A stretch of DNA of 64,000 bases. It comes from an uncultured Clostridia bacterium. GTDB taxonomy: Bacteria > Bacillota > Clostridia > Christensenellales > UBA1242. Both the position numbers and the translations under genes were made by a program. Where the stretch lies: assembly GCA_947589025.1 (NCBI GenBank), contig CANQAY010000003.1, positions 24,907 to 88,906 of the forward strand, in the 5' to 3' direction. Of this stretch, positions 1 to 64,000 are shown one piece after another (within the stretch, counting starts at the first letter, position 1; each line of letters begins with the position of its first letter). The notes below the pieces were generated by a model. That model had not been told where the DNA came from and searched no databases. It worked only from the letters and a program-made list of their open reading frames with translations.

Positions 1-3000
1 ATTATAGAAAATTTTATTATCTTAACACTAGCACCGTGTTCGGCGAATATGACGAGTTGGGCAGATATGGTTATTTAACCATTTCGGCAACAGACACAAT
101 TGATAATGGCGCAAAAGATGTTAAATATTTGGTTATTTATGATTTAGACAGCAACAACATGAGTTATTACACCTTCACTTCTGGCTCAAGCTTAACCAAC
201 TTTAATTTAACCCCTTATGAAGAAGACCAATTGTTGTTCTACGCTGGGTGTGATTTATCTTTTGATATTTACGATCAAAGCCGTGATGTTGACGCCGTTG
301 AAAATGGAGATAACGACAGCTTTATTGGCTATAGATTTAAAGAATTAAATGCCCTAGATTTTGTAAATTTAAGTTTGCAAAATTCAAATTTAAATAGTTA
401 CAGCATAAGCCTTCCTGCCTCAAGCATTGAAAGTGCAAATTTCAAAAATGGCTATGCAGATGGCCAAATTGTGGCAAAGTTTGAAAAAATTGTTTATTCA
501 GTTAATTTGTTAATTGACCAAGCCGCTGGCAGTTTAAATGTTAGCCACAATGGGGTGGAACTTGCAAATGTGTCGGAAATTAGCAACATGACGATTGATG
601 ACGAATATGTTATAAGCTATAGATCCGAATTGGGCTACGAATTAACCTCAACCAACCCATTAACCTTTACAAACAGCATAAACAACAACATAATTGTTGT
701 GCTTTACTCAACCGCAGAGGAAGATGGCGTAATTATTCAAAGATATGTTTTAACTTTAAATGCCGAATGGCTAAGAACAAATTATTATTCTAATTTTGAC
801 AACGCTTATTCAGTTAACAACACAAACCTTGGCAACATTAATGTTAACACGCAAGAAATTTTGTTTAACTATGGCGTTAAAGTTTATGATATTTCGGATA
901 ATGACGAAAACATTAACATAAGAACACTTTTGGAAAACCGAGCCGATTATGGCAACTATAGTTTATCTAACAACACGGTAGATATTAGCAATTTGTTTGT
1001 TGAAATAGGTGGCGGCTGGGGTTATAAATATAACGGTGTTGAATACGCCGTTATGCAAAGTGGTGAATATAATGTAACCAACCCAACCATCCGGTTAAAT
1101 TCTTGCATTTTCTTTAAAGAATATGATTATTTATTAAGTTCTAGCATCAAACCTAATGTTTCATATTCCGTTTCGCCAGATCAATTAAAAAATTTAATAG
1201 AATATGAAGATGGCGTTATTGTGCCAAAAGATGCAAGAAACATTTATTTTGTTGTGTATGTAAGGCAACAATTTGCCATAACTTTAAAAGTGGAATTTAT
1301 GGATAAAGATGCTAAAAGCGGCACGCGAACCACCACATTTAGCATGCAAACCAGAAATAATAATGCAACGCTTACCATTTCGGGCGCTGACGAAAATAAA
1401 TCAATAATTGTTTACACCTACGCTGGCTACACTGCAAACATATTAAATTACAGTTTGGATGCCGACGCGCAAAAACGCTATAGCGGGGTGGAATATACCC
1501 TAAATGAAAACATTAATATTTTGCCAAACACAAATTTTCAGATTACTGAAAATAGCACAATTGTTATTAAATATATTCCAAAATCGCTTAATGTAATAAC
1601 CCAATTTTATGTTAACAATGTGTTGTGCGATGAACAGCCAAGCGAAATTACCGAATTTGCTATAACATCAAGTTCTTCTAGCTTAAATTTGTTTGTAAAT
1701 GATGTTTTAACTGTTAGCTATCAATGCAACCCAGATTATGATATTTCAATAACATTTAACAATAAAACCCCACAATCAACCCAAAATAACACCGTAGCTT
1801 ACACAATTACGGATGACGATTATGAAGCCGGCTTTGTTAACTTAGTTGTAATGTTAACCATTCATAAAAATGGAGATTTACAAATAGCCTTCTCATTAGA
1901 AGATGGCAAGGCGTTATCATCAGATGATTATGGCAGATTTGAAGTAACAGTTTCTGGCAACGAGCAAACTTCAACCACACAGGGCACCAAATCGGTTTCA
2001 ATAAATGTGCTTGAAGGCAGAGCAATAAGCCTAAAAATACACTTAAATGAAGGTTATAGCTTTAAATACATTAAAGATGATAGAAATCAACTTATTACCG
2101 ATGTTTTGCAAGATGAAATTGTTTTAACCGATAATTTTGATGTTACTGTAAAAAGTTACATTATTTGCATTAAAAAGGATAGCATTCAGGTCAACTTGCA
2201 GTTTGACGAAGGGCAAATTGCCAACTACACACTTGATGTTAATGACGAAAATGGCATTCAAAAAACAGTTGATGAGACAGGCAATGTTAGCATAACCGGG
2301 CTTTATGTTGGCAAAGAAGTAAGCATAAGGAGATTAAGCGATTTACCTTATGAAGAGTTGGAGTATTATTATTTGCAAGGCTTTGAATCTAACCACATAT
2401 CTTCACCTTTAGCTATTGATAAAGAACTGCTTAGAACATTGCAATCTAACACAATAACAATAAAGGTTAAAAGCATAAGAAAATATTATATTTCAATTGA
2501 ATATGATAACCCAGAGTTAACCGACCTTAAACTTTCAAGCGACATTGGCGAAACTGGCAATTACATTGCAGAAGATGCAGATCACACTGCAAGCCTAACC
2601 TTCACGCTAGACAGCACAGTGCCAACAAAATATATCACTTCTGTTTATTTGCAAAATGCAAGCCAAGCTTTAAAATCGGGCTTTAATCCAATAACATTTA
2701 CCTTGTCTGTTAACAAAGGCAACATTTCAATTGATGATGAATTTAAAGCAACGGTTATAGATTCTCAATTTGTAAACATAAAAATATCCGTAGAGGCCAG
2801 AACATTTAACCAAACAGACAGTGTGCGTGAATATTTGTATGATGCACTTGAACAAGAGCCACAACTTACCGATACTCCGGTTAACAACGCACAAAATTTA
2901 GGCAAAACTGGTTATTTGGAGCAAGCGGAATTGTGCATAGTGCGAAAAACAGACGATAGGGAACTAACCGAATTTAATATTCAAACTGTTGAAGGTGCAA

Positions 3001-3227
3001 CAATTAATGTTAAACTAGATGGTAATTTGCAAGCGACATCCAGTGCGGGCAAAGTTGAAATAAACGGCAATGTAATAACATTAACCATTGGTGATGGAGA
3101 CGATGCCGTAACTTATACTTACACATTAATTGTGCAAGAAAATAGAATTTATATCTATTACACAGTTTACGGCCCAACTCAAATTGAACTCTATTACACT
3201 GCCTTTAAAACAGTGCAACCTAGCTAA
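1..3227 (+). CDS. large Asn/Thr/Ser/Tyr-rich beta-type secreted or surface protein, C-terminal part (5' end outside the window)
   Basis: ORF track 36..3227. The same frame upstream of the GTG at 36 (codons from nt 3: Y R K F Y Y L N T S T) has no stop, so the frame is open to the window edge. No catalytic motif, LPXTG or C-terminal TM recognised. Confidence 0.6.
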   Translation, partial: YRKFYYLNTSTVFGEYDELGRYGYLTISATDTIDNGAKDVKYLVIYDLDSNNMSYYTFTSGSSLTNFNLTPYEEDQLLFYAGCDLSFDIYDQSRDVDAVENGDNDSFIGYRFKELNALDFVNLSLQNSNLNSYSISLPASSIESANFKNGYADGQIVAKFEKIVYSVNLLIDQAAGSLNVSHNGVELANVSEISNMTIDDEYVISYRSELGYELTSTNPLTFTNSINNNIIVVLYSTAEEDGVIIQRYVLTLNAEWLRTNYYSNFDNAYSVNNTNLGNINVNTQEILFNYGVKVYDISDNDENINIRTLLENRADYGNYSLSNNTVDISNLFVEIGGGWGYKYNGVEYAVMQSGEYNVTNPTIRLNSCIFFKEYDYLLSSSIKPNVSYSVSPDQLKNLIEYEDGVIVPKDARNIYFVVYVRQQFAITLKVEFMDKDAKSGTRTTTFSMQTRNNNATLTISGADENKSIIVYTYAGYTANILNYSLDADAQKRYSGVEYTLNENINILPNTNFQITENSTIVIKYIPKSLNVITQFYVNNVLCDEQPSEITEFAITSSSSSLNLFVNDVLTVSYQCNPDYDISITFNNKTPQSTQNNTVAYTITDDDYEAGFVNLVVMLTIHKNGDLQIAFSLEDGKALSSDDYGRFEVTVSGNEQTSTTQGTKSVSINVLEGRAISLKIHLNEGYSFKYIKDDRNQLITDVLQDEIVLTDNFDVTVKSYIICIKKDSIQVNLQFDEGQIANYTLDVNDENGIQKTVDETGNVSITGLYVGKEVSIRRLSDLPYEELEYYYLQGFESNHISSPLAIDKELLRTLQSNTITIKVKSIRKYYISIEYDNPELTDLKLSSDIGETGNYIAEDADHTASLTFTLDSTVPTKYITSVYLQNASQALKSGFNPITFTLSVNKGNISIDDEFKATVIDSQFVNIKISVEARTFNQTDSVREYLYDALEQEPQLTDTPVNNAQNLGKTGYLEQAELCIVRKTDDRELTEFNIQTVEGATINVKLDGNLQATSSAGKVEINGNVITLTIGDGDDAVTYTYTLIVQENRIYIYYTVYGPTQIELYYTAFKTVQPS

Positions 3228-3237
3228 AATTAAGATT

Positions 3238-3262
3238 AACCAAGTTTTACTTGGTTTTTTCT
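3238..3262 (+). terminator. rho-independent terminator after the large ORF
   Basis: AACCAAGT-ttt-ACTTGGTT hairpin followed by a T-run. Confidence 0.7.
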
Positions 3263-3295
3263 TTAAAAAATTTTAAAAATTTTTGGCAAAAACGC

Positions 3296-3324
3296 TTGAC
3301 ATTGGGGAATAATAGGAGTAGAAT
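3296..3324 (+). promoter_or_regulatory. sigma-A type promoter of the ctsR operon
   Basis: TTGACA (3296-3301), 17-nt spacer, TAGAAT (3319-3324). Confidence 0.75.
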
Positions 3325-3331
3325 GATTAAA

Positions 3332-3348
3332 GGTCAAAGATAGTCAAA
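3332..3348 (+). promoter_or_regulatory. CtsR operator (direct heptad repeat)
   Basis: GGTCAAAGATAGTCAAA matches the published CtsR box (A/G)GTCAAA-NAN-(A/G)GTCAAA at every position. It lies just downstream of the -10 and upstream of ctsR. Confidence 0.85.
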
Positions 3349-3369
3349 CCGCAAGAAAAAAGGAGGCGC

Positions 3370-3837
3370 ATGAATAAAACAATAAGTGATATTATAGAAG
3401 AATTTATAATTTCCAGCCTAGATGACGATAGTTTTATTGAACTTTCAAGGAACGATTTAGCAAAATTTTTTGCATGTGTGCCCAGCCAAATAAACTATGT
3501 GTTAAACACAAGGTTTACAATTAATCGTGGCTTTATGGTGGAAAGTCAGCGCGGTGGCGGTGGCTACATTAAAGTTACGCGGCTTATGGATACTAATGAA
3601 AATTTTTTAAAATCTGCCCTAAATAATTGCACCGAACCAGTAAATTTGGCAAGAGGCAATCAAATTGTTAACACAATGCAAGAAAAGGCGTTGCTAACAA
3701 AAAATGAGGCGGAAATTTTAAAAAGTGCAATAAGCAACAAGGCGCTAAATAATCCAATTAATATGGAAAATGTTATGCGCAGCAACATTTTAAAACAAGT
3801 AATTTTGCAATTAATGAAAAATAATTTTCACAATTAA
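3370..3837 (+). CDS. ctsR: CtsR, repressor of class III stress genes
   Basis: N-terminus ...SDIIEEFI...SRNDLAKFFACVPSQINYVL..RF....GF.VESQRGGGGYIKV is typical of CtsR. RBS AAGGAGG. First gene of the ctsR-mcsA-mcsB-clpC order. Confidence 0.93.
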   Translation: MNKTISDIIEEFIISSLDDDSFIELSRNDLAKFFACVPSQINYVLNTRFTINRGFMVESQRGGGGYIKVTRLMDTNENFLKSALNNCTEPVNLARGNQIVNTMQEKALLTKNEAEILKSAISNKALNNPINMENVMRSNILKQVILQLMKNNFHN

Positions 3838-3849
3838 AGGAGGTTAAAT

Positions 3850-4344
3850 ATGAATTGTGATAGATGTGGAAAACCTAGTGTTTATCATTCAACACTAATT
3901 GTAAATGGCGTTAGCCAAACAACCAATTTGTGCCGGGAGTGTGCAATAAAAGAAGGCGTGTTTGATGCTTCGCCAACCAGCATTTTTGATGAATTATTTA
4001 TGCCATTTGCCGATATTTTGCCTTTTGAAAAGGTTAAAAACATTGTTTGTCCAGTGTGCAAAACAAGTTTAAAAGAATTTAAGCAAACACATAAATTGGG
4101 TTGCCCAAATTGTTACGATGTTTTTAAAGAGGAAATTGAAAAAATTGTAAGCAAAATAGCACCATTTTCAACCCATAAGCAGGAGCCTATTAAAAAATTA
4201 AAATCCACTAAGAAAAAGGAATCTAAAGCACAAACTATATTAGAACTTCGCAATCAAATGGCGCAAGCCGTTAAAGAGGAGCGTTATGAAGATGCAGCCA
4301 AAATTAAAAAGCAAATAAAGGCACTGGAGAGCGAAAATGAATAA
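3850..4344 (+). CDS. mcsA: McsA (zinc-finger / UVR-motif activator of McsB)
   Basis: Four CxxC motifs (CDRC, CREC, CPVC, CPNC) plus a C-terminal UVR-like helix (ILELRNQMAQAVKEERYEDAAKIKKQI). Operon position fits. Confidence 0.88.
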   Translation: MNCDRCGKPSVYHSTLIVNGVSQTTNLCRECAIKEGVFDASPTSIFDELFMPFADILPFEKVKNIVCPVCKTSLKEFKQTHKLGCPNCYDVFKEEIEKIVSKIAPFSTHKQEPIKKLKSTKKKESKAQTILELRNQMAQAVKEERYEDAAKIKKQIKALESENE

Positions 4345-5251
4345 CATAATTTACACAAAAGTAAACTTTTATAGAAATGTTAAAGATTATAAATTTACCC
4401 CAAAGCTTGAAGAGGGCAAAAGACAAGAAATTATATTAAAATTGCAAGATGTTTTAACCGATTTTACTAAAATAGACTACTCTCAGGCTAACGAGCAAAT
4501 TAAAAATTATATTACCGAAACATTAATGCTAAACCCCAAAAATAATATTATATTTTTAAACAAAAAAAACAATGTTGCCGTGTTGCCATTTGAGGGTGAG
4601 CACATTTTAATTTCAAGCCAATGTGAAAATTTTAGTGAAAATTGCTTTAACAAAGCCAAGGAAGTGGAAACATTGCTTGCAAACAAAATAAATTTAACTT
4701 TTAACGATCAATATGGCTATTTAATGAGCGATTTATCTAAACTTGGCTGCGGCGTAAAAATAGAGGCGGGCATAGATTTAAACGCTATTAATCAGCTAGA
4801 TAAAATAGAGCAAGTTAAGCGTAATTTAGCTAAATTGGGCTATTCGTTATTAGAAACGGGAGATAAAAATATTTATGTGCTATCCACCGTTTGCAATTTG
4901 GGTTACAGTGAAAGCGAAGTTAAATTGGAGTTTGAAAAAACATTAAACAAATTGCAAGAGCTTGAACTTGAAAGCGCAAAAATGTTGGATGTTGAAAATC
5001 ATGATGTGTTTATAGATAAAGCACAACGCAGTTTGGCAATTTTGGGCGCCGCGCACATTTTAACTTATGATGAATTAGAAACTCACATAAGCACATTGCG
5101 ATTGGGCATAAATTTAAACTTAATTGATTTAAAACAAGCAACAATTAATAAACTTCAAGCACTGGTTTTAAACAAAAATAAAGATTATATTTCAAAAACG
5201 GAATTAATTGATTTAGCAAACAATGTAAAAAACATTTTAAAAGGAGAATAA
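4337..5251 (+). CDS. mcsB: McsB-like protein (ATP:guanido phosphotransferase fold, divergent, short)
   Basis: Position between mcsA and clpC with an 8-nt overlap with mcsA. Overall colinearity with McsB, but the signature loops are altered (see findings). Confidence 0.7.
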   Translation: MNNIIYTKVNFYRNVKDYKFTPKLEEGKRQEIILKLQDVLTDFTKIDYSQANEQIKNYITETLMLNPKNNIIFLNKKNNVAVLPFEGEHILISSQCENFSENCFNKAKEVETLLANKINLTFNDQYGYLMSDLSKLGCGVKIEAGIDLNAINQLDKIEQVKRNLAKLGYSLLETGDKNIYVLSTVCNLGYSESEVKLEFEKTLNKLQELELESAKMLDVENHDVFIDKAQRSLAILGAAHILTYDELETHISTLRLGINLNLIDLKQATINKLQALVLNKNKDYISKTELIDLANNVKNILKGE

Positions 5252-5252
5252 T

Positions 5253-7727
5253 ATGTACAATTTAACCGATTTGGCAAATAAATGCATTCAAATTGCCAGC
5301 AAATTTGCTTCAAACTTTGGCAACACAGTTGGCACCGAACACATTTTGTACGCACTAACAAAAGTTGAAAGCAAATCTAAAAAATTGCTTAAAGCTTATA
5401 AGGTGGAAAGTGACATTATTCAGCAAGTGTTGGAAAGCGTTAATTCTGCCGCAATTCCTTCAAATGTGGTGGAGTTAACCCCTAGGGTGAAAGAGTTGCT
5501 TATGATTGCCTCTTCCGTTGCAAAACGCACGCATTCTGCATATATTTCCACCGAACATTTGCTTGTGGCACTTTTAAGCCAAGAGGATAGTTTTGCAATA
5601 AACATTTTGGCAAACGCGCTTAAATTAAATGTTTATGAAATGCGCAACAAAGCCATTACGCTTATTGCAAATGTTTCCAACAATGGCACAGTTAACGATT
5701 TTAACACCGATGGCTTTGTTCAGGTTGGCAACATGGGCAATGGCACAAGCGCGCCTAAACAAGATGCATATTTAAGCGAGTTGCCTGAAGAATTGCTAGA
5801 GATGGGCAGCGACCTTACATTGCGCGCAAAAAATGGCAAAATAGACCCAATTATTGGCAGAGATAACGAAATTGAGCGCATGATTGAAATTTTGTGCCGC
5901 AAAACAAAAAATAACCCAGTTTTAATAGGTGAGGCCGGCGTGGGCAAAACGGCAGTTGTTGAAGGCCTTGCAAGGCGCATTGTGGCTGGTGATGTGCCCG
6001 GATTTTTGAAAAATAAAACAATTTATAGCTTAGATATTGGCGGGTTAATGGCTGGCACAAAATATCGCGGCAGCATGGAAGAAAAATTGAAAAACGCCAT
6101 TGAACTTATTACAAACAACAAAAATATTATTGTGTTTATTGATGAAATTCACACACTTGCCCAAGTTGGCAGTGATAAAGGCGAAACCAATCCGGCAGAT
6201 ATGCTAAAACCTTATCTTGCGCGTGGTGAAATGCAAACAATTGGTGCCACCACCACAGATGAATACAGAAAATATATTGAAAAAGACAAGGCATTAGAGC
6301 GCCGTTTCCAACCTATTACGGTTGACCCACCAACAGTTGAACAAACCATTGAAATTTTAACCGGCTTGCGGGATAGTTACGAGGCATTTCATAAGGTTAA
6401 AATAAGCAATGAGGCAATTAAAGCCGCTGCTGAGTTAAGTGATAGATACATTCAGGACAGAAGTTTGCCAGATAAGGCCATAGACCTAATAGACGAGGCT
6501 TCAAGCCGTGCAAAAGTTAAAAGCAATTACGAATCTAGCGAAGTTAAAGCCCTTAAAGTTAAATTGAATAAATTAGAAGGCGAAAAAGAAGATGCCGTAA
6601 GCCAAGAAGATTTTGAAAAGGCAAGCAAATTAAGGGACCACATTGCAAAATTAAAAGAGGATATTGAAAGGCAAAAATCCATGCCGGGCAACAACAACGT
6701 GGCAGTGGAAATAACCGAACAAGACATTGCCGAAGTTGTAAGCAAATGGACAAATATTCCACTAACAAAACTAACTGAGGGTGAGGCAGAAAAATTGTTG
6801 CACCTAGAAAAAACATTAATGGAACGCGTTAAAGGGCAGGACGAGGCGGTTGAAAAGGTAAGCAAAGCCATAAGGCGCAGCCGCATAGGCATAAGAGACC
6901 CTAGGCGTCCAATTGGCAGTTTCTTATTCCTTGGTCCAACTGGCGTGGGCAAAACCGAACTAAGCAAAGCGCTTGCCGAAGCACTTTTTGATGACGAAAA
7001 TAAAATTATTAGGCTTGACATGAGCGAATTTATGGAAGCCCACAGCGTGAGCAAGCTTATTGGCAGCCCTCCGGGATATGTTGGCTTTGATGATGGCGGG
7101 CAACTTACCGAGCAAGTAAGGCGCAAACCATATTCAGTTGTGCTGTTTGATGAAATTGAGAAGGCACACCCAGAAGTGTTTAACATGCTTTTGCAAATTT
7201 TGGATGATGGCCGCCTTACCGATAGCCACGGCAAAGTGGTAAGCTTTAAAAACACCATTATTATAATGACCTCCAATATTGGCAGCGATAAATTAAACAA
7301 AACATCAGTTAGCCTAGGTTTTGGAGACAAGGCAAACGATGATAAATCTGCTGTTATGTTAGGCGAACTTAAAAAATATTTTAAACCAGAGTTAATTAAC
7401 AGAATTGATAACATTGTTGTGTTTAATAAATTAAGCCAAACTGTTTTAAAAGAAATTGCAAAGAAAATGTTAACAGATTTAAACAAAAATTTAAAACAAA
7501 GCGGGGTAGAATTAAAGTTTACCACAGCAACATTTAATTATCTAGTTAAAAATGGCACAAATGAAGATTTTGGCGCAAGGCCATTAAGAAGGCTTATTAC
7601 AACCAAAATTGAAGATGAACTTGCCGATAAAATGCTTAAAGGCGAAGTAAAGGCAGGGGATCAACTGCTTGTGGATTGTAAAAATGATAAATTAACATTT
7701 TTAACAAAACAGGTGGATAAAAATTAA
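5253..7727 (+). CDS. clpC: ClpC, AAA+ ATPase subunit of the Clp protease
   Basis: Two Walker A motifs ([18 protein letters not shown]), Clp N-repeat N-terminus, UVR-like middle domain, 824 aa. Confidence 0.97.
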
Positions 7728-7731
7728 AAAA

Positions 7732-7757
7732 ATAAGGCAAAGTGCCTTATTTTTTTA
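7732..7757. terminator. bidirectional rho-independent terminator between clpC and the convergent gene
   Basis: ATAAGGCA-aag-TGCCTTAT flanked by an A-run and a T-run. The stop codon of the minus-strand gene lies in the stem. Confidence 0.75.
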
Positions 7758-8433
7758 TGCTTCCGTTTGCAAAAGTTAATTTTTCAAAATTCAAATACCT
7801 TAAATTGTCTTCCTCATCGGTCGCAATAATTGTTGCATTGGCATTTTTAATAATAGTTTCTGCCAATTGGCAACTTTTTGCATCTAAATCTTCAAAAAAA
7901 TTTTCTAATAAAAGATATTTAGGTTGCCTTATTATTGCACGCAAAAGCGCTATAATTTTTTGTGCATTAAAATTTAAAGCTTTAATTTTTAATTTTTTAA
8001 CAAAAGTAATGACATCAAGTGCAAAAAATTTTTGCTTTTCCTTTTCATCTAACTGGCTATATAAATAATTTTTAATATCATATTGCTTTAAAGCGGAAAC
8101 AACCATCTCAGATGCAACTTTTTTGTTAACTTTTCTTGAAATTAAAGGGTAAATTAGGTTTTTAAAAACACTTTTGTGTTTAAACAAATAATTTTCTTGC
8201 GTAACATATGCCAAATTTAAATCTTTATCCTTAATATCTTTTAAATTCACGCCTTCAAGCAGAACTTCGCCGCCATAATGTTTGTCAATTTTAGCAATTA
8301 TGCGCAAAACAAAATTATTTCCGCTTGCTTTGTCTCCAATCAACAGAGTATTTTTATTTATGTTAAACTTCACATTAAAAAGAGAATAATATTCTTTAAT
8401 ATATTTAATGTTAACCGAATTAAAACTAATCAT
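7747..8433 (-). CDS. ABC-transporter ATPase-like protein with degenerate catalytic motifs
   Basis: Colinear with an ABC NBD (Q-loop YVTQE present). Walker A reads GDKASGNNF, the signature reads LNFNAQ, Walker B reads LLLENF, and the H-loop His is replaced (IIATDEED). Confidence 0.6.
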   Translation of the reverse strand: MISFNSVNIKYIKEYYSLFNVKFNINKNTLLIGDKASGNNFVLRIIAKIDKHYGGEVLLEGVNLKDIKDKDLNLAYVTQENYLFKHKSVFKNLIYPLISRKVNKKVASEMVVSALKQYDIKNYLYSQLDEKEKQKFFALDVITFVKKLKIKALNFNAQKIIALLRAIIRQPKYLLLENFFEDLDAKSCQLAETIIKNANATIIATDEEDNLRYLNFEKLTFANGSIKK

Positions 8434-8485
8434 TTAAAAAGTTTATCATAAAAGTGCAAAAAAATCAAATTTTAGCAACAAAAAT

Positions 8486-9589
8486 TTAAAATTGCAAATA
8501 TCCAGCGCCTTCACTGTCTTTATCTCCTGTAATTTTAACGCAGTGGGAAAGCAAAAAATTTTTAATTTCGTTATTTGTTATTTTGGGCCAGCGAGATTTT
8601 ATATCCGCACAAATCCCCGCCACAATTGGGGTGGCAACGCTAGTGCCGGACATGTTAGTGTAAGGCTCATTTAGATTGTTGCATGAGGTTATATCCACAG
8701 CGGGGGCAAGTAAATCTGGTTTGTGCCCATAAATTGTTGGCCCGCGGCTAGAAAAATCTGCAATATTCATGCTGCCAGTGTCAAGCGCACCAACTGTAAT
8801 AATGTAAGGGTTGTTTCCGGGTGACTTAATTGTGTTTTTGTCCGGCCCACTGTTGCCCGCAGCAGCCACAACTGTTATGCCTCGTTTCCACAAACTTTCC
8901 GCCCCGCGGGATAACGGGTCCATGTTAAAATCAACATCCGCACCAAAACTCATGCATACAACTGTAATGTTATAAACTTTGTGATTTTCATACACCCACT
9001 GCATGGCATCCAAAATAGTGTTTGAATTGCTGTTGCCATTTTCACCAAGCGCTTTAATAGCCACAATGTTAGCACGCGGTGCAAAGCCAGAAAAATCTTT
9101 ATTCAAAATGCCGCAGCCACAAGCAATGCCGGCAACAAAAGTGCCATGTCCGTTGTCGTCATATGGGGTAGTTTGTTTGCCGGTTAAATCTATAAATTTT
9201 AAAATTCTGTTTTCTGGAAAAACAAAATCAAAATGCGGAAAAATTCCCGTGTCTATGAAACAAATTGTTTGATTTTGCCCCAAAAATTTGTTTTCTGTTA
9301 ATTTATTTATGTTAATAAAAATTTTTTCAAATTTTTCAATGCTAACAATGCTGTTGGCAGAAATAAAGTTAACATCGTTTTGATTGGATAAAATATTAAC
9401 ATCATCCATATCTGCCTGCAAGCAAAAACAATTGGCAAAACGATAAGGTAAGTAATTGTATTTATATTTATTTAAAAACATTTTAATGTTATTAAAATTG
9501 TTTGCCGATACAATTACATTTTGCTTATTTTGTTTGCCTAAAATTGAAACATTGTTTATAAGTTCTTTGCTTACTTTATTTAAATTCAT
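8486..9589 (-). CDS. subtilisin-like serine peptidase (S8), no signal peptide, with N-terminal propeptide-like region
   Basis: Catalytic triad motifs FIDTGI (Asp), HGTFVAG (His), GTSVATP (Ser). The N-terminus is hydrophilic. Confidence 0.85.
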   Translation of the reverse strand: MNLNKVSKELINNVSILGKQNKQNVIVSANNFNNIKMFLNKYKYNYLPYRFANCFCLQADMDDVNILSNQNDVNFISANSIVSIEKFEKIFININKLTENKFLGQNQTICFIDTGIFPHFDFVFPENRILKFIDLTGKQTTPYDDNGHGTFVAGIACGCGILNKDFSGFAPRANIVAIKALGENGNSNSNTILDAMQWVYENHKVYNITVVCMSFGADVDFNMDPLSRGAESLWKRGITVVAAAGNSGPDKNTIKSPGNNPYIITVGALDTGSMNIADFSSRGPTIYGHKPDLLAPAVDITSCNNLNEPYTNMSGTSVATPIVAGICADIKSRWPKITNNEIKNFLLSHCVKITGDKDSEGAGYLQF

Positions 9590-9677
9590 AATAAAAATTA
9601 AAAAATTTTAATAAAAACAACAAAAATATTTAAAAATTTTAAAATTTTGGTGTTAAAATTTAAATTTTAAAAATTTT

Positions 9678-9956
9678 TTATTGATTATTTATTGCGTTAA
9701 CCAATTCGTTTAGCATCTTTTGTTGCTCACTATTTAAAAATGGAGTAATAGTTTGTTTTAAATTGTTAAGCGTGTTGGCGTTTAATTTCCCTTCTTTTTT
9801 TAGCCGTGCCGCCTCACTAAACAAGTTTTGCATAAGGCTGTTTTGATCCATATCCTTATATTTGTTAATCAGTTGTTCATATTCACGAACCTTATTCTTG
9901 TTTTCGTTAATAACGTTTTGGTTTTCTTCTGCAAAACTTTTAAAATCTCTTGGCAT
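9678..9956 (-). CDS. hypothetical small helical, Asn/Lys/Glu-rich protein
   Basis: 92-aa ORF in the track. No motif recognised. Divergent from the 10041 gene. Confidence 0.45.
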   Translation of the reverse strand: MPRDFKSFAEENQNVINENKNKVREYEQLINKYKDMDQNSLMQNLFSEAARLKKEGKLNANTLNNLKQTITPFLNSEQQKMLNELVNAINNQ

Positions 9957-10040
9957 AATTACCTCTTAATTCTTTATGTTTGCGTCTGTTTTTTTGTTAA
10001 AGCTAGTAAACGAATTACAAAAATTTACATATATAACATT

Positions 10041-10556
10041 ATGGAATTTAATGATAAAGCAGATGCACTATTTTGTGACCCAAATGCCTACATTCAAAAT
10101 TGGGGGTATAGTGTTTGTCAGCCACCTAAAAAAGATAAAAAATGTGGGCAAGGTTTTTGTCAGCACCCGCCACAAAAAGTTGTGTTTGGTGAGCCATATG
10201 AAACCGTGCCCAATTTTTACATAAATAATGATTTTAAAAAGGGTAATTGCAATTGCATCCCAAAGCCAAAACCAAAATGTCCGCATCCGCCAAAACCTTT
10301 GTTTGATATAAAAAATTTGCTTCCGCTTTTATCTGGGCTAATGAAAAACAACAGTGGGGGGATTGGCAACATTTTAAGTTTATTAAATAGTGGGGATGGG
10401 AAATCTAATGTTGATATATCAAACCTAATTTCAAGCCTTTCCAGTAGCGGGGCGCTAACAAATTTGTTTAACATTTTTAAGCCCAAAGATACCCCTCCGC
10501 AAAAAGAAACAGTTTCCACTGAATATGAAATAAAAAACTACACCCGTGTAGACTAA
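10041..10556 (+). CDS. hypothetical Cys/Pro/Lys-rich protein with a Ser/Leu/Asn/Gly-rich C-terminal half (possible spore-coat-type protein)
   Basis: Track ORF 9828..10556. I place the start at the ATG at 10041 (MEFNDK...), because the upstream part overlaps the 9678..9956 minus-strand gene. The composition (CQPPKKDKKCGQGFCQHPP, CNCIPKPKPKCPHPPKP) is coat-protein-like, but this is speculative. Confidence 0.5.
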   Translation: MEFNDKADALFCDPNAYIQNWGYSVCQPPKKDKKCGQGFCQHPPQKVVFGEPYETVPNFYINNDFKKGNCNCIPKPKPKCPHPPKPLFDIKNLLPLLSGLMKNNSGGIGNILSLLNSGDGKSNVDISNLISSLSSSGALTNLFNIFKPKDTPPQKETVSTEYEIKNYTRVD

Positions 10557-10565
10557 CAAAAAGCA

Positions 10566-10859
10566 TTAAGCCAAAACGTGCTTAATGCCTTTTTTCTCAC
10601 TATGCTTATATAAAACAATTTTTCTGCCAATTGTGGTTACAACCTCTGCGCCCAATTTAACAGCCATTTCAGTCAGTTCAAATTCGGTTGGCGGGGTGGT
10701 GCTTTCTTGCATAGAAATTTTAATTAGTTCGTGGTTAAAAAGTTCTTCTTCAATTTGCTTAATAACCGTTTCACTAAATCCGTCTTTGCCCACCCAAACG
10801 ATGGGTTTTAAATTTTGAGCGAGGCTTCTTAATTTAATTCTTTGAGTTTTTGTTATCAT
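10566..10859 (-). CDS. yhbY: YhbY-family (CRM domain) ribosome-assembly RNA-binding protein
   Basis: LT..Q...LRSLA..LKPIVWVGK.G....V...I...L..HELIKI pattern; 97 aa. Confidence 0.88.
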   Translation of the reverse strand: MITKTQRIKLRSLAQNLKPIVWVGKDGFSETVIKQIEEELFNHELIKISMQESTTPPTEFELTEMAVKLGAEVVTTIGRKIVLYKHSEKKGIKHVLA

Positions 10860-10919
10860 ATTTCTCCTTTTATTTAAAATTAGTGTTGTTTTTATTTTAT
10901 TAGGGAAGCAACGAAGTTG

Positions 10920-12233
<1,314 letters not shown>

Positions 12234-12255
12234 TTATTAAAAATAATGCAAAATT

Positions 12256-12891
12256 TTAATTTTTTATTTTGTTTTTGTAATATAAACAAATGTTTTTTAG
12301 CTCGCAAATTTCACATTTTGGATGAATTGCTTTGCAAATTTCCCGCCCAAACATAATAAGCTGATGGTGTGTTTTGCTGCGCTCACTTTCAGGCACAATT
12401 TTTAGCAAATTCATTTCACATTCATATGGGGTGGAATTGTTGCTCGCAAACCCCAATCGCTTAGAAACCCTGTGCACATGTGTATCCACCGCAATGGTTT
12501 GCCCGCCAAAGGCATTGGCAATAACCACATTTGCAGTTTTTCTGCCCACGCCACGCAAGGTGGTCAGTTCTTCCAATGTTTGCGGCAATTTGCCGTTATA
12601 TTTGTTAATTATATCAGCACTTGTTTCAATTATTGCCTTAGCTTTTGCATTATAAAAGCCGCAAGGGCGGATAATTTGCTTTAAATTTTCTTCCCCAAGT
12701 TTTAACATTTTTTCTGGCGTGTTGGCAAGTTTAAAAAGGCTTTTTGTAACAAGGTTTACGCGCTTATCCGTGCATTGAGCGGAAAGCATTACGGCAACAA
12801 GAAGTTCGTAAGGCGTGCCAAAATTAAGCGAACAACTGGCGTTAGGGAACAGCTTATTAAGATAGTTTTTAATGCTATCAAACTTTTTCAT
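12256..12891 (-). CDS. nth: endonuclease III
   Basis: HhH-GPD (LRGVGRKTANVV), catalytic region VDTHV.RV, C-terminal 4Fe-4S Cx6Cx2Cx5C (CKAIHPKCEICELKNIC). Confidence 0.93.
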   Translation of the reverse strand: MKKFDSIKNYLNKLFPNASCSLNFGTPYELLVAVMLSAQCTDKRVNLVTKSLFKLANTPEKMLKLGEENLKQIIRPCGFYNAKAKAIIETSADIINKYNGKLPQTLEELTTLRGVGRKTANVVIANAFGGQTIAVDTHVHRVSKRLGFASNNSTPYECEMNLLKIVPESERSKTHHQLIMFGREICKAIHPKCEICELKNICLYYKNKIKN

Positions 12892-12960
12892 AAATATATT
12901 TTAACATAACATTAAAAAATAGTCAAATTTTAAAATAAAAAAGTTGGTTTTGCCCAACTT

Positions 12961-13221
12961 TTAGTAAATTTTTTCAACTTGTTCGTAAACTCCGTTGCGT
13001 GTAACGGCATAAACGCCAATAAGTGTTTCAACATCTGTTTGTTTAATTAAATTTAAAACAGAATTTAAATATCTATACTCAGTTCGGGCACTAAGCCCGC
13101 AACTTATTGATATGCTGTGGGGAGTGTTAATAATTGAGGCTGTTATGCCAACGCGTTGCATATTTCTAACGAAGTTTTGCAAATTGAATCGAGATTTAAA
13201 AGCAATAATTAAGTATTTCAT
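12961..13221 (-). CDS. DUF3343-like small protein (putative S/Se carrier-like)
   Basis: Small beta-alpha protein (YLIIAF.S...........GI.A.IINTP...S.SCGLS). Divergent from a cysteine desulfurase, the usual context for this family. Start chosen at MKYL. Confidence 0.6.
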   Translation of the reverse strand: MKYLIIAFKSRFNLQNFVRNMQRVGITASIINTPHSISISCGLSARTEYRYLNSVLNLIKQTDVETLIGVYAVTRNGVYEQVEKIY

Positions 13222-13306
13222 AATAAGCCCCATTACATTTTATTTTTAATTGTTTTAATATGTTAAATTGTTTAACTTTTATAGTTTAATTTTCATAACT
13301 TGTTAT

Positions 13307-14428
13307 ATGATATATTTTGACAATGCTGCCACAAGCTTTTATAAGCCGGAGCAGGTTAAAGTGGCGGTTTTAAATGCTTTTAATAAATACACGGCAAACC
13401 CGGGCAGAAGCGGGCATAATCTTTCAATTAGCACGGCCGATGTGGTTTTTGAAACGCGAGAAAAGGTAAAACAATTTTTTAATGCTTTTAATCACAATGT
13501 TATTTTTACAAAAAATTGCACCGAGGCGCTTAACATTGCCATTTTTGGCTCGCTTAATTCAGGGGATCATGTTATAACAACTTGTTATGAACACAACTCA
13601 GTTTTGCGCCCGCTGGAAAAATTAAAAACTGATGGAGTGGAGGTAACAACGCTGTTTTGTGATGTTAACAATTTGCCAACCGAAATCGAAAATGCCATAA
13701 AGCCCAACACCAAATTAATAATTACAACTGCTTGCAGCAATGTTACGGGTGAGTGCCCAAACATTAAAGAAATTGGTGAAGTTGCAAAAGAACATAATGT
13801 ATTGTATTTGGTTGATGGCGCACAATCTAGCGGACATATGGAAATTAATTTGGACGATACAAACATAGACATGTATGCGTTTGCTGGGCATAAGGGCTTG
13901 CTTGCCATAACGGGAGTGGGCGGATTAATAGTAAAAAACGGAATAACTTTAAAGCCACTAACGTATGGTGGCACGGGCACAGAAAGTGAAAATTTAATTC
14001 AGCCAACCGACATCCCCGAGGGCTTGGAGGCAGGCACAATACCTACAATATCTATTATAAGCCTAAATGCTGGAATTGATTTTTTAACTAAAAATTTTAA
14101 AAAAATTATAAAAATTGAACAAAATTTAACAAAATATTTGTATTTTAAGCTTAAAAAATTGAAATTTTTAAAAATTTTATCAACTGAAAGCTCTAAAAAC
14201 GTAATATCGTTTAATGTAAAAAATTTGGATAGCTCGCTTGTTGCAAACATTTTAAATGACCAATTTAACATCTGTGTTCGGTCTGGCTTGCATTGTGCAC
14301 CATTAATTCATAAAAAGAATGGAACATTATTTACAGGTGCTGTGCGCGTTTCACTAGATTTCTTTAACACTTTTGATGAGATTGATAAACTTGTTGAAGC
14401 ATTAATTAAAATAGACAAAATGAGATAA
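13307..14428 (+). CDS. cysteine desulfurase family aminotransferase (class V)
   Basis: IYFDNAATS start, PLP-Lys motif FAGHKG, C-terminal active-site RSGLHCAP. Start set at the ATG at 13307. Confidence 0.88.
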   Translation: MIYFDNAATSFYKPEQVKVAVLNAFNKYTANPGRSGHNLSISTADVVFETREKVKQFFNAFNHNVIFTKNCTEALNIAIFGSLNSGDHVITTCYEHNSVLRPLEKLKTDGVEVTTLFCDVNNLPTEIENAIKPNTKLIITTACSNVTGECPNIKEIGEVAKEHNVLYLVDGAQSSGHMEINLDDTNIDMYAFAGHKGLLAITGVGGLIVKNGITLKPLTYGGTGTESENLIQPTDIPEGLEAGTIPTISIISLNAGIDFLTKNFKKIIKIEQNLTKYLYFKLKKLKFLKILSTESSKNVISFNVKNLDSSLVANILNDQFNICVRSGLHCAPLIHKKNGTLFTGAVRVSLDFFNTFDEIDKLVEALIKIDKMR

Positions 14429-15214
14429 TTACATGTTAAACTTTGGCAAAATTTTGCAAATAATTGCAAACAACATTAACATGCTGCCAAAAATAAGATA
14501 ATATACATGATAAGGCAAAATTATAGAACTAAAAATTAAAATAAGCCCACAAAAGAAATAACTTTTGGCTTTGTTTGGCAAAAACATTTGCTTAAAAACA
14601 TCTTTTAGTTTTAATTTGTTTATATTTTTTTCCAAATTGCTGTCGTCCGGATAAATGCCATATTTTAAAAAATAATCATCATAAAGTTGGCGCTTATCAA
14701 TTAAGTTTATTTCAATGTTTTTAAAAATTTTTGTGTTGGTTAAAGAAAAGTTGTTTCCAATTATATCCACAACATCAATTTGCTTTGTTAGGTGCTCAGA
14801 AATTAAGTTGTAAACATCATTTTGCGTTATGTTATCTATAAAGCAGCAAATTATTATTAAATGCGTTTTGTTGTCTTTAACAAAAGTCAATTTGTTTGCA
14901 GTAAGTTTTGTTTGATGCTCTTTTTCCAAAATGGATTTTAGCAATTTGTTTTTATCTTGTTTTGTTAACATTTTAAAGGCAAAAAAATTTTTGTTAATTG
15001 CATCAGCATGTGTTATGCTTATGTTTGCTTTTTCCTTTTTTTTATCTAAAACAAAATATAACAAATAAACAATTGCAAAACTAAAAATTAAACTTAAAAT
15101 AAATGTGGTTGTTAAAGAACGAATGTAAAAATTAACCCATGCATAAATAATTAAAAAAATAGCAACTGTTACAAAAATTTTATCAATTAAATTTATAAAT
15201 TTAAATTTGCTCAT
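14429..15214 (-). CDS. hypothetical membrane protein (2 N-terminal and 2 C-terminal TM helices around a soluble domain)
   Basis: Hydrophobic segments at both ends. No motif recognised. Confidence 0.5.
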   Translation of the reverse strand: MSKFKFINLIDKIFVTVAIFLIIYAWVNFYIRSLTTTFILSLIFSFAIVYLLYFVLDKKKEKANISITHADAINKNFFAFKMLTKQDKNKLLKSILEKEHQTKLTANKLTFVKDNKTHLIIICCFIDNITQNDVYNLISEHLTKQIDVVDIIGNNFSLTNTKIFKNIEINLIDKRQLYDDYFLKYGIYPDDSNLEKNINKLKLKDVFKQMFLPNKAKSYFFCGLILIFSSIILPYHVYYLIFGSMLMLFAIICKILPKFNM

Positions 15215-15300
15215 ATAATGATTATTTCAACAAATTTTTCTTTTAAACATTTTTGCCATTTTATTTGACAATAAATTTTTAATATCTTATTATAAAAAAT

Positions 15301-16566
15301 ATGTTAGAAGAGATTATCGATAAGAAAACTAAACATGGCAAACTATCTCAAGTGGAATATTATGAGGCCATCGATTATTTGCTTAAGCATGGTGTGGATA
15401 AAACTATAACCAAATTCTTTTTAAGTTTGGATAGTTTTTCTATGACCAAAAAAGAGGTGCTTTATTTAACTTTGGCATTGCGAGATAGCGGCAGAATTAT
15501 AAAATATAATCAATTTGTGTTTGAAAAGCATTCAACCGGCGGCGTGGCAGATGGCTCTAGCATAATTTTAATTCCGCTTATTGCCTCTATGGGCTATAAA
15601 ATGATAAAAACCACTGGGCGTTCAATGGTTTACACAAACGGCAGTGCGGATAGATTTAAAGTTATTCCAAATTTTACAACAAAATTAACTGATGAAGAAA
15701 TTAAAAATGTCTTAGACGAAACAAACGCTTGCGTACTTTCGCACAATGGGGATATTTGCCCGGCTGATAGGCTTTTATACGATTTAAGAGAAAAATATAA
15801 TTTGTCAAAAAATTTAAACTTTATTGCCTCATCAATTGCATGCAAAAAGCTTGCAAGTGGTGCCAAAATGGTGTTGGTGGATATTAAATATGGTTTTGCT
15901 TCGCTTGTTGAAAATTATCAGCAAGCAAAAAAGTTGGCACGCATTTTAAAATATATTTTTAAGCAAAACAAAGTTAAATGCGTTATTGTAATAACCAACA
16001 CATTGCAACAAATTGGCAAGGGCATTGGCAACACAATTGAAGTGCAAGAGGCCATTGATGTTTTAAAAGGCAAACACTCCCGTTTGCGCAACATTGCTTC
16101 ACTTTTTGCGCTTGAAATGATAACCAGCATTAATAAACGTGTTTCCAGAAACGACACCGCCGAAATTATTAACACACTGTTAGATAGTGGTGAAGTTTAC
16201 AGAAAGTTTTTGCTTATTTTAAAAAGTCAGGGTGGTGATGTTTCACTTATTGAACAGAACAAACTTTTTCAACCAAAAAATTCAATAGATTTTACCAGCA
16301 CTAAAAATGGATATGTGTGTTTTGTTAATTCGGTTGTTTTGGGTGAAATTGTTAGGCAGTTAAGCAAACTTACCAACGACAACAACATTGCAATAAAAGT
16401 TAATGTAAATGTTGGAGATTATGTAAATGTTGGGGATACTTTAGTAACTTTTTATTACAATAATAGCAGCAATTTAAAGCATTACAAACAACACATTTTG
16501 GATTGCATTCATTTAACCGACCTAAAAATTAAAAAAGTTAATGTTGTTAAAAGGATTATGCGCTAA
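15301..16566 (+). CDS. pyrimidine-nucleoside (thymidine) phosphorylase family protein, divergent
   Basis: KHSTGGV motif, LYDLRE, SSIACKK, C-terminal PYNP domain. The Gly-rich loop is altered (see findings). Confidence 0.75.
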   Translation: MLEEIIDKKTKHGKLSQVEYYEAIDYLLKHGVDKTITKFFLSLDSFSMTKKEVLYLTLALRDSGRIIKYNQFVFEKHSTGGVADGSSIILIPLIASMGYKMIKTTGRSMVYTNGSADRFKVIPNFTTKLTDEEIKNVLDETNACVLSHNGDICPADRLLYDLREKYNLSKNLNFIASSIACKKLASGAKMVLVDIKYGFASLVENYQQAKKLARILKYIFKQNKVKCVIVITNTLQQIGKGIGNTIEVQEAIDVLKGKHSRLRNIASLFALEMITSINKRVSRNDTAEIINTLLDSGEVYRKFLLILKSQGGDVSLIEQNKLFQPKNSIDFTSTKNGYVCFVNSVVLGEIVRQLSKLTNDNNIAIKVNVNVGDYVNVGDTLVTFYYNNSSNLKHYKQHILDCIHLTDLKIKKVNVVKRIMR

Positions 16567-16976
16567 TGCAAACAAAAGTTAAATCGTTAAAACAAACTGA
16601 AGCCCTAGCAAAGCGCTTTGCACAAAACATAAAAAAGGGCGATGTCGTAATTTTAAATGGAGATTTGGGCGCGGGCAAAACCACTTTTACCCAATTTGTG
16701 CTGCACAATTTGGGGGTTAAAGATATTGTTAACAGCCCTACTTTTGCCATTTTAAAAAGTTACAAGGGCAAATTTAATTTTCATCATATCGACGCATATA
16801 GAATAACAAATGAAGAGGCAATTGAAATTGGGCTAGATGAACTTTTTGAAAATAAAAACGATGTGTTTTTTGTGGAGTGGGCGGAAAATATAAGTGCACT
16901 GATACCTAAAAAAGTTAAAACAATCAACATAAAGTATATTGACGAAACAACAAGGGAATTTAATATTGATGAATAG
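16566..16976 (+). CDS. tsaE: tRNA t6A37 biosynthesis ATPase TsaE
   Basis: GDLGAGKTTFTQ Walker A, SPTF, HIDAYR motifs; 136 aa. Confidence 0.92.
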   Translation: MQTKVKSLKQTEALAKRFAQNIKKGDVVILNGDLGAGKTTFTQFVLHNLGVKDIVNSPTFAILKSYKGKFNFHHIDAYRITNEEAIEIGLDELFENKNDVFFVEWAENISALIPKKVKTINIKYIDETTREFNIDE

Positions 16977-18009
16977 ATTAATTTTAAACACCGCCAATAA
17001 AGATTTAACCATTTTATTAGAAAAAAATGGCAAACTTTTTTGTGAAACATTAAATTCTTCTGCTCACCATAATGAAACAATGCTGCCGGCTGTTGATATG
17101 TTGCTTAAAAAAAATAAATTAACAATTAACAAAATAAACGAACTAGGCATAGTTATTGGCCCGGGTTCGTTTACCGGCATTAGGGTGGGGGTGGCCACCA
17201 TAAAAGCGTTTAGAGATGCATTAAAAATTAAAGCTAAAGGCATAAATAATTTAGATTTGTTATTTAACCTTGCAACAAACCAAAATAAAGGAACGGAAAT
17301 TGTGGCAATTAAGGGCAGTGCAGATAGTTATTTTGTGGCAAGAAAAGTTTTTGATAAAGTTTATAAATATACAAGAAATTTAACGCTAAAAGAATTAACA
17401 ATGCTTACAAAAAAACCAATTGGGGTTTATGAAAATAGTGGCATAAAAAATGAGTTTGTTGTAAAATTTGATGCAGACATTATGCTTAACACCTTTTTAA
17501 ATAGCACAGATGAAAGCTTAATGCCAGTTTATTATCAACTATCTCAGGCGGAAAGGGAAAAATTAAATAAAGGCACGCTAAAAATTGCAAAAGCCAGCGC
17601 AAAGGATGTGGACGAAATTTCCTTAATTGAAGCCAATTCAATTAGCGTTAACACCTTAACGCAGCAAGAGATGAATTCGATGTATAAAGATAAAAATTAC
17701 AAAATTTATGTTGCCAAATTCAATGGTGAAATTGTTGGGTTTATTGTGCTGCAATTAACCGATGAAGTTAACATTATAAGCATTGCCGTTAAAAGTGAAT
17801 TTAGAAACATTGGCGTTGGCGGCAAACTTATAAAAAAAGCGGAAAGTTGTGCAAAATTTAACAACCTTAGCACGCTAAGTTTGGAGGTTAGCAAAAACAA
17901 CATTACAGCTTATTTATTGTATGAAAAATGCGGCTTTAAATTAAGGCGCACACGCAAAAATTATTATGCAGATACATCTGATTGCCTAGAAATGAGCAAG
18001 TCAATTTAA
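16969..18009 (+). CDS. tsaB: TsaB - RimI fusion protein (t6A dimer partner fused to a GNAT alanine N-acetyltransferase)
   Basis: N-terminus ILNTA......LL......HNE.L....D..L.......I.E..VV.GPGSFTGIRVG is TsaB. The C-terminal ~145 aa has the GNAT core (IAVKSEFRNIGVGGKLI). ATG at 16969 overlaps the tsaE stop. Confidence 0.85.
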   Translation: MNRLILNTANKDLTILLEKNGKLFCETLNSSAHHNETMLPAVDMLLKKNKLTINKINELGIVIGPGSFTGIRVGVATIKAFRDALKIKAKGINNLDLLFNLATNQNKGTEIVAIKGSADSYFVARKVFDKVYKYTRNLTLKELTMLTKKPIGVYENSGIKNEFVVKFDADIMLNTFLNSTDESLMPVYYQLSQAEREKLNKGTLKIAKASAKDVDEISLIEANSISVNTLTQQEMNSMYKDKNYKIYVAKFNGEIVGFIVLQLTDEVNIISIAVKSEFRNIGVGGKLIKKAESCAKFNNLSTLSLEVSKNNITAYLLYEKCGFKLRRTRKNYYADTSDCLEMSKSI

Positions 18010-19493
18010 CTGTAATCATCGGGCAAATCGTTAAGCAAAAGCAGGTTGTCGTTACGCTTTAAAAGTTTAAAATATTGCTTAGCATCCTCCAAATTTTTGG
18101 CGTAAAAAACTTTCGTTTTGTTTTTAACATTTAGCCCGGCGGTTAGGGCTTTTTTGTTGTGCTCGCCAACTATAACAATATAGTCACACATATTTAACAT
18201 CTGCGCAAGTTTAAAATTTAAATCAAATTCAAACTTTCCGCCTTCAATAATTCCGGGAGTCACCACCATTTTTTTGTTAGGGAATTGCTTAAAAACTTTT
18301 AATGCTTCCTTTGCGCTTGATAGCGAGCAATTGTAACTATCATCCAAAATGTTAATGTGGGTTTTAATAAGTTCCAATCGGTGCGGTACAAAATTTAAAT
18401 TTTTAATAGTTTCAACAAGGCAACTTTCATCAATTTTTAAATAAACGGCAAGGGAGCCGGCAAGCAAAATGTTTGTTATGTTATGCTGCCCCAAAAGCGG
18501 AGTGCAAACATCATAAGTTTTATCATTTATGTGCAAATTAAAGTGTGTTTTGTAATCTTTTATTACAATGTTATCCGCATAAAAATTTTGTTTTGTGGCA
18601 ACTGAAATTGCTTGCTTTTCACCCGGTTTTTCACAAAACATTCTAAAAGTATAAATGTTATCCAAATTATAAACGCACAAATTATTTAATAAAAAATCGC
18701 TTAACTCTTTTTTGGTTTTATAAATGTTTTCAACTGTCTTAAAACTTTCAAGGTGTTGCGGGCTAACGGTTGTTATAATGCCATAATCTGCGCCAAAAGT
18801 GCTGCAAAGTTTTTTAACATCGCCAACGCGCCTTGCGCCATACTCTAAAATAGCAAAATCAACATTAAGGTTGCTTTCGTTAATAAATTTGCTAATGCCA
18901 AGCAGGGTGTTGTAACTTTTGGGGCTTACTAAAACATTATATTTTGTTTTAAGCATTTTAAACAAAATGTTTTTTACACTTGTTTTTCCATTGCTGCCTG
19001 TTATGGCAATAATTTTGGCTTTGGAATTTTGCAATTTGTTTTGTGCGGCAACTATATATTTTTTGTTTTTAACTTTGTCATAAATATTTATAAAATTTGC
19101 AAAAGGCGGCAAAAAAATTAATAAAATTAAAGAGATTATTCCACCAAATTCAAACAAACAGCAAACAAAAATTGCAATTACGCAAATTGCATACACGCGC
19201 TTTAACTTTGGCGTGTAATTAATTGGGGTTTTGTTTTGCTTAATTAAATTTAAATTAAAAATAATGCTAATTAATGTTAAACAGCAAGTCAAAATAATGT
19301 TTAACAAATTGTTGCTAACAGCAATGTCAATTATCAGCACAAACAGTGCCAGCAAACCAAACCAAAACTTATATTTAAAAAATTTAAAATATCTTATGTT
19401 TTGATAATCCTTTAACTGATAGATATGCAAATATTTTTCAATAAAAATTGAATTAATTAAAAACACAAAAAAGTTAATTAAATAAATAATCAT
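18006..19493 (-). CDS. murF: MurF-like Mur ligase (UDP-MurNAc-tripeptide--D-Ala-D-Ala ligase) with an N-terminal multi-TM region
   Basis: ITGSNGKTSVKN P-loop, central Mur ligase domain, C-terminal HRLE....ILDDSYN and VVTPGIIEGG motifs. The first ~135 aa are about four hydrophobic helices. Confidence 0.8.
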   Translation of the reverse strand: MIIYLINFFVFLINSIFIEKYLHIYQLKDYQNIRYFKFFKYKFWFGLLALFVLIIDIAVSNNLLNIILTCCLTLISIIFNLNLIKQNKTPINYTPKLKRVYAICVIAIFVCCLFEFGGIISLILLIFLPPFANFINIYDKVKNKKYIVAAQNKLQNSKAKIIAITGSNGKTSVKNILFKMLKTKYNVLVSPKSYNTLLGISKFINESNLNVDFAILEYGARRVGDVKKLCSTFGADYGIITTVSPQHLESFKTVENIYKTKKELSDFLLNNLCVYNLDNIYTFRMFCEKPGEKQAISVATKQNFYADNIVIKDYKTHFNLHINDKTYDVCTPLLGQHNITNILLAGSLAVYLKIDESCLVETIKNLNFVPHRLELIKTHINILDDSYNCSLSSAKEALKVFKQFPNKKMVVTPGIIEGGKFEFDLNFKLAQMLNMCDYIVIVGEHNKKALTAGLNVKNKTKVFYAKNLEDAKQYFKLLKRNDNLLLLNDLPDDYS

Positions 19494-20194
19494 TTTAAAA
19501 ATTCAACCACAGCATTGTTAAACAATGCGCTTTGTTTTAAATATGCAAAATGGTCGCCATCCGTTACAATAAGCTTGGCATTGTTTTGTTTGCTTAGTCT
19601 TTTTGCAATCCAAAGTTTTGTTTCAACGTCCTTTTTGCCCCAAAACAAAAGCATGGGGCAGGCAAAACGCATTAAGTTTTTATAATTTGTGTTAACAACG
19701 CGCTTAAAAGTTTGCTTGTTTATGTACGGCAAATTTTTATAGTCTTTAGACGCAATATTGTTAAACAAATATTTAAATTTTTTGTTTTTTAACAAAATTT
19801 TATTGTTGTTTTGTTGAATGCGCTTAAAAATGTTAGTTTTTTTTGCCCCCGCACCGCCCGTTACGACAATTTTTGTAATGTTAATTTTTTGCTTTAATAG
19901 GCAGGCAACTCTAAACCCAAAACTGTGGCAAACAACAATAACTTCATTAATGTTGTGTGCTTTTAAAATGGAAAAAACGAGTTCGCAATAAAGTTCGTTA
20001 TCCCAAATCATGTTTGTTTTTAAAATTGTGGGCATGGTGATAGCAACAATATTAAATTTTTGCTTAAATAGGTTGATGGTTTGAACAAAGGAATTTTTAT
20101 TCCCGCCCCAGCCGTGCAAAAACAAAATTGTTTGCGCTGCCGCTTTTTTATAAAAATCATAATCAATCACTTCGCCATTAAACAAAAAATTCAT
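19490..20194 (-). CDS. alpha/beta hydrolase
   Basis: LHGWGGN oxyanion region, nucleophile elbow CHSFG, C-terminal GDHF. 4-nt overlap with the murF start. Confidence 0.8.
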   Translation of the reverse strand: MNFLFNGEVIDYDFYKKAAAQTILFLHGWGGNKNSFVQTINLFKQKFNIVAITMPTILKTNMIWDNELYCELVFSILKAHNINEVIVVCHSFGFRVACLLKQKINITKIVVTGGAGAKKTNIFKRIQQNNNKILLKNKKFKYLFNNIASKDYKNLPYINKQTFKRVVNTNYKNLMRFACPMLLFWGKKDVETKLWIAKRLSKQNNAKLIVTDGDHFAYLKQSALFNNAVVEFLK

Positions 20195-20261
20195 AGCTTA
20201 ATATATGTTATTTTTTGTAGAATAATGTAAAATTTTAAATTAAATTTTCATAAATAATGTT

Positions 20262-21329
20262 ATGAAAAATTTATGTGTTGTTTTTGGTGGTGCTAGCACC
20301 GAGCATGATATTTCCATTATAACGGGCATGCAACTAGCAAAAAATTTAAAGCCCAAGTACAACTTAGTTAAAATTTATTTTGGGCTAGATAACAAATTTT
20401 ATTTGGCAGATAAGGCGGAGGATATTGCCTTTTTTAAAGATAAGCAAAAGTTAAATTTAAAGGCGGTTATCTTTTATGATGGCGCGGTGTATTTAGAGCA
20501 TAAATTTAAAAAACTTTTTGATGTTGAGTGCGTTATCAATTGTTGCCATGGTGGGCTAGGGGAAAACGGGGATTTATCCGCACATTTTAACCTTAACAAA
20601 ATTAAATGCACTTCCGCATCCGCGCTTGCCTCGCACATTGCCATGGATAAACATCTTGCAAAGGAGTTGGTTAAAGATATTGTGCCAACGGTTAAGGGGA
20701 TTTTGGTAACGCGTAAAAATTTGGAGGATGCAACAAAAATTATTAACAAAAAGTTTAGTAAAAACCTTATTGTAAAGCCAAATTCACTAGGTTCAAGCAT
20801 TGGGGTAAAGGCTTGTGATAAATCCAATTACATAGACCAAATAAATGCTATTTTTGAACTTAACGATAATGCTCTTGTTGAAGAGCGCGTGGTGGATATT
20901 TTGGAGTATAATCAAGCATGCTTTAAGGATGGCGAAAATTTGGTGCTTAGCGTTATAGAAAACCCAATAACAAAATCGAACTTCTTAACATTTGATGATA
21001 AATATATGCACAAATCGGGCAAAGGGGAGGACCGCATAATCCCGGCCGATATTTCGCCCGAATTGGAGGAGCAAATTATTGATTACACTTCCAAAATTTA
21101 CACTGCATTAAACATGAACGGACTGGTGCGCATTGACTATATTTTAGATAAGTCCACCAACACACTCTATTTTAATGAAATTAACACCATCCCGGGCAGC
21201 ATGGCGTTTTACCTTTACGAGCCACTTGGCATAGACTATATAACCCTAATTGAACGCCAAATAGATAACTCCCCCGAAATACAAAAATTTGCCTACTTTA
21301 AAACCGATGTGCTAAACAAAAAAATATAA
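20262..21329 (+). CDS. ddl: D-alanine--D-alanine ligase
   Basis: VVFGG.S.EH.IS, HGG.GENG, ATP-grasp C-terminus (FNEINTIPG). Confidence 0.93.
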   Translation: MKNLCVVFGGASTEHDISIITGMQLAKNLKPKYNLVKIYFGLDNKFYLADKAEDIAFFKDKQKLNLKAVIFYDGAVYLEHKFKKLFDVECVINCCHGGLGENGDLSAHFNLNKIKCTSASALASHIAMDKHLAKELVKDIVPTVKGILVTRKNLEDATKIINKKFSKNLIVKPNSLGSSIGVKACDKSNYIDQINAIFELNDNALVEERVVDILEYNQACFKDGENLVLSVIENPITKSNFLTFDDKYMHKSGKGEDRIIPADISPELEEQIIDYTSKIYTALNMNGLVRIDYILDKSTNTLYFNEINTIPGSMAFYLYEPLGIDYITLIERQIDNSPEIQKFAYFKTDVLNKKI

Positions 21330-21350
21330 CACCCCGAGGGGTGTTTTTTA
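21329..21350. terminator. bidirectional terminator between ddl and the convergent gene
   Basis: ACACCCC-ga-GGGGTGT hairpin flanked by A- and T-runs. Confidence 0.7.
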
Positions 21351-21980
21351 ATTTGCATCTAAGCGAGAACTTGTGTTATTTGTATTTTTAACTCTAACAA
21401 TATTTGGTGTGTACCCGCCAATCTCTTTAATTGCCTTTTCAATTTTAGAAACATGTGCGCCAGCAACATTTGCGGCAAATAGTTCCAAAACTTTGGTGTT
21501 GCCAATTTTTATTAGGGCATTTTCTATCTTTTTAACATCGCAAAATTCTGAGTATCGCGCAAGAACATAAAGTTGTTCGGCACTATTTAGCTCAATTAAA
21601 GCATCTTGAAGTTTAGCAATTAAACTCTTTGTATGTTTTTCATTTGGGAGAGAAAGCGACTCAATAGCATGCCCCATTTCGGCAATGTAAGTTACGTTTT
21701 TAGATTTTATTACATAATCTACAATAGCAGATAAATCTATTCCATCAACAAAAGATAAATAACAAATATTTTCAAGATTGCCCGAGTTAAAAACAAAACT
21801 TTCAATTCTATTAAGCAGTTCGTCGCGGCCCACGCCATTTTTTAAACGGTTTAAAGTGTTAACAACATTATCATCAACCGCTTTTAATTTAATATATTTT
21901 GTTAATTTAGTTTCAAGTTCTATGATTTGGTCGTCAGTAATGTCACCCAACAATTTTTTAATTCTATTAGATATGTCCAT
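21348..21980 (-). CDS. hypothetical helical-repeat protein
   Basis: Track ORF 21348..21992 (TTG start). The ATG at 21980 (MDISNR) is preceded by GGGAGA, so I prefer it. No motif recognised. Confidence 0.5.
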   Translation of the reverse strand: MDISNRIKKLLGDITDDQIIELETKLTKYIKLKAVDDNVVNTLNRLKNGVGRDELLNRIESFVFNSGNLENICYLSFVDGIDLSAIVDYVIKSKNVTYIAEMGHAIESLSLPNEKHTKSLIAKLQDALIELNSAEQLYVLARYSEFCDVKKIENALIKIGNTKVLELFAANVAGAHVSKIEKAIKEIGGYTPNIVRVKNTNNTSSRLDAN

Positions 21981-22058
21981 ACAATCTCCCAATAATTATG
22001 TTAACATTATAAGTTTAAAAATTAATTTTGTCAACTTTTTAAAAACAAATTAAAAAAA

Positions 22059-22087
22059 TTGCTTTAAAAAATTTTATTTGGTATAAT
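22059..22087 (+). promoter_or_regulatory. sigma-A type promoter upstream of the topoisomerase operon
   Basis: TTGCTT, 17-nt spacer, TATAAT with an upstream TG (TGgTATAAT). Confidence 0.6.
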
Positions 22088-22129
22088 TATGGCGTTTGAA
22101 TGCAACATTAAAAGATAAAAGGGGATTTT

Positions 22130-24073
22130 ATGGCTAGTTATGATAGTAAAGATTTAATTGTTTTAGAGGGGTTGGACGCGGTGCGCATGCGCCCGGGCAT
22201 GTACATTGGCACAACCGGTGTTAAAGGTTTGCACCATTTGTTGTGGGAAATTATTGATAACGCAATAGACGAAGTTGCCAATGGCTATGGCAATAAGGTG
22301 GAAGTAACTTTACATAAAGATGGCACTGCTTCCGTGTTTGATAACGGTCGTGGCATTCCGGTTAGCCCGCACCCAAAACTTAAAATTAGCGGGGTGGAGG
22401 TTGTTTTCACTCAACTTCACGCCGGCGGCAAGTTTGGGGATAGCAACTATAAATATTCTGGCGGGCTTCACGGTGTGGGTGCCAGCGTTACAAACGCATT
22501 AAGCCGATATTTGGAAGTTACCGTTTATAAAGACGGCAAAAAATATTTTGCCCGCTTTGAAAGCGTTGAAAGGGGCGGCAAAATACACAGCGGCGTGGTG
22601 GTGGAGCCATTGCACGAGCAAGGCAAAACCACATTAAAGGGCACATATGTGCGCTTTTTGCCGGATGATAGAGTGTTTAAAGATACCCGCTTTGATTACG
22701 AAACTGTGTTAGAAAGGCTTAAAGAAACCGCGTTTTTAAACAAGGGCGTGCACATTGAACTTATTGACGAGCGCACCAATAAGCGTGAAACTTTGTGTTA
22801 CGAGGGCGGCATACGCGATTATGTTACCAGCCTTACTATGGATAAAAAACCGCTTTTTGTTCCACCAATTTTTATTGAAAGCACAATTGAAGATACTTAT
22901 GTTTCTTTGGCATTGCAGTATGTGGATACATATACAGAAAGCATATTTAGTTATGTAAACAACATCCCAACACCAGAGGGCGGCACGCACGAGGTTGGTT
23001 TTAAATCCGCCCTAACAAAGGTTTTAAACGATTTTGCCAAAAAGCACCCAAACAGCAAGGATAAAGACATAACCTTTATGGGGGATGATTTTAGGGAAGG
23101 TTTGGTGGCGGTTTTGTCCATTAAAATGAAAAATGTGCAGTTTGAAGGGCAAACTAAAACAAAACTTGGCAACACCGAGGCAAAAGCGCGGGTTGAAAGC
23201 GTTTGCACACAAGGCTTAACCGAATTTTTTGAAAGCAAAAAGAACGAAAACATTGGCAATATTATTATAGAAAAGGCGCGTGGGGCGGCTCGTGTTAGGG
23301 CAGCTGCAAAGCGCGCTAAGGATTTAACGCGCGCCAAAAACTCAATTGAAGGCAGCATGCTTATTGGCAAACTGGCAAACTGCACCAGCCGAAATGCCGA
23401 AATTAACGAAGTGTTTATTGTTGAAGGCGACAGTGCGGGCGGCACGGCAAAGCAGGGGAGAGATAGATATTATCAAGCTATATTGCCATTAAGGGGCAAG
23501 CCGTTAAATAGTGAGAAAAAGCGCATAGACCAAGTGCTTGCAAATGAGGAAATCCGCACAATTATCGGCGCAATTGGCACCGGCATTGGGGAGGATTTTA
23601 AACTAGAAAATTTAAAATATAATAAAATTATAATTTTAAGCGATGCCGATCAGGACGGTATGCACATAAGGTGCATTTTGCTTACTTTCTTTTTCCGTTA
23701 TATGCGCCCGTTAATCACAAACGGCAACATTTATGTTGGCATGCCTCCGCTTTACATGGTGGAAACTGCTGGCAAACAAAAATATTGCTATTCGGATGAA
23801 GAACTGGCGGATTACACCAAAAACTTAAAAAATTACACCATCCAGCGTTATAAAGGCCTTGGCGAAATGAGTGCTGACCAACTTTGGACAACCACAATGG
23901 ACCCAGCAAAACGCAGCATGATACGCGTAACACTTGAAGACGCAGTTTTGGCGGATAAAGAAATAACCATGTGGATGGGCGATGATGTTGGCCCAAGAAA
24001 GGACTATATTAATAAATTTGCCAATTTTAACAAGTTGGATACCTTTGATAAAGATACAGAAGGGGATAAGTGA
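22130..24073 (+). CDS. parE: type IIA topoisomerase subunit B (ParE-like; GyrB not excluded)
   Basis: GHKL ATPase ([24 protein letters not shown]), TOPRIM ([18 protein letters not shown]), 647 aa. The subunit assignment follows the partner gene. Confidence 0.85.
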
Positions 24074-26496
24074 TGAAAGAAAAGAAAATTGAAACACCAG
24101 TAAGCGCAAATATGTATGAAAAAACAGTGGAAGAAATAATGTCCATATCCATGTTGCCATATAGTGAATATGTTATTATGGACCGAGCCCTTCCGCGCGT
24201 GGAGGATGGCTTAAAACCCGTTCAGCGCCGCATTTTGTTTGATATGCTTGAACTGGGCGTTACACCAGATAAGCCCTTTAAAAAATCCGCCCGCATAGTG
24301 GGGGATACGCTGGGTAAATTCCACCCACATGGGGATAGTTCGGTTTATGGCGCAATGGTGCGCATGGCGCAGGATTTTGTTATGGGAGAGCGCCTTGTTG
24401 AAGGCCACGGCAACTTTGGCTCAATTGATGGCGACCCACCTGCCGCAATGCGTTACACCGAAGTTAGGTTAAGTCCGCTTGCGCTTGAACTTATGAGCGA
24501 TTTGGATAAAGACACAGTTACTTACAGCCTAAATTTTGATGATACATTAAAAGAGCCAGACTATTTAACCGGACGCTTTCCAAACTTGTTTGTAAATGGT
24601 GCTTCTGGCATTGCCGTTGGGCTTGCAACCAACATTCCAACCCACAATTTGGGTGAAATGATTGATGGCTGCGTGGCTTACATAGACAACCCTAAAATTA
24701 CGCTTAACGAGATGTTAAAAGTGGTTAAGGGGCCAGATTTTCCAACCGGCGGCATGGTTTGTGCCTCTAACGATATGGTGGATGCCTACACAACTGGCCG
24801 CGGCAAGGTTACAATGCGTGCAGTTTTCCACACGGAAGATGACAAAAACGGCAAAACCAACATTGTTATAACCGAATTACCTTATCAGGTTAATAAGGCG
24901 GAATTTTTAAAATCGGTTAGTGACCTTAAAGAAAAATTAAAAGATGAATTGGCAGATATCTCCGCCATACAAGACGAAAGTGATAAAACCGGCATGCGCG
25001 CCGTTATTCAAGTAAAAAAGGACGCAGACGTTAATAACATAATAGCCATTTTGTTAAAGCACACAGATATGCAACTTAATTTTAACTATAATGTGGTGGC
25101 AATTGCCGATGGCAGCCCTAAGCAGTTGGGTTTGTTGGATTATTTAAATTATTATGTTAAATTTCAGTTAAACATTATTGTAAGGCGCACAAAGTTTGAT
25201 TTGGAAAAAGCCAAAGCCCGCGCTCATATTGTGGAGGGCTTGTGCGTTGCAATTCAAAACATTGATGAGGTTGTTAAAATTATTAAAACCTCCAAATCCA
25301 CCGCCGATGCAAAAACAAAATTAATGCAAAGGTTTAATTTAACCGATGTTCAAACGCAAGCCATTTTGGATATGCGCTTAAGCAGATTAACCAACCTGGA
25401 AACTGAAAAATTGCAGCAGGAGTTAAAAGACCTTAAAAAGCAAATTAAAGAATTAACCGCCATTTTAAACAGCCAAGATAAACAATATGAGGTTATTAAA
25501 AAAGAACTTTTAACAATTAAAGAAAAATATGCCACCCCGCGTAAAACTAAAATAGTAACCGATTTTGAAAATTACGATATAACTCCAATTGAAAAATTGC
25601 TGGATACCGAATGTGCCGTGGCGCTAACTAACGATGGAATGCGCTTAAAAACGCTGGATATAAAGCAAATTCAAAACGCAACCCCAAGTTATAAATATGA
25701 AAATATTAACGCGCTGCACAAAACCATAGTGCACACAAGCATGAACAGTTCCGTTTGCGCGTTTACTAACTTTGGCAACTTCTTTAAATTAAATGTTAGG
25801 GATATACCTAGCGCCAAATTTGCCACAAAAGGCACAAATTTCAGCCAGATTACGCACGCCGAAACTAAGGAAAAAATTGTTGCCCTGTTTGATGAAAACG
25901 AACTTAAAGAGGCCAAAGAACTTGTTATGGCAACCCAAGATGGCTACATTAAGCGCATAGAAACTGCCGAGTACGAAACTTTAAAATCGGGCAGCATTGC
26001 GCTAAAATTAAAGGATTTTGACCGCCTTGTAAATGTTCAAATTAACGATAATACTCCAAGCATGCTTATGGTGGCCAATGACGGCATGGCCGTTAATGTT
26101 GAATATGCTAGTGTGCCAGTAACCAAGCGCAACAGCGGCGGGGTAATAGGCATGAGCCTAAATGAAAACGCAAAAGTTATTTTTGCCGGCCTTGTTAACA
26201 CGCTGGATAGGGTGCTTGTTGTAACCCCAGATGCGTGCGCTAAAAAGTTTAGTTTAAATGAAATCCCAGTAAGCGCAAGGAACAGAAAAGGCTTAAAAAT
26301 AATTACGGGTAAGGAGCAAATTTTTGCAATAATTTCACCAATTGTAACGGGTGAAGTTGTGCTAAGTGATAAGGATGGCAACATTCAAACGGTGGATGTT
26401 AACGACATTCCAATTCAGCCACGCACCGCCGCATGTAAACCATTAGTTAAAAAATCTAAAATAACCCTTAAAGAAGTTGGCTTATATTTAAATTAA
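24070..26496 (+). CDS. parC: type IIA topoisomerase subunit A (ParC-like; GyrA not excluded)
   Basis: [11 protein letters not shown] (Gln as in ParC, where GyrA usually has His), HPHGDSSVY, catalytic AAMRYTE. I could not find a GyrA-box (QRRGGKG-like) in the C-terminal domain. Confidence 0.8.
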
Positions 26497-26546
26497 AATT
26501 TTAACAAATTTGACAACTTTTTACAAATTATTTCATATTTTATGAT

Positions 26547-26882
26547 ATGGAAGCGTCTTTCCTTGAACTGAAACGCAAGCAGGTCATTAACACGGTGGAC
26601 GGCAAATGTCTGGGGCATATCACAGACATAATTTTTGATGTTGTAACCGCCAACGCGCTTGGCTTTGTTGTGCCGCAGCCCAATGTTGGCTTTTGGGGCA
26701 TGTTTAAGGGAAATAAAGATCTATTTATTCCATTCAATTGCGTGTGCAAAATTGGGGTGGATGTAATTTTAGTTGAACTTTATGTTAATGAAAACCCGCC
26801 TCCACCACCTCCGCCAAAAGGTGGCAAAAACAAACCAAATGTAATAACGCTTGGCAACAACAATTTAAACACAAATTACTAA
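26547..26882 (+). CDS. YlmC/YmxH-family PRC-barrel sporulation protein with a Pro7 C-terminal extension
   Basis: L..K.VIN..DG..LG...D..FD pattern; the tail reads NENPPPPPPPKGGKNKP. Confidence 0.8.
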   Translation: MEASFLELKRKQVINTVDGKCLGHITDIIFDVVTANALGFVVPQPNVGFWGMFKGNKDLFIPFNCVCKIGVDVILVELYVNENPPPPPPPKGGKNKPNVITLGNNNLNTNY

Positions 26883-27040
26883 CAAGGTGTCGCTTTGTTT
26901 TTCTATATTTAGAACATTTTTTTGCAAAATACCCCTTATGTAGATAAATTAAATTTAAAAAATTTTTAAAAATATGCAAAAATCGTTTGTAAAAAATGTT
27001 CATCTGTGCCATAATATAATAAGATTTTAAGGAGAGTATT

Positions 27041-27475
27041 ATGAAATGTATTTTTTGTGGCAACAGCGAAAGTAAGGTAGTTGACAGCCGTTATCTTAAG
27101 GACACCAGCATCAGGCGCAGGCGTGAATGCCTAAAATGTGGCAAGCGCTTTACAACCTATGAAACGGTAGAATCCAACCCAATGGTGGTTACCAATGTGG
27201 ATAATGTGCGTGAGCCTTTTAAAATTGATAAGTTAACTGAAAGCATTAAATATGCCACCTATTGCGTTAATCTTGCCAAATCGGTTGAAGAAATTGTAAA
27301 TAGTATTGAATCTAAATTATATGGCTTGCAAAAGCAGGAGATTTCCACGCAAGATATTGTTCGCGTGGCACTTGATGTGCTTATGGAAGTTAGTTCAATG
27401 GCATGCCTTGTTTATTACACTCAGCACACCGATTGCAATAGTTTTGAAGATGTGCGCAACTTTTTAAATAGATAA
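27041..27475 (+). CDS. nrdR: NrdR transcriptional repressor
   Basis: MKCIFCG...SKVVDSR.......RRRREC..CGKRFTTYE zinc ribbon plus an ATP-cone. Confidence 0.93.
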   Translation: MKCIFCGNSESKVVDSRYLKDTSIRRRRECLKCGKRFTTYETVESNPMVVTNVDNVREPFKIDKLTESIKYATYCVNLAKSVEEIVNSIESKLYGLQKQEISTQDIVRVALDVLMEVSSMACLVYYTQHTDCNSFEDVRNFLNR

Positions 27476-27489
27476 TTTTATTTTAGGGG

Positions 27490-27517
27490 TTGACAAATTT
27501 TCAAAACATGCTAAAAT
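27490..27517 (+). promoter_or_regulatory. sigma-A type promoter
   Basis: TTGACA (27490-27495), 16-nt spacer, TGcTAAAAT extended -10 (hexamer 27512-27517). Confidence 0.6.
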
Positions 27518-27533
27518 TAAAACGAGGTGTGTA

Positions 27534-27956
27534 ATGAAAAAGAAGCAAAACCTGCCAACAGAGGCTGCAAAACAGTTGCAAAAACACAAAATTGGGGCAG
27601 CAGCATCCATAACATTATTTGGCGTTTCTTTGGTTGCAATTTTGGCATCAATTTTGTTTGTTCCTGCTGCAATAGTGGTGGCTATATTTCTATCTTTGGG
27701 CTCGGCAGCCAGTTTTGGCGCAAATATAAGTGACTATAATAAAATTTTAATGGATTATTCTTACATTGAAAATGAAAGCAAACCCGATAATGAAGCAAAT
27801 AATGTAACAAATCAAAACGCACAATCGCAAACAAAAGTTTCGCAAGAGCAGGCTAATGTATCGCGTTCGTCAATTTATCTATCTAGGCCTAAAAAATATA
27901 ACACTATGTATGAAGACAATGTAAAAGAAGATAATAACGAAACAAATCAATTATAA
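27534..27956 (+). CDS. hypothetical membrane protein (2 TM, Asn/Gln-rich tail)
   Basis: Track ORF with hydrophobic segments ITLFGVSLVAILASILFVPAAIVVAIFLSLG. Confidence 0.5.
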   Translation: MKKKQNLPTEAAKQLQKHKIGAAASITLFGVSLVAILASILFVPAAIVVAIFLSLGSAASFGANISDYNKILMDYSYIENESKPDNEANNVTNQNAQSQTKVSQEQANVSRSSIYLSRPKKYNTMYEDNVKEDNNETNQL

Positions 27957-28044
27957 ACTTGGCTTGCCAAGTTTTTTTATTAAATATTTAATATTAATTG
28001 CAAAAAAATTAATTTTATGTTAATCTAACAAAAATAGGAGAATT

Positions 28045-29631
28045 ATGATAACAGTAAACAATGTGGCTGTTCAGTTTGGAAGCCGAAAACTTTTTGATGA
28101 AGTAAACTTAAAATTTACAAAAGGCAATTGCTATGGCGTAATTGGTGCCAACGGCGCGGGTAAATCTACTTTTATGCGCGTTCTTTCTGGCGATTTAGAG
28201 CCAAATAAAGGTGAGGTCATTATTCCGCCTAAAGAAAGGCTTTCAGTGTTAGAGCAAAACCAAGAAAAATATAATAATTACACCGTTCTTCGCACCGTTT
28301 TAATGGGGCACAAGCGCCTTGTTGAAATTATGGACGAGAAAGAAATGTATTATCAAAAAACCGATTTTACCGAGGAAGACGGCGTAAAACTTGGCGAACT
28401 TGAAGCCGAATTTATGGAACTTAACGGCTGGGATGCAGAAAGTGATGCGGAAAATTTATTAAATTCGCTAGAAATTCCTAAAGAATTGCACAACGAACTT
28501 ATGCAAAATGTGGATAGCAAAATTAAAGTTAAAGTTTTGCTTGCTCAAGCATTATTTTCTAACCCAGATAATTTAATTTTGGATGAACCTACAAACAACT
28601 TGGATGTTAAAACCATTCGTTGGCTGGAAGATTTTATTTTAAATTTCCAAAACACAATAATAATTGTAAGCCACAATAGGCACTTTTTAAACAAGGTTTG
28701 CACCCACATTTGTGATATTGATTATGGCAAAATTAATTTATATTTAGGCAATTACGATTTTTGGTATGAATCTAGCCAGCTTGCCTTAAAACAAATGAAG
28801 GAACAAAACAAAAAAGCAGAGCAACGCGCTAAAGAATTGCAAGAATTTATTGCGCGTTTTTCCGCCAACGCATCAAAATCTAAGCAAGCCACAAGCAGAA
28901 AAAAGGAATTAGAGCGCTTAACAATAGAAGATATTAAACCTTCTAGTAGAAAATATCCGTATATCGATTTTAAATTTGACCAGCGAATTGGTAACGACAT
29001 TTTGTTTGTTAAAAACCTAACAAAAAAGGGCTTGTTTGAAAATGTTAGCTTTACAGTTAGGCCAGATAATAAAATTGCCATTATGAGTGATAACAGCAAT
29101 GTTGTAACCGCCTTATTTGAAATTCTTTCTGGCAAAGATACTGATTATAAAGGTGAGGTTAAATGGGGCAAAACCATAACCGCCACTTATCTTCCACAAA
29201 ACAACAATAGTTATTTTGAAAATTGTGATTTATCACTTGTTGAATGGATTGGCCAATTCACTAAAGAGAACGATGCCACATTCTTGCGCAGTTGGTTGGG
29301 CAGAATGTTGTTTAGCGGTGAAGAGGCAGAAAAGAAGGCAAAAGTGCTTTCTGGTGGTGAAAAGGTTAGGTGCATGCTGGCAAAAATGATGCTACAATCT
29401 GGCAACTTTTTGCTTTTAGATGAGCCAACCAACCATTTGGACCTTGAAAGTATAACCGCCCTAAATAAGGGCATGGAGCGTTTTGATGGTTGCATGATTT
29501 TCTCCACCCATGATGAAGAGATTATCTCTACCGTTGCCAACCGCATAATCCGCATAAACAAAACGCTTGAATACGATAACGAAATTGATTATGATAGTTA
29601 TGTGGATACTCAATTGAAAAAGAAAAATTAA
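28045..29631 (+). CDS. ABC-F family ATPase (two NBDs, no TMD)
   Basis: Two Walker A/signature sets (GANGAGKST, and LSGGEKVR with LLLDEPTNHLD) separated by a charged linker (KEQNKKAEQRAKELQEFI). Confidence 0.9.
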   Translation: MITVNNVAVQFGSRKLFDEVNLKFTKGNCYGVIGANGAGKSTFMRVLSGDLEPNKGEVIIPPKERLSVLEQNQEKYNNYTVLRTVLMGHKRLVEIMDEKEMYYQKTDFTEEDGVKLGELEAEFMELNGWDAESDAENLLNSLEIPKELHNELMQNVDSKIKVKVLLAQALFSNPDNLILDEPTNNLDVKTIRWLEDFILNFQNTIIIVSHNRHFLNKVCTHICDIDYGKINLYLGNYDFWYESSQLALKQMKEQNKKAEQRAKELQEFIARFSANASKSKQATSRKKELERLTIEDIKPSSRKYPYIDFKFDQRIGNDILFVKNLTKKGLFENVSFTVRPDNKIAIMSDNSNVVTALFEILSGKDTDYKGEVKWGKTITATYLPQNNNSYFENCDLSLVEWIGQFTKENDATFLRSWLGRMLFSGEEAEKKAKVLSGGEKVRCMLAKMMLQSGNFLLLDEPTNHLDLESITALNKGMERFDGCMIFSTHDEEIISTVANRIIRINKTLEYDNEIDYDSYVDTQLKKKN

Positions 29632-29711
29632 CATTTTAATAAAAAAGCCTTTTAAAAAGGCCTTTTTTGTTAAATTGGGCTATAAAACTAAAATTTTTCA
29701 TATATTTTTTT

Positions 29712-29966
29712 ATGAGCATGTTAAGTGAAATAGAAAAATTTATGGGCTCTGCCGAAGCTTCAATAAATTATCGCATTGTAAATTTGGGCGGCAAAAGCTT
29801 ATACATTGAAGGCTTAAAGGCAGTTGTAAGTTTTGGCGTTAACGAAATGCAGTTTCAGTTAAAACATAGCTTACTTTCAGTTGTTGGCAGCCAGTTAAAA
29901 ATTAAATATTTAGATAAAACCACCTGCATAATTGTTGGGGAAATAACATCGGTGGTGAGCAAATGA
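29712..29966 (+). CDS. yqfC: YqfC/YabP-family sporulation protein
   Basis: YabP-like core (LYIEG...V..F...E..F.......V.G..L.I......). Immediately upstream of, and overlapping, yqfD. Start uncertain (ATG at 29712, 29718 or 29742). Confidence 0.7.
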   Translation: MSMLSEIEKFMGSAEASINYRIVNLGGKSLYIEGLKAVVSFGVNEMQFQLKHSLLSVVGSQLKIKYLDKTTCIIVGEITSVVSK

Positions 29967-31054
29967 AATTTACTTTAACAGGTTATAATGCGGATAACCT
30001 TTTAAAAACGCTTTATATTAAAAAAGTAACGCTATATAATGTGCAACGTCCGGATGTAAAAACCCTAATGTTTGAAGTGGCAGAAAAGGACGAAAAAAAG
30101 GTAAAGCGTTACATTGCCAACTTTAAAGTTAAGCGCACTCCAAAATTAATTAAGCGCTTGCCCAAATTTGTGCTAATTAATTTAGGGTTAATTTTAGGCG
30201 TGTTTTTAGGCGGAATTTTTTTTCTTTTTGCATCTAATTATACTTGGAAAATTTCCATTTACGGCACAAAAGAACTTTCAGTTAGCGAAATTATTGATGT
30301 TTTAAACAAAAATGGCGTAAAAACGGGCAAAATAAACCTGCAGTCTAGCGAGGAAATTGAAAGCATTTTGTTAAATAATTATGATAGAATAGCCCAAGTT
30401 TCAGTTATACGCGAGGGCACGCACATAATAATAAATTTAAGTGAAAAACTAGTTTATGAGGAAGAAGAATTTGCCCCGTTAACCGCAAAATTTAGCGGAA
30501 TAATAACCAAAATTAATGTAATTTCTGGCACAAACAACGTTAAAGTGGGCTCATTTGTTAATGTTGGAGATGTGCTTGTGCTTCCGTTTAACATAAATAG
30601 CAATGGGCAAAAGGTTAGCGTTAAGCCATTGGCAGAAATTTTGGGCAAAATTTACATAACCAACACATTGCAATTAAGCAAAATTGAAACAAAACTTGTG
30701 CCAACTGGCAAATCCACCACAATATATAACTATAAAATATTTAATTTAAATTTATTTTCTGGCAAAAACAAAAATTCGTTTGCACTTTTTTCTTCAACAA
30801 GTTATAATGAAAATATATCAAGGCTAATTCCGTTATCTCGCGATGTGGTAACATATTTTGAACTAACACCAACGCAAATTGAACACAATTTTGAATTGGA
30901 GCGGGCAGAACTTGAAAAAAATGCGTTAAATTCTGTGTTGTCAAATTTGCCACAATATAGCCAAAAGTTTGGTGAAAAGGTAACCACCAGCATTGTGGAT
31001 AATGTGATGTATGCCAGCGCGGTGGTGGAGTTGGAGGGCTCGTTAATTGGTTGA
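29963..31054 (+). CDS. yqfD: sporulation protein YqfD
   Basis: Size, a single TM after ~60 aa, and the position after yqfC and before ybeY/era, as in Bacillus yqfC-yqfD. Confidence 0.75.
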   Translation: MKFTLTGYNADNLLKTLYIKKVTLYNVQRPDVKTLMFEVAEKDEKKVKRYIANFKVKRTPKLIKRLPKFVLINLGLILGVFLGGIFFLFASNYTWKISIYGTKELSVSEIIDVLNKNGVKTGKINLQSSEEIESILLNNYDRIAQVSVIREGTHIIINLSEKLVYEEEEFAPLTAKFSGIITKINVISGTNNVKVGSFVNVGDVLVLPFNINSNGQKVSVKPLAEILGKIYITNTLQLSKIETKLVPTGKSTTIYNYKIFNLNLFSGKNKNSFALFSSTSYNENISRLIPLSRDVVTYFELTPTQIEHNFELERAELEKNALNSVLSNLPQYSQKFGEKVTTSIVDNVMYASAVVELEGSLIG

Positions 31055-32417
31055 ATTTTTAGGCAATTTTAATGAAGAAATTAAGGCTAATCTTGTTAGG
31101 GTTTATAACGAAGTAAGCCGCGTTCTTTCATTGCCTAAAAGCGTTATTGTTAACTTAAATTTGGTTAATGAAAAACAAATAAAACAGCTTAACAAAACCA
31201 CACGCAATATAGATAAGGTTACCGATGTTTTAACATACCCTTATGTTAATTTAAAAGTGGGGCAAAAGTTAAAACTTAAAGATTACGCTTTTGAATTGGA
31301 TCCTGCTAACAAAATGCTTACAATTGGCGATATTTACATTTGCAACGAGCGGGCAATTGCACAAGCAAAAGAGTATAATCACACTGTTAATAGGGAGTTT
31401 TGCTTTCTTTTCTTACATGGCCTGCTTCACATTTGCGGGTACGACCACTTAAACGATGCTGACGCAAAATTGATGGAGGCAATGCAAAACAAAATTTTAA
31501 ACGCACTAAACATCACTCGCAACAGTTATAAATGTGGGTTTGTAACCATTGTGGGAGATACTAACGCGGGCAAAAGCACATTAATAAACCAATTGGTTGG
31601 GGAGCATGTTGCCATTGTTAGCCCCAAAAGCCAAACCACGCGGGAAAATATTAAGGGCATATATAACGATAGCACCACCCAAATTGTGTTTGTGGATACG
31701 CCCGGTTATCATAAACGCAAAACGCTTGTGGATGAGCAGATGGACAAGCAAATTGAAGAGGCCACTGCCGACACTGAAATTGTTTTAATGCTTATAGATG
31801 CAAACAAACCGCTTGTGGATAGTTACCTTAAACTAGATAAAAAAATTAGCACTAACGCCAAAAAAATTTTGTTAATAAACAAAATTGATGAGGCAAGTTA
31901 TCAAAAACTCTATCCTCAATTGGCGGAATTATCTAAAATTGCCAAAACGGACGAAATTTTGCCAATTAGCGCATTAAAAGGCAAAAATTGTGATGTTTTA
32001 ATAGATATGATAAAAAAATATCTTCCAACTTACGATTATGAAATGCGCTATTATCCAATTGATGAATATACCGACAAAAACTTGCGCCAAATGGTGGCGG
32101 AAATTGTTAGGGAAAAGGCACTTTTATGCTTAGATGACGAAATCCCTCACGGTGTGCAAGTTGTGGTGACGGATTATAAAGAAAATTCAACTCCAATTGA
32201 AATTTATGCCGACCTTTATTGCGAAAAAGAAAGCCACAAAGCCATAATTTTGGGCAAAGCTGGGGAAATGATTAAAAAAATTTCCACTTTATCTCGCATC
32301 AGCATAGAAAAATTGGTGCAAAACAAGGTTAATTTACAACTTTATGTTAAAGTTAAGCCAAATTGGCGCAACGATATTAAGGCAATTGAAAATTTTGGCT
32401 TAAAAGTTAGTGAATAA
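31047..32417 (+). CDS. era: YbeY (rRNA maturation endoribonuclease) - Era (GTPase) fusion protein
   Basis: N-terminal ~155 aa carry the zinc motif HGLLHICGYDH (HxxxHxxxxxH). They are followed in one ORF by Era G1 GDTNAGKST, G3 DTPG, G4 NKID and a C-terminal KH domain. TTG start at 31047, 9 nt after GGAGG. Confidence 0.88.
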   Translation: MVEFLGNFNEEIKANLVRVYNEVSRVLSLPKSVIVNLNLVNEKQIKQLNKTTRNIDKVTDVLTYPYVNLKVGQKLKLKDYAFELDPANKMLTIGDIYICNERAIAQAKEYNHTVNREFCFLFLHGLLHICGYDHLNDADAKLMEAMQNKILNALNITRNSYKCGFVTIVGDTNAGKSTLINQLVGEHVAIVSPKSQTTRENIKGIYNDSTTQIVFVDTPGYHKRKTLVDEQMDKQIEEATADTEIVLMLIDANKPLVDSYLKLDKKISTNAKKILLINKIDEASYQKLYPQLAELSKIAKTDEILPISALKGKNCDVLIDMIKKYLPTYDYEMRYYPIDEYTDKNLRQMVAEIVREKALLCLDDEIPHGVQVVVTDYKENSTPIEIYADLYCEKESHKAIILGKAGEMIKKISTLSRISIEKLVQNKVNLQLYVKVKPNWRNDIKAIENFGLKVSE

Positions 32418-32458
32418 TTAACAAATTAAATCATAAAATAAACAAAAAGGAGTAAGAT

Positions 32459-32623
32459 ATGAGAGAAAATGATAAGATAAATGGATATTTTAAATTGTTT
32501 TTGGATACCGGCAATTTTACATTTTTAAGGGCATCTATGTTTGAATACGCAACCCACACTCATATAACTCTTCCGCCAGTTTCGGCAAAAGAATTAGAGG
32601 AAGAAGACAGTCTTTCTTTATAA
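32459..32623 (+). CDS. yqzL: small YqzL-like protein (54 aa, below the ORF-track cutoff)
   Basis: My own translation: MRENDKINGYFKLFLDTGNFTFLRASMFEYATHTHITLPPVSAKELEEEDSLSL. AAAAGGAG RBS lies 5-6 nt upstream. It sits between era and recO, exactly where B. subtilis yqzL lies. Confidence 0.6.
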   Translation: MRENDKINGYFKLFLDTGNFTFLRASMFEYATHTHITLPPVSAKELEEEDSLSL

Positions 32624-32641
32624 TATATTTTAACAAAAGAA

Positions 32642-33316
32642 ATGGAATATAAATCAACAGGAATTATTTTAGAACTAACTCACTATAAGGAAGCGGACAA
32701 GCTTGCTAAAATTTTTACGCTTGAAAATGGCATTGTTTCTGCCAAATTTGTTGGTGTTAAAAAGGAAAAAGCCAAATTTAAAGCGGTGGCACAACCCCTT
32801 GTGTATGCCGATTTTATTATTAACAAAAACGGCCAAACCAACACAATAATTCAAGCGGAAATTATTGATAGTTTTGCTGGCATTTTATCTAACTATAACA
32901 AAACGATGTGCGCCTACATTGTTTTAGATATAGTTCGTTCAATTTTGCCAACCGAAAAAATTGAACAAGACCTTTTTATGTTAACCCTAGCCAGTTTAAA
33001 AAATATAGAAGAAAAAAATGAACTTGTTTCGCTAATTGATTATATATTAAAATTTTGCTCTTTTTCGGGCACCGAATTGCTTTTTGCTGATGCCAATAAA
33101 AGCATATATTTAGATATAAATTCGGGCAATTTTACAAATTTAAAAGATGTTAATTTTAGTTTGATAGACAAAAAGGTTTATTCCACAATTTTTGATATAA
33201 ACAATCAAACTAAGCGAGAGTATAAAGAGGCCGAACTAAAACAGGCATTGCATTTGTTGCACAACATAATTTATTTAAAATTTGACGCCAACATAAAATC
33301 TTTTCAATTTATATAA
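32642..33316 (+). CDS. recO: DNA repair protein RecO
   Basis: N-terminal OB-fold pattern (GIIL....YKE.DK...IFT.E.G); context after era. Confidence 0.85.
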   Translation: MEYKSTGIILELTHYKEADKLAKIFTLENGIVSAKFVGVKKEKAKFKAVAQPLVYADFIINKNGQTNTIIQAEIIDSFAGILSNYNKTMCAYIVLDIVRSILPTEKIEQDLFMLTLASLKNIEEKNELVSLIDYILKFCSFSGTELLFADANKSIYLDINSGNFTNLKDVNFSLIDKKVYSTIFDINNQTKREYKEAELKQALHLLHNIIYLKFDANIKSFQFI

Positions 33317-33330
33317 ATTTTAAATTTTAA

Positions 33331-33361
33331 AAATCAACTTTAAATTAGTTGATTTTTTTTT
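33331..33361 (+). terminator. rho-independent terminator after recO
   Basis: AAATCAACT-ttaaatt-AGTTGATTT followed by T8. Confidence 0.75.
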
Positions 33362-33406
33362 GCAGTTTTATTATGCTTAAAATGTTGAATAAAATAAAGG
33401 AGTTTT

Positions 33407-36052
33407 ATGAAAAAGAAATACGTTTACTTGTTTAGCGAAGGCAACGCAAACATGCGTGAACTTTTGGGTGGCAAGGGTGCCAATCTTGCAGAAATGACAA
33501 ACTTGGGCTTGCCAGTGCCACAAGGCTTTACAATCACAACCGAAGCCTGCACACAATATTATGAAGATGGTAGGCAAATTAACGAAGGCATCCGTGCCGA
33601 AATTATGCAATACATTGCCAAAATGGAAAAAATTACGGGCAAAAAGTTTGGGGATAAACAAAACCCATTGCTTGTTTCAGTGCGCTCGGGCGCAAGGGCA
33701 AGCATGCCAGGCATGATGGACACTATTTTAAACCTCGGTTTAAATGAAGAAGTAGTTGAAACACTTGCTAAAAAGAGTGGCAACCCTCGTTGGGCGTGGG
33801 ATTGTTACAGGCGCTTTATTCAAATGTTTAGCGACGTTGTTATGGAAGTTGGCAAAAAATATTTTGAAAAATTGATTGACCAAATGAAAGAGAAAAAGGG
33901 CGTGGTTTACGATGTTGATTTAACAGCGGAAGACCTTAAAACCCTTGCAAATCAATTTAAGGCAGAATATAAAAAGCAAATTGGCAAGCCTTTCCCAACC
34001 GACCCTAAAGAGCAATTATTTGAAGCCATTAAGGCCGTTTTCCGCTCTTGGGATAACCCTCGTGCCAATGTTTATCGTATGGACCACGACATTCCATATT
34101 CATGGGGCACAGCCGTTAATGTGCAAATGATGGCTTTTGGCAACATGGGTGAAACCAGCGGCACAGGTGTGGCATTCACACGCAACCCAGCAACTGGTGA
34201 AAAGGGTTTGATGGGTGAATTTTTAATGAACGCGCAAGGCGAAGATGTTGTTGCCGGTGTGCGCACCCCAATGCCTATTCAAAAAATGGCAGAAGTTATG
34301 CCAGATGTTTATAAACAATTCCAAAGCATATGCAACACACTTGAAAAGCATTATAGAGATATGCAAGATATGGAATTTACTATTGAAGACAAACATCTTT
34401 ACATGCTTCAAACGCGTAATGGTAAACGTACTGCAGCCGCAGCAATAAGAATTGCTTGCGACCTTATAGATGAAAAAATGATAACCGAACAGGAAGCATT
34501 AATGCAAATTGATGCTAAAACTTTGGATATGCTTTTGCACCCAACTTTTGATGCAACCGCATTAAAGCAGGCGGATAAAAACAATGTTGTTGGCAAGGGC
34601 ATTGCTGCCAGCCCGGGCGCTGCTGCCGGCACAATTGTGTTTACAGCAGAAGATGCTGTTAAAGCAGGCAAAGCAGGCAAAAAAGTGGTGCTTGTGCGCC
34701 TAGAAACCAGCCCAGAAGATATTGAAGGCATGAAATACGCACAAGGCATTTTAACTGTGCGCGGTGGTCAAACTTCACACGCTGCCGTTGTTGCGCGTGG
34801 CATGGGCACTTGCTGCGTTTCAGGATGTGGCGATATTAAAATGGATGAAGAAAACAAGCGCTTTACACTTGCTGGCAAAACATATAAAGAGGGTGATGGC
34901 ATTTCTCTTGATGGTACCACCGGCAAAATTTATAACACAATTATAAAAACTGTTCCAGCCGACCCTAACAGCGGTTATTTCGGCCGCATTATGAAGTTGG
35001 CAGATAAATATCGCGCTTTGGGCGTTAGAACAAATGCCGATACACCTGCCGATGCACGCCGTGCCGTTGAACTTGGTGCAGAAGGCATTGGGCTAACAAG
35101 AACTGAACATATGTTCTTTGACCCAGATAGAATTGGCGCTTTCCGTGAAATGATTTGTGCCGATACTGTTGAAGAGCGTGAAGCAGCTTTGGCTAAAATT
35201 GAACCTATGCAACAGAAAGACTTTGAAGGTTTAATGGAAGCTTTACAAGGTAAACCAGTAACAATCCGTTTCTTGGATCCACCTCTACATGAATTTGTTC
35301 CAACTGCGGAAGAAGATATTAAAGCCCTAGCCAAAACTCAAGGCAAAACAGTTAAACAAATTAAACAATTAATAAGCGATTTGCATGAATTTAACCCAAT
35401 GATGGGGCACAGAGGTTGCCGCTTAACAGTTACTTACCCAGAAATTGCAGTTATGCAAACCAAAGCAGTTATTAAAGCTGCAATAAATGTTCAAAAGAAA
35501 CATAAAAATTGGAATGTTGTTCCAGAAATTATGATTCCGCTTGTTGGCGATGTTAAAGAACTTGCTTATGTTAAAAAGGTTGTTGTAAACACTGCGGACG
35601 AAGTTATTAAAAAGGCAAAATCCACCCTTAAATATGAGGTTGGCACAATGATTGAAATTCCACGTGCCGCCCTAACAGCAGACGCAATTGCTAAAGAGGC
35701 AGATTTCTTCTGCTTTGGCACCAACGATTTAACTCAAATGACCTTTGGCTTCAGCCGTGATGATGCAGGCAAATTTTTGCCATCATACTATGCAAACAAA
35801 ATTTATGAAAGTGACCCATTTGCCCGCCTAGATACAACCGGCGTTGGCAAACTTATGGATATGGCAATTAAGCTAGGCAAAGGCACTAACAAAACCTTGC
35901 ACGCCGGCATTTGTGGTGAGCATGGTGGTGACCCTTCCAGCATTGAATTCTGCCATAGCATTGGGCTAGATTATGTAAGTTGCAGCCCATTCCGCGTTCC
36001 AATTGCGCGCCTTGCTGCCGCTCAAGCCAACATTAAAAACCCTAGAAAATAA
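33407..36052 (+). CDS. ppdK: pyruvate, phosphate dikinase
   Basis: 881 aa; ATP-grasp N-terminus (GGKGANLAEM), phospho-His domain (GGQTSHAAVVARGMG), PEP-utilising C-terminus (GICGEHGGDP). Confidence 0.97.
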   Translation: MKKKYVYLFSEGNANMRELLGGKGANLAEMTNLGLPVPQGFTITTEACTQYYEDGRQINEGIRAEIMQYIAKMEKITGKKFGDKQNPLLVSVRSGARASMPGMMDTILNLGLNEEVVETLAKKSGNPRWAWDCYRRFIQMFSDVVMEVGKKYFEKLIDQMKEKKGVVYDVDLTAEDLKTLANQFKAEYKKQIGKPFPTDPKEQLFEAIKAVFRSWDNPRANVYRMDHDIPYSWGTAVNVQMMAFGNMGETSGTGVAFTRNPATGEKGLMGEFLMNAQGEDVVAGVRTPMPIQKMAEVMPDVYKQFQSICNTLEKHYRDMQDMEFTIEDKHLYMLQTRNGKRTAAAAIRIACDLIDEKMITEQEALMQIDAKTLDMLLHPTFDATALKQADKNNVVGKGIAASPGAAAGTIVFTAEDAVKAGKAGKKVVLVRLETSPEDIEGMKYAQGILTVRGGQTSHAAVVARGMGTCCVSGCGDIKMDEENKRFTLAGKTYKEGDGISLDGTTGKIYNTIIKTVPADPNSGYFGRIMKLADKYRALGVRTNADTPADARRAVELGAEGIGLTRTEHMFFDPDRIGAFREMICADTVEEREAALAKIEPMQQKDFEGLMEALQGKPVTIRFLDPPLHEFVPTAEEDIKALAKTQGKTVKQIKQLISDLHEFNPMMGHRGCRLTVTYPEIAVMQTKAVIKAAINVQKKHKNWNVVPEIMIPLVGDVKELAYVKKVVVNTADEVIKKAKSTLKYEVGTMIEIPRAALTADAIAKEADFFCFGTNDLTQMTFGFSRDDAGKFLPSYYANKIYESDPFARLDTTGVGKLMDMAIKLGKGTNKTLHAGICGEHGGDPSSIEFCHSIGLDYVSCSPFRVPIARLAAAQANIKNPRK

Positions 36053-36074
36053 AATTAAAATCTTAATAAATAAT

Positions 36075-36101
36075 AGCAAAAAGGGCATTTTTGCTCTTTT
36101 T
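36075..36101 (+). terminator. rho-independent terminator after ppdK
   Basis: AGCAAAAA-gggca-TTTTTGCT followed by a T-run. Confidence 0.6.
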
Positions 36102-36114
36102 GTTTGCTATTTGT

Positions 36115-36143
36115 TTGACATTTTAATATTAAATAATTAAACT
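36115..36143 (+). promoter_or_regulatory. putative sigma-A promoter for the small basic ORF
   Basis: TTGACA (36115-36120), 17-nt spacer, TAAACT. Confidence 0.45.
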
Positions 36144-36164
36144 AAAAATATAAAGGAGATTTGT

Positions 36165-36299
36165 ATGCCAACTAAAACTTTAAAAACTAGCAAAACGCGT
36201 TCAACTAAAACAAATAAGTCTAGTTCAGCCAAAACGCGAACAAAAAGCACAACAAAAACAAGTTCGCCCACAAAAGTGGCTAACAAAACAAAGTGTTAA
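36165..36299 (+). CDS. 44-aa Lys/Thr/Ser-rich basic peptide (either a stand-alone small protein or the N-terminus of a frameshifted gene)
   Basis: My own translation: MPTKTLKTSKTRSTKTNKSSSAKTRTKSTTKTSSPTKVANKTKC. Strong RBS AAAGGAG 7 nt upstream. Confidence 0.45.
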   Translation: MPTKTLKTSKTRSTKTNKSSSAKTRTKSTTKTSSPTKVANKTKC

Positions 36300-36422
36300 C
36301 AAATCGGCAGGCTCAGATCTAAATAAAATAAAAACATTATTAAAAAAATCTAATTCAATAAACAAACTAACAGATTTAAAGCTTGATTTTGCTAAAATAA
36401 ATTTTGATGTGGAAAGTATTGA

Positions 36423-36776
36423 ACTTATAATAAAGCAAATGAAAATAATCCATTTATCTTTTACACTTTCCCTTTTGATGAAATAAAAAATTGGAGAGAA
36501 TTAATTAAGCAAAACCCAAATTTGGCTTTGCAAAACAGCATGCTAGTAGCAATGGAAAAGGTTAATTATTTTAGTAAAAACAGCTTGGCCGAGTTTAAGG
36601 AAAAGTATGACGCTTTGTTAAAAATTAAATTTTTCTATAACTATTTTATTGAACGGGCAAAAACCAGTGTGGAAGAAAGGGTTAAAACTATAAAAGAATC
36701 CAGAAGTGTGGCAAAAATAACGGAATCGTTAAATTATATGGAGCAAACTTTTAAAAAATATATTAAAGAGCGATAA
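36423..36776 (+). pseudogene. ATG-less open frame (track ORF 36522..36776 is its 3' part); possibly the C-terminal part of a gene split by two compensating frameshifts
   Basis: Frame 0 is open from 36423 with no ATG until about 36540. Frame 1 is open 36184..36486 and overlaps both frame-0 ORFs. See findings. Confidence 0.35.
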
Positions 36777-36856
36777 GCTCTTTTTAATTTTTTTAGGAAT
36801 TTTAAATTTTACATCATATTATGTAAATAAACAAGTTTTTAAAGTGGAGTTTACAA

Positions 36857-38623
36857 ATGAATAAGGGTTTTCCCAGCGATTTTCTAGAGCAAGTGCGCAA
36901 TAGAAACGACATTGTTGATTTTGCCAGCCGCTATATAACTCTTAACCGCCGTGGCGGTAATTTTTGGGCATGCTGCCCATTTCATAATGAAAAAACTCCT
37001 TCTTTTTCAATAAAACCAGACGGGCAATTTTATAAGTGTTTTGGCTGTGGAGAAAGTGGAAATATTTTTTCCCTTGCCATGAAGTTAGAAAATATTGATT
37101 TTATTACAGCTGTTGAAATGCTTGCCAAAAATGCCGGGCTAGAAATGCCATCTTATGCCGATAATGCCGAACTTCAGCGCCAAAAGAAAGAGCGCGAAAC
37201 CATGTTTAAAATTTTAAAATACACAGCCGAGTTTTATCATAACAATCTTATAAACAATCCGCAATCAGCACAAGCTAAATATTTGCAAACCCGCCTAATG
37301 AATGCTGAAATGATAAAAAAATTTCAAATTGGTGCCTCACTTAATTTTGAAGATTTGCCGAAATATCTTTTAAAAAGCGGCTTTAAAGAAGAAGAAATTA
37401 TAAAAGCGGGCGTAGTTGGGAAAAACGAATTTAATAAATTATACGATTTTTATGGCGGAAGATTGATGTTCCCAATATTCAACGGCTTTGGCGATGTTGT
37501 TGCCTTTTCGGGCAGAAGTGTAGATGCAAATCCAGAGCATGCAAAATATAAAAATACTCCACAATCACCAATCTTTAACAAAAGTGAAATTTTGTTTGCC
37601 TATAATTTTGCACGAGAACTAAAAAAACAACATATGCTAGATTCTTTGGTTATTGTGGAAGGCCATATTGATGTAATTATGTGCCATCAGGCAGGCATAA
37701 ACAACACAATTGGTTGCATGGGCACGGCATTAACAAGCTTGCACGCACGCAAAATTAAGCAGCTTGTGGATAATGTTATTTTGTGTTTGGATGCCGACGG
37801 TGCTGGCAATGCCGCCACATATAAGGCAATAGACACATTAAAAGAAGTTGGCTTAAATGTTAGGGTTGTTCGCCTTGTTGGGGCAAAAGACCCAGACGAA
37901 TATATCAAAAAATTTGGCAAAGATAAATTTGTTGAGTTTTTAGAAAATTCTATAGATTGTGTGGATTTTGTTTTGCAAGATAGTGCAAAAAAATATAATT
38001 TAAATTCAAATATTGGCAAAAATAATTATGTAAATGAGGCACTTAATTACATTTCTAAATTTTCATCCCCTGCCGAACAAGAAATTTATTTGAAAGTGGT
38101 TCAAAATTTAGTTAAAATCCCTTTAGATGCCTTGCGAAAAAGCCTAACAGAGCCAAAATATAAAATAAAAGAGCAAGAGGCAGAACAGGCAGAATCAATT
38201 AAAAACAAATCCATAATAGATGCTAAAATTTTAATATTATCGGCATTGCTGTATAAAAAAATAAAAAATTTTGAAGATTTTAAAGGAGTTTTCCAATCGG
38301 ACGACGAATTAAGTAAATTGTATGATTATTTGCTTAACAAGGCTAAAAATAATGCAGATTATAGCGTTTCCGCAATATTTGACACCTTTGAAATAACGCC
38401 AAATTCGTTGTTGGACAAGGTTATAAATTATGCTTTCCCTGAAGATAATCTTTTAAACAGCATGCTTTCTGATGCCACTAAACGATTAAAATTATTTAAT
38501 TTGGAACAGCAAAAATCTAATTATACGCAGTTAATGATGCAATCCAATAGCAATGAGGAGAGATATAAATATTTGCAAAAAATTCAAGAACTTACCGTCC
38601 AAATTAATAAGGAGAAGATGTGA
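36857..38623 (+). CDS. dnaG: DNA primase
   Basis: Zinc-binding CPFHNEKTPSFSI......YKCFGCGESGN, TOPRIM (EGHIDV, DADGAG), 588 aa. Confidence 0.96.
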   Translation: MNKGFPSDFLEQVRNRNDIVDFASRYITLNRRGGNFWACCPFHNEKTPSFSIKPDGQFYKCFGCGESGNIFSLAMKLENIDFITAVEMLAKNAGLEMPSYADNAELQRQKKERETMFKILKYTAEFYHNNLINNPQSAQAKYLQTRLMNAEMIKKFQIGASLNFEDLPKYLLKSGFKEEEIIKAGVVGKNEFNKLYDFYGGRLMFPIFNGFGDVVAFSGRSVDANPEHAKYKNTPQSPIFNKSEILFAYNFARELKKQHMLDSLVIVEGHIDVIMCHQAGINNTIGCMGTALTSLHARKIKQLVDNVILCLDADGAGNAATYKAIDTLKEVGLNVRVVRLVGAKDPDEYIKKFGKDKFVEFLENSIDCVDFVLQDSAKKYNLNSNIGKNNYVNEALNYISKFSSPAEQEIYLKVVQNLVKIPLDALRKSLTEPKYKIKEQEAEQAESIKNKSIIDAKILILSALLYKKIKNFEDFKGVFQSDDELSKLYDYLLNKAKNNADYSVSAIFDTFEITPNSLLDKVINYAFPEDNLLNSMLSDATKRLKLFNLEQQKSNYTQLMMQSNSNEERYKYLQKIQELTVQINKEKM

Positions 38624-39135
38624 TAAAAATAGATCAAAATGATACACTTTACAAGTTTTTAAAAGGGATTGGCGCCGATGATGTTGAGGCAGATTATTTA
38701 GAACTTGCTTCAAATGGCAGATATTCAATTTCAGATATAAGAAAATATTTAAAATCGAAGTTTGACCCAAGCCTAACAAAAGAACTAGACGATAAAGAAC
38801 TGGAAAAAATTTTAGATTATTACATAGATATTAAAAAAATAAAGCGCATAAATAAAAAAGAACTTAAAAATTTGCTTGAAATGTATTACGATACGCAAGA
38901 TGATGCAATTAAAAACATAATAATAACTTCATGTTTAAAAGATGTGCTGTGTTTATGTTTAAACTATTCCACCATGCACACTAACATAGATATTCAAGAT
39001 TTAATTCAAGTTGCAAACATTGGCATTATAACCGCACTTAACAAATATCAACCAAAATCAAAAATAGATTTTAACGATTATATTTTGTATTGGACAAGAA
39101 AGGAAATAATTAAAGAATTTGAGGAGAAAAATTAA
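38620..39135 (+). CDS. sigma-70 region-2-like protein lacking regions 3 and 4
   Basis: GTG start overlaps the dnaG stop (ATGTGA) and lies 5 nt after AAGGAG. Its stop overlaps the rpoD start (TAATG). Residues 127-163, [37 protein letters not shown], align with [37 protein letters not shown] of the adjacent RpoD. Confidence 0.65.
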
Positions 39136-40226
39136 TGGATATGATTGATGTTAAACAAAAGATTTTAGAACAACTTAAAGCTAATCATCAAAAGTCAATT
39201 TCGGAAGATAATTTAATTGGCAAATTAACCAGCAAATATGGGGATTTAGATTTAAGTGAAATTGAAGATGTTAAAAAATATTTAACCCAAAATGGCATAA
39301 CAATAACCGATAGTGTGCCAGACATTGCCATTGACGATAAAGAATTTGAAGATATTATAAGCCAAATTAATGTTAATGACCCTGTTAAAATGTATTTAAA
39401 AGAAATTGGCAACATTCCGCTATTATCCGCTGATGAAGAGCGTGAACTAAGCAGGCAATTGATAGAAGAAAATAGTGAGTATGCGCGCAACAAATTGTGG
39501 GAATCTAACTTAAGATTGGTTGTTAGCATTGCAAAAAGATATCAAAATAAATTGCCATTTTTGGATCTTATTCAAGAGGGCAATTTGGGCTTAATGAAAG
39601 CCGTTGAAAAATTTGACTACACAAAGGGATACAAATTTTCAACATACGGCACTTGGTGGATAAGGCAAAGCATAACACGTGCAATTTCGGATCAAGCACG
39701 ATTGATGCGTGTGCCTGTGCATATGGTGGAAACAATTTTAAAACACAATAGGGCAGTGCGCGATTTATTGCAAGAGTTGGGCAGAGATCCTACAGTAGAA
39801 GAGATTGCCGAGCGTTTGGGCACAACAGTAAGTAAAGTTGTTGAAGTGCAACGCATATCGCAAGATCCTATTTCGCTGGAAAGTAAAATGGGGCATGAAG
39901 AAGATAGCAAAATTGGAGATTTAATTCCGGACGAAAACATGCTATCTCCACAAGAGGTGACCCAACAAAATATGCTAAAAGAACAACTTATGAGTTTGTT
40001 GGAATCTTTAACTCCAAGGGAACAAAAAGTTATTCGTTTGCGCTATGGGTTGGACGATTCTCACCCACGCACACTTGAAGAAGTTGGCAGAGAATTTTCA
40101 GTTACTCGTGAGCGTATCCGCCAAATTGAAGCCAAGGCATTAAGAAAATTGCGCCATCCAAGTAAATTAAAAAAATTGCGTGATGAAATTGGTGAAGAAG
40201 ACCCACGCGACAGAGACAAAAAGTAA
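39135..40226 (+). CDS. rpoD: primary RNA polymerase sigma factor (SigA/RpoD)
   Basis: Regions 1.2 ([11 protein letters not shown]), 2 ([30 protein letters not shown]), 3 and 4 ([41 protein letters not shown]). Confidence 0.96.
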
Positions 40227-40234
40227 GGAGAAAT

Positions 40235-40933
40235 ATGAAAACTATTTTAGAAATTCAAAAGTTAGATAGGCAAATTAAATTGTTAAATAGAGAAGTTGAA
40301 AAATGCCCCGCAAGTGTGGATTTTAAAAAATATAAGCAAATTTTGCAAGAGGGAAGAACGCGTTTTGAACAACTAGAATCTCAAGCTAACGAAATTATAA
40401 AAAGTTACAATAATGCTGCAAATAAATACAATAAACTAAAAGGCAACAGCGAAATTATAAGAAAACGCAACACAAAGGATATAGATTTAGATAGCGTAAA
40501 TTCCCTTATAACTGATGCCAACAGTTTGGTTGGTGAATTAAGCGAAGAAAACCGCCGCGTTGAAGATTTGGTGCGCAAATCTGAAGAGATTGTTAGAAAA
40601 AGTGCCGAGCTAAGCAACAAATTAACCGAGGCAAAAAGGCGTTCGGGCTCAATTAAGGCAAAAATTGAAGAAAAAAAGCAAGAAGTTGCCCCAAAAATTG
40701 CAGAAATTGAAAAGAAAATTAAAGAATTAGAGCCAAAAGTTCAAGATAAAGAAAAATATGCAAAATATAAAGAAATGAAGCAAAAAGGCATTTTCCCTGT
40801 TTATGTTTATATTGAAGATGTTTTTTGTGGAGGCTGCAAAGTAGAACTTTCACTTAATTTTATTGAAAAATTAAAAACAAAAAAGATGCTTACTTGTGAG
40901 CATTGCGGCAGAATAATAATGCTAGATAAGTAA
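40235..40933 (+). CDS. coiled-coil protein with a C-terminal C4 zinc ribbon (COG1579-like)
   Basis: Long heptad-rich region, then CGGC...17 aa...CEHCGRI. Confidence 0.7.
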   Translation: MKTILEIQKLDRQIKLLNREVEKCPASVDFKKYKQILQEGRTRFEQLESQANEIIKSYNNAANKYNKLKGNSEIIRKRNTKDIDLDSVNSLITDANSLVGELSEENRRVEDLVRKSEEIVRKSAELSNKLTEAKRRSGSIKAKIEEKKQEVAPKIAEIEKKIKELEPKVQDKEKYAKYKEMKQKGIFPVYVYIEDVFCGGCKVELSLNFIEKLKTKKMLTCEHCGRIIMLDK

Positions 40934-40963
40934 TATTAAACTTTGCTTTTCATATATTAAATT

Positions 40964-41983
40964 ATGAAAGGTGGAAGTTCTTTTTGGTCCACTTTGGTGG
41001 ACTATTTTTTAATTTTAAGCGCAATTATTGGGGTGGGCTTTGCTTCCGGTAAAGAAATTGGCGTGTTTTTTTTCAATTTTAGCGGTGCTTCCATATTCGG
41101 CATTGTTGCTTTTGGCTTGTTGTATTTATATTTGTTTTTTATAATAGAACATATAAAAAATAAAATTTCCCTCAACAATTATAACGAATTTAACAAAATG
41201 CTTTTTGGCAAAATGTGCAAAATAACCAATGTTGTTATGCTAATTAATTTTACAATAACCAGTGCGGGCATGTTGGCGGGTGCAGATTATTTATTTAAAA
41301 CATTTTTTAATGTTGGGTATCACATCCCTTCAATTATTTTAAGTGTGCTGGTTTGCGTGTTACTTTTGGGCGGCATTAACAAAATTAAAGCGGTTTCAAA
41401 TTTAATCATTCCAATAATGATAAGTGCAATAGTAATAAATTCACTTGTTAACATTAATCCGCAAAATATCAATTTAACAATAACCAAACAAAACGCCTAC
41501 ATGGCAATTTATTATGGCTTGCTTTTTGGCGTTAACAATTTTGTTGCGGCATTGCCCGTGCTGTTTGAATCAAAATCTAAATATAAAAGCAAAGTGTTTG
41601 TTGTGCTAACCATTTGTTTAATTATTTTATTTAACATTTTAGTGTTGGCTTCACACAATTTTACAACCGACATGCCAATGTTTGAAGCAAGCGTGAATGT
41701 ATCTGCTTGGTTTTATTATGTATATTTTATAACATTAATTTTGGCATTGTTTTCAACCCTTATGATATGCAGCTATAACATGCAAAAAATTATTTTTAAT
41801 AATAAAAAAAGTTTGTTTTCTGTCATGTTTGTTGTGCTAATAAATTTAATATTTTCCCAGTTGGGTTATGCTTTTATTGTTAAATATATGTATGTGGTGT
41901 CGGGCATTATTAGTGCTGTTTACATAGTTGTTATGATAATTTTAATTATTAGCAAGCTAATAAAACTTAAAGCAAAAAAATAA
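40964..41983 (+). CDS. polytopic membrane protein, YkvI-like transporter family (tentative)
   Basis: About 10 hydrophobic helices; N-terminal IGVGFASGKEI resembles the YkvI-family motif. Confidence 0.45.
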   Translation: MKGGSSFWSTLVDYFLILSAIIGVGFASGKEIGVFFFNFSGASIFGIVAFGLLYLYLFFIIEHIKNKISLNNYNEFNKMLFGKMCKITNVVMLINFTITSAGMLAGADYLFKTFFNVGYHIPSIILSVLVCVLLLGGINKIKAVSNLIIPIMISAIVINSLVNINPQNINLTITKQNAYMAIYYGLLFGVNNFVAALPVLFESKSKYKSKVFVVLTICLIILFNILVLASHNFTTDMPMFEASVNVSAWFYYVYFITLILALFSTLMICSYNMQKIIFNNKKSLFSVMFVVLINLIFSQLGYAFIVKYMYVVSGIISAVYIVVMIILIISKLIKLKAKK

Positions 41984-42009
41984 AAAATGCTAAAATTTTG
42001 CCAATTTTT

Positions 42010-42558
42010 TTAAATTTTGTAGCATTTTTTGTAAAATTTTAAATTTTTTTCAATTTTTTTAATGTAAAGTGCCGTTTCGTTATAGGGGATTTTATTTAAA
42101 GTTTTTTCATCGTTTGAATAAGTTTTGTCTTTAAGCCAACTTCTAACTTTAGTTTCGCCAGCGTTGTAAGCCGCCAACGCAGTGTTTATGTTGTTAAATT
42201 TTTTTAGTAAATAATTTAAATACATACACCCAAATTTTATGTTTGTTTCTGCCTTAAGCAAATCCGCTTCATTAATTGTAACATTAAGTTTGTAATAGTT
42301 TACTAAATAATTTGCCGTATCTTGTTTTACTTGCATTAAACCCAATGCATTTTTATTTGACTTTGCATTTTTGTTATATCCGCTTTCAACATTAATAACA
42401 CTTGCAATTATTGATGGCGAGATATTGTAAATTTCTGCGTTTTGCATTATTATATTTTCATATTTAACAGGGTGAGTTAGGCTTAAAAAAGTTTTGCCAA
42501 ACGCTAAAAAAAGCGTGCAAACAAAAATAACTATTAAACAATATGCCCACCTTTTCAT
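42010..42558 (-). CDS. lytic transglycosylase (SLT domain) with an N-terminal anchor or signal
   Basis: VESGYN (catalytic Glu), GLMQV, AAYNAG motifs. Start preferred at MKRWAYCLIV (42558); the track ORF extends to 42594. Confidence 0.85.
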   Translation of the reverse strand: MKRWAYCLIVIFVCTLFLAFGKTFLSLTHPVKYENIIMQNAEIYNISPSIIASVINVESGYNKNAKSNKNALGLMQVKQDTANYLVNYYKLNVTINEADLLKAETNIKFGCMYLNYLLKKFNNINTALAAYNAGETKVRSWLKDKTYSNDEKTLNKIPYNETALYIKKIEKNLKFYKKCYKI

Positions 42559-42666
42559 ATTTTTATTATACTCAACAAAAACACAAATTTTCATTTATTG
42601 TAAAAAATCAGTTGACTTATTTTTAGGGGGGTGGGGTAAAATATTATTAATAATAATGGAGGTAAA

Positions 42667-43575
42667 ATGAAAGGTTTAAAAAAGGTTTTAAGTTTAATTT
42701 TTATTTTAATGTTTAGCTGCACAATGTTTTTTGGCTGCGGTGAAAAAGCCCCAGACACAACCGAATCAATTATAAGCCTAACCGAAGCTAAAAAGATTGT
42801 TGAAACGGGCACGGACGCAACCTACAATAAATATCACAAAACCAAAGCCATTGCCGCTTTAACTGGGGCGGAAGGACACAATGTTTTTGATTGCTTTAAA
42901 ACAGTGGAATTTAGCGGTTATGCGGATTTGGCCACCCCATACGGGCCAACCATCGATTACTATAAAACGCTAATGGAAAATGTTGATGGTGAGTTTACAA
43001 AATATACCGTTGAATTAAGTGACATAATTAATGGAGAAGAACATATATCAATAAAAGAATATTTTGACGGGCAGGATAAATACTGTTATTATGCACTAAA
43101 TGAAGAATACACAAAAAATGACAATTCAAGCACGCTTGGTCCGGATCATAGTTATGTGCAATTTGCTCTTCGTTGGCTTAACACGGATAGTTATGATCAA
43201 ATGTTTAAACAAAACGTTAAAAAAATTACCACCAATGACGGATACAGTTTAGTTTTTGATATTTCGCTTGAAACAGTTGTAACCTATTGCTTTAATTGGG
43301 ATGCGCAAACAGTGGCGGATTTTATGGATAAATATGGAAATCCGGATAACGAACTGTATGAATATTATCAAGCATGCTATTCCAAACTTGTAAGCACCTT
43401 AACCATACAATTTAACAATAATAATGAATTTTTAAACTTTGAATTGCACGCAAAAGGGCAGGAATTGTGGGATAAAAACCCAGAGAATTTTTATGATATG
43501 GAATTTAGCCAAACATTAAAACCATCAAGCGCTGAGGTTAGCGAGCCAGATTGGTTTAAAACCCACACTTGGTAA
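42667..43575 (+). CDS. hypothetical lipoprotein
   Basis: Signal peptide with a lipobox-like FFGC (MKGLKKVLSLIFILMFSCTMFFGCGEK). Confidence 0.6.
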   Translation: MKGLKKVLSLIFILMFSCTMFFGCGEKAPDTTESIISLTEAKKIVETGTDATYNKYHKTKAIAALTGAEGHNVFDCFKTVEFSGYADLATPYGPTIDYYKTLMENVDGEFTKYTVELSDIINGEEHISIKEYFDGQDKYCYYALNEEYTKNDNSSTLGPDHSYVQFALRWLNTDSYDQMFKQNVKKITTNDGYSLVFDISLETVVTYCFNWDAQTVADFMDKYGNPDNELYEYYQACYSKLVSTLTIQFNNNNEFLNFELHAKGQELWDKNPENFYDMEFSQTLKPSSAEVSEPDWFKTHTW

Positions 43576-43576
43576 G

Positions 43577-43606
43577 AAAATTCAACTTTTTAGTTGAATT
43601 TTTTTA
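43577..43606. terminator. bidirectional terminator between the lipoprotein gene and dinB
   Basis: AAAATTCAACT-tttt-AGTTGAATTTT with flanking A/T runs. Confidence 0.75.
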
Positions 43607-44785
43607 AAACAATTCAAAATCCTTTGCCAAGCCTATGGCACCTTCCCCAAATTTTTCTTTAAGTTTATCTATTGCCGAACACAATTGCTCGTTTTTAGCA
43701 TCTGCAAACAAATTTACCTGCTTATCTTCCCCCTTAATTGTTAGGTTTGTGGTGCAAATGCGCAATGCTCGCACTGGGGCAAATTTTTCACCCGCAAGGC
43801 CCAAAAAAAGTTCCAACGCAAGCTTATAAATGTCGTGTTCATTGCTAAAATAATAGCTCATGCTTGTTTGTGCACTCAAATATGTAAAATCGGCAAACTT
43901 AATGCTTAAATGCACCGTTCTTGCCGCAAATTGGTGCGCACGCAAACGATGGGAAATTTTAACTGTCAAATCTTTTAAAAAATCCTTAATTTCATCAATG
44001 GTTGTCATATCATGCACGGCGGTTGCACCATTGCCAACGCTTTTTGTATCCTCATCTTTGGGCGTAATAAGTTTATCGTCATCAATGCCGCTAACTGCGT
44101 TGTGCAGTGCCACGCCCACAATGCCAAAATGGTGCTTTAAAAGGGCGGGGTCAAGCAAATATAAATCATAAAGAGTGTTAACATTCATCATGTGCAGTTT
44201 TTTAGCGGTGTGCCTGCCAACCATAATCATATCTTCAATTTTTAATTGTTTTATTGTGTCAATATAATTGTTTTCATTAATTTCGGTTAAGCCAAGCGGC
44301 TTTTTCATATCGCTGCCCAATTTTGCCAGCGTTTTTCCCCACGAAATGCCAATTGAAACGGACAACCCCAACTCTTTTAACACATCATTTTGTATGCGCC
44401 TGGCAAGTTCAATTGGGGTGGAGTTAAACAACTTTAAGCTGTCCGTCACATCCAGCCAACACTCGTCAATGCCAAACGGCTCAATCATGTCGGTATATCT
44501 ACAATAAATTGCGTGTGCTTTTTCGCTAAGTTCTTGATATTTTTCAAATTTTGGTGCCACAATTATAAGGGTGGGGCATTTTTGTCTTGCCTCCCAAATT
44601 GCCTCGCCCGTTTTAATGCCAAACGCCTTTGCCAAATAATTTTTTGCCAAAATTATGCCAGTTCGCTTGCTTGGGTCGCCCGCCACGGCAACCGCATAAT
44701 TTTTAATGCCGGGGTTAATTAAGCACTCCACAGAAGCGTAAAAATTGTTCATATCAATGTGTAAAATAACTCTTTTTTTGTTCAT
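43604..44785 (-). CDS. dinB: DNA polymerase IV (Y-family)
   Basis: ILHIDMNNFYASVE, SIDE/DECWLDVT region, little-finger C-terminus. Start set at MNKKRV (44785), preceded by GGAGGG. The track ORF extends to 44899. Confidence 0.93.
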   Translation of the reverse strand: MNKKRVILHIDMNNFYASVECLINPGIKNYAVAVAGDPSKRTGIILAKNYLAKAFGIKTGEAIWEARQKCPTLIIVAPKFEKYQELSEKAHAIYCRYTDMIEPFGIDECWLDVTDSLKLFNSTPIELARRIQNDVLKELGLSVSIGISWGKTLAKLGSDMKKPLGLTEINENNYIDTIKQLKIEDMIMVGRHTAKKLHMMNVNTLYDLYLLDPALLKHHFGIVGVALHNAVSGIDDDKLITPKDEDTKSVGNGATAVHDMTTIDEIKDFLKDLTVKISHRLRAHQFAARTVHLSIKFADFTYLSAQTSMSYYFSNEHDIYKLALELFLGLAGEKFAPVRALRICTTNLTIKGEDKQVNLFADAKNEQLCSAIDKLKEKFGEGAIGLAKDFELF

Positions 44786-44806
44786 CCCGCCCTCCAACAT
44801 ACCAAA

Positions 44807-44835
44807 ATTATAGCACATATGTTCTATAAAGTCAA
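44807..44835 (-). promoter_or_regulatory. dinB promoter
   Basis: On the minus strand: TTGACT (44835-44830), 17-nt spacer, TATAAT (44812-44807). Confidence 0.65.
44813..44824. promoter_or_regulatory. second, imperfect SOS-box-like site inside the dinB promoter spacer
   Basis: The minus strand reads GAACATATGTGC (one mismatch in the right half-site GTTC). Confidence 0.5.
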
Positions 44836-44842
44836 TAATTAT

Positions 44843-44856
44843 CGAACATTTGTTCG
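44843..44856. promoter_or_regulatory. LexA operator (Cheo/SOS box)
   Basis: CGAACATTTGTTCG is a perfect palindromic match to the Firmicutes consensus CGAAC-N4-GTTCG. It lies just upstream of the dinB -35. Confidence 0.85.
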
Positions 44857-44940
44857 AATAATTTGCACAATAATTTAACAAAACCATATTGACAAACATA
44901 TAAAAGGATGATAAAATTATAATGTTTTAAGGAGGGGAAA

Positions 44941-45228
44941 ATGAATTTAACCGAGGAACAAGCATTAAATATTGCAAAAGATGTAGATAAAAGATTACCT
45001 AAATTTGCATATACTTTTAAGCCAGCAAGCGAAGTTGGGCTAGAGGGGTTTGATTGGGTGTTGTCTTTTGAAGTTAAATTGGAACAAGGCGGCAATGATA
45101 GTTACGATTTTTATTTTGGAGATGATAAATCTGAAATGTATCCATTAAAAAATTCGTTGCAACTAAAAATTGACATAACCAAAATTGTTGATGACGTTTT
45201 AAACCGCACCACCAATAACAACTTGTAA
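44941..45228 (+). CDS. hypothetical 95-aa protein, divergent from dinB
   Basis: GGAGGGG RBS. Upstream TTGACA (44889-44894), 17-nt spacer, TAAAAT. No motif recognised. Confidence 0.55.
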   Translation: MNLTEEQALNIAKDVDKRLPKFAYTFKPASEVGLEGFDWVLSFEVKLEQGGNDSYDFYFGDDKSEMYPLKNSLQLKIDITKIVDDVLNRTTNNNL

Positions 45229-45301
45229 ATAAAGGGCAAAACCCTTTATTTTTTTGACATTAAATAAAATTTATGCTATATTAAAGCAAAATGGAGATGT
45301 A

Positions 45302-45886
45302 ATGAGATTTATTAACGCAAAATTTATTAAAAGCGCCAGCAAAAAGGCGGAATTTATTGTGGATGATTTGCCACAAGTTTCTGTTGTTGGGCGCAGCAAT
45401 GTGGGTAAATCCAGTTTAATAAATATGCTAACCAACATAAAAAATTTGGCAAAAACAAGTTCCACCCCGGGCAGAACGCGGCTTGTTAACTACTTTAACA
45501 TAAATAACCAGTTTTATTTGGTGGATTTACCTGGCTACGGCTACAATAAGGCGGGCAAAAGCACGGCAAACGCGTGGGATAGCATTATGAATGACTATTT
45601 TTTAAATAACGAAAAATTAAAACTTGTTTTGCTTTTGCTGGATTGCCGCCACGAGCCAAGCGAACTTGATAAGCAGATGGCAGATTATTTAATGACAAAT
45701 GAAATTCCTTTTGTTATAGTGTTAACCAAAACGGACAAAGTTAGCCGTAGTGAACTTAACCTAAACAAAGCAAAAATAGCAAAGTTTTTGCGTTTTAATA
45801 TAGATTTAATTGTGCCATCCAGTGCCCTAAAAAAGCAGGGCAGTGACAGTTTGGGCGCAATTATTGAAGAATACATTGGAAAATAA
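45302..45886 (+). CDS. engB: ribosome biogenesis GTPase EngB/YsxC/YihA
   Basis: GRSNVGKSSLIN G1, DLPGYGY G3, TKTDK G4. Start at MRFINAKF (45302). Promoter TTGACA (45254-45259), 17-nt spacer, TATATT. Confidence 0.92.
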   Translation: MRFINAKFIKSASKKAEFIVDDLPQVSVVGRSNVGKSSLINMLTNIKNLAKTSSTPGRTRLVNYFNINNQFYLVDLPGYGYNKAGKSTANAWDSIMNDYFLNNEKLKLVLLLLDCRHEPSELDKQMADYLMTNEIPFVIVLTKTDKVSRSELNLNKAKIAKFLRFNIDLIVPSSALKKQGSDSLGAIIEEYIGK

Positions 45887-45910
45887 AAAATTGCCATTTG
45901 GCAATTTTTT
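45886..45910. terminator. bidirectional terminator between engB and the convergent gene
   Basis: AAAATTGCC-attt-GGCAATTTT flanked by A/T runs. Confidence 0.75.
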
Positions 45911-46575
45911 TAACGGGTGTTAGTTGATTGTGGGCTAACGGCGGTTGGGTATAGTGGCAAATCAAACACGCCTGGGCAAACGCCTTCGTTTTGATAAGGT
46001 GTGCATGGTGGTATTGGGCAATAGCCATAACTTGGCACAAGCACATCAACCACTGCAACAACTTTTAAAATTGTTGTAACGCAAGCGTTAATTGTAAAGC
46101 CGTTTGTGGTTGGGTTAAAACTGCCCGCACCAACAACTGCGCTGCCAAATGCCACAACTTCAATTGGGGTTAAAGATGGCTGCGGAACATATAAAATAAC
46201 ATCTTGGTTTAAACTTATTGTTCCGGTTGCCGTGCCCGGCACATTGTTTGCATCGGTATATGTAACTGTTACAGGAATGTTAATTGTTGCTTGCACGCGT
46301 GAAAAGTTTGGCCTATCATCAAATCTTGTTATAACAAGGTTTGTTACGGTGGCAGTTCCTCCTAACGAATTTCCACTTATAAAAGTTAGCGGGTAGGTTG
46401 GGTTGGCAGGATTTTGATTGGTTAATGTAAGTGAATAATCTTCAATTTGAGATTGATTCATACATGCGTCAAAAACCTTTGTGGCTTGCAAACAAATCCT
46501 TTCACATAATCCGTTGGTTACATTGTTTGTCTGCCCAGGGAATATACCCGGCCTAGAATCAGTGTAAAATGACAT
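45910..46575 (-). CDS. hypothetical Cys-framed, Thr/Asn/Pro/Val-rich beta protein (orphan; possible spore or envelope structural protein)
   Basis: Strong AGGAGG RBS. The coding region is visibly more GC-rich than its neighbours. Cys clusters at both ends (CERICLQATKVFDAC; CPIPPCTPYQNEGVCPG). Confidence 0.6.
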   Translation of the reverse strand: MSFYTDSRPGIFPGQTNNVTNGLCERICLQATKVFDACMNQSQIEDYSLTLTNQNPANPTYPLTFISGNSLGGTATVTNLVITRFDDRPNFSRVQATINIPVTVTYTDANNVPGTATGTISLNQDVILYVPQPSLTPIEVVAFGSAVVGAGSFNPTTNGFTINACVTTILKVVAVVDVLVPSYGYCPIPPCTPYQNEGVCPGVFDLPLYPTAVSPQSTNTR

Positions 46576-46634
46576 TTTTTTATAAACCTCCTATGATATT
46601 AATATAATATTCATAGTTTTGTTTTTGTGTGAAT

Positions 46635-46717
46635 GGGGCGTTTGTAAACTTCGTTTAAAAATGTTTAGCCGCGCACGGCTAAACATTTGCGGGCGCAAAA
46701 GCGCCCGCAAACGCCCC
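46635..46717. other. GC-rich perfectly nested four-helix structured element (candidate ncRNA, leader or DNA cruciform site)
   Basis: P1 GGGGCGTTT/AAACGCCCC encloses hairpins of 5, 13 and 8 bp with 3-4 nt loops. There are 35 Watson-Crick pairs and no mismatch. See findings. Confidence 0.6.
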
Positions 46718-46743
46718 TAATTGTTTGACAAGTTTAAAAAAAA

Positions 46744-47346
46744 ATGATAATCTTAACAATAATGCTGTATGTTATTTTAATTTTAGTGGGCTTATCAATA
46801 TCAATATTGTTAGGCTTAACGGTTGGCGTAAACACATTGCCTTTCACTTTAGGTGAAATAATGCGTTGTGTGTTTGTTTCGTTTATTTTTCTGTTTGTAA
46901 TAGACCTTATTATTGCATTAATTGTTCGTTGGTTTTTGCCCAAAAAATTAACAAACCCCTTTTTAAAAATTTACACAGTGCATAACTGGGAGCGTAAATT
47001 TTACAATAAATTAGGCATTCGCATTTGGAAGGATAAGATACCCGAAGCAGGCAAATTTTTTGCCAATTTTGATAAAAGCAAGGTTAACAATATAAGCGAC
47101 AATAATCATCTTTACAAATTTATGCAAGAAACCATTTATGCCGAGCACATGCACTTTTTAAGTGCAATATTTGGGTTGCTTGTTGTGTTTGTTAATTTAA
47201 AGTTGTGGTATATTGTGGCTTTGCCGTTAATTATTGTTAATGCAATAATAAATTTAATGCCAGTAATGGTGCAGCGTTATAATAGGCCAAGGTTAATGCT
47301 AGCATATTTAAGGAACGAGCGCAACTTAACCCCAAAAGGAACATAA
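46744..47346 (+). CDS. membrane protein, possibly glycosyl-4,4'-diaponeurosporenoate acyltransferase-like family (tentative)
   Basis: TM helices plus W.RK.Y..LGIR.WKD..P and a C-terminal QRYNRPR motif that I associate with that family. Start uncertain (46744 or 46762). Confidence 0.45.
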   Translation: MIILTIMLYVILILVGLSISILLGLTVGVNTLPFTLGEIMRCVFVSFIFLFVIDLIIALIVRWFLPKKLTNPFLKIYTVHNWERKFYNKLGIRIWKDKIPEAGKFFANFDKSKVNNISDNNHLYKFMQETIYAEHMHFLSAIFGLLVVFVNLKLWYIVALPLIIVNAIINLMPVMVQRYNRPRLMLAYLRNERNLTPKGT

Positions 47347-47347
47347 T

Positions 47348-48043
47348 ATGAAAATTTTTTCAATAAGTGACCTGCATCTTGATATAAACAACACAAAGCC
47401 GATGGATATATTCGGACCTGTTTGGCACGGCCACACAAACAAAATTGTTGCCGATTGGAAAAATAAAGTGACCGATGACGATATTGTAATTTTGGCGGGA
47501 GATTATTCTTGGGCAATGAAATTAAACGATGTGGTGCCCGATTTTGAGTTTCTTAATAACTTGCCGGGCACAAAAATCATAATACGCGGCAACCATGATT
47601 ATTGGTGGAGCAGCATAGCCCGTGTGCGTGAAAAATTGCCGCCTAAAACGTTCGCCCTTCAAAATGATGCAATTAAAATTGGGGAATATATATTTTGTGG
47701 CAACCGTGGTTGGCTTATTCCACAAGGCAAATATGATACTGAAGAAAACCGAAAACTTTACGCTCGCGAAGTTATTAGGCTGGAACTTTCTTTGCAAGCC
47801 GCAAAAAAATTGCAAACAAATAATGAAAAAATCATTTTTATAACACATTATCCGCCTTTTAACAATAAAATTGAGCCAAGCGAATACACTAGCCTAATTG
47901 AAGAATATGGCGTTTATAAAGTTGTTTTTGCCCATTTGCACGGCTATGTTAACCCAAAAATGTTGTATAATGAAATTAATGGCGTAGCATACTATTTAAC
48001 AAGTTGTGACGCCTTAAAAAACACATTAATTCAAATAGATTAA
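47348..48043 (+). CDS. metallophosphoesterase (calcineurin-like)
   Basis: SDLHLD, GDYSW, GNHDYWW, HYPP, AHLHG motifs. Confidence 0.82.
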   Translation: MKIFSISDLHLDINNTKPMDIFGPVWHGHTNKIVADWKNKVTDDDIVILAGDYSWAMKLNDVVPDFEFLNNLPGTKIIIRGNHDYWWSSIARVREKLPPKTFALQNDAIKIGEYIFCGNRGWLIPQGKYDTEENRKLYAREVIRLELSLQAAKKLQTNNEKIIFITHYPPFNNKIEPSEYTSLIEEYGVYKVVFAHLHGYVNPKMLYNEINGVAYYLTSCDALKNTLIQID

Positions 48044-48051
48044 GGGAAGTT

Positions 48052-48612
48052 ATGAAATTAAACAAAAAAACAACATTAAAAAATGGTGAAGTTTTAACAT
48101 TGCGTACTGCCAAATTAGAAGATGCGCCCAATTTGGTTGATTACTATAATCAATTATATGCCGAAACCAACAATTTCACTCGAGGCAAAGAAGATGCCCC
48201 TCTTGTTTTAAAAAGTGAATTAGAGTATTTAAAAACCCAAAATTTGCCAAGAAATGTTATGCTTGTTGCCATAATTAACAAAACAATTGTTGGGCATGTT
48301 GTTATATCTGAAAAATCTTCAAAAATGAAATTAAAACATAGGTGTGAATTTACTATTGGCGTGCTTAAACAACATTGGGGCAAAGGGATTGCTGGCAAGA
48401 TGATGATGGAAATTATAAAGCTGGCAACAAACTTGAATTATGAACAAATTGATTTGGTAGTTTTAAAATCCAACACACGCGCTATTGAATTATATAATTC
48501 TTTTGGGTTTGAAATAACAGGTGAAATAAAACACTCATTTAAAATGGCGGACGGAAGTTATGAAGACGGCATTTTTATGACAAAATTTTTAAATTTAAAT
48601 AAAACAGTTTAA
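48052..48612 (+). CDS. GNAT family N-acetyltransferase
   Basis: Acetyl-CoA motif A region (QHWGKGIAGKMM) and the YNSFGFE C-terminal motif. Confidence 0.85.
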   Translation: MKLNKKTTLKNGEVLTLRTAKLEDAPNLVDYYNQLYAETNNFTRGKEDAPLVLKSELEYLKTQNLPRNVMLVAIINKTIVGHVVISEKSSKMKLKHRCEFTIGVLKQHWGKGIAGKMMMEIIKLATNLNYEQIDLVVLKSNTRAIELYNSFGFEITGEIKHSFKMADGSYEDGIFMTKFLNLNKTV

Positions 48613-48625
48613 TTTTAGGTGTAAA

Positions 48626-49555
48626 ATGGAATTTAAACATATTTCAGTTTTAAAAAATGAAAGCATTTCAGGGCTTAACATTCGCCCTGATGGTGTTTAT
48701 GTGGATTGCACAACTGGTGGCGGTGGGCATTCGCTTGAAATTGCTAAAAAATTGACCACTGGCAAATTAATTTGCATTGACAAAGATACCGATGCACTTA
48801 AAAAGGCCAAACAAGTGCTAAAAGCTTATAGCAAAAATATAACTTTTGTTAACGATAATTTTGTTAATATAGATAACATTTTAACAACATTAAACATCGA
48901 TGCAGTTGATGGCATTTTGGCAGATTTAGGGGTTAGCAGCTATCAACTGGATGAAGGCTCGCGCGGGTTTAGTTTTAAACAAAATTTTAGGCTGGATATG
49001 CGCATGGATAAAAGCCAAAAATTAGATGCCGAATATGTTATTAATAATTATAGTGAAGAAGAGTTGGCCAAAATAATGTATCTTTATGGAGAAGAAAAAA
49101 ATGCTCGCCAAATTGCACGCAAAATTGTAAAATTAAGGCAAACAAAACCAATTGAAACCACTTTTGAATTGCGGGATATTGTAATATCTAGTTATCCGCC
49201 AAAATTTCAAAATAAGGCAAGTTTATGCAACAAAGTTTTTCAGGCAATTCGCATAGAGGTTAATAATGAACTTAACGATTTGCCCATTGCAGTTGAAAAA
49301 ATGTTGACTAAACTTAAAAAATGCGGTAGACTATGCATAATTTCTTTTCATCCACTGGAAGATAGAATTATAAAAAATGCTTTTAAGTTACATGCAACCG
49401 ATTGCATTTGCCCACCCAAAATTCCAAAATGTGTGTGCAATCATAAGGCGGATATCGTGTTAATAACCAAACATCCAATAGAGCCAAGCCAAAATGAAAT
49501 GATAAATAATTCGCGTTCGCAGTCTGCCAAATTAAGGATAGCAGAAAAGAAGTAA
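48626..49555 (+). CDS. rsmH: 16S rRNA (cytosine1402-N4)-methyltransferase RsmH/MraW
   Basis: HISVL, DCT.GGGGHS, DLGVSS.QLD, SFHPLEDR motifs. First gene of the dcw cluster. Confidence 0.95.
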   Translation: MEFKHISVLKNESISGLNIRPDGVYVDCTTGGGGHSLEIAKKLTTGKLICIDKDTDALKKAKQVLKAYSKNITFVNDNFVNIDNILTTLNIDAVDGILADLGVSSYQLDEGSRGFSFKQNFRLDMRMDKSQKLDAEYVINNYSEEELAKIMYLYGEEKNARQIARKIVKLRQTKPIETTFELRDIVISSYPPKFQNKASLCNKVFQAIRIEVNNELNDLPIAVEKMLTKLKKCGRLCIISFHPLEDRIIKNAFKLHATDCICPPKIPKCVCNHKADIVLITKHPIEPSQNEMINNSRSQSAKLRIAEKK

Positions 49556-49648
49556 TTTTTAAAAATTTTTAAAAAAAACTTAAAAAACATTAAAATTTGC
49601 TAAAAAAATTAAAAATTTTTAAAAAATTTTCACAAAAGGAGAACTTTT

Positions 49649-50164
49649 ATGGAAGAAGAAAACTTACAGCCAGAAGTTACAACAGAAACAAAAGTTGAAC
49701 AAAAAACAGAAGAAAGTTATGAAAATATGCCCAAGTTAGAAGATTTGTTAAAAAGTGAGCAAGAGTTAAAAACTTCTACCGAACTAAAAGGGCTAAAACA
49801 AGTTGATGACGAAACAGTAACCGAATATAAAACTTTTACGCGCAAATCGGATGAAAAAAAGGCCCTTGTTAAAAAGAGGCTAAAAATTTTAACAGGCGTT
49901 TATGTTGCAGTGCTTTCACTTTTGTTGCTTTTTGTTGGTGCCAATGCCATAACCTTAATTAACACAACGCGAGATGTTAATTCTTATACCACCACCATTA
50001 GGCATGAGGAGGGCGTGGTGCAAGGGTTGGAGCAGGGCTCAAACAATGTTGGCACGCCAGTTTACGATGTTCAACTTAATGAGCCAAGAGATTATAATGA
50101 CGATACTCGCGGGCTATCCTTTATGGACAAACTAATAATTTTATTTAGAAATTTGTTTGGATAA
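49649..50164 (+). CDS. FtsL/DivIC-position bitopic membrane protein (acidic N-terminus, single TM)
   Basis: Position between rsmH and the PBP gene; one TM (ILTGVYVAVLSLLLLFVGANAITLI). Sequence similarity to FtsL is not evident by eye. Confidence 0.45.
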   Translation: MEEENLQPEVTTETKVEQKTEESYENMPKLEDLLKSEQELKTSTELKGLKQVDDETVTEYKTFTRKSDEKKALVKKRLKILTGVYVAVLSLLLLFVGANAITLINTTRDVNSYTTTIRHEEGVVQGLEQGSNNVGTPVYDVQLNEPRDYNDDTRGLSFMDKLIILFRNLFG

Positions 50165-50228
50165 TGGGCAAAATGCCCATTTTTTGTTGCCATATTCTAA
50201 AAAAAACAAACAAAAAATATAATTTGTT

Positions 50229-52136
50229 ATGAAAAGATTTAAAACTTTTTATAACCTATATAACCTTCAAAGAAGATTTATTGCCGTTTTGCTTATAATA
50301 TTGACGCTTTTTTTAACTTTGCTAATGCGCATTTTTTATTTGCAAATTATTAACGGAAAGCACCTTCAACTTTTGGCATCGGAAGAATGGCTTAGAGATT
50401 TGCCACTATCTAGCAAACGAGGGGAAATTTTGGACACTAACGGCGTAAGTTTGGCAAGCACAGTAACAACCTATGATATTTACGTTAGGGCAAGGAATGT
50501 GGTTAAGCCGGTTGATTTAACCAACGCTTTATGTGAAAAATTAAACTTAAACTTTGATAAAACTTATAACAAAGTTACAAATAAAAGCCTAAGCGAAATA
50601 TTAATTAAAATGCAAGTTGATGAAAACATAGCCAAATCTTTAACCGAATATGCAGGCGTGTATCTATCTCAAAATGTGGCACGCGTTTATCCATATTCCA
50701 ACCTCGCAACTCAGGTGCTAGGATATTGCACAATAGATAACATTGGTCAAGCCGGGCTAGAACTTTATTATGATAAATATTTAAAGGGCATAGATGGCAA
50801 AAGTTTAACCCAAACCAATGCGCAGGGCAAAGAGATAGAAAATTCATTAAATTATTACATACCAAGTGTGCCGGGTGCAACCTTAAAAACCACCCTAGAT
50901 GCCCAAATGCAAGCCGTGTTAGAAAGTGAACTGATGTCCGCTTATAAAGAGCACAAAGCACTTGCTGTTTCTGGCATAATTTTGGATGCACAAACGGGCG
51001 GCATAAAGGCAATGAGCAATTTGCCAAGTTTTAATTTAAACGAAGTTCCGCGCGACGATATTGCATCCCTTCAACAAATGAGCAAAAACACCACAGTGGT
51101 TGATGTCTACGAGCCGGGCAGCACATTTAAATTAATAACACTTGCAGCCGCGTTAAACGAAGGTATTGTTAGTGAAAATGAGCATTTTTATTGCCCGGGC
51201 AGAATTACAGTGGACGGCGAAACAATAAAGTGTTGGAAATCCACCGGACATGGCAGCCAAACATTAACCGAAGCTTTTAAAAATAGTTGCAACTGCACCT
51301 TTGTAAATTTGGCTTTAAGGTTGGGCGTAAACAAATATTATGAATATTTAAAACTTTTTGGTTTGGGCGAAAAAACTGGTGTGGATATTTTTAGTGAAAG
51401 TAGCGGCATTATTATGCCAAAAGAGCAAGTAAGAACGGTGGATTTGGCGCGCATTGGTTTTGGGCACGCCGTGGCAGTAACTCAACTGCAACTCGCCAAT
51501 GTTTATGCAAAAATTACCACTGGCAAACAAACAACACCGCATCTATTAGATAGTTTAACAACTGAGGATAATAAAACTCTTTATTCTGCGTCTAACAGCT
51601 ATAAAAGCTTAAATTTAAAGCCAAGCACAATTGCCACCATTAATAATATGCTGGCAAACAACATAAACAGCGAAGGAAAGTTCACTTTTGTTTCGGGCTA
51701 TGACGTTGGCGGCAAAACGGGCACGGCACAAAAGTATGGCGAAAATGGGCAAATTGCACAAGGTAAATATATATCAAGTTTTGTGGCAACATATCCTGCA
51801 AGCAACCCAAACTATGTGCTTATTGTGTGCGTAAACGAGCCCAGTGCAGGCGCATATTATGGCGGTGTTGTTGCAAAACCAATAGGGCAAAAAACACTCT
51901 CGCGCATTTTCGAATTAAAATCAACTCCGCCAACCGATATTAGTCAACTATCTAACCAACCAACAATTGAAATGCCAATGGTGGAGGGCATGAGTTTGGC
52001 GCAAGCATCTGCACTGTTAAAAAGCTTGGGCTTAAATGTTATGTTTGATGGAGATGGTGAATATATTTTATTGCAACTTCCACCACAAAAAACAAAACTT
52101 TATTTAGGAGAAATTGTATATTTAATCACAAATTAA
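50229..52136 (+). CDS. class B penicillin-binding protein (FtsI/PBP2B/SpoVD-type) with a C-terminal PASTA domain
   Basis: N-terminal TM, STFK (GSTFKL), SxN (SCN), KTG (GGKTGTA), one PASTA-like C-terminal module. Confidence 0.92.
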   Translation: MKRFKTFYNLYNLQRRFIAVLLIILTLFLTLLMRIFYLQIINGKHLQLLASEEWLRDLPLSSKRGEILDTNGVSLASTVTTYDIYVRARNVVKPVDLTNALCEKLNLNFDKTYNKVTNKSLSEILIKMQVDENIAKSLTEYAGVYLSQNVARVYPYSNLATQVLGYCTIDNIGQAGLELYYDKYLKGIDGKSLTQTNAQGKEIENSLNYYIPSVPGATLKTTLDAQMQAVLESELMSAYKEHKALAVSGIILDAQTGGIKAMSNLPSFNLNEVPRDDIASLQQMSKNTTVVDVYEPGSTFKLITLAAALNEGIVSENEHFYCPGRITVDGETIKCWKSTGHGSQTLTEAFKNSCNCTFVNLALRLGVNKYYEYLKLFGLGEKTGVDIFSESSGIIMPKEQVRTVDLARIGFGHAVAVTQLQLANVYAKITTGKQTTPHLLDSLTTEDNKTLYSASNSYKSLNLKPSTIATINNMLANNINSEGKFTFVSGYDVGGKTGTAQKYGENGQIAQGKYISSFVATYPASNPNYVLIVCVNEPSAGAYYGGVVAKPIGQKTLSRIFELKSTPPTDISQLSNQPTIEMPMVEGMSLAQASALLKSLGLNVMFDGDGEYILLQLPPQKTKLYLGEIVYLITN

Positions 52137-52209
52137 AACATTTTGTCTATTTTTGTTGGCAAAGTCAATTACAAATTAACATGTGCTACATTACTAAAAA
52201 GGGGTGAAT

Positions 52210-53667
52210 ATGAAACTTTATGACCTTATTTCAAATTTAAAATTTGTGGGCATAAAAAATTATAAAGAAATCGAAATAGATTCATTATCTTTAAACAGCA
52301 AAGAAAAACTTGAAAACGGAATGTATTTTTGCATAAAAGGCATGAAAACTGATGGCCACAACTTTGCCGGCGAAAGCATAAAAAATGGTGCAATTTGTTT
52401 GGTGGTTGAAAGATTTTTAGATTTGCCCATAACACAAATTTTAGTGGAAAATGTTAGGGCAACAATGTCGTATATCAGTTCAGTTTTTTACGGCACTTAT
52501 AAATCTAAAATGAAATTCATTGGCATAACGGGCACAAATGGCAAAACCACCACCACCTTTTTAATGCGGGAAATTTTAACAAATTTGGGCAAAAAAGTTG
52601 GGCTAATAGGCACGGAAGGTGTGTACATCAACAACCTTTTGCTGCCGCCAATGTTAACCACGCCCGACCCAATAGTTTTGCATAAACTATTTTCGGAAAT
52701 GGAAAGCAACGGATGTGAATATTGCATAATGGAAGTTAGCGCGCACGCAATTGCACTTAATAAAATAGACAATGTTTATTTTGATGTTGTTGGCCTAACA
52801 AATATAACAAAGGACCATTTAGATTTTTTCTTAACTATGGAAAATTATATAAAATGCAAGGCAAGTTTGTTAAGTTATAAATATGCCAAAACTGGGGTTG
52901 TAAACACCGATGCAAAATATTTAAAAGAAATTGCCAAAAAAGCTAACATAGAAACAATTACATTGGGAAAAGATGGCGATGTAAAATTATTAGAAAATCA
53001 CCTAACATTAAAGGGCAGCAATTTTAAATTTAGCGTTAAAAACAAAACATATTCCGCCCACACTAATTTAATGGGGGAATACAACGTTTATAACTGCCTA
53101 ATGGCAATAATATGTTTAAACACACTAGGGTTTGAAATTCCAACAATATTATCCACTTTAAAAACTTCACCCGTTATAGTGCCGGGCAGATTCAATGTTT
53201 TAGAAATTAATGCCAATTTTAATGTGGTTATAGATTACGCCCACACGCCAGACGGCATTAAAAATGTGCTAACCACAATAAAATCTTTGCCAATAAAAAG
53301 GTTAATAACAGTGTTTGGTTGTGGCGGCAATAGAGATAAAACCAAACGCAGCGAAATGGGGCAAATTGCAGCTTTATTAAGCGATCAAGTTATTGTTACA
53401 AGCGATAATCCAAGAGATGAAAATCCGGATATGATTATAGATGACATTTTGCGCAACAACAACGCAAAAAACATGGTGCGAATAACAGATAGAAAGTCGG
53501 CCATAGAATATGCATTAAGCATAGCAGAAAAAAATGATATAGTTGCCATTTTGGGCAAAGGTGCCGAAAATTATCAAGAAATTCAAGGCGTTAAAGTTCA
53601 TTTTAGCGATTACGAAGTGGTGGATAACTATTTTAAATATTTTTCAAAGGGTAAAATTAAATTATGA
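52210..53667 (+). CDS. murE: UDP-MurNAc-L-Ala-D-Glu--2,6-diaminopimelate ligase
   Basis: GITGTNGKTTT P-loop and the DNPR motif (TSDNPRDENP), typical of meso-DAP-adding MurE. ATG at 52210 preferred over GTG at 52204. Confidence 0.93.
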   Translation: MKLYDLISNLKFVGIKNYKEIEIDSLSLNSKEKLENGMYFCIKGMKTDGHNFAGESIKNGAICLVVERFLDLPITQILVENVRATMSYISSVFYGTYKSKMKFIGITGTNGKTTTTFLMREILTNLGKKVGLIGTEGVYINNLLLPPMLTTPDPIVLHKLFSEMESNGCEYCIMEVSAHAIALNKIDNVYFDVVGLTNITKDHLDFFLTMENYIKCKASLLSYKYAKTGVVNTDAKYLKEIAKKANIETITLGKDGDVKLLENHLTLKGSNFKFSVKNKTYSAHTNLMGEYNVYNCLMAIICLNTLGFEIPTILSTLKTSPVIVPGRFNVLEINANFNVVIDYAHTPDGIKNVLTTIKSLPIKRLITVFGCGGNRDKTKRSEMGQIAALLSDQVIVTSDNPRDENPDMIIDDILRNNNAKNMVRITDRKSAIEYALSIAEKNDIVAILGKGAENYQEIQGVKVHFSDYEVVDNYFKYFSKGKIKL

Positions 53668-54662
53668 TTAAATTATTATTAGCATTTTTGTCCAGCTTTG
53701 CCCTTAGCTTAATTTTAATGCCTATAATAATAAAAATTTTTAAACGCAAAAAAGCGGGACAAACCATTTTAAATTATGTAGAGGAGCACAAGTCCAAAAA
53801 TGGCACTTTAACTATGGGCGGCGTGGTGTTTATGATAACCACACTAATTTTGGCATTTGTGTTTTTAAAATATGACACAACTTGGTTTTTAACTTTGCTT
53901 TTTAGTTTGTTTTTTGGCGTGCTAGGGTTTATGGACGATTATTTAAAAATTAAATATAAGCAAAACTTGGGGTTAAAACCCTATCAAAAAATAATAGGGC
54001 AGTTTGGTTTGTCGTTAATATTTGCAATTTTTATATATTTTTTTACAACCCAAGCAGGCAACATTTTTGTGCCATTTAACCTAACAACTTTAAATGCCAA
54101 ATATTTTATTATTCCGCTTATAATTTTGGTGCTTATTGCCACAACAAACAGCGTAAATTTAACCGATGGGCTAGACGGCTTGGCAGGGAGTGTTAGCTTA
54201 TATTATTTGGTGTTTTTTACAATAATTACATCAATTTTAGGCAACAAATTATATCTATCGGGAGAAACGGGCGCAATAATAACAAACATTCAAAACATAA
54301 ACATATTATCCATGCTGTTTGTTGGTTCAATTTTAGCTTTTTTGCTTTTTAACACAAACAAGGCAAGCATTTTTATGGGTGATGTTGGGTCTCTTTGCTT
54401 GGGCGGTTACATTGGTGCTTCCGCTTGCGCAGTTGGGTTAGAACTTATTTTGCCAATTTTAGGTTTTTGCTTTGTGTTCAGCGCAATTTCGGTTATTTTG
54501 CAAGTGGCGGTTTATAAATTAAAGCACAAGCGCATTTTTAAAATGGCGCCATTTCATCATCATTTGCAAATGTCCAATTTAAGCGAGCCCAAAATTGTTA
54601 TTATTTATTCCACAATTACGGTTATTTTGGGCGTTATATGCGTTATTTTTTACCTTTTGTAA
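53664..54662 (+). CDS. mraY: phospho-N-acetylmuramoyl-pentapeptide transferase
   Basis: 10-TM protein; FMDDYLKI, NSVNLTDGLDGLA, FMGDVGSL, PFHHHL motifs. Confidence 0.96.
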   Translation: MIKLLLAFLSSFALSLILMPIIIKIFKRKKAGQTILNYVEEHKSKNGTLTMGGVVFMITTLILAFVFLKYDTTWFLTLLFSLFFGVLGFMDDYLKIKYKQNLGLKPYQKIIGQFGLSLIFAIFIYFFTTQAGNIFVPFNLTTLNAKYFIIPLIILVLIATTNSVNLTDGLDGLAGSVSLYYLVFFTIITSILGNKLYLSGETGAIITNIQNINILSMLFVGSILAFLLFNTNKASIFMGDVGSLCLGGYIGASACAVGLELILPILGFCFVFSAISVILQVAVYKLKHKRIFKMAPFHHHLQMSNLSEPKIVIIYSTITVILGVICVIFYLL

Positions 54663-54701
54663 TTATTTAGTTTTTTAAAAAATAAAATTTGTAGGTGCAA
54701 A

Positions 54702-56012
54702 ATGAAATTTAAAAATAAAAACGTGTTAGTTTATGGATTATCCGTTTCTGGAGAGTGGGCAAGCAAATTGCTTTTAAAATTAAAAGCCAATGTTTTTTTG
54801 TATGACGACAACAAAGAAAAATTAAAAACAAAGCCAATTCAATCATGCTATTTAATAAATGAATTAAATGAAAATATAATAACCCAGTTCGATTATATTG
54901 TTTTATCACCTTCAATAGAAAAGGACAACCCATTTGTGCAAATTGCCAAACAAAACAACATAAAAATTTTTAGTGAGCTTGAATTTGCATCGCTTTTTTG
55001 CAAAAAACTGGTGGCGGTAACGGGCACAAATGGCAAAACAACCACCGTTCAACTCATAACCGCCTTATTAAACAAAAAACATAAAGCAGTGGCGTGTGGC
55101 AATATTGGAGAACCACTATCCAAAACTGTTCTGCGCAACAAAAGATATATTAAAGTGGCGGAAGTTAGCAGCTTTATGCTAGAAAATGCCAGCCTGTTTC
55201 ACCCACACGTGGCAACAATTTTAAACATAGAGCCCGATCACCTTGTACGCCATAAAACGATGGATGAATACACAAAACTAAAATATAACATTTTTGCAAA
55301 TTTGCAAGCCAACGATTATGCTGTTGTAAATTTAGATAACAACATTCGCCCACAAAACGATTGTTTAACAGTTACATATTCTTGTGAAAAAATTGCCGAT
55401 ATATTTTTAAAAAACAACGCAATATACATTCATCAACACAAAATTGTAAATCTTAACGAGTTAAAAATAAAGGGCAAACACAACATTTACAACATAATGT
55501 GCGCACTTGCTTATGCCTATTTATACAATGTTAAAATTAGCGACATGCAAGATGTGCTGCGCAATTTTAGTTTAGATAAATTTAGAATGCAATACATTAA
55601 AACAATTAACGAAATAAATTTTATTAACGATAGTAAATCTACAAATATTGCCGCCACTTTGGCGTGTGCAGAATCAGTTAAAGGGGCAATAATTTTGCTT
55701 TTGGGCGGTTCTAAAAAAGGGCTAGATTTTTCCAAATTATTTTCAAAATTAACAAAGCGTGTTAAATTAATTTGCGCCTATGGAGAAATTAAAGACGATT
55801 TATTTAATGCAAACAACAACAAATTTAAATTAATAAAATGCAACAATTTAACCGAAGCATTTAACATTGCCGTAAAAAATGCTTTGCCTAACGATAGTGT
55901 GGTGCTTTCTCCCGCCACGGCTAGTTACGATCAATTTGCAAATTACATAGAACGAGGGCAGGCATTTAACAAAAAGGTGGCGGAATATGAAAGTGAAGTT
56001 GCAAAAGGATAG
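54702..56012 (+). CDS. murD: UDP-MurNAc-L-alanine--D-glutamate ligase
   Basis: N-terminal Rossmann (VLVYGLSVSG), VTGTNGKTTT, DSKSTN motifs. Confidence 0.93.
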   Translation: MKFKNKNVLVYGLSVSGEWASKLLLKLKANVFLYDDNKEKLKTKPIQSCYLINELNENIITQFDYIVLSPSIEKDNPFVQIAKQNNIKIFSELEFASLFCKKLVAVTGTNGKTTTVQLITALLNKKHKAVACGNIGEPLSKTVLRNKRYIKVAEVSSFMLENASLFHPHVATILNIEPDHLVRHKTMDEYTKLKYNIFANLQANDYAVVNLDNNIRPQNDCLTVTYSCEKIADIFLKNNAIYIHQHKIVNLNELKIKGKHNIYNIMCALAYAYLYNVKISDMQDVLRNFSLDKFRMQYIKTINEINFINDSKSTNIAATLACAESVKGAIILLLGGSKKGLDFSKLFSKLTKRVKLICAYGEIKDDLFNANNNKFKLIKCNNLTEAFNIAVKNALPNDSVVLSPATASYDQFANYIERGQAFNKKVAEYESEVAKG

Positions 56013-57111
56013 CATAATTATTATAGTTTGCACTGTTCTGCTTGCCGTTTTTGGCTGCATAATGGTGTATAGCGCCAGCAAATATTCTGCCAACGTAAAT
56101 TATGGCAATCAGTTCTTTTACCTTAAAAAACAAATTTTGGGCGTTGTTATTGGTGCGGCAGGTTTAATAGCGTGTTATTTTATTAATCATAAAATTTTTA
56201 AAAAGTTTTATTGGATTTTTTATTTTGTTGGCATAATATTTTTGGTGTTGGTTTTTGTGCCCGGGCTGGGCAAAACAAGTTATGGCGCCACAAGGTGGAT
56301 AGGCTTTGGCAGTTTTACAATTCAACCTAGTGAAATTGCAAAATTTTGCTTAGTTTTCTTTTTGGCTGGATATTTATGCGATGGAGATAAATTATCTAAC
56401 TTTAAGCACATTTTAATAACATTAACACTTGGTGGCATATATTGTGTGTTAATTATGCTAGAGCCGAATATGTCAATAACCATGTGTGTGGCATTCACTT
56501 TAATTTTTATGCTGTTTATTGGCGGGTTAAGGTTGAAAGTTTTTGGGCTGTTAATAATTCCTGCCATTGCATTAATTTTGCTGCTTATTTTAATGGAGCC
56601 ATATAGGTTAAGCCGCATTGTGGCATTTTTGGACCCATGGAAAAATCCATTAGACGAAGGCTATCAACTTATTCAGTCGCTTTACGCCATAGGCAGCGGT
56701 GGTGTTTGGGGTGTTGGCTTGTTTAACAGCCGGCAAGCTGAACTTTTTTTGCCATTTAGCGAAAGTGATTTTATTTTTTCCATAATAGCGGAAGAATTGG
56801 GCTTTGTTGGATGCACATTGCTTGTGATAGTGTTTGTTGTGTTAATTGTTTCAATTTTTAAAGTGGGCATGCGCGCAAACAACAAGTTTTCCGCCTTCCT
56901 TTGCTTTGGCATTGGGGCAATAATAAGCATTCAAGTTATTTTAAACATTGCAGTTGTTTCCGGCTCAATTCCGCCAACAGGGTTGCCTCTTCCATTTATA
57001 AGTGCGGGCAGCACCTCGCTTTTTGTGTTTATGTCGGCAATTGGGGTGGTGCTAAATGTTAATAGGCAAACTAAAAAAGAAAGCGAACGCCCACTAAACG
57101 CCAAAAATTAA
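55987..57111 (+). CDS. ftsW: SEDS family peptidoglycan polymerase FtsW/SpoVE
   Basis: 10 TM; QPSE.AK, PDFIFS-like (SESDFIFSIIAEELG), LPLPFISAGSTS motifs. Confidence 0.92.
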   Translation: MKVKLQKDSIIIIVCTVLLAVFGCIMVYSASKYSANVNYGNQFFYLKKQILGVVIGAAGLIACYFINHKIFKKFYWIFYFVGIIFLVLVFVPGLGKTSYGATRWIGFGSFTIQPSEIAKFCLVFFLAGYLCDGDKLSNFKHILITLTLGGIYCVLIMLEPNMSITMCVAFTLIFMLFIGGLRLKVFGLLIIPAIALILLLILMEPYRLSRIVAFLDPWKNPLDEGYQLIQSLYAIGSGGVWGVGLFNSRQAELFLPFSESDFIFSIIAEELGFVGCTLLVIVFVVLIVSIFKVGMRANNKFSAFLCFGIGAIISIQVILNIAVVSGSIPPTGLPLPFISAGSTSLFVFMSAIGVVLNVNRQTKKESERPLNAKN

Positions 57112-57131
57112 CTTTTTTCATATACTGATAT

Positions 57132-58400
57132 ATGAAATACAAAAAACAAGATAAATTTATTATTAATGGCGGCAACAAACTTTTTGGCGAAATTTCAATT
57201 CAAAGTTCAAAAAATGCAAGCTTACCATTGTTGTCTGCCTGTTTGCTTACAACCGAAAAGGTAACATTACAAAATTTGCCAGACATTTTGGATATTCATA
57301 ATATGCTTTCAATAATGCGCAAACTGGGCGTTAAAATTAAAAAAGAAGGCAACAACCATCAAATTGACAGCCTAAACGCCTCATGCAAACAAATTGATTG
57401 CAAGCTTTCCAAAACAATGCGCTCGTCATTGTTCTTTCTTGGTTCAATGCTATCTCGATTTAAATCGGCCATGTTAACAATGCCGGGCGGATGCAAAATT
57501 GGAGAACGTCCGATAGATATGCATATTTCATCATTTAAAAAACTTAATGTAAAAATTGATTATTTTAACGACTATATTTATTTTGACGCCCAACACGCCA
57601 AACCAAATAAAATAAAATTAAAAATACCAAGCGTTGGGGCAACTGAAAATATTTTGCAATTTGCCTGTTTGCTTAAAGGCAAAACCACAATAATAAACCC
57701 TGCAAAAGAACCAGAGGTGGTGGATCTTGCCAATTTTTTAAATTCTATGGGTGCAAAAATTTTAGGCGCCGGCACAAACAAAATTACAATATATGGTGTA
57801 AATAGCTTGCATGGTGTGGCATATACGCCAATTGGAGATAGAATAGTTGCAGGCACAATAATGGTTGCTGTGGCAATGTGCGGGGGCAAAGTTATAATAA
57901 AAAATGGGGTGCCTGAACAAAATGCAAAATTAATTGAAATATTATCAAAATTAGGTTGTAAAATAAAAATTAAATATGATATAATAGAACTGTCGAAGGA
58001 TGATGCATTATTGCCAATTGGTAAAATTGAAACTGCTTATTACCCCGGCTTTCCAACCGATTTGCAGTCGGTTATGTTAGCATTAAGCACCATAACGGCT
58101 GGCAAAACAAGAATAATAGAAAATATTTTTGAAAACCGCTTTTTAACAGTTAAAGAGTTAAAAAAGATGGGCGCCAATATTAATTGCGTTTCTTCAAATG
58201 AAATTGAAGTTGTTGGCGTAACGCATTTGCACCCAGCAACTGTTGTGGCGGAAGATTTGCGCGGAGGCGCAAGCTTGGTGTTGGCTGCCTTAGCAACAAA
58301 GGGGCAAACAGTGGTTAAAAATGCTCATTTTATTGATAGGGGATATGACCATTTTGAAGATGTGTTAACCCAATTGAATTTAAACATAAGAAGACAATGA
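57132..58400 (+). CDS. murA: UDP-N-acetylglucosamine 1-carboxyvinyltransferase
   Basis: SKNASLPLL, active-site GGCKIGERPID (Cys present), DLRGGASLVLAAL. Confidence 0.95.
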   Translation: MKYKKQDKFIINGGNKLFGEISIQSSKNASLPLLSACLLTTEKVTLQNLPDILDIHNMLSIMRKLGVKIKKEGNNHQIDSLNASCKQIDCKLSKTMRSSLFFLGSMLSRFKSAMLTMPGGCKIGERPIDMHISSFKKLNVKIDYFNDYIYFDAQHAKPNKIKLKIPSVGATENILQFACLLKGKTTIINPAKEPEVVDLANFLNSMGAKILGAGTNKITIYGVNSLHGVAYTPIGDRIVAGTIMVAVAMCGGKVIIKNGVPEQNAKLIEILSKLGCKIKIKYDIIELSKDDALLPIGKIETAYYPGFPTDLQSVMLALSTITAGKTRIIENIFENRFLTVKELKKMGANINCVSSNEIEVVGVTHLHPATVVAEDLRGGASLVLAALATKGQTVVKNAHFIDRGYDHFEDVLTQLNLNIRRQ

Positions 58401-59287
58401 CAAAAAAACAAATAATATTAATTTCCACATTAAGTGTGTTAACAGCAATAGTTTTGGTGTTAACCATTTTGTTTGCAGCTGTTTTTTGCTTAAGGCATGT
58501 TGAGGTTGCCTTTATTTCCGAGCAGGACAAGCAAGAAATGCTTTCGCTTTATGAAGATTTTAACGATCAAACAATTATTGATTTAGCAAATTTAAATGTA
58601 GGCAAATCTATATTTACTCAAAACACTCAGCAGGCACAAGATAATATTGAAAGTTATAAAAATAACCCTTACATTAAAGTAACCCGCATAACCGCCAAAA
58701 ACATAAACACTTTTCAAATAAGGCTTGCCGTAAGGCACGAAATGTTTAGTTACAATTATTTAAGCAAATATTATGTTTTGGATGACCAATTAAAGGTTTT
58801 AAGGGTGGAAACTGAAAAGCCAGAAGGCCTTATAGAAATTAATCCAACCCAAACTAACGAAGTTAGCAAAATAGAAACTGTTACAAACATTTTAAATGTC
58901 ACAAACGAAACGGATGTGTGCAACTTCTTGGCAAGGGGCTATTATCAATCTATTTTTACAAATTTATATTCTTCAATGTATTCAACTGTGGTAATTGAAG
59001 ATGGCGAAACCGCTAATTATGTTGATTATAAAAACATCAATTCGGTTATAAAAGATGTGTCGTTTACAATGGGTTATTCGTATGAAAAATTAATTTTAAA
59101 CGTAACATTACCTCAAGCAAATTTTACAATTGAAATTGGCAAACCAAATAGCAATTTGCAACACAAAATTAATTCTTGTTTTAGTTTGGCAAATAATTTA
59201 ATAAAAGAGGGCAAATCAATTCAAACAATTCGTTACTATTTTAATGGCAACGGCGGCGATGTGCTTGATTATGTTGAAACTACATAA
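58397..59287 (+). CDS. FtsQ/DivIB-position bitopic protein
   Basis: N-terminal TM plus an extracytoplasmic domain, between murA and ftsA. A POTRA-like start (VEVAFISEQD) is only weakly recognisable. Confidence 0.5.
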   Translation: MTKKQIILISTLSVLTAIVLVLTILFAAVFCLRHVEVAFISEQDKQEMLSLYEDFNDQTIIDLANLNVGKSIFTQNTQQAQDNIESYKNNPYIKVTRITAKNINTFQIRLAVRHEMFSYNYLSKYYVLDDQLKVLRVETEKPEGLIEINPTQTNEVSKIETVTNILNVTNETDVCNFLARGYYQSIFTNLYSSMYSTVVIEDGETANYVDYKNINSVIKDVSFTMGYSYEKLILNVTLPQANFTIEIGKPNSNLQHKINSCFSLANNLIKEGKSIQTIRYYFNGNGGDVLDYVETT

Positions 59288-59406
59288 TTATGCAAATTTC
59301 TTTCATTAAATAGTGTATTTTAAAATGTGTCACTACCACATGTTGTGTCAATTAAAAATTTTTATTAAAATTTTTTAATAAATCAAATAATAGCATATAA
59401 AATTAT

Positions 59407-59435
59407 TTGACATATTTTTTTGTTTTTTCTATAAT
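59407..59435 (+). promoter_or_regulatory. sigma-A type promoter upstream of ftsA-ftsZ
   Basis: TTGACA (59407-59412), 17-nt spacer, TATAAT (59430-59435). Confidence 0.7.
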
Positions 59436-59459
59436 AAAACAAATAATCTTGGGGGAAAT

Positions 59460-60563
59460 GTGCTTACAAATATCAAATATGTTATCGATATAGGTTCATC
59501 AAGTATACGGCTTATGGCAGTCACCCGCTTTGGCAAACAAACCAGGCTTATTGCTGAGGTTGAGGAACTGTATGATGGCTTTATGGATGGGGAGTTTTTA
59601 ACCCCTAACAAGCTTGACAATGTTTTTGCCGATTTATTTAATAACCTTATTTCGCGGGTTAGAAGGCCAGTTCGCTCGGTGTTCGTTGGCGTTCCGGCAG
59701 AATTTAGCAAATGCGTTTGTAAACGAATATCGCGCAAATTTGTGGCTTTGCATAAGGTTACCGATGCTGACATATTAGATCTTTACACCAGCAATATGGA
59801 TTTTAGCGATAGTTCTGCCTATTCAGTTATCAATTATAGCCCAATGCAATATGTGTTGGACGATAATGTTAAAACTTTATCGCCAGTTGGCAAAAAAACC
59901 ACAAGTTTGGTGGTGGATGCAAGTTACATATTGGCAAAAAAGTCATTTATTAACCTTATAACGGAAAAGCTAACAAATTTGGGTGCTGAAAATGTTGAAT
60001 TTATTTCCGCACCACTTGGGCAAGCAATTAGTTTGCCAGAAACAACCAACAAACCAGTTGCAATTGTGGATGTGGGGCATATAACTTCAAGCGTTTGCGT
60101 GTTAAAAGGTGAAGGCCTTGCAATGTTAAGTTCGTTTTCAATGGGTGGCGGCCACATTTCAAGTGACATTATGCAAGTTTTGGGCCTAAATTTTAAGGAT
60201 GCCGAACTAATTAAGCGTAAGGTTATTTTAACAATTGAAAGCAATAAAAATGAATATTACGAAGTTTGTTTTAAGGGCAATTTAATTAAAGCGCCAATTA
60301 ACATAACAAATCAAATTGTTAAAAGCCGCATTGAAATTATAGCAAAAATTATTGGGGAAATTTTATCAATAGACGAAGTATTTAAGGGCATAGATGTATA
60401 TTTAACAGGGGATGGCATTGCCAACTTTAAAGGCGTTAAAAATATTATTAAAGAAGTTGCCAATTTAAATGTTATTGATTATAAAAATCCTTTCGATAAC
60501 ACAAAAAGCAAATATCAAACATCAAAAACAGGCTTGGCTAATTTAGCCTTGGTTGCAAAATAG
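59460..60563 (+). CDS. ftsA: cell division protein FtsA (short, divergent)
   Basis: Actin-fold motifs (VIDIGSSSIR, DVGHITSS, GGGHISSDI, YLTGDG); position immediately upstream of ftsZ; GTG start after GGGGGA. Confidence 0.8.
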   Translation: MLTNIKYVIDIGSSSIRLMAVTRFGKQTRLIAEVEELYDGFMDGEFLTPNKLDNVFADLFNNLISRVRRPVRSVFVGVPAEFSKCVCKRISRKFVALHKVTDADILDLYTSNMDFSDSSAYSVINYSPMQYVLDDNVKTLSPVGKKTTSLVVDASYILAKKSFINLITEKLTNLGAENVEFISAPLGQAISLPETTNKPVAIVDVGHITSSVCVLKGEGLAMLSSFSMGGGHISSDIMQVLGLNFKDAELIKRKVILTIESNKNEYYEVCFKGNLIKAPINITNQIVKSRIEIIAKIIGEILSIDEVFKGIDVYLTGDGIANFKGVKNIIKEVANLNVIDYKNPFDNTKSKYQTSKTGLANLALVAK

Positions 60564-60572
60564 GAGGGTAAA

Positions 60573-61766
60573 ATGAATAATTTTGACAGTTCAAATTTAG
60601 TGTGCAACATTAAAGTTGTTGGCGTTGGCGGCGGCGGCAACAATGCAATTAATCGTATGGTGGCATCGGGCATAAAAGGTGCACATCTCATTGCCGTTAA
60701 CACCGATTATCAAGATCTTCAAAATTCCAACGCCGATGAAATTATTCAAATTGGCGCAAAATTAACAAAGGGCTTGGGCGCGGGCTCTAATCCGGAAGTT
60801 GGTAAAGCCGCAGCCGAAGAAAGTGAAGAAGAATTAAAAAAGATGCTTCAGGGCACTGACCTTTTGTTTATAACAACCGGTTTGGGTGGCGGCACGGGTA
60901 ATGGTGCAGCCCCAGTTATTGCCCGCCTAGCTAAGGAAATGGGCATTTTAACCGTTGGTGTTGTAACCAAGCCATTTAAGTTTGAAGGCCCTAAACGTGC
61001 AGCAAACGCGGCACAAGGCATTGAAGAGATGCGCAAATATTGCGATAGTTTGGTTGTTGTGCCAAATGAAAGGCTTTATACAATATTTAAAAAAGATGTT
61101 TCGTTTGTGGACGCATTTAGATATGCGGACGATGTTTTGCACCAAGCAATTCGCGGCGTTAGTGAATTAATTTCTGTTCCCGGCTTAATTAACCTCGATT
61201 TTGCCGATGTTTCAACAATTATGCGCAACAAGGGCATTGCGCACATGGGCATTGGCAAGGGCAGAGGCGCAAACAAAACCATTGAAGCAGTGCGCCAAGC
61301 CGTAACCAGCCAATTGTTGGAAACCAGCATTGAAGGTGCAACCGGCATTTTAATTAACATAACCGGCGGAAGAGATTTAACATTAAGTGAAGTTTACGAG
61401 GCTGTTGACCTTGTGCGTGACGTTGCAGATAAAAATTGTAACATTATTTTTGGCGCAAAAATTAATAATGATAATAGTGGGGAAACTGAAATTACCGTTA
61501 TTGCCACTGGGTTTGATAAAAATGAAACCAAAAAAATAGAACAAGTGCCAGATTTTAAACAAAATAGTGCCGATTTTAAGCCTTTTGTCAACTATCAGCC
61601 AGCAAATGAAGAAAAACCAGCCGAGCAACCTCAAACTGAGGAGCCAAAGCAAGAAGAGGAACAACCTAAAAACGATGACGAAGTGGAAGATATTTCCGTT
61701 TCACAACAGCGCCCAATGTTGGACGATGATGACATCCCTCCTTTCTTAAGAAAGTTAAGAAAATAA
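60573..61766 (+). CDS. ftsZ: cell division GTPase FtsZ
   Basis: GVGGGGNNA, tubulin signature GGGTGNGAAP, NLDFADV, C-terminal peptide DDIPPFLRK. Confidence 0.98.
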   Translation: MNNFDSSNLVCNIKVVGVGGGGNNAINRMVASGIKGAHLIAVNTDYQDLQNSNADEIIQIGAKLTKGLGAGSNPEVGKAAAEESEEELKKMLQGTDLLFITTGLGGGTGNGAAPVIARLAKEMGILTVGVVTKPFKFEGPKRAANAAQGIEEMRKYCDSLVVVPNERLYTIFKKDVSFVDAFRYADDVLHQAIRGVSELISVPGLINLDFADVSTIMRNKGIAHMGIGKGRGANKTIEAVRQAVTSQLLETSIEGATGILINITGGRDLTLSEVYEAVDLVRDVADKNCNIIFGAKINNDNSGETEITVIATGFDKNETKKIEQVPDFKQNSADFKPFVNYQPANEEKPAEQPQTEEPKQEEEQPKNDDEVEDISVSQQRPMLDDDDIPPFLRKLRK

Positions 61767-61770
61767 GCAA

Positions 61771-61797
61771 AAAACCACCAATTTGGTGGTTTTTTTA
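61771..61797. terminator. bidirectional terminator after ftsZ and the convergent permease gene
   Basis: AAACCACC-aattt-GGTGGTTT flanked by A/T runs. Confidence 0.8.
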
Positions 61798-61798
61798 T

Positions 61799-62608
61799 TT
61801 ATTTAAAATGTTTATTAACCATTTTTTCAAATAGGGCAACCGCAAAATACATTAAACTTGCCAACACGCACAACACAACCGTTGCCGTCATAACAAGGTT
61901 TAAGTTAAACACTTGGCCGCCATACACCAGCAAATAGCCAAGCCCGGCCCTACTAACCAAATATTCCCCCATAATTGCGCCAATCCAACTAAGGCCAACA
62001 TTCACTTTAAGGGTAGAAACAATATCTTTAATTGAATTTGGCAAAATAAGTTTAAAGAATATTTGAAATTTGTTTGCCCCAAAAGACGAGGCAAGTGCAA
62101 TTAATTGGCTATCGCAACTTGTAAACGAATTTAAAATGTTTAAAATTGTAACAATAATAACAATTAAAATGCACATAAAAATAATAGCTTTACTGCCTGC
62201 GCCAAACCATATAATAATAATCGGCCCCAAGGCAATTTTTGGCAGCGAATTTAACACAACCAAATAAGGCTCACAAACCCGCCTTAAAAAGTCGCTATAC
62301 CACAACACAAACGCCACCAAAAAGCCAATTCCCGTTGCAATAGCAAAGCCTATTAAAGTTTCGCTTAAAGTAATCCTTGAGTGGTAAATCAACTCGCCGT
62401 TAGTCATAAGTTCTTTAACAGTTTTGCATATTTTAGACGGACTAGAAAAGAAGAAAGAACTTATTATTTCATATTTTGTAAGCAATTCCCAAGCAATTAA
62501 CAGCACAATTAAAATTGAAATTTGTGTAAACACAATCAGCAATTTTTTGGCGTGAAGTTTGTTTAAATAATCGTAATGTGCTTTGCTAAATTTCTTTTTG
62601 TTTTTCAT
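61799..62608 (-). CDS. ABC transporter permease (NitT/TauT/SsuC-type)
   Basis: 6 TM with an EAA-like loop (ASSFGANKFQIFFKLILPNS). Start moved to MKNKKKF (62608) to minimise overlap with the ATPase gene. Confidence 0.85.
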   Translation of the reverse strand: MKNKKKFSKAHYDYLNKLHAKKLLIVFTQISILIVLLIAWELLTKYEIISSFFFSSPSKICKTVKELMTNGELIYHSRITLSETLIGFAIATGIGFLVAFVLWYSDFLRRVCEPYLVVLNSLPKIALGPIIIIWFGAGSKAIIFMCILIVIIVTILNILNSFTSCDSQLIALASSFGANKFQIFFKLILPNSIKDIVSTLKVNVGLSWIGAIMGEYLVSRAGLGYLLVYGGQVFNLNLVMTATVVLCVLASLMYFAVALFEKMVNKHFK

Positions 62609-63359
62609 CTTGAATTTCCTGCCAAATAGTGTCAAACAATTCTTTGGCTTCAACAGTGTTTCTGCGTTCAAAAGGGGTTAATTTTGCGTTAAATTTAGGT
62701 GTGTGCACGGCTTTAACTCTAGCAGGCCGGGAAGATAGCACATAAATTTTATCCGACATGCTAATTGCCTCTTGAATATCGTGTGTTACCAAAATGGCGG
62801 TTTTGTGTTCTTTTTTAATAATGTCGTAAACATCGTCGCACAATTTCAGCCGGGTTTGATAATCCAACGCGCTAAAAGGCTCATCTAATAAAAGCAATTC
62901 AGGTTGCAAGGCAAGTGTTCTAATCAAAGCCACGCGCTGACGCATTCCGCCGCTCAACTCGTTAGGGTGTTTTTTTAAAAACTCCTTCAGGCCATATTTT
63001 TCGGTCAAGTTAAGGGCATAATCTTTTTTTTCTTTGCTTAATTGCTTGCTAATTTCCAACCCCAAAAAAATGTTTTTTTCAATGGTCCGCCAAGGCAAAA
63101 GGTTGTCGCGCTGAAACATATATCCAGTTAAATTTTCCTTTAAATTTGGCTGTTTGTTGGCAACCGTCAACGTTCCCCAAGTTGGCTTAATAAGCCCAGC
63201 AATAATAGAAAGAACAGTGGTTTTTCCGCATCCGGAAGGCCCAACAATGGCAACAAATTCATCCTTTTTAACGCTTAAATTCACATCCTGCAAAGCCTGT
63301 GTTTCACTATCCAAACTTTGATAAATTAAATTAACATTGTTAAGTTCAACTAAGTTCAT
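62586..63359 (-). CDS. ABC transporter ATP-binding protein (NitT/TauT/SsuB-type)
   Basis: GPSGCGKTT, LSGGMRQRVALIR, LLLDEPFSALD, VTHD all intact. Confidence 0.92.
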   Translation of the reverse strand: MNLVELNNVNLIYQSLDSETQALQDVNLSVKKDEFVAIVGPSGCGKTTVLSIIAGLIKPTWGTLTVANKQPNLKENLTGYMFQRDNLLPWRTIEKNIFLGLEISKQLSKEKKDYALNLTEKYGLKEFLKKHPNELSGGMRQRVALIRTLALQPELLLLDEPFSALDYQTRLKLCDDVYDIIKKEHKTAILVTHDIQEAISMSDKIYVLSSRPARVKAVHTPKFNAKLTPFERRNTVEAKELFDTIWQEIQDEKQKEI

Positions 63360-64000
63360 GCCATAACTTTTTGGGCAAAAGAGGTGTCAACAGCGTCCGC
63401 ATAGTTCACATTTCCTTTAAGTTCGCCCGCGTTGTCAATAATTTTGTGCAGCATATCCCAAGAAGATTGCTTTAACACAAAGCTATCGGCATAAGCACCA
63501 AGTTGTTTATAACTTTTAACCGATGCTAATAATAGGCCATCATCCGTGTCCGCAAAAGATTTTTTTAACGAAGCAACAATTTCATCATCCGTTGCCTTAA
63601 CAAGATAATCATAACCCTTTTTTAAGGCGCGCATAAACTTTTCCACCTTGTCACTGTGTTTGCTTAAATAATCGCTGTTTGCAACAAAGCAGGTGTAAGG
63701 CACATCTTTCACCTCGTCGCCCAGCGCGGCAACATTAACATAATTGGCGTTTTGCACGGTTTGGCTAGCAACCGGGTCAAACATAGTAACATAATCTCCC
63801 GTGCCGCCCAAGAAGGCAGAAGTGGTTAAATTAAACTCAATAACAGTGTCCAAAATCACATCCACATTCTCACCGCTCAAGCCGGTGGTTAGGTTATAGT
63901 TCTTTTCCAAAATATATTTTAATGTCATAGCAGGCATTCCGCCTTTGCGCCCGGCAATAATATATTTTCCTTTAAGGCTTTGCCAGTCAAAATTGGCGTT
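63356..64000 (-). CDS. periplasmic/lipoprotein substrate-binding protein (NMT1/SsuA-like), C-terminal part; 5' end outside the window
   Basis: The frame stays open from 63937 to nt 64000 (…NANFDWQSLKGKYIIAGRKGGMPAM…). Operon with the ABC ATPase and permease. Confidence 0.7.
   Translation of the reverse strand, partial: NANFDWQSLKGKYIIAGRKGGMPAMTLKYILEKNYNLTTGLSGENVDVILDTVIEFNLTTSAFLGGTGDYVTMFDPVASQTVQNANYVNVAALGDEVKDVPYTCFVANSDYLSKHSDKVEKFMRALKKGYDYLVKATDDEIVASLKKSFADTDDGLLLASVKSYKQLGAYADSFVLKQSSWDMLHKIIDNAGELKGNVNYADAVDTSFAQKVMA

Follow-up and report, generated by a model that had tools for sequence, protein, structure and literature searches.

In the window analysed here, a stretch of 64,000 nt from an uncultured Clostridia bacterium (Christensenellales; UBA1242; GCA_947589025.1, CANQAY010000003.1, positions 24,907-88,906, forward strand), a short ORF lies between the primase gene dnaG and the gene of the primary sigma factor, rpoD (sigA). 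The locus raises the question what a protein carrying region 2 of a sigma factor and little else may do when it is encoded directly before a complete one. When sigma factors compete for core RNA polymerase (RNAP), the outcome is usually set by sigma-binding anti-sigma factors, by small molecules or by RNAs. A first-pass annotation of this DNA had considered three possibilities: that the ORF product competes for core RNAP or acts as its decoy, that it forms half of a split sigma factor, or that the ORF is a decaying duplicate of rpoD. The analysis suggests that the ORF represents a conserved family of tiny-genome gut Clostridia, whose members are probably small, polymerase-docking halves of a sigma factor that bind RNAP without reading promoters. 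This would be a type of regulator new to the literature, in which no described natural chromosomal protein consisting of the core-docking module of sigma minus DNA reading was found.

The dnaG-rpoD junction

The features of the locus are collected in Table 1. The GTG start codon of the ORF at 38620 overlaps the TGA stop codon of dnaG (38621-38623) and follows 5 nt after the AAGGAG motif (38609-38614). The final A of the ORF stop codon TAA (39133-39135) is shared with the ATG of rpoD (39135-39137), which is preceded by GAGGAG at a spacing of 8 nt. Only three codons separate the upstream in-frame stop from the GTG and the N-terminus of the ORF is therefore well defined. Both overlaps and the 5 nt spacing had been noticed before and their coordinates were confirmed on the sequence; the description of the ORF as coupled within the dnaG-rpoD operon was likewise found to be correct. 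The acidic tail codons of the ORF double as the Shine-Dalgarno site of rpoD, an observation missed by the first-pass annotation.

Table 1 Features of the dnaG-rpoD region (positions in the window)
Feature	Position	Strand	Basis
dnaG (primase, 588 aa)	36857..38623	+	Pfam Zn_ribbon_DnaG, DNAG_N, Toprim, DnaB_bind
AAGGAG Shine-Dalgarno of the sigma-2-only ORF, within the last codons of dnaG	38609..38614	+	sequence
Sigma-2-only ORF, 171 aa + stop	38620..39135	+	sequence; homologues; dN/dS; AF2
N-terminal three-helix domain (predicted), family-specific, ORF residues 1-54	38620..38781	+	pLDDT, omega
Sigma region 1.2-like segment, ORF residues 55-78	38782..38853	+	hhalign to RpoD
Sigma-2 domain, ORF residues 99-168: 2.1, 2.2, 2.3, first half of 2.4 helix	38914..39123	+	Pfam, Foldseek
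Region 2.2 core-binding motif D127-L-I-Q130-V-A-N133-I-G135-...-A139	38998..39036	+	conservation over 210 members
GAGGAG Shine-Dalgarno of rpoD, in ORF tail codons (E-E-K)	39121..39126	+	sequence
rpoD/sigA, complete primary sigma factor, 363 aa	39135..40226	+	Pfam r1_2, r2, r3, r4
Coiled-coil + C4 zinc-ribbon protein gene (Zn_ribbon_9 / CT398-like)	40235..40933	+	Pfam

The zinc-ribbon gene downstream of rpoD is co-oriented with it, is conserved at this place in related loci as well, and is the last gene of a terminator-free block. A scan for G+C-rich terminator-like sites from the dnaG start to ~40985 revealed none, except for one weak 5-bp stem inside dnaG. The ORF is likely expressed. It would share a transcript with dnaG and rpoD, and its translation would be linked to that of both by the overlapping stop and start codons and the embedded Shine-Dalgarno sites; as a consequence of this coupling its protein would be made together with SigA.

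The first-pass annotation had suggested a survey of the synteny of dnaG-rpoD junctions in relatives. The order dnaG-ORF-rpoD was found to be the same in all 47 loci examined, with dnaG directly upstream of the ORF in the 43 loci of a first set as well as in the distant loci L053-L056. The neighbours upstream of the three genes differ between loci while the block itself is fixed. The junctions overlap or abut in all of the 40 loci in which they were measured, the AAGGAG-like motif followed by the GTG(A) overlap is kept in nearly all of 41 loci, and the position of the rpoD Shine-Dalgarno site in the ORF tail is conserved across loci as GAGGAGAA or AAGGAGAA.

Conservation and selection

Full-length relatives of the ORF (at least 210, of 167-180 aa and 32-87 % identity) are present in uncultured Clostridia, including the genus Ca. 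Onthoplasma from family UBA1242, whose genomes are reduced; this number, like that of at least 246 clusters, is a lower bound of family size. The genomes were assembled from the guts of animals such as chicken, rabbit and sheep. A lack of conservation in relatives, named in the first-pass annotation as a ground for rejecting the ORF, was thus not observed. In the closest pairs the dN/dS ratio (omega) of the ORF is 0.05-0.12, which is comparable to DnaG, and both halves of the protein are under constraint. Twenty-six positions are at least 95 % conserved among the 210 members. The distances between ORF homologues track those of DnaG and RpoD (Mantel r = 0.61, with 0 of 2000 permutations as high). 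Genomes of the host clade measure only ~0.8-0.9 Mb, with ~800 genes and a high coding density, and keeping the ORF in genomes of this size therefore implies a useful function. Judged from these comparisons, the ORF is a real, functional gene under purifying selection that is inherited vertically.

Two alternative explanations can be weighed on these data. The ORF might be a translational-coupling spacer that sets the expression of rpoD versus that of dnaG, the protein itself having little or no function. The overlapping junctions, the Shine-Dalgarno sites inside preceding coding sequences and the conserved geometry would suit such an element, but coupling does not need 171 conserved codons, nor would it account for purifying selection as strong as that on DnaG, for the many highly conserved positions and for a confidently predicted fold. 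This explanation is considered very improbable. The first-pass annotation had also raised the possibility of a decaying tandem duplicate of rpoD. In favour of such a pseudogene in the making, the ORF adjoins rpoD and is colinear with the N-terminal half of RpoD. However, no frameshifts or internal stops were found among 43 loci, the 210 members are intact and of near-constant length, dN/dS (0.05-0.2) is far below 1, and the gene is kept in streamlined genomes. No leftover region 3 or region 4 sequence is present, the ORF stop overlapping the rpoD start. Decay was dropped as an explanation of next to no probability.

Homology and predicted fold

Sequence profiles place the ORF in the sigma-70 family by region 2 (PF04542) and by that region alone. 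Pfam Sigma70_r2 matches ORF residues 102-168 with E = 1.2e-8 and 35.1 bits (cut-off 24), covering profile positions 2-66 of 71, and no match to Sigma70_r3, r4 or r4_2 was found in the ORF by Pfam at E <= 1, which bears out the original description of a protein with sigma region 2 only. TIGR02937, a superfamily model of sigma-2 plus sigma-4, reaches 38.8 and thus falls short of its cut-off (42.9); only its positions 6-71 are matched. The RpoD equivalog models give 24-30 bits versus cut-offs of 354-572. Group 1 sigma factors (RpoD/SigA) comprise regions 1.1-4, of which only 1.2 to 2.4 align with the ORF.

The neighbouring RpoD is detected by BLASTP (E = 3e-8); identity to its sigma-2 domain is only ~25 %. 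Alignment of the ORF family with clade RpoD by hhalign (97.8 % probability, E = 7e-13) equates ORF residues 55-166 with RpoD residues 65-183, a span from region 1.2 into the 2.4 helix, of which the first half is covered. The colinearity of the C-terminal third with RpoD regions 2.1-2.3 that had been noticed earlier is therefore genuine, but its extent was understated, since the homology also extends over region 1.2 and into the 2.4 helix. The region 1.2-like segment (DDKELE...LDYYxDIKK), in which conservation among the 210 members is at least 95 % for D66, Y67, Y68 and D70, is paired by hhalign with RpoD 65-98, which contains the region 1.2 sequence.

The full-length AF2 model (pLDDT 94.4, pTM 0.89) predicts an N-terminal three-helix unit packed on sigma region 1.2 and a sigma-2 domain. 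In Foldseek comparisons 102-110 ORF residues of this model superpose on the sigma-2 domains of SigA, sigma-32 and sigma-S with deviations of 1.5-3.3 A, among them S. aureus SigA (103 residues, 1.5 A), sigma-32 (1.9 A) and C. difficile SigA (2.0 A). The chain stops at residue 171, part-way along the 2.4 helix; sigma-3, the 3.2 finger and sigma-4 are all missing.

The conserved domain formed by the first 54 residues had not been described in the first-pass annotation. It carries the motif IDxxDxLYK(Y/F)L followed by Y26, A30 and G33, has an omega of 0.13, and is modelled with a pLDDT of 92-97 within the full-length protein versus 71 when modelled alone. No Pfam or PDB sequence matches were found for it, and a Foldseek search with the isolated model revealed no structural neighbours (best probability 0.09). 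An equivalence to sigma-1.1 was rejected, as the hhalign score with RpoD (15.1) is not significant compared to shuffled sequences (9.7 +/- 2.4, maximum 18.3). An integrative model of B. subtilis SigA gave the sole alignment over all 170 columns; with an rmsd of 11 A it was considered too weak.

Core-binding and DNA-contact residues

In sigma70, residues D403, Q406, E407 and N409 bind core RNAP, and Y425, Y430, W433, W434, Q437 and T440 contact DNA (bioRxiv 10.1101/2020.09.07.285775). Conserved core-binding residues of regions 2.1/2.2 are present in the ORF family. Over 210 members D127 and Q130 of the ORF, which correspond to D403 and Q406, are 100 % conserved and N133, which corresponds to N409, 99 %; the L384 equivalent is also 100 % conserved, V387 is V/I/L, M413 is I/L/M, and G135 and A139 of the ORF each reach at least 95 %. 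The exception is E407, one of the four core-binding residues cited, whose position is not conserved and holds V/I/T; the L402 equivalent is Q. A metal site built from C113 and H120 was dismissed, both residues being lost in distant subfamilies.

The residues of regions 2.3-2.4 for -10 recognition and melting are largely replaced. At the -12 recognition positions Q437 has become E/D/K and T440 is scrambled; Y425 is replaced by an aliphatic residue (I/L/V), K426 by D/E/S and T429 by D. Three melting positions are still aromatic (Y430 is Y, W433 has become Y, W434 is W or Y). These residues may allow the ORF protein some contact with single-stranded DNA, but could equally be structural. The adjacent RpoD retains the full canonical set of core-binding, melting and -12 residues. 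Sigma-2 has a net charge of -2.4 +/- 1.7 in the ORF family (n = 203); the value is +2.8 +/- 2.5 for 97 other sigma factors and +6.8 for the RpoD next to the ORF. The negative sign sets the family apart from 99 % of the sigma factors compared. Whether the acidic tail EFEEK might work as a DNA mimic was also considered. Since the same codons have to provide the Shine-Dalgarno site of rpoD, the tail cannot be counted as evidence.

Partners and phage relatives were searched for as well. When the window was scanned in six frames with r3/r4 profiles specific to the clade, no sigma-3-only or sigma-4-only ORF was revealed, RpoD being the only protein found, and the conserved neighbourhood holds no such ORF either, the neighbours being DnaG and complete RpoD in 47/47 loci. 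PHROGs returned just the generic sigma family phrog_351 for the ORF, and no relatives were found among IMG/VR viral contigs. A role as MzaA-type sigma in anti-phage defence was rejected: the PADLOC MzaA match (28.7 bits) involves the sigma-2 part only and is generic, because housekeeping RpoD itself scores 344 bits on NF041931 (NCBIfam MzaA). Candidates for other stand-alone sigma-2 families among the short matches of an exhaustive search proved to be contig-end fragments or small sigma factors with r3 or r4.

It can be asked whether the ORF product is a minimal promoter-specificity factor, either a sigma-2-only sigma like gp55 or, as the first-pass annotation had proposed with SigO-RsoA as example, half of a split sigma factor. 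Such a protein would dock on the clamp helices and read a -10-like element, the -35 function being dispensable or supplied by another protein. Both natural precedents exist (PMC7892883; PMC7826278), and region 1.2, the aromatic residues at Y430/W433/W434 and the core-binding motif are all retained. However, the loss of the -12 residues and Y425, the acidic residues at K426 and T429 and the negative charge of sigma-2 argue against promoter reading, and the phage databases offer only the generic match. The chain stops before helix 2.4 is complete, and there is no helix-loop-helix as in gp55. A split sigma factor would require an adjacent, co-conserved partner with the missing domain; the linked RpoD is complete and canonical and therefore needs no complement. 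The split-sigma proposal thus finds no support in the window and the conserved neighbourhood, and a minimal sigma factor in general is regarded as unlikely.

Proposed role

With a probability of roughly 45 %, the ORF product is a truncated SigA paralogue that acts as a non-DNA-binding mimic of sigma-2, docking on the beta-prime clamp helices. The family appears to keep the region 2.1/2.2 surface that sigma factors use for these helices, and by this surface would bind core RNAP at the sigma-2 site. With the promoter-contact residues replaced and the domain acidic, neither -10 recognition nor melting would be expected, and lacking sigma-4 the protein would not read the -35 element. It would then occupy, or compete for, the clamp-helix site that is also used by SigA, any other sigma factor and NusG. 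Its role would be to modulate core RNAP or to hold a place on it, not to confer promoter specificity. The competitor or decoy of the first-pass annotation is thereby favoured among its three proposals, in view of the invariant core residues, the lost promoter residues and the reversed charge, and is put forward as an interpretation of these features. The regulatory logic of a decoy made in fixed proportion to SigA is not obvious, unless there is some control over its activity, for instance via the N-terminal domain.

Alternatively, the protein could mimic sigma-2 of SigA and titrate a protein that binds it (an anti-sigma factor, phage inhibitor or accessory factor), following a logic like that of PhyR. 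Its sigma-2 fold, its co-expression with SigA and the loss of DNA-binding features would suit a purely protein-binding role, to which the conserved N-terminal domain could add specificity, and PhyR-NepR partner switching provides a precedent for the concept (PMC4551977). However, the most conserved surface is the beta-prime docking motif and not a SigA-specific surface, and with ~25 % identity to sigma-2 of the neighbouring RpoD the protein would be a poor mimic of SigA-specific epitopes. Furthermore, no linked candidate partner gene was found, and reduced genomes of ~800 genes carry few regulators. Mimicry of SigA is judged unlikely, slightly more so than a minimal sigma factor.

A broader form of the preferred reading, docking on the clamp helices, is tentative and on balance doubtful. 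The family may be an unrecognised class of RNAP accessory proteins, sigma-2 place-holders on the clamp helices of core or elongating RNAP that make no promoter contact, with the N-terminal domain as second contact or switch. It might have become fixed in the dnaG-rpoD operon at genome reduction, possibly replacing lost factors for sigma recycling or NusG access.

If clamp-helix binding is true, the site shared by sigma factors and NusG would have a simple antagonist or place-holder built into the genome, and the family would show how the only housekeeping holoenzyme of a minimal genome is tuned. The protein could further serve as a ready tool for titrating free core RNAP, and the family as a natural experiment separating the sigma-2 residues needed for core binding from those needed for DNA melting. 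The family members are small, soluble-looking and confidently modelled, which makes the hypothesis open to direct test.

Comparison with known systems

Apart from gp55, SigO-RsoA and PhyR-type systems, no natural sigma-2-only or decoy sigma proteins were found in the literature. Gp55 of phage T4 has a domain homologous to sigma region 2, which uses acidic residues to dock on the beta-prime clamp helices, and it reads a -10-like element without sigma-4; its C-terminal part holds a helix-loop-helix and a sliding-clamp-binding motif (PMC7892883). The ORF product resembles gp55 in size, in its sigma region 2-like domain and in the absence of sigma-4. However, gp55 works with gp33 and gp45, whereas the ORF is chromosomal, has no phage relatives and has neither such parts nor the DNA-contact residues; its model contains no helix after the 2.3/2.4 helix and no clamp tail.

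In SigO-RsoA of B. subtilis, sigma-2 and sigma-4 reside on separate polypeptides encoded side by side (PMC7826278). The spread of sigma functions over small separate polypeptides from adjacent genes is a shared trait, but SigO and RsoA jointly make one complete sigma factor, whereas the neighbour of the ORF is already a complete RpoD. In PhyR-NepR partner switching (PMC4551977) a sigma-like domain captures the anti-sigma factor NepR. The likeness lies in a degenerate sigma-70-family domain that serves protein binding instead of promoter recognition. PhyR combines ECF-type sigma-2 and sigma-4 with a fused receiver domain and binds NepR, not RNAP, whereas the ORF protein has no sigma-4 and no receiver.

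With sigma-2 of group 1 sigma factors the ORF shares its fold, over ~105 residues, and colinearity. It differs from RpoD sigma-2 in being acidic instead of basic, in the replacement of the -12 and part of the melting residues, and in ending inside the 2.4 helix. Core binding by sigma-2 alone is expected to be far weaker than that of an entire sigma factor. Laboratory-made fragments of sigma70 containing region 2 reportedly bind core and compete with sigma70 (Lesley and Burgess 1989; Severinova et al. 1996; Young et al. 2001). Compared to these fragments, the ORF product is natural, separately encoded, and equipped with an extra N-terminal domain of its own, without detectable relative.

Sigma-2 homology and family

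The 171-aa ORF between dnaG and rpoD was read in the first-pass annotation as a protein with sigma region 2 only, colinear with the RpoD encoded downstream, and database searches bear out both points. The Pfam profile Sigma70_r2 (cut-off 24 bits) matched residues 102-168 with 35.1 bits (E = 1.2e-8; profile positions 2-66 of 71), and Pfam found neither region 3 nor region 4 on the ORF. Many NCBIfam sigma models matched partially and N-terminally, all far under their own cut-offs. BLASTP against the adjacent RpoD, which has all four regions and every canonical residue, gave E = 3e-8 (ORF 37-165, RpoD 43-182). When the ORF family and clade RpoD were compared profile to profile, the match had 97.8% probability and E = 7e-13 (ORF 55-166, RpoD 65-183), the aligned span running from region 1.2 to the first half of the 2.4 helix. 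The presence of sigma-2 is confirmed, far beyond chance.

A first search yielded 127 relatives, nearly all of 171-175 aa with PF04542 as sole domain. When 1.84 billion representatives were searched exhaustively with the family profile, the edge of the family was sharp: full-length matches had E <= 1e-29, and beyond them lay ordinary sigma factors matching only profile positions ~55-171. Further searching outwards from the most distant members raised the family to at least 246 clusters. The alignment comprises 210 full-length members (167-180 aa, 32-87% identity to the window protein), and in the sources they are annotated solely as "hypothetical protein" or, by automatic naming, as "sigma-70 family RNA polymerase sigma factor". 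Viral contigs and phage and defence libraries contained no relatives past generic sigma similarity.

Selection on the ORF is purifying. Over 29 locus pairs with unsaturated dS the ORF had a median omega of 0.20 (dnaG 0.12, rpoD 0.08), and its values in the closest pairs were 0.05-0.12. Its N-terminal part (0.13) and sigma-2 part (0.14) are both constrained. The earlier suggestion of a decaying tandem duplicate of rpoD is refuted by this selection and by the conserved family, so that a pseudogene has practically no probability left; a pure translational-coupling spacer is highly improbable. Distances between ORFs track the DnaG and RpoD distances (Mantel r = 0.61, 0/2000 permutations as high), consistent with vertical inheritance.

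Conservation of the locus

The overlapping junctions proposed in the first-pass annotation agree exactly with the sequence coordinates (see table). The ORF start is well defined, since there are only three codons between the GTG and the in-frame stop before it.

Features of the dnaG-rpoD region and other genes in the window
Feature	Position	Strand	Remarks
ORF Shine-Dalgarno AAGGAG	38609-38614	+	from sequence; 5 nt, then GTG at 38620
dnaG stop TGA	38621-38623	+	overlaps ORF GTG start
ORF tail E-F-E-E-K	39112-39132		equivalent position in loci L001-L043 of relatives
ORF stop TAA	39133-39135	+	last base is first base of rpoD ATG at 39135
Large ORF	36-3227	+	1063 aa; no Pfam match at E <= 1e-5
yqfD homologue	29963-31054	+	stage IV sporulation protein; Pfam E = 1.8e-48
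YbeY-Era ORF	31047-32417	+	456 aa; YbeY endoribonuclease domain (residues 10-154), Era-type GTPase (MMR_HSR1 + KH_2)
Zn-ribbon gene	40235-40933	+	coiled coil and C4 zinc ribbon (Zn_ribbon_9; sub-threshold CT398-like coiled-coil match)

The proposed survey of dnaG-rpoD junctions in relatives found the order dnaG-ORF-rpoD in 43/43 first-set loci, and the same triad is kept in distant subfamilies (~30-40% identity) with differing upstream neighbours. At the dnaG/ORF junction, the ORF start overlaps the dnaG stop by 4 nt (GTGA/ATGA) in 35 of 40 measurable loci, and the other five have TAGTG; an AAGGAG-like site lies 5-6 nt before the ORF start in nearly all of them. At the ORF/rpoD junction the two frames either abut or share 1, 8 or 14 nt. 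From the dnaG start to beyond the Zn-ribbon gene, no G+C-rich terminator-like site was found in the window. The last dnaG codons (K-E-K) encode the AAGGAG of the ORF, and the ORF tail is encoded by GAGGAGAAA, the rpoD Shine-Dalgarno, with GAGGAGAAA read as E-E-K. Downstream ribosome-binding sites constrain the protein tails of dnaG and the ORF, and the conserved acidic tail is therefore not readable as a protein feature.

The family is carried by uncultured Clostridia of the gut, under the labels Ca. Onthoplasma, "Christensenella" or Clostridia bacterium. Onthoplasma belongs to GTDB family UBA1242 (Christensenellales), with genomes of ~0.67-1.6 Mb; Onthoplasma MAGs have ~0.8-0.9 Mb and 780-930 genes (PMC12306168). 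One locus of the family, L008, comes from a MAG of that study. Surrounding window genes are ordinary chromosomal ones (yqfD, ybeY-era, recO, PPDK, gyrB, gyrA, clpC).

The YbeY-Era ORF looks like two ribosome-maturation genes fused into one, where usually they lie side by side as distinct genes. The YqfD homologue is retained in a lineage with ~0.8-0.9 Mb genomes. The lack of any Pfam match in the large ORF is unusual for a protein of that size in a streamlined genome. The Zn-ribbon gene keeps its position after rpoD across the clade; its family members Chlamydia CT398 and H. pylori HP0958 bind sigma-54. A transcription-related role next to rpoD is conceivable. In one relative (L001) the triad directly follows the ribosomal protein genes rplJ-rplL (2073-3003), which are usually found before rpoB-rpoC. 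Some 4 kb downstream of the triad, the locus of a distant family member (L055, 9770-10318) encodes a second small protein (182 aa) that shows only a weak Sigma70_r2 match; this may be either a further truncated sigma or an ECF sigma whose region 4 escaped detection.

Predicted structure and possible origin

AlphaFold2 with the family alignment predicted one compact body built of ten helices (pLDDT 94.4, pTM 0.89). In Foldseek, ~102-110 residues of the model superposed on sigma-2 of solved sigma factors: S. aureus SigA (1.5 A over 103 residues), sigma-32 (1.9 A), C. difficile SigA (2.0 A) and sigma-S (about 3.2 A). Three helices make up residues 1-54, in which D5, D8, L10, Y11, L14, L17, Y26, A30 and G33 are strongly conserved among the 210 members. 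No match to this N-domain turned up among Pfam families or among the sequences and structures of the PDB, and its similarity to RpoD sigma-1.1 was not significant. Its pLDDT falls to 71 when it is modelled alone, suggesting that it needs sigma-2 to pack against.

Position and colinearity, including DDKE(L/F)E before region 1.2 in both ORF and RpoD, make it plausible that the ORF arose when the 5' half of rpoD was duplicated in tandem; at about 25% identity this is not provable. HMM scores place the segment no nearer to RpoD than to RpoH-type models. In two full-length sigma factors from AT-rich sources, P0250 (368 aa) and P0200 (418 aa), the match to the family profile extends further N-terminally than in other sigmas (positions 23-169 and 3-170), and region 1.2 of P0250 has the YYKDIK form seen in the family; these two proteins may mark the kind of sigma ancestral to it.

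Residue conservation and proposed function

Residue roles in sigma70 (bioRxiv 10.1101/2020.09.07.285775) were transferred through the RpoD alignment and counted in the 210 members. Among core-binding positions, the equivalents of D403, Q406 and L384 are invariant (100%) and N409 is N in 99%; V387 is V/I/L, M413 is I/L/M, and E407 is not conserved (V/I/T). Structural aromatics are retained (F419 as Y/F, F427 as F). Among melting and recognition positions, Y430 is Y in 97%, W433 is Y and W434 is W or Y; Y425 is aliphatic, K426 is D/E/S, T429 is D in 72%, R436 is R in only 68%, Q437 is E/D/K and T440 is scrambled. Across the 68 residues of the sigma-2 segment, family members have a net charge of -2.4 +/- 1.7 (n = 203) versus +2.8 +/- 2.5 in 97 other sigma factors, only 1% of which are as negative as the family mean; the neighbouring RpoD segment carries +6.8.

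A frozen core-docking face, a degenerate and acidic DNA-reading face and the absence of sigma-3 and sigma-4 are fitted best by a non-DNA-binding sigma-2 mimic, to which we give a probability somewhat below one half (about 0.45). Such a protein would dock through its conserved face on the beta-prime clamp helices and would be produced from one message with SigA; we infer RNAP binding, SigA competition and a physiological role on this basis. A minimal gp55-like sigma or half of a split sigma has precedents, and some aromatic residues are kept, but no partner was found in the window or the conserved neighbourhood, DNA-recognition residues are missing and the charge is negative, which makes this reading unlikely. 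Somewhat less probable again is a mimic that titrates a sigma-2-binding protein. The activity proposed for the sigma-2 mimic is biochemically plausible, because fragments engineered from region 2 of sigma70 bind core in competition with sigma70 itself. No description of a natural stand-alone sigma-2 protein of this type was found in the literature. The fold and domain of the ORF are already known; the novelty lies in a naturally occurring protein in which sigma-2 stands alone, fixed in the chromosome and conserved in a minimal-genome lineage, with core-binding residues kept, promoter-reading residues lost and a new N-terminal domain.

Follow-up and report, generated by a model that had tools for sequence, protein, structure and literature searches.

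The locus and its two promoters

The window, by which we mean the whole 64-kb stretch of DNA that was analysed, contains an 83-bp compound palindrome at 46635-46717, assigned to neither strand and located between the starts of two divergent genes. To its left, on the minus strand at 45910-46575, lies the gene for a Cys-rich conserved protein of 221 residues and unknown function. A preliminary description of this DNA had treated that gene as an orphan, but the protein has 3272 homologues at E<=1e-3, many of them 77-87% identical and found in uncultured Clostridia. The protein has no Pfam family and no PHROGs family, nothing significant among PDB sequences (best E 0.75), and a single weak spore-coat match in NCBIfam that falls below threshold. 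To the right of the palindrome, on the plus strand at 46762-47346, a CrtO-like membrane acyltransferase (PF18927) is encoded. Its start had been placed at 46744, but gene calls on two independent assemblies, L002 and L110, use the equivalent of ATG 46762 and leave an intergenic region of 186 nt, so that 46762 is most likely the true start. A gene starting there would have a nearly leaderless mRNA.

The predicted promoter of the 221-residue protein gene occupies 46604-46633 on the minus strand, with a -35 box TTCACA (46633-46628) that ends 1 nt from the element, an 18-nt spacer, and a -10 box TATTAT (46609-46604); it matches the consensus at 10 of 12 positions. That of the CrtO-like gene or operon lies on the plus strand at 46725-46753, with TTGACA (46725-46730) starting 7 nt past the element, a 17-nt spacer that includes an extended -10 TG (46745-46746), and TAATCT (46748-46753). 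A strict pattern finds both promoters in 10 orthologous loci. Across these 10, whether or not the element is present, [TC]TCACA-18-TAnnAT keeps a distance of 54-59 nt to the ATG, and TTGAC[AG]-17-(TGn)TAnnnT is kept on the CrtO side together with its extended -10 TG. The spacer from -35 to -35 varies from 13 to 212 nt over the same 10 loci, measuring 91 nt in the window and 97 nt in the orthologous locus L020. In five orthologues that do not have the element, the -35 boxes are 13-35 bp apart, and loci without it have unstructured, AT-rich DNA between these boxes. Judged from the sequences, the element appears to fill a variable, untranscribed gap between conserved promoters arranged back to back. 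Since both promoters flank it and point outward, neither should transcribe it. Weak alternative promoter-like motifs that read through the element are present on both strands.

These arrangements bear on two roles considered earlier. The element had been proposed as a 5' leader or riboswitch of the 45910 gene, but the conserved promoter of that gene sits downstream of it, and most orthologous loci are without it, including those of two of the three nearest species. It lies outside both predicted transcripts, so a leader of either flanking gene is not supported. The minus-strand TTGTTA/TAAACT motif that was offered as the corresponding promoter does exist, but it is weak (8 of 12 consensus positions) and is not needed to account for expression of the 221-residue protein. 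The statement that the element terminates neither gene was correct: it lies between two gene starts, and a terminator scan placed no site there. Past the element the plus strand continues as TAATTG and the minus strand as ATTCAC, with no T-run terminator.

Sequence and predicted fold of the element

The two ends of the palindrome, GGGGCGTTT (46635-46643) and AAACGCCCC (46709-46717), pair in a 9-bp closing stem whose termini resemble terminal inverted repeats and carry what proves to be the family signature, GGGC...GCCC. Enclosed within are three hairpins, lettered A, B and C in the order in which the family presents them, which here is the order on the minus strand. Hairpin C (46645-46657; TAAAC-ttc-GTTTA on the plus strand) has a 5-bp stem and, read on the minus strand, a C-GAA-G triloop. 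Hairpin B (46659-46688; AAATGTTTAGCCG-cgca-CGGCTAAACATTT) has a perfect 13-bp stem and a 4-nt loop, and its sequence differs among the copies described below. Hairpin A (46689-46708; GCGGGCGC-aaaa-GCGCCCGC) has an 8-bp stem composed entirely of G and C, with a loop of AAAA.

Rereading and refolding of positions 46635-46717 confirmed the sequence and the four helices as originally described, with 35 Watson-Crick pairs, no G-U pair, 13 unpaired bases and 54% G+C. The minimum free energy fold is the described structure on both strands, at -51.1 kcal/mol on each, and the earlier remark that the element folds equally well on either strand or as a cruciform was sound. Fold z-scores were -7.60 on the plus strand and -6.47 on the minus strand, with none of 200 dinucleotide shuffles as stable; DNA parameters gave -37.0 kcal/mol and a z-score of -7.3. 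No other 90-nt segment of the 64 kb is as stable (-48.6, where the mean is -13.7 and the standard deviation 5.4), and among GC-corrected outliers in 1.3 Mb of related sequence the element ranks second (z -7.26). Surroundings that had been called almost pure A/T are AT-rich, yet that wording overstates the case, as the flanks have 16-19% G+C; against flanks of that kind, the GC-rich composition of the element is foreign. No further copies or half-sites of the element occur within the 64-kb window.

Presence and absence at orthologous loci

An identical element is present in four independent assemblies in total, namely the window plus L002, L003 and L110. In L016, a strain variant with 98% protein identity, the contig begins within the element, and the part that is covered matches at 60 of 60 nt. 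The element is real and is fixed in its species. It is missing from the orthologous spacers of L005 (87% protein identity), L008, L011, L017/L019 (96%), and L079 (MAG CANQZB01; 99% over the 129 residues covered), as well as from the orthologous loci of about 70 other species, and two of the three closest species do not have it. An element of the same kind but different sequence occupies the orthologous locus in L020 (CANRHL01), L044 (CANRQB01) and L050 (CANRIT01). In L084, a long GC-rich hairpin upstream of the orthologue has a different design.

A neighbour-joining tree of a single gene, with presence and absence marked by sign, takes the form ((L019-, L020+), (window+, L079-)). This branching calls for either an old insertion followed by repeated loss or for repeated gain. 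The L019 spacer, GACGACGCTT...AAAACACCC, has a suggestive resemblance to a decayed remnant of the closing stem, and that resemblance would favour loss over gain. No strain-level pair of an empty and a filled site was found among the related loci.

A family of elements with a common architecture

The sequence covered was the window itself (64 kb) together with 10-kb flanks of related loci. Within it the same design turned up six times complete and once truncated, in five Candidatus Onthoplasma (UBA1242) genomes and at three unrelated housekeeping loci. A structural detector with no energy threshold was set to accept any unit that has exactly three hairpins inside a perfect closing stem (7 bp or longer) and no less than 80% of its bases paired. 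Over 1.37 Mb it picked out these six distinct elements and nothing else, and 1.34 Mb of locally shuffled control sequence yielded none. Copy number is low: one in the window, and seven across the 1.37 Mb from related loci, where no intermediates with one or two hairpins occurred. Several other multi-hairpin outliers (L092, L093, L047, L055, L091, L041, L094 and L065) were set aside on inspection as ordinary tandem terminators. Candidatus Onthoplasma, the lineage of the window, belongs to family UBA1242 in the order Christensenellales, and two of its MAGs measure 0.79 and 0.92 Mb (PMC12306168).

The copy in L020, at the orthologous spot in a locus with 95% protein identity, is 82 nt long and 64% identical to the window element. 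Two copies of 89 nt, L044a and L050a, lie upstream of the same gene as the window element, in loci with 81% protein identity. L050 carries a further copy, L050b, at a second site, the PBP-MurE spacer, 13 nt 3' of the PBP gene; its orthologue L044b is truncated by the end of the contig, and its hairpin was read directly from the sequence. The third site, between a UPF0102 gene and rplS, belongs to L096 (CAKVGH01), a distant genome with 56% protein identity for the 221-residue protein, and there the element is an AT-rich version with 30% G+C. Four of the six complete copies, drawn from two clades, thus precede a single highly conserved gene, and by their phylogenetic placement these four appear to represent one or two events only. 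Contigs of these MAGs break off within two copies, and elements at such contig ends may contribute to assembly fragmentation.

What the copies share is architecture, with little sequence. Units are 82-90 nt long, all start GGGC or GGGG and finish GCCC or CCCC, and each has three hairpins with loops of 3-5 nt and no more than 2 junction bases. The closing stem is perfect over 9-14 bp in all six complete copies. Hairpin C has AAAC/GTTT arms and a GNA/TNC triloop in seven of seven copies, and the triloop reads C-GNA-G on one strand or the other, as GAA, GGA or GCA. Triloops of the C-GNA-G type, closed by a C-G pair, form unusually stable DNA mini-hairpins. The two copies in L050, at different loci, have closing stems that are equal at 11 of 12 positions and the hairpin C motif in common, with hairpins A and B unlike. 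Beyond the termini and hairpin C, the primary sequences of the copies differ, and MAFFT cannot align the six elements; covariation computed over perfect hairpins that cannot be aligned would merely restate that each one is a hairpin.

The flanks of the copies show no consistent direct repeat of the kind expected for a target-site duplication. An AAT on both sides of the window element, offset by 1 nt, is attributed to chance, given flanks of about 82% A+T. A flank in which the element is set between TTGGC and CAC recurs in L020 and L096 and partly in L044a, or 2-3 of 6 copies. No transposase, recombinase, integrase, HUH or RAYT gene was found among the scanned neighbours of the copies. Orientation relative to the replication strand, as judged by GC skew, is not uniform over the three independent sites and, with only three such sites, is uninformative; orientation relative to local transcription likewise differs among loci.

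Divergence with intact pairing

Pooled over the six complete elements, 220 pairs are Watson-Crick and one is G.T. The differences between copies are of a particular kind. Between the closing stems of the window and L020 elements there are two mirrored changes, and hairpin B of L044a differs from that of L050a by one mirrored substitution and one mirrored indel. Hairpin C differs between L044 and L050 by an exact inversion of its loop, TGC to GCA or the reverse, and does so at both loci; the corresponding loops of the window and L020, GAA and TCC, become closer once one of them is inverted. Mirrored arm differences and exact spacer inversion are what an inverted repeat maintained by template switching would display. 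Switching between the arms of an inverted repeat homogenises the arms and inverts the spacer, for example between C-GAA-G and C-TTC-G (PMC8604942), and it has been proposed to keep inverted repeats perfect in bacterial intergenic DNA (PMC5941160). GC-rich intergenic regions of AT-rich genomes often turn out to be candidates for mobile or repeated DNA (PMC6429828).

The rate at which this divergence proceeds can be set against that of neighbouring sequence. The window and L020 elements are 64% identical, their left flanks 65%, and their flanks on the promoter and untranslated-region side 88%, with no pair broken in the window element. On sequence grounds, such divergence with intact pairing fits correction at the DNA level, and very strong selection on pairing would look alike. 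For L044a and L050a, the elements are 83% identical and their flanks 62-67%, an excess that would be compatible with purifying selection.

Searches against known families

A cmscan search against Rfam returned nothing at gathering score in the window, L020, L044, L050 or L096, and at E<=10 in the local region the best match (21 bits, E 0.12) fell short of its gathering score of 35. The preliminary description, which had recognised no known RNA family, stands on this point. It had also listed an independent small RNA among its candidates; this is unlikely, given a single G.T in 221 pairs, the inverted loops seen between orthologues and the lack of an Rfam match. ARAGORN finds no tRNA or tmRNA in the window, and the loops of the element are just 3-4 nt, so these classes were rejected. 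The GGGGCTA of the L044 and L050 closing stems resembles the acceptor stem of tRNA-Ala, a resemblance that we regard as coincidence because neither the loops nor the arms are tRNA-like.

The attC sites of integrons are imperfect R''-L''/L'-R' palindromes with extrahelical bases, found beside cassette ORFs and an integrase. The present element was rejected as one, since its pairing is perfect and free of bulges, its neighbours are housekeeping genes, and no integrase lies nearby. Phage and plasmid sequences gave no blastn match to the element with its flanks. Two viral contigs match termini of the window type, but they contain no nested hairpins and the surroundings are not palindromic, so both were dismissed as chance; termini of the L050 and L096 types had no matches among viral contigs. 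The conserved 5'-UTR pattern had no matches in JGI metagenomes, which indicates that the clade is not in the JGI collection, and a protein-based scan of JGI metagenomes gave 11 loci with no new element.

Interpretation

Our preferred reading, to which we assign a probability of about 0.58, is that the element is one copy of an undescribed, low-copy DNA repeat, a REP/MITE-like compound palindrome that is kept perfect by a process acting on DNA. The family to which it belongs is most likely one of 82-90-bp "cloverleaf" intergenic repeats of gut Clostridia whose genomes are reduced to about 0.8-0.9 Mb. It would have spread by copying or transposition, now or formerly, without target-site duplication, and probably relied on a trans-acting factor that reads the termini. 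The copy at the window locus would be an old one, deleted in some sister species. Template switching within the palindrome at replication may then keep its pairing perfect: a change in one arm would be either copied across to the other or erased, and loops would sometimes be inverted. Because arm changes are copied or erased, the architecture would remain perfect even as the sequence drifts about as fast as neutral intergenic DNA.

No RNA would be expected to arise from the window element through the two mapped promoters, and its local effect would be structural. It would widen the gap between -35 boxes from the 13-35 bp of the five orthologues without an element to 91 bp, and put a GC-rich palindrome where the upstream DNA would otherwise be rich in A+T. 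Between the divergent polymerases, where DNA is negatively supercoiled, this palindrome could extrude as a cruciform. The twin-domain model, in which transcription drives negative supercoiling between divergent promoters, is the basis of this proposal.

Several features limit how far the preferred reading can be taken. We infer the mobility of the family from sequence rather than having shown it, as neither a target-site duplication nor a transposase turned up at or near the copies. The term "repeat family" applies to few copies, seven in 1.37 Mb and one in the 64-kb window. The placement of four of the six complete copies at one gene may point to a function tied to that locus and not to selfish DNA. 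In genomes so distant from one another, exactly three hairpins and the hairpin C motif recur more faithfully than a selfish element in simple decay would lead one to expect.

The observations at the window locus itself lend something to the idea that the palindrome is kept as a regulator of one or both divergent promoters, as a functional cruciform or protein-binding operator that might absorb the negative supercoils generated by transcription, or might bind a protein specific for structure or palindromes. It adjoins the two -35 boxes, 1 nt from one and 7 nt from the other; the majority of complete copies (4/6) precede the same highly conserved gene in two clades; the L044a/L050a pair is more conserved than its flanks; and perfect pairing on two strands is a requirement for cruciform extrusion. 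We nevertheless consider this regulatory role unlikely, as most orthologous loci have the same two promoters with no element between them, only spacers of 13-212 nt that are unstructured and AT-rich, some copies are in contexts other than promoters (the PBP-MurE and UPF0102-rplS spacers), and the unconserved sequences of the inner hairpins imply no fixed operator sequence. Alternatively, the folded single strand may be the signal, as a substrate for an HUH/Y1-type transposase or nuclease (IS200/IS605- or RAYT-like), a site-specific recombinase or a primase, recognised by its cloverleaf shape and its C-GNA-G triloop hairpin; this would in effect supply the mobility mechanism of the preferred reading. 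The triloop in hairpin C of all seven copies, the lack of target-site duplication at every copy, termini that are conserved within a genome and different between genomes as in REP/RAYT systems, and the recurrent TTGGC and CAC flanks of L020, L096 and in part L044a all speak for such a signal, while the lack of a transposase, recombinase or HUH gene near any copy and the non-uniform orientation relative to the inferred leading strand speak against it, and we hold it to be quite unlikely. A broader proposal joins these two: the DNA cloverleaf would be a new class of bacterial DNA element defined by structure and not by sequence, in which a putative factor reads the GGGC-closed four-way junction and the AAAC-GNA-GTTT hairpin and either mobilises folded single-stranded DNA or uses the cruciform as a supercoil-sensing regulator upstream of a highly conserved gene. 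We regard this proposal as speculative and rather doubtful. If true, it would mean that selection on the fold, beyond template switching, accounts for the persistence of three perfect hairpins across genera under strong reductive pressure.

A role as RNA, or an origin in chance growth of palindromes, is harder to sustain. A structured RNA, whether a cis-regulatory 5' leader, a riboswitch-like element or an independent small RNA, would suit the very stable predicted fold, and the retention of architecture while the sequence of homologues changes is formally like covariation; weak promoter-like motifs read through on both strands, and L050b and L044b, inside an operon spacer, would be transcribed there. 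However, structured RNAs usually have several percent of their pairs as G-U, and here the count is one G.T in 221. The element folds equally well on either strand, inverted loops and mirrored indels are events at the DNA level, orientation relative to local transcription varies by locus, and no terminator follows the element. With no Rfam match, conserved promoters that put the element outside both mRNAs, and most orthologues missing it altogether, an RNA function is improbable. The remaining alternative holds that no copying between loci took place and that each copy arose where it stands, by template-switch perfection and expansion of a chance quasi-palindrome. Template switching is able to extend and perfect inverted repeats, such growth could plausibly end in a closing stem packed tightly with hairpins of minimal loop, and the low copy number agrees with it. 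Independent growth would not be expected to give closing stems that agree at 11 of 12 positions at the different loci of L050a and L050b, or GGGC...GCCC ends, exactly three hairpins and an AAAC-GNA-GTTT third hairpin common to all copies; nor does it sit well with the 1.37 Mb free of one- and two-hairpin intermediates, or with a GC-rich composition foreign to flanks of 16-19% G+C. We therefore view it as very improbable indeed.

Significance

Small palindromic repeats such as REPs and MITEs have been described chiefly in Proteobacteria and a few Firmicutes; it is sequence that defines them, and each folds into one hairpin. Members of the family proposed here would be recognised almost solely by how they are built, with three perfect hairpins inside a closing stem and one triloop hairpin that is conserved, and their hosts are uncultured gut Clostridia in whose genomes of about 0.8-0.9 Mb non-coding DNA is scarce. 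The mirrored arms and loop flipping would make it a clean natural example, in bacteria, of template-switch evolution acting on a multi-hairpin unit. Template switching can also mimic RNA covariation and mislead searches for non-coding RNA that use GC-rich intergenic regions or covariation. If a cognate enzyme exists, it would belong to a new mobile-DNA system, and a cruciform with a function would make the element a rare case of supercoil sensitivity between divergent promoters.

Comparison with known systems

Of the candidates that the preliminary description offered, the REP/MITE-like palindromic unit is the one that the evidence supports best, as a likeness and not as membership in either group. 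A REP is a single imperfect hairpin of some 20-40 nt, or a doublet folding into one long hairpin, and its 5' foot bears a conserved tetranucleotide of the GTAG type; REPs number tens to hundreds per genome and have a cognate RAYT (Y1 transposase) gene. The present elements resemble REPs and REPINs in being short GC-rich extragenic palindromes at housekeeping intergenic sites, with no coding capacity and no target-site duplication, and in having termini that are homogeneous within a genome and different between genomes. They differ in that the 83-nt unit has four perfect helices in a multibranch fold, the ends are GGGC/GGGG with no GTAG at either end of any copy, and, over the sequence covered, copies are few, with one in 64 kb and seven in 1.37 Mb from related loci. 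PATEs, which derive from IS200/IS605, have subterminal imperfect hairpins at both ends, insert without duplication beside a fixed tetra- or pentanucleotide, and occur with TnpA in the genome. That no target-site duplication is seen here would be consistent with a PATE. The hairpins are perfect and lie inside a closing stem, which is not typical of PATEs, and flanks of TTGGC and CAC are found at only 2-3 of 6 copies.

Bacterial MITEs such as Correia/NEMIS, ERIC, RUP and RPE are likewise about 80-150 bp long, non-autonomous, intergenic and variably present among relatives, and have terminal inverted repeats in which the 5' end pairs with the 3' end, as is found here. Classical MITEs form one long, mismatched stem-loop, usually with TA-type target-site duplications, and their copies are similar over full length (PMC2229807). 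In contrast, the present fold is multi-branched, no duplication is seen, and only the termini and one hairpin are common to the copies. Since the element conforms neither to REPs nor to classical MITEs in these respects, it is placed in neither family.

In their mode of change, the elements match perfect inverted repeats maintained by template switching, with mirrored arm changes, exact loop inversion, and pairing that is conserved while sequence is not (PMC5941160, PMC8604942, PMC7202029). The documented cases are isolated single repeats, whereas here four are nested or adjacent in one unit, and that unit has apparently been copied between loci. By analogy only, the nearest counterparts in behaviour would be GC-rich hairpin elements from mitochondrial genomes of high A+T content. 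Known as GC clusters, double-hairpin elements and repetitive hairpin-forming elements, these too are GC-rich hairpin insertions, scattered between the genes of genomes that are small, compact and AT-rich (PMC4478555, PMC2800124), are polymorphic for presence and absence, and keep their structure more than their sequence. Those elements are organellar, have one or two hairpins, and exist in many copies; the elements described here reside on a bacterial chromosome, have a closing stem with three hairpins, and exist in few.

Genes flanking the element and elsewhere in the window

The gene for the 221-aa Cys-rich protein (45910-46575, minus strand), which lies on one side of the cloverleaf element, is highly conserved. 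It had been described as an orphan, a label not borne out by its 3272 homologues, many of them 77-87% identical between species. The protein belongs to no family in Pfam or PHROGs, its best match in the PDB is not significant (E = 0.75), and its sole family match, to the NCBIfam spore-coat protein BMQ_0737, is weak and sub-threshold. For bacteria of this lineage, whose genomes measure about 0.8-0.9 Mb, a spore-coat-type match is odd. At related loci L052, L041, L040 and L088, strong hairpins are seen just past the 3' end of this gene's orthologue, around locus position 10650.

On the other side, the promoter region of the CrtO-like gene (46725-46764, plus strand) carries a conserved extended -10 promoter, TTGACA-17-TGaTAATCT, that ends 8 nt upstream of the ATG at 46762; the gene appears to be nearly leaderless. 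The ATG at 46744, taken as the gene start in the preliminary description, falls within the spacer of this promoter and is probably not the start.

Across the whole window (1-64000), no Rfam family reached its gathering score, and the 64 kb contain no tRNA genes. A 95-aa ORF (44941-45228, plus strand), located between a dinB-like gene and an EngB/YsxC-type GTPase gene, has no match in Pfam, NCBIfam or PHROGs; the orthologous GTPase gene also adjoins an ORF of 88-95 aa in a strain variant (L016) and in a sister species (L017).

Element copies, a hairpin and a possible scar in related genomes

In two independent assemblies a contig breaks off within an element: that of L016 at its position 1, in the window-type copy, and that of L044, a relative with two copies, in copy b (positions 1-85). 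Such palindromes may break short-read assemblies, and copies may consequently be under-represented in MAGs. The AT-rich family member of the distant genome L096 is housed in an unusually long, AT-rich spacer of 525 nt (15423-15947) between a UPF0102/YraN-like gene and rplS, in which no further feature was identified.

In L084, a distant, higher-GC relative, a GC-rich hairpin (core GGGGGCGGCGG...CCGCCGCCCCC; -58.5 kcal/mol) fills most of an 86-nt stretch (9750-9835) about 170 nt upstream of the 221-aa gene orthologue, without the three-hairpin design of the cloverleaf family.

The promoter spacer of the sister species without the element (L019, 9944-9971; the same sequence in L017, approximately 2915-2945) reads TTAATTGACGACGCTTAAAACACCCTTA. 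In L019 it has 36% G+C, versus 7-23% in the remaining empty spacers, and it looks like the two arms of the closing stem of the L020 element fused together. This sequence may be a deletion scar.
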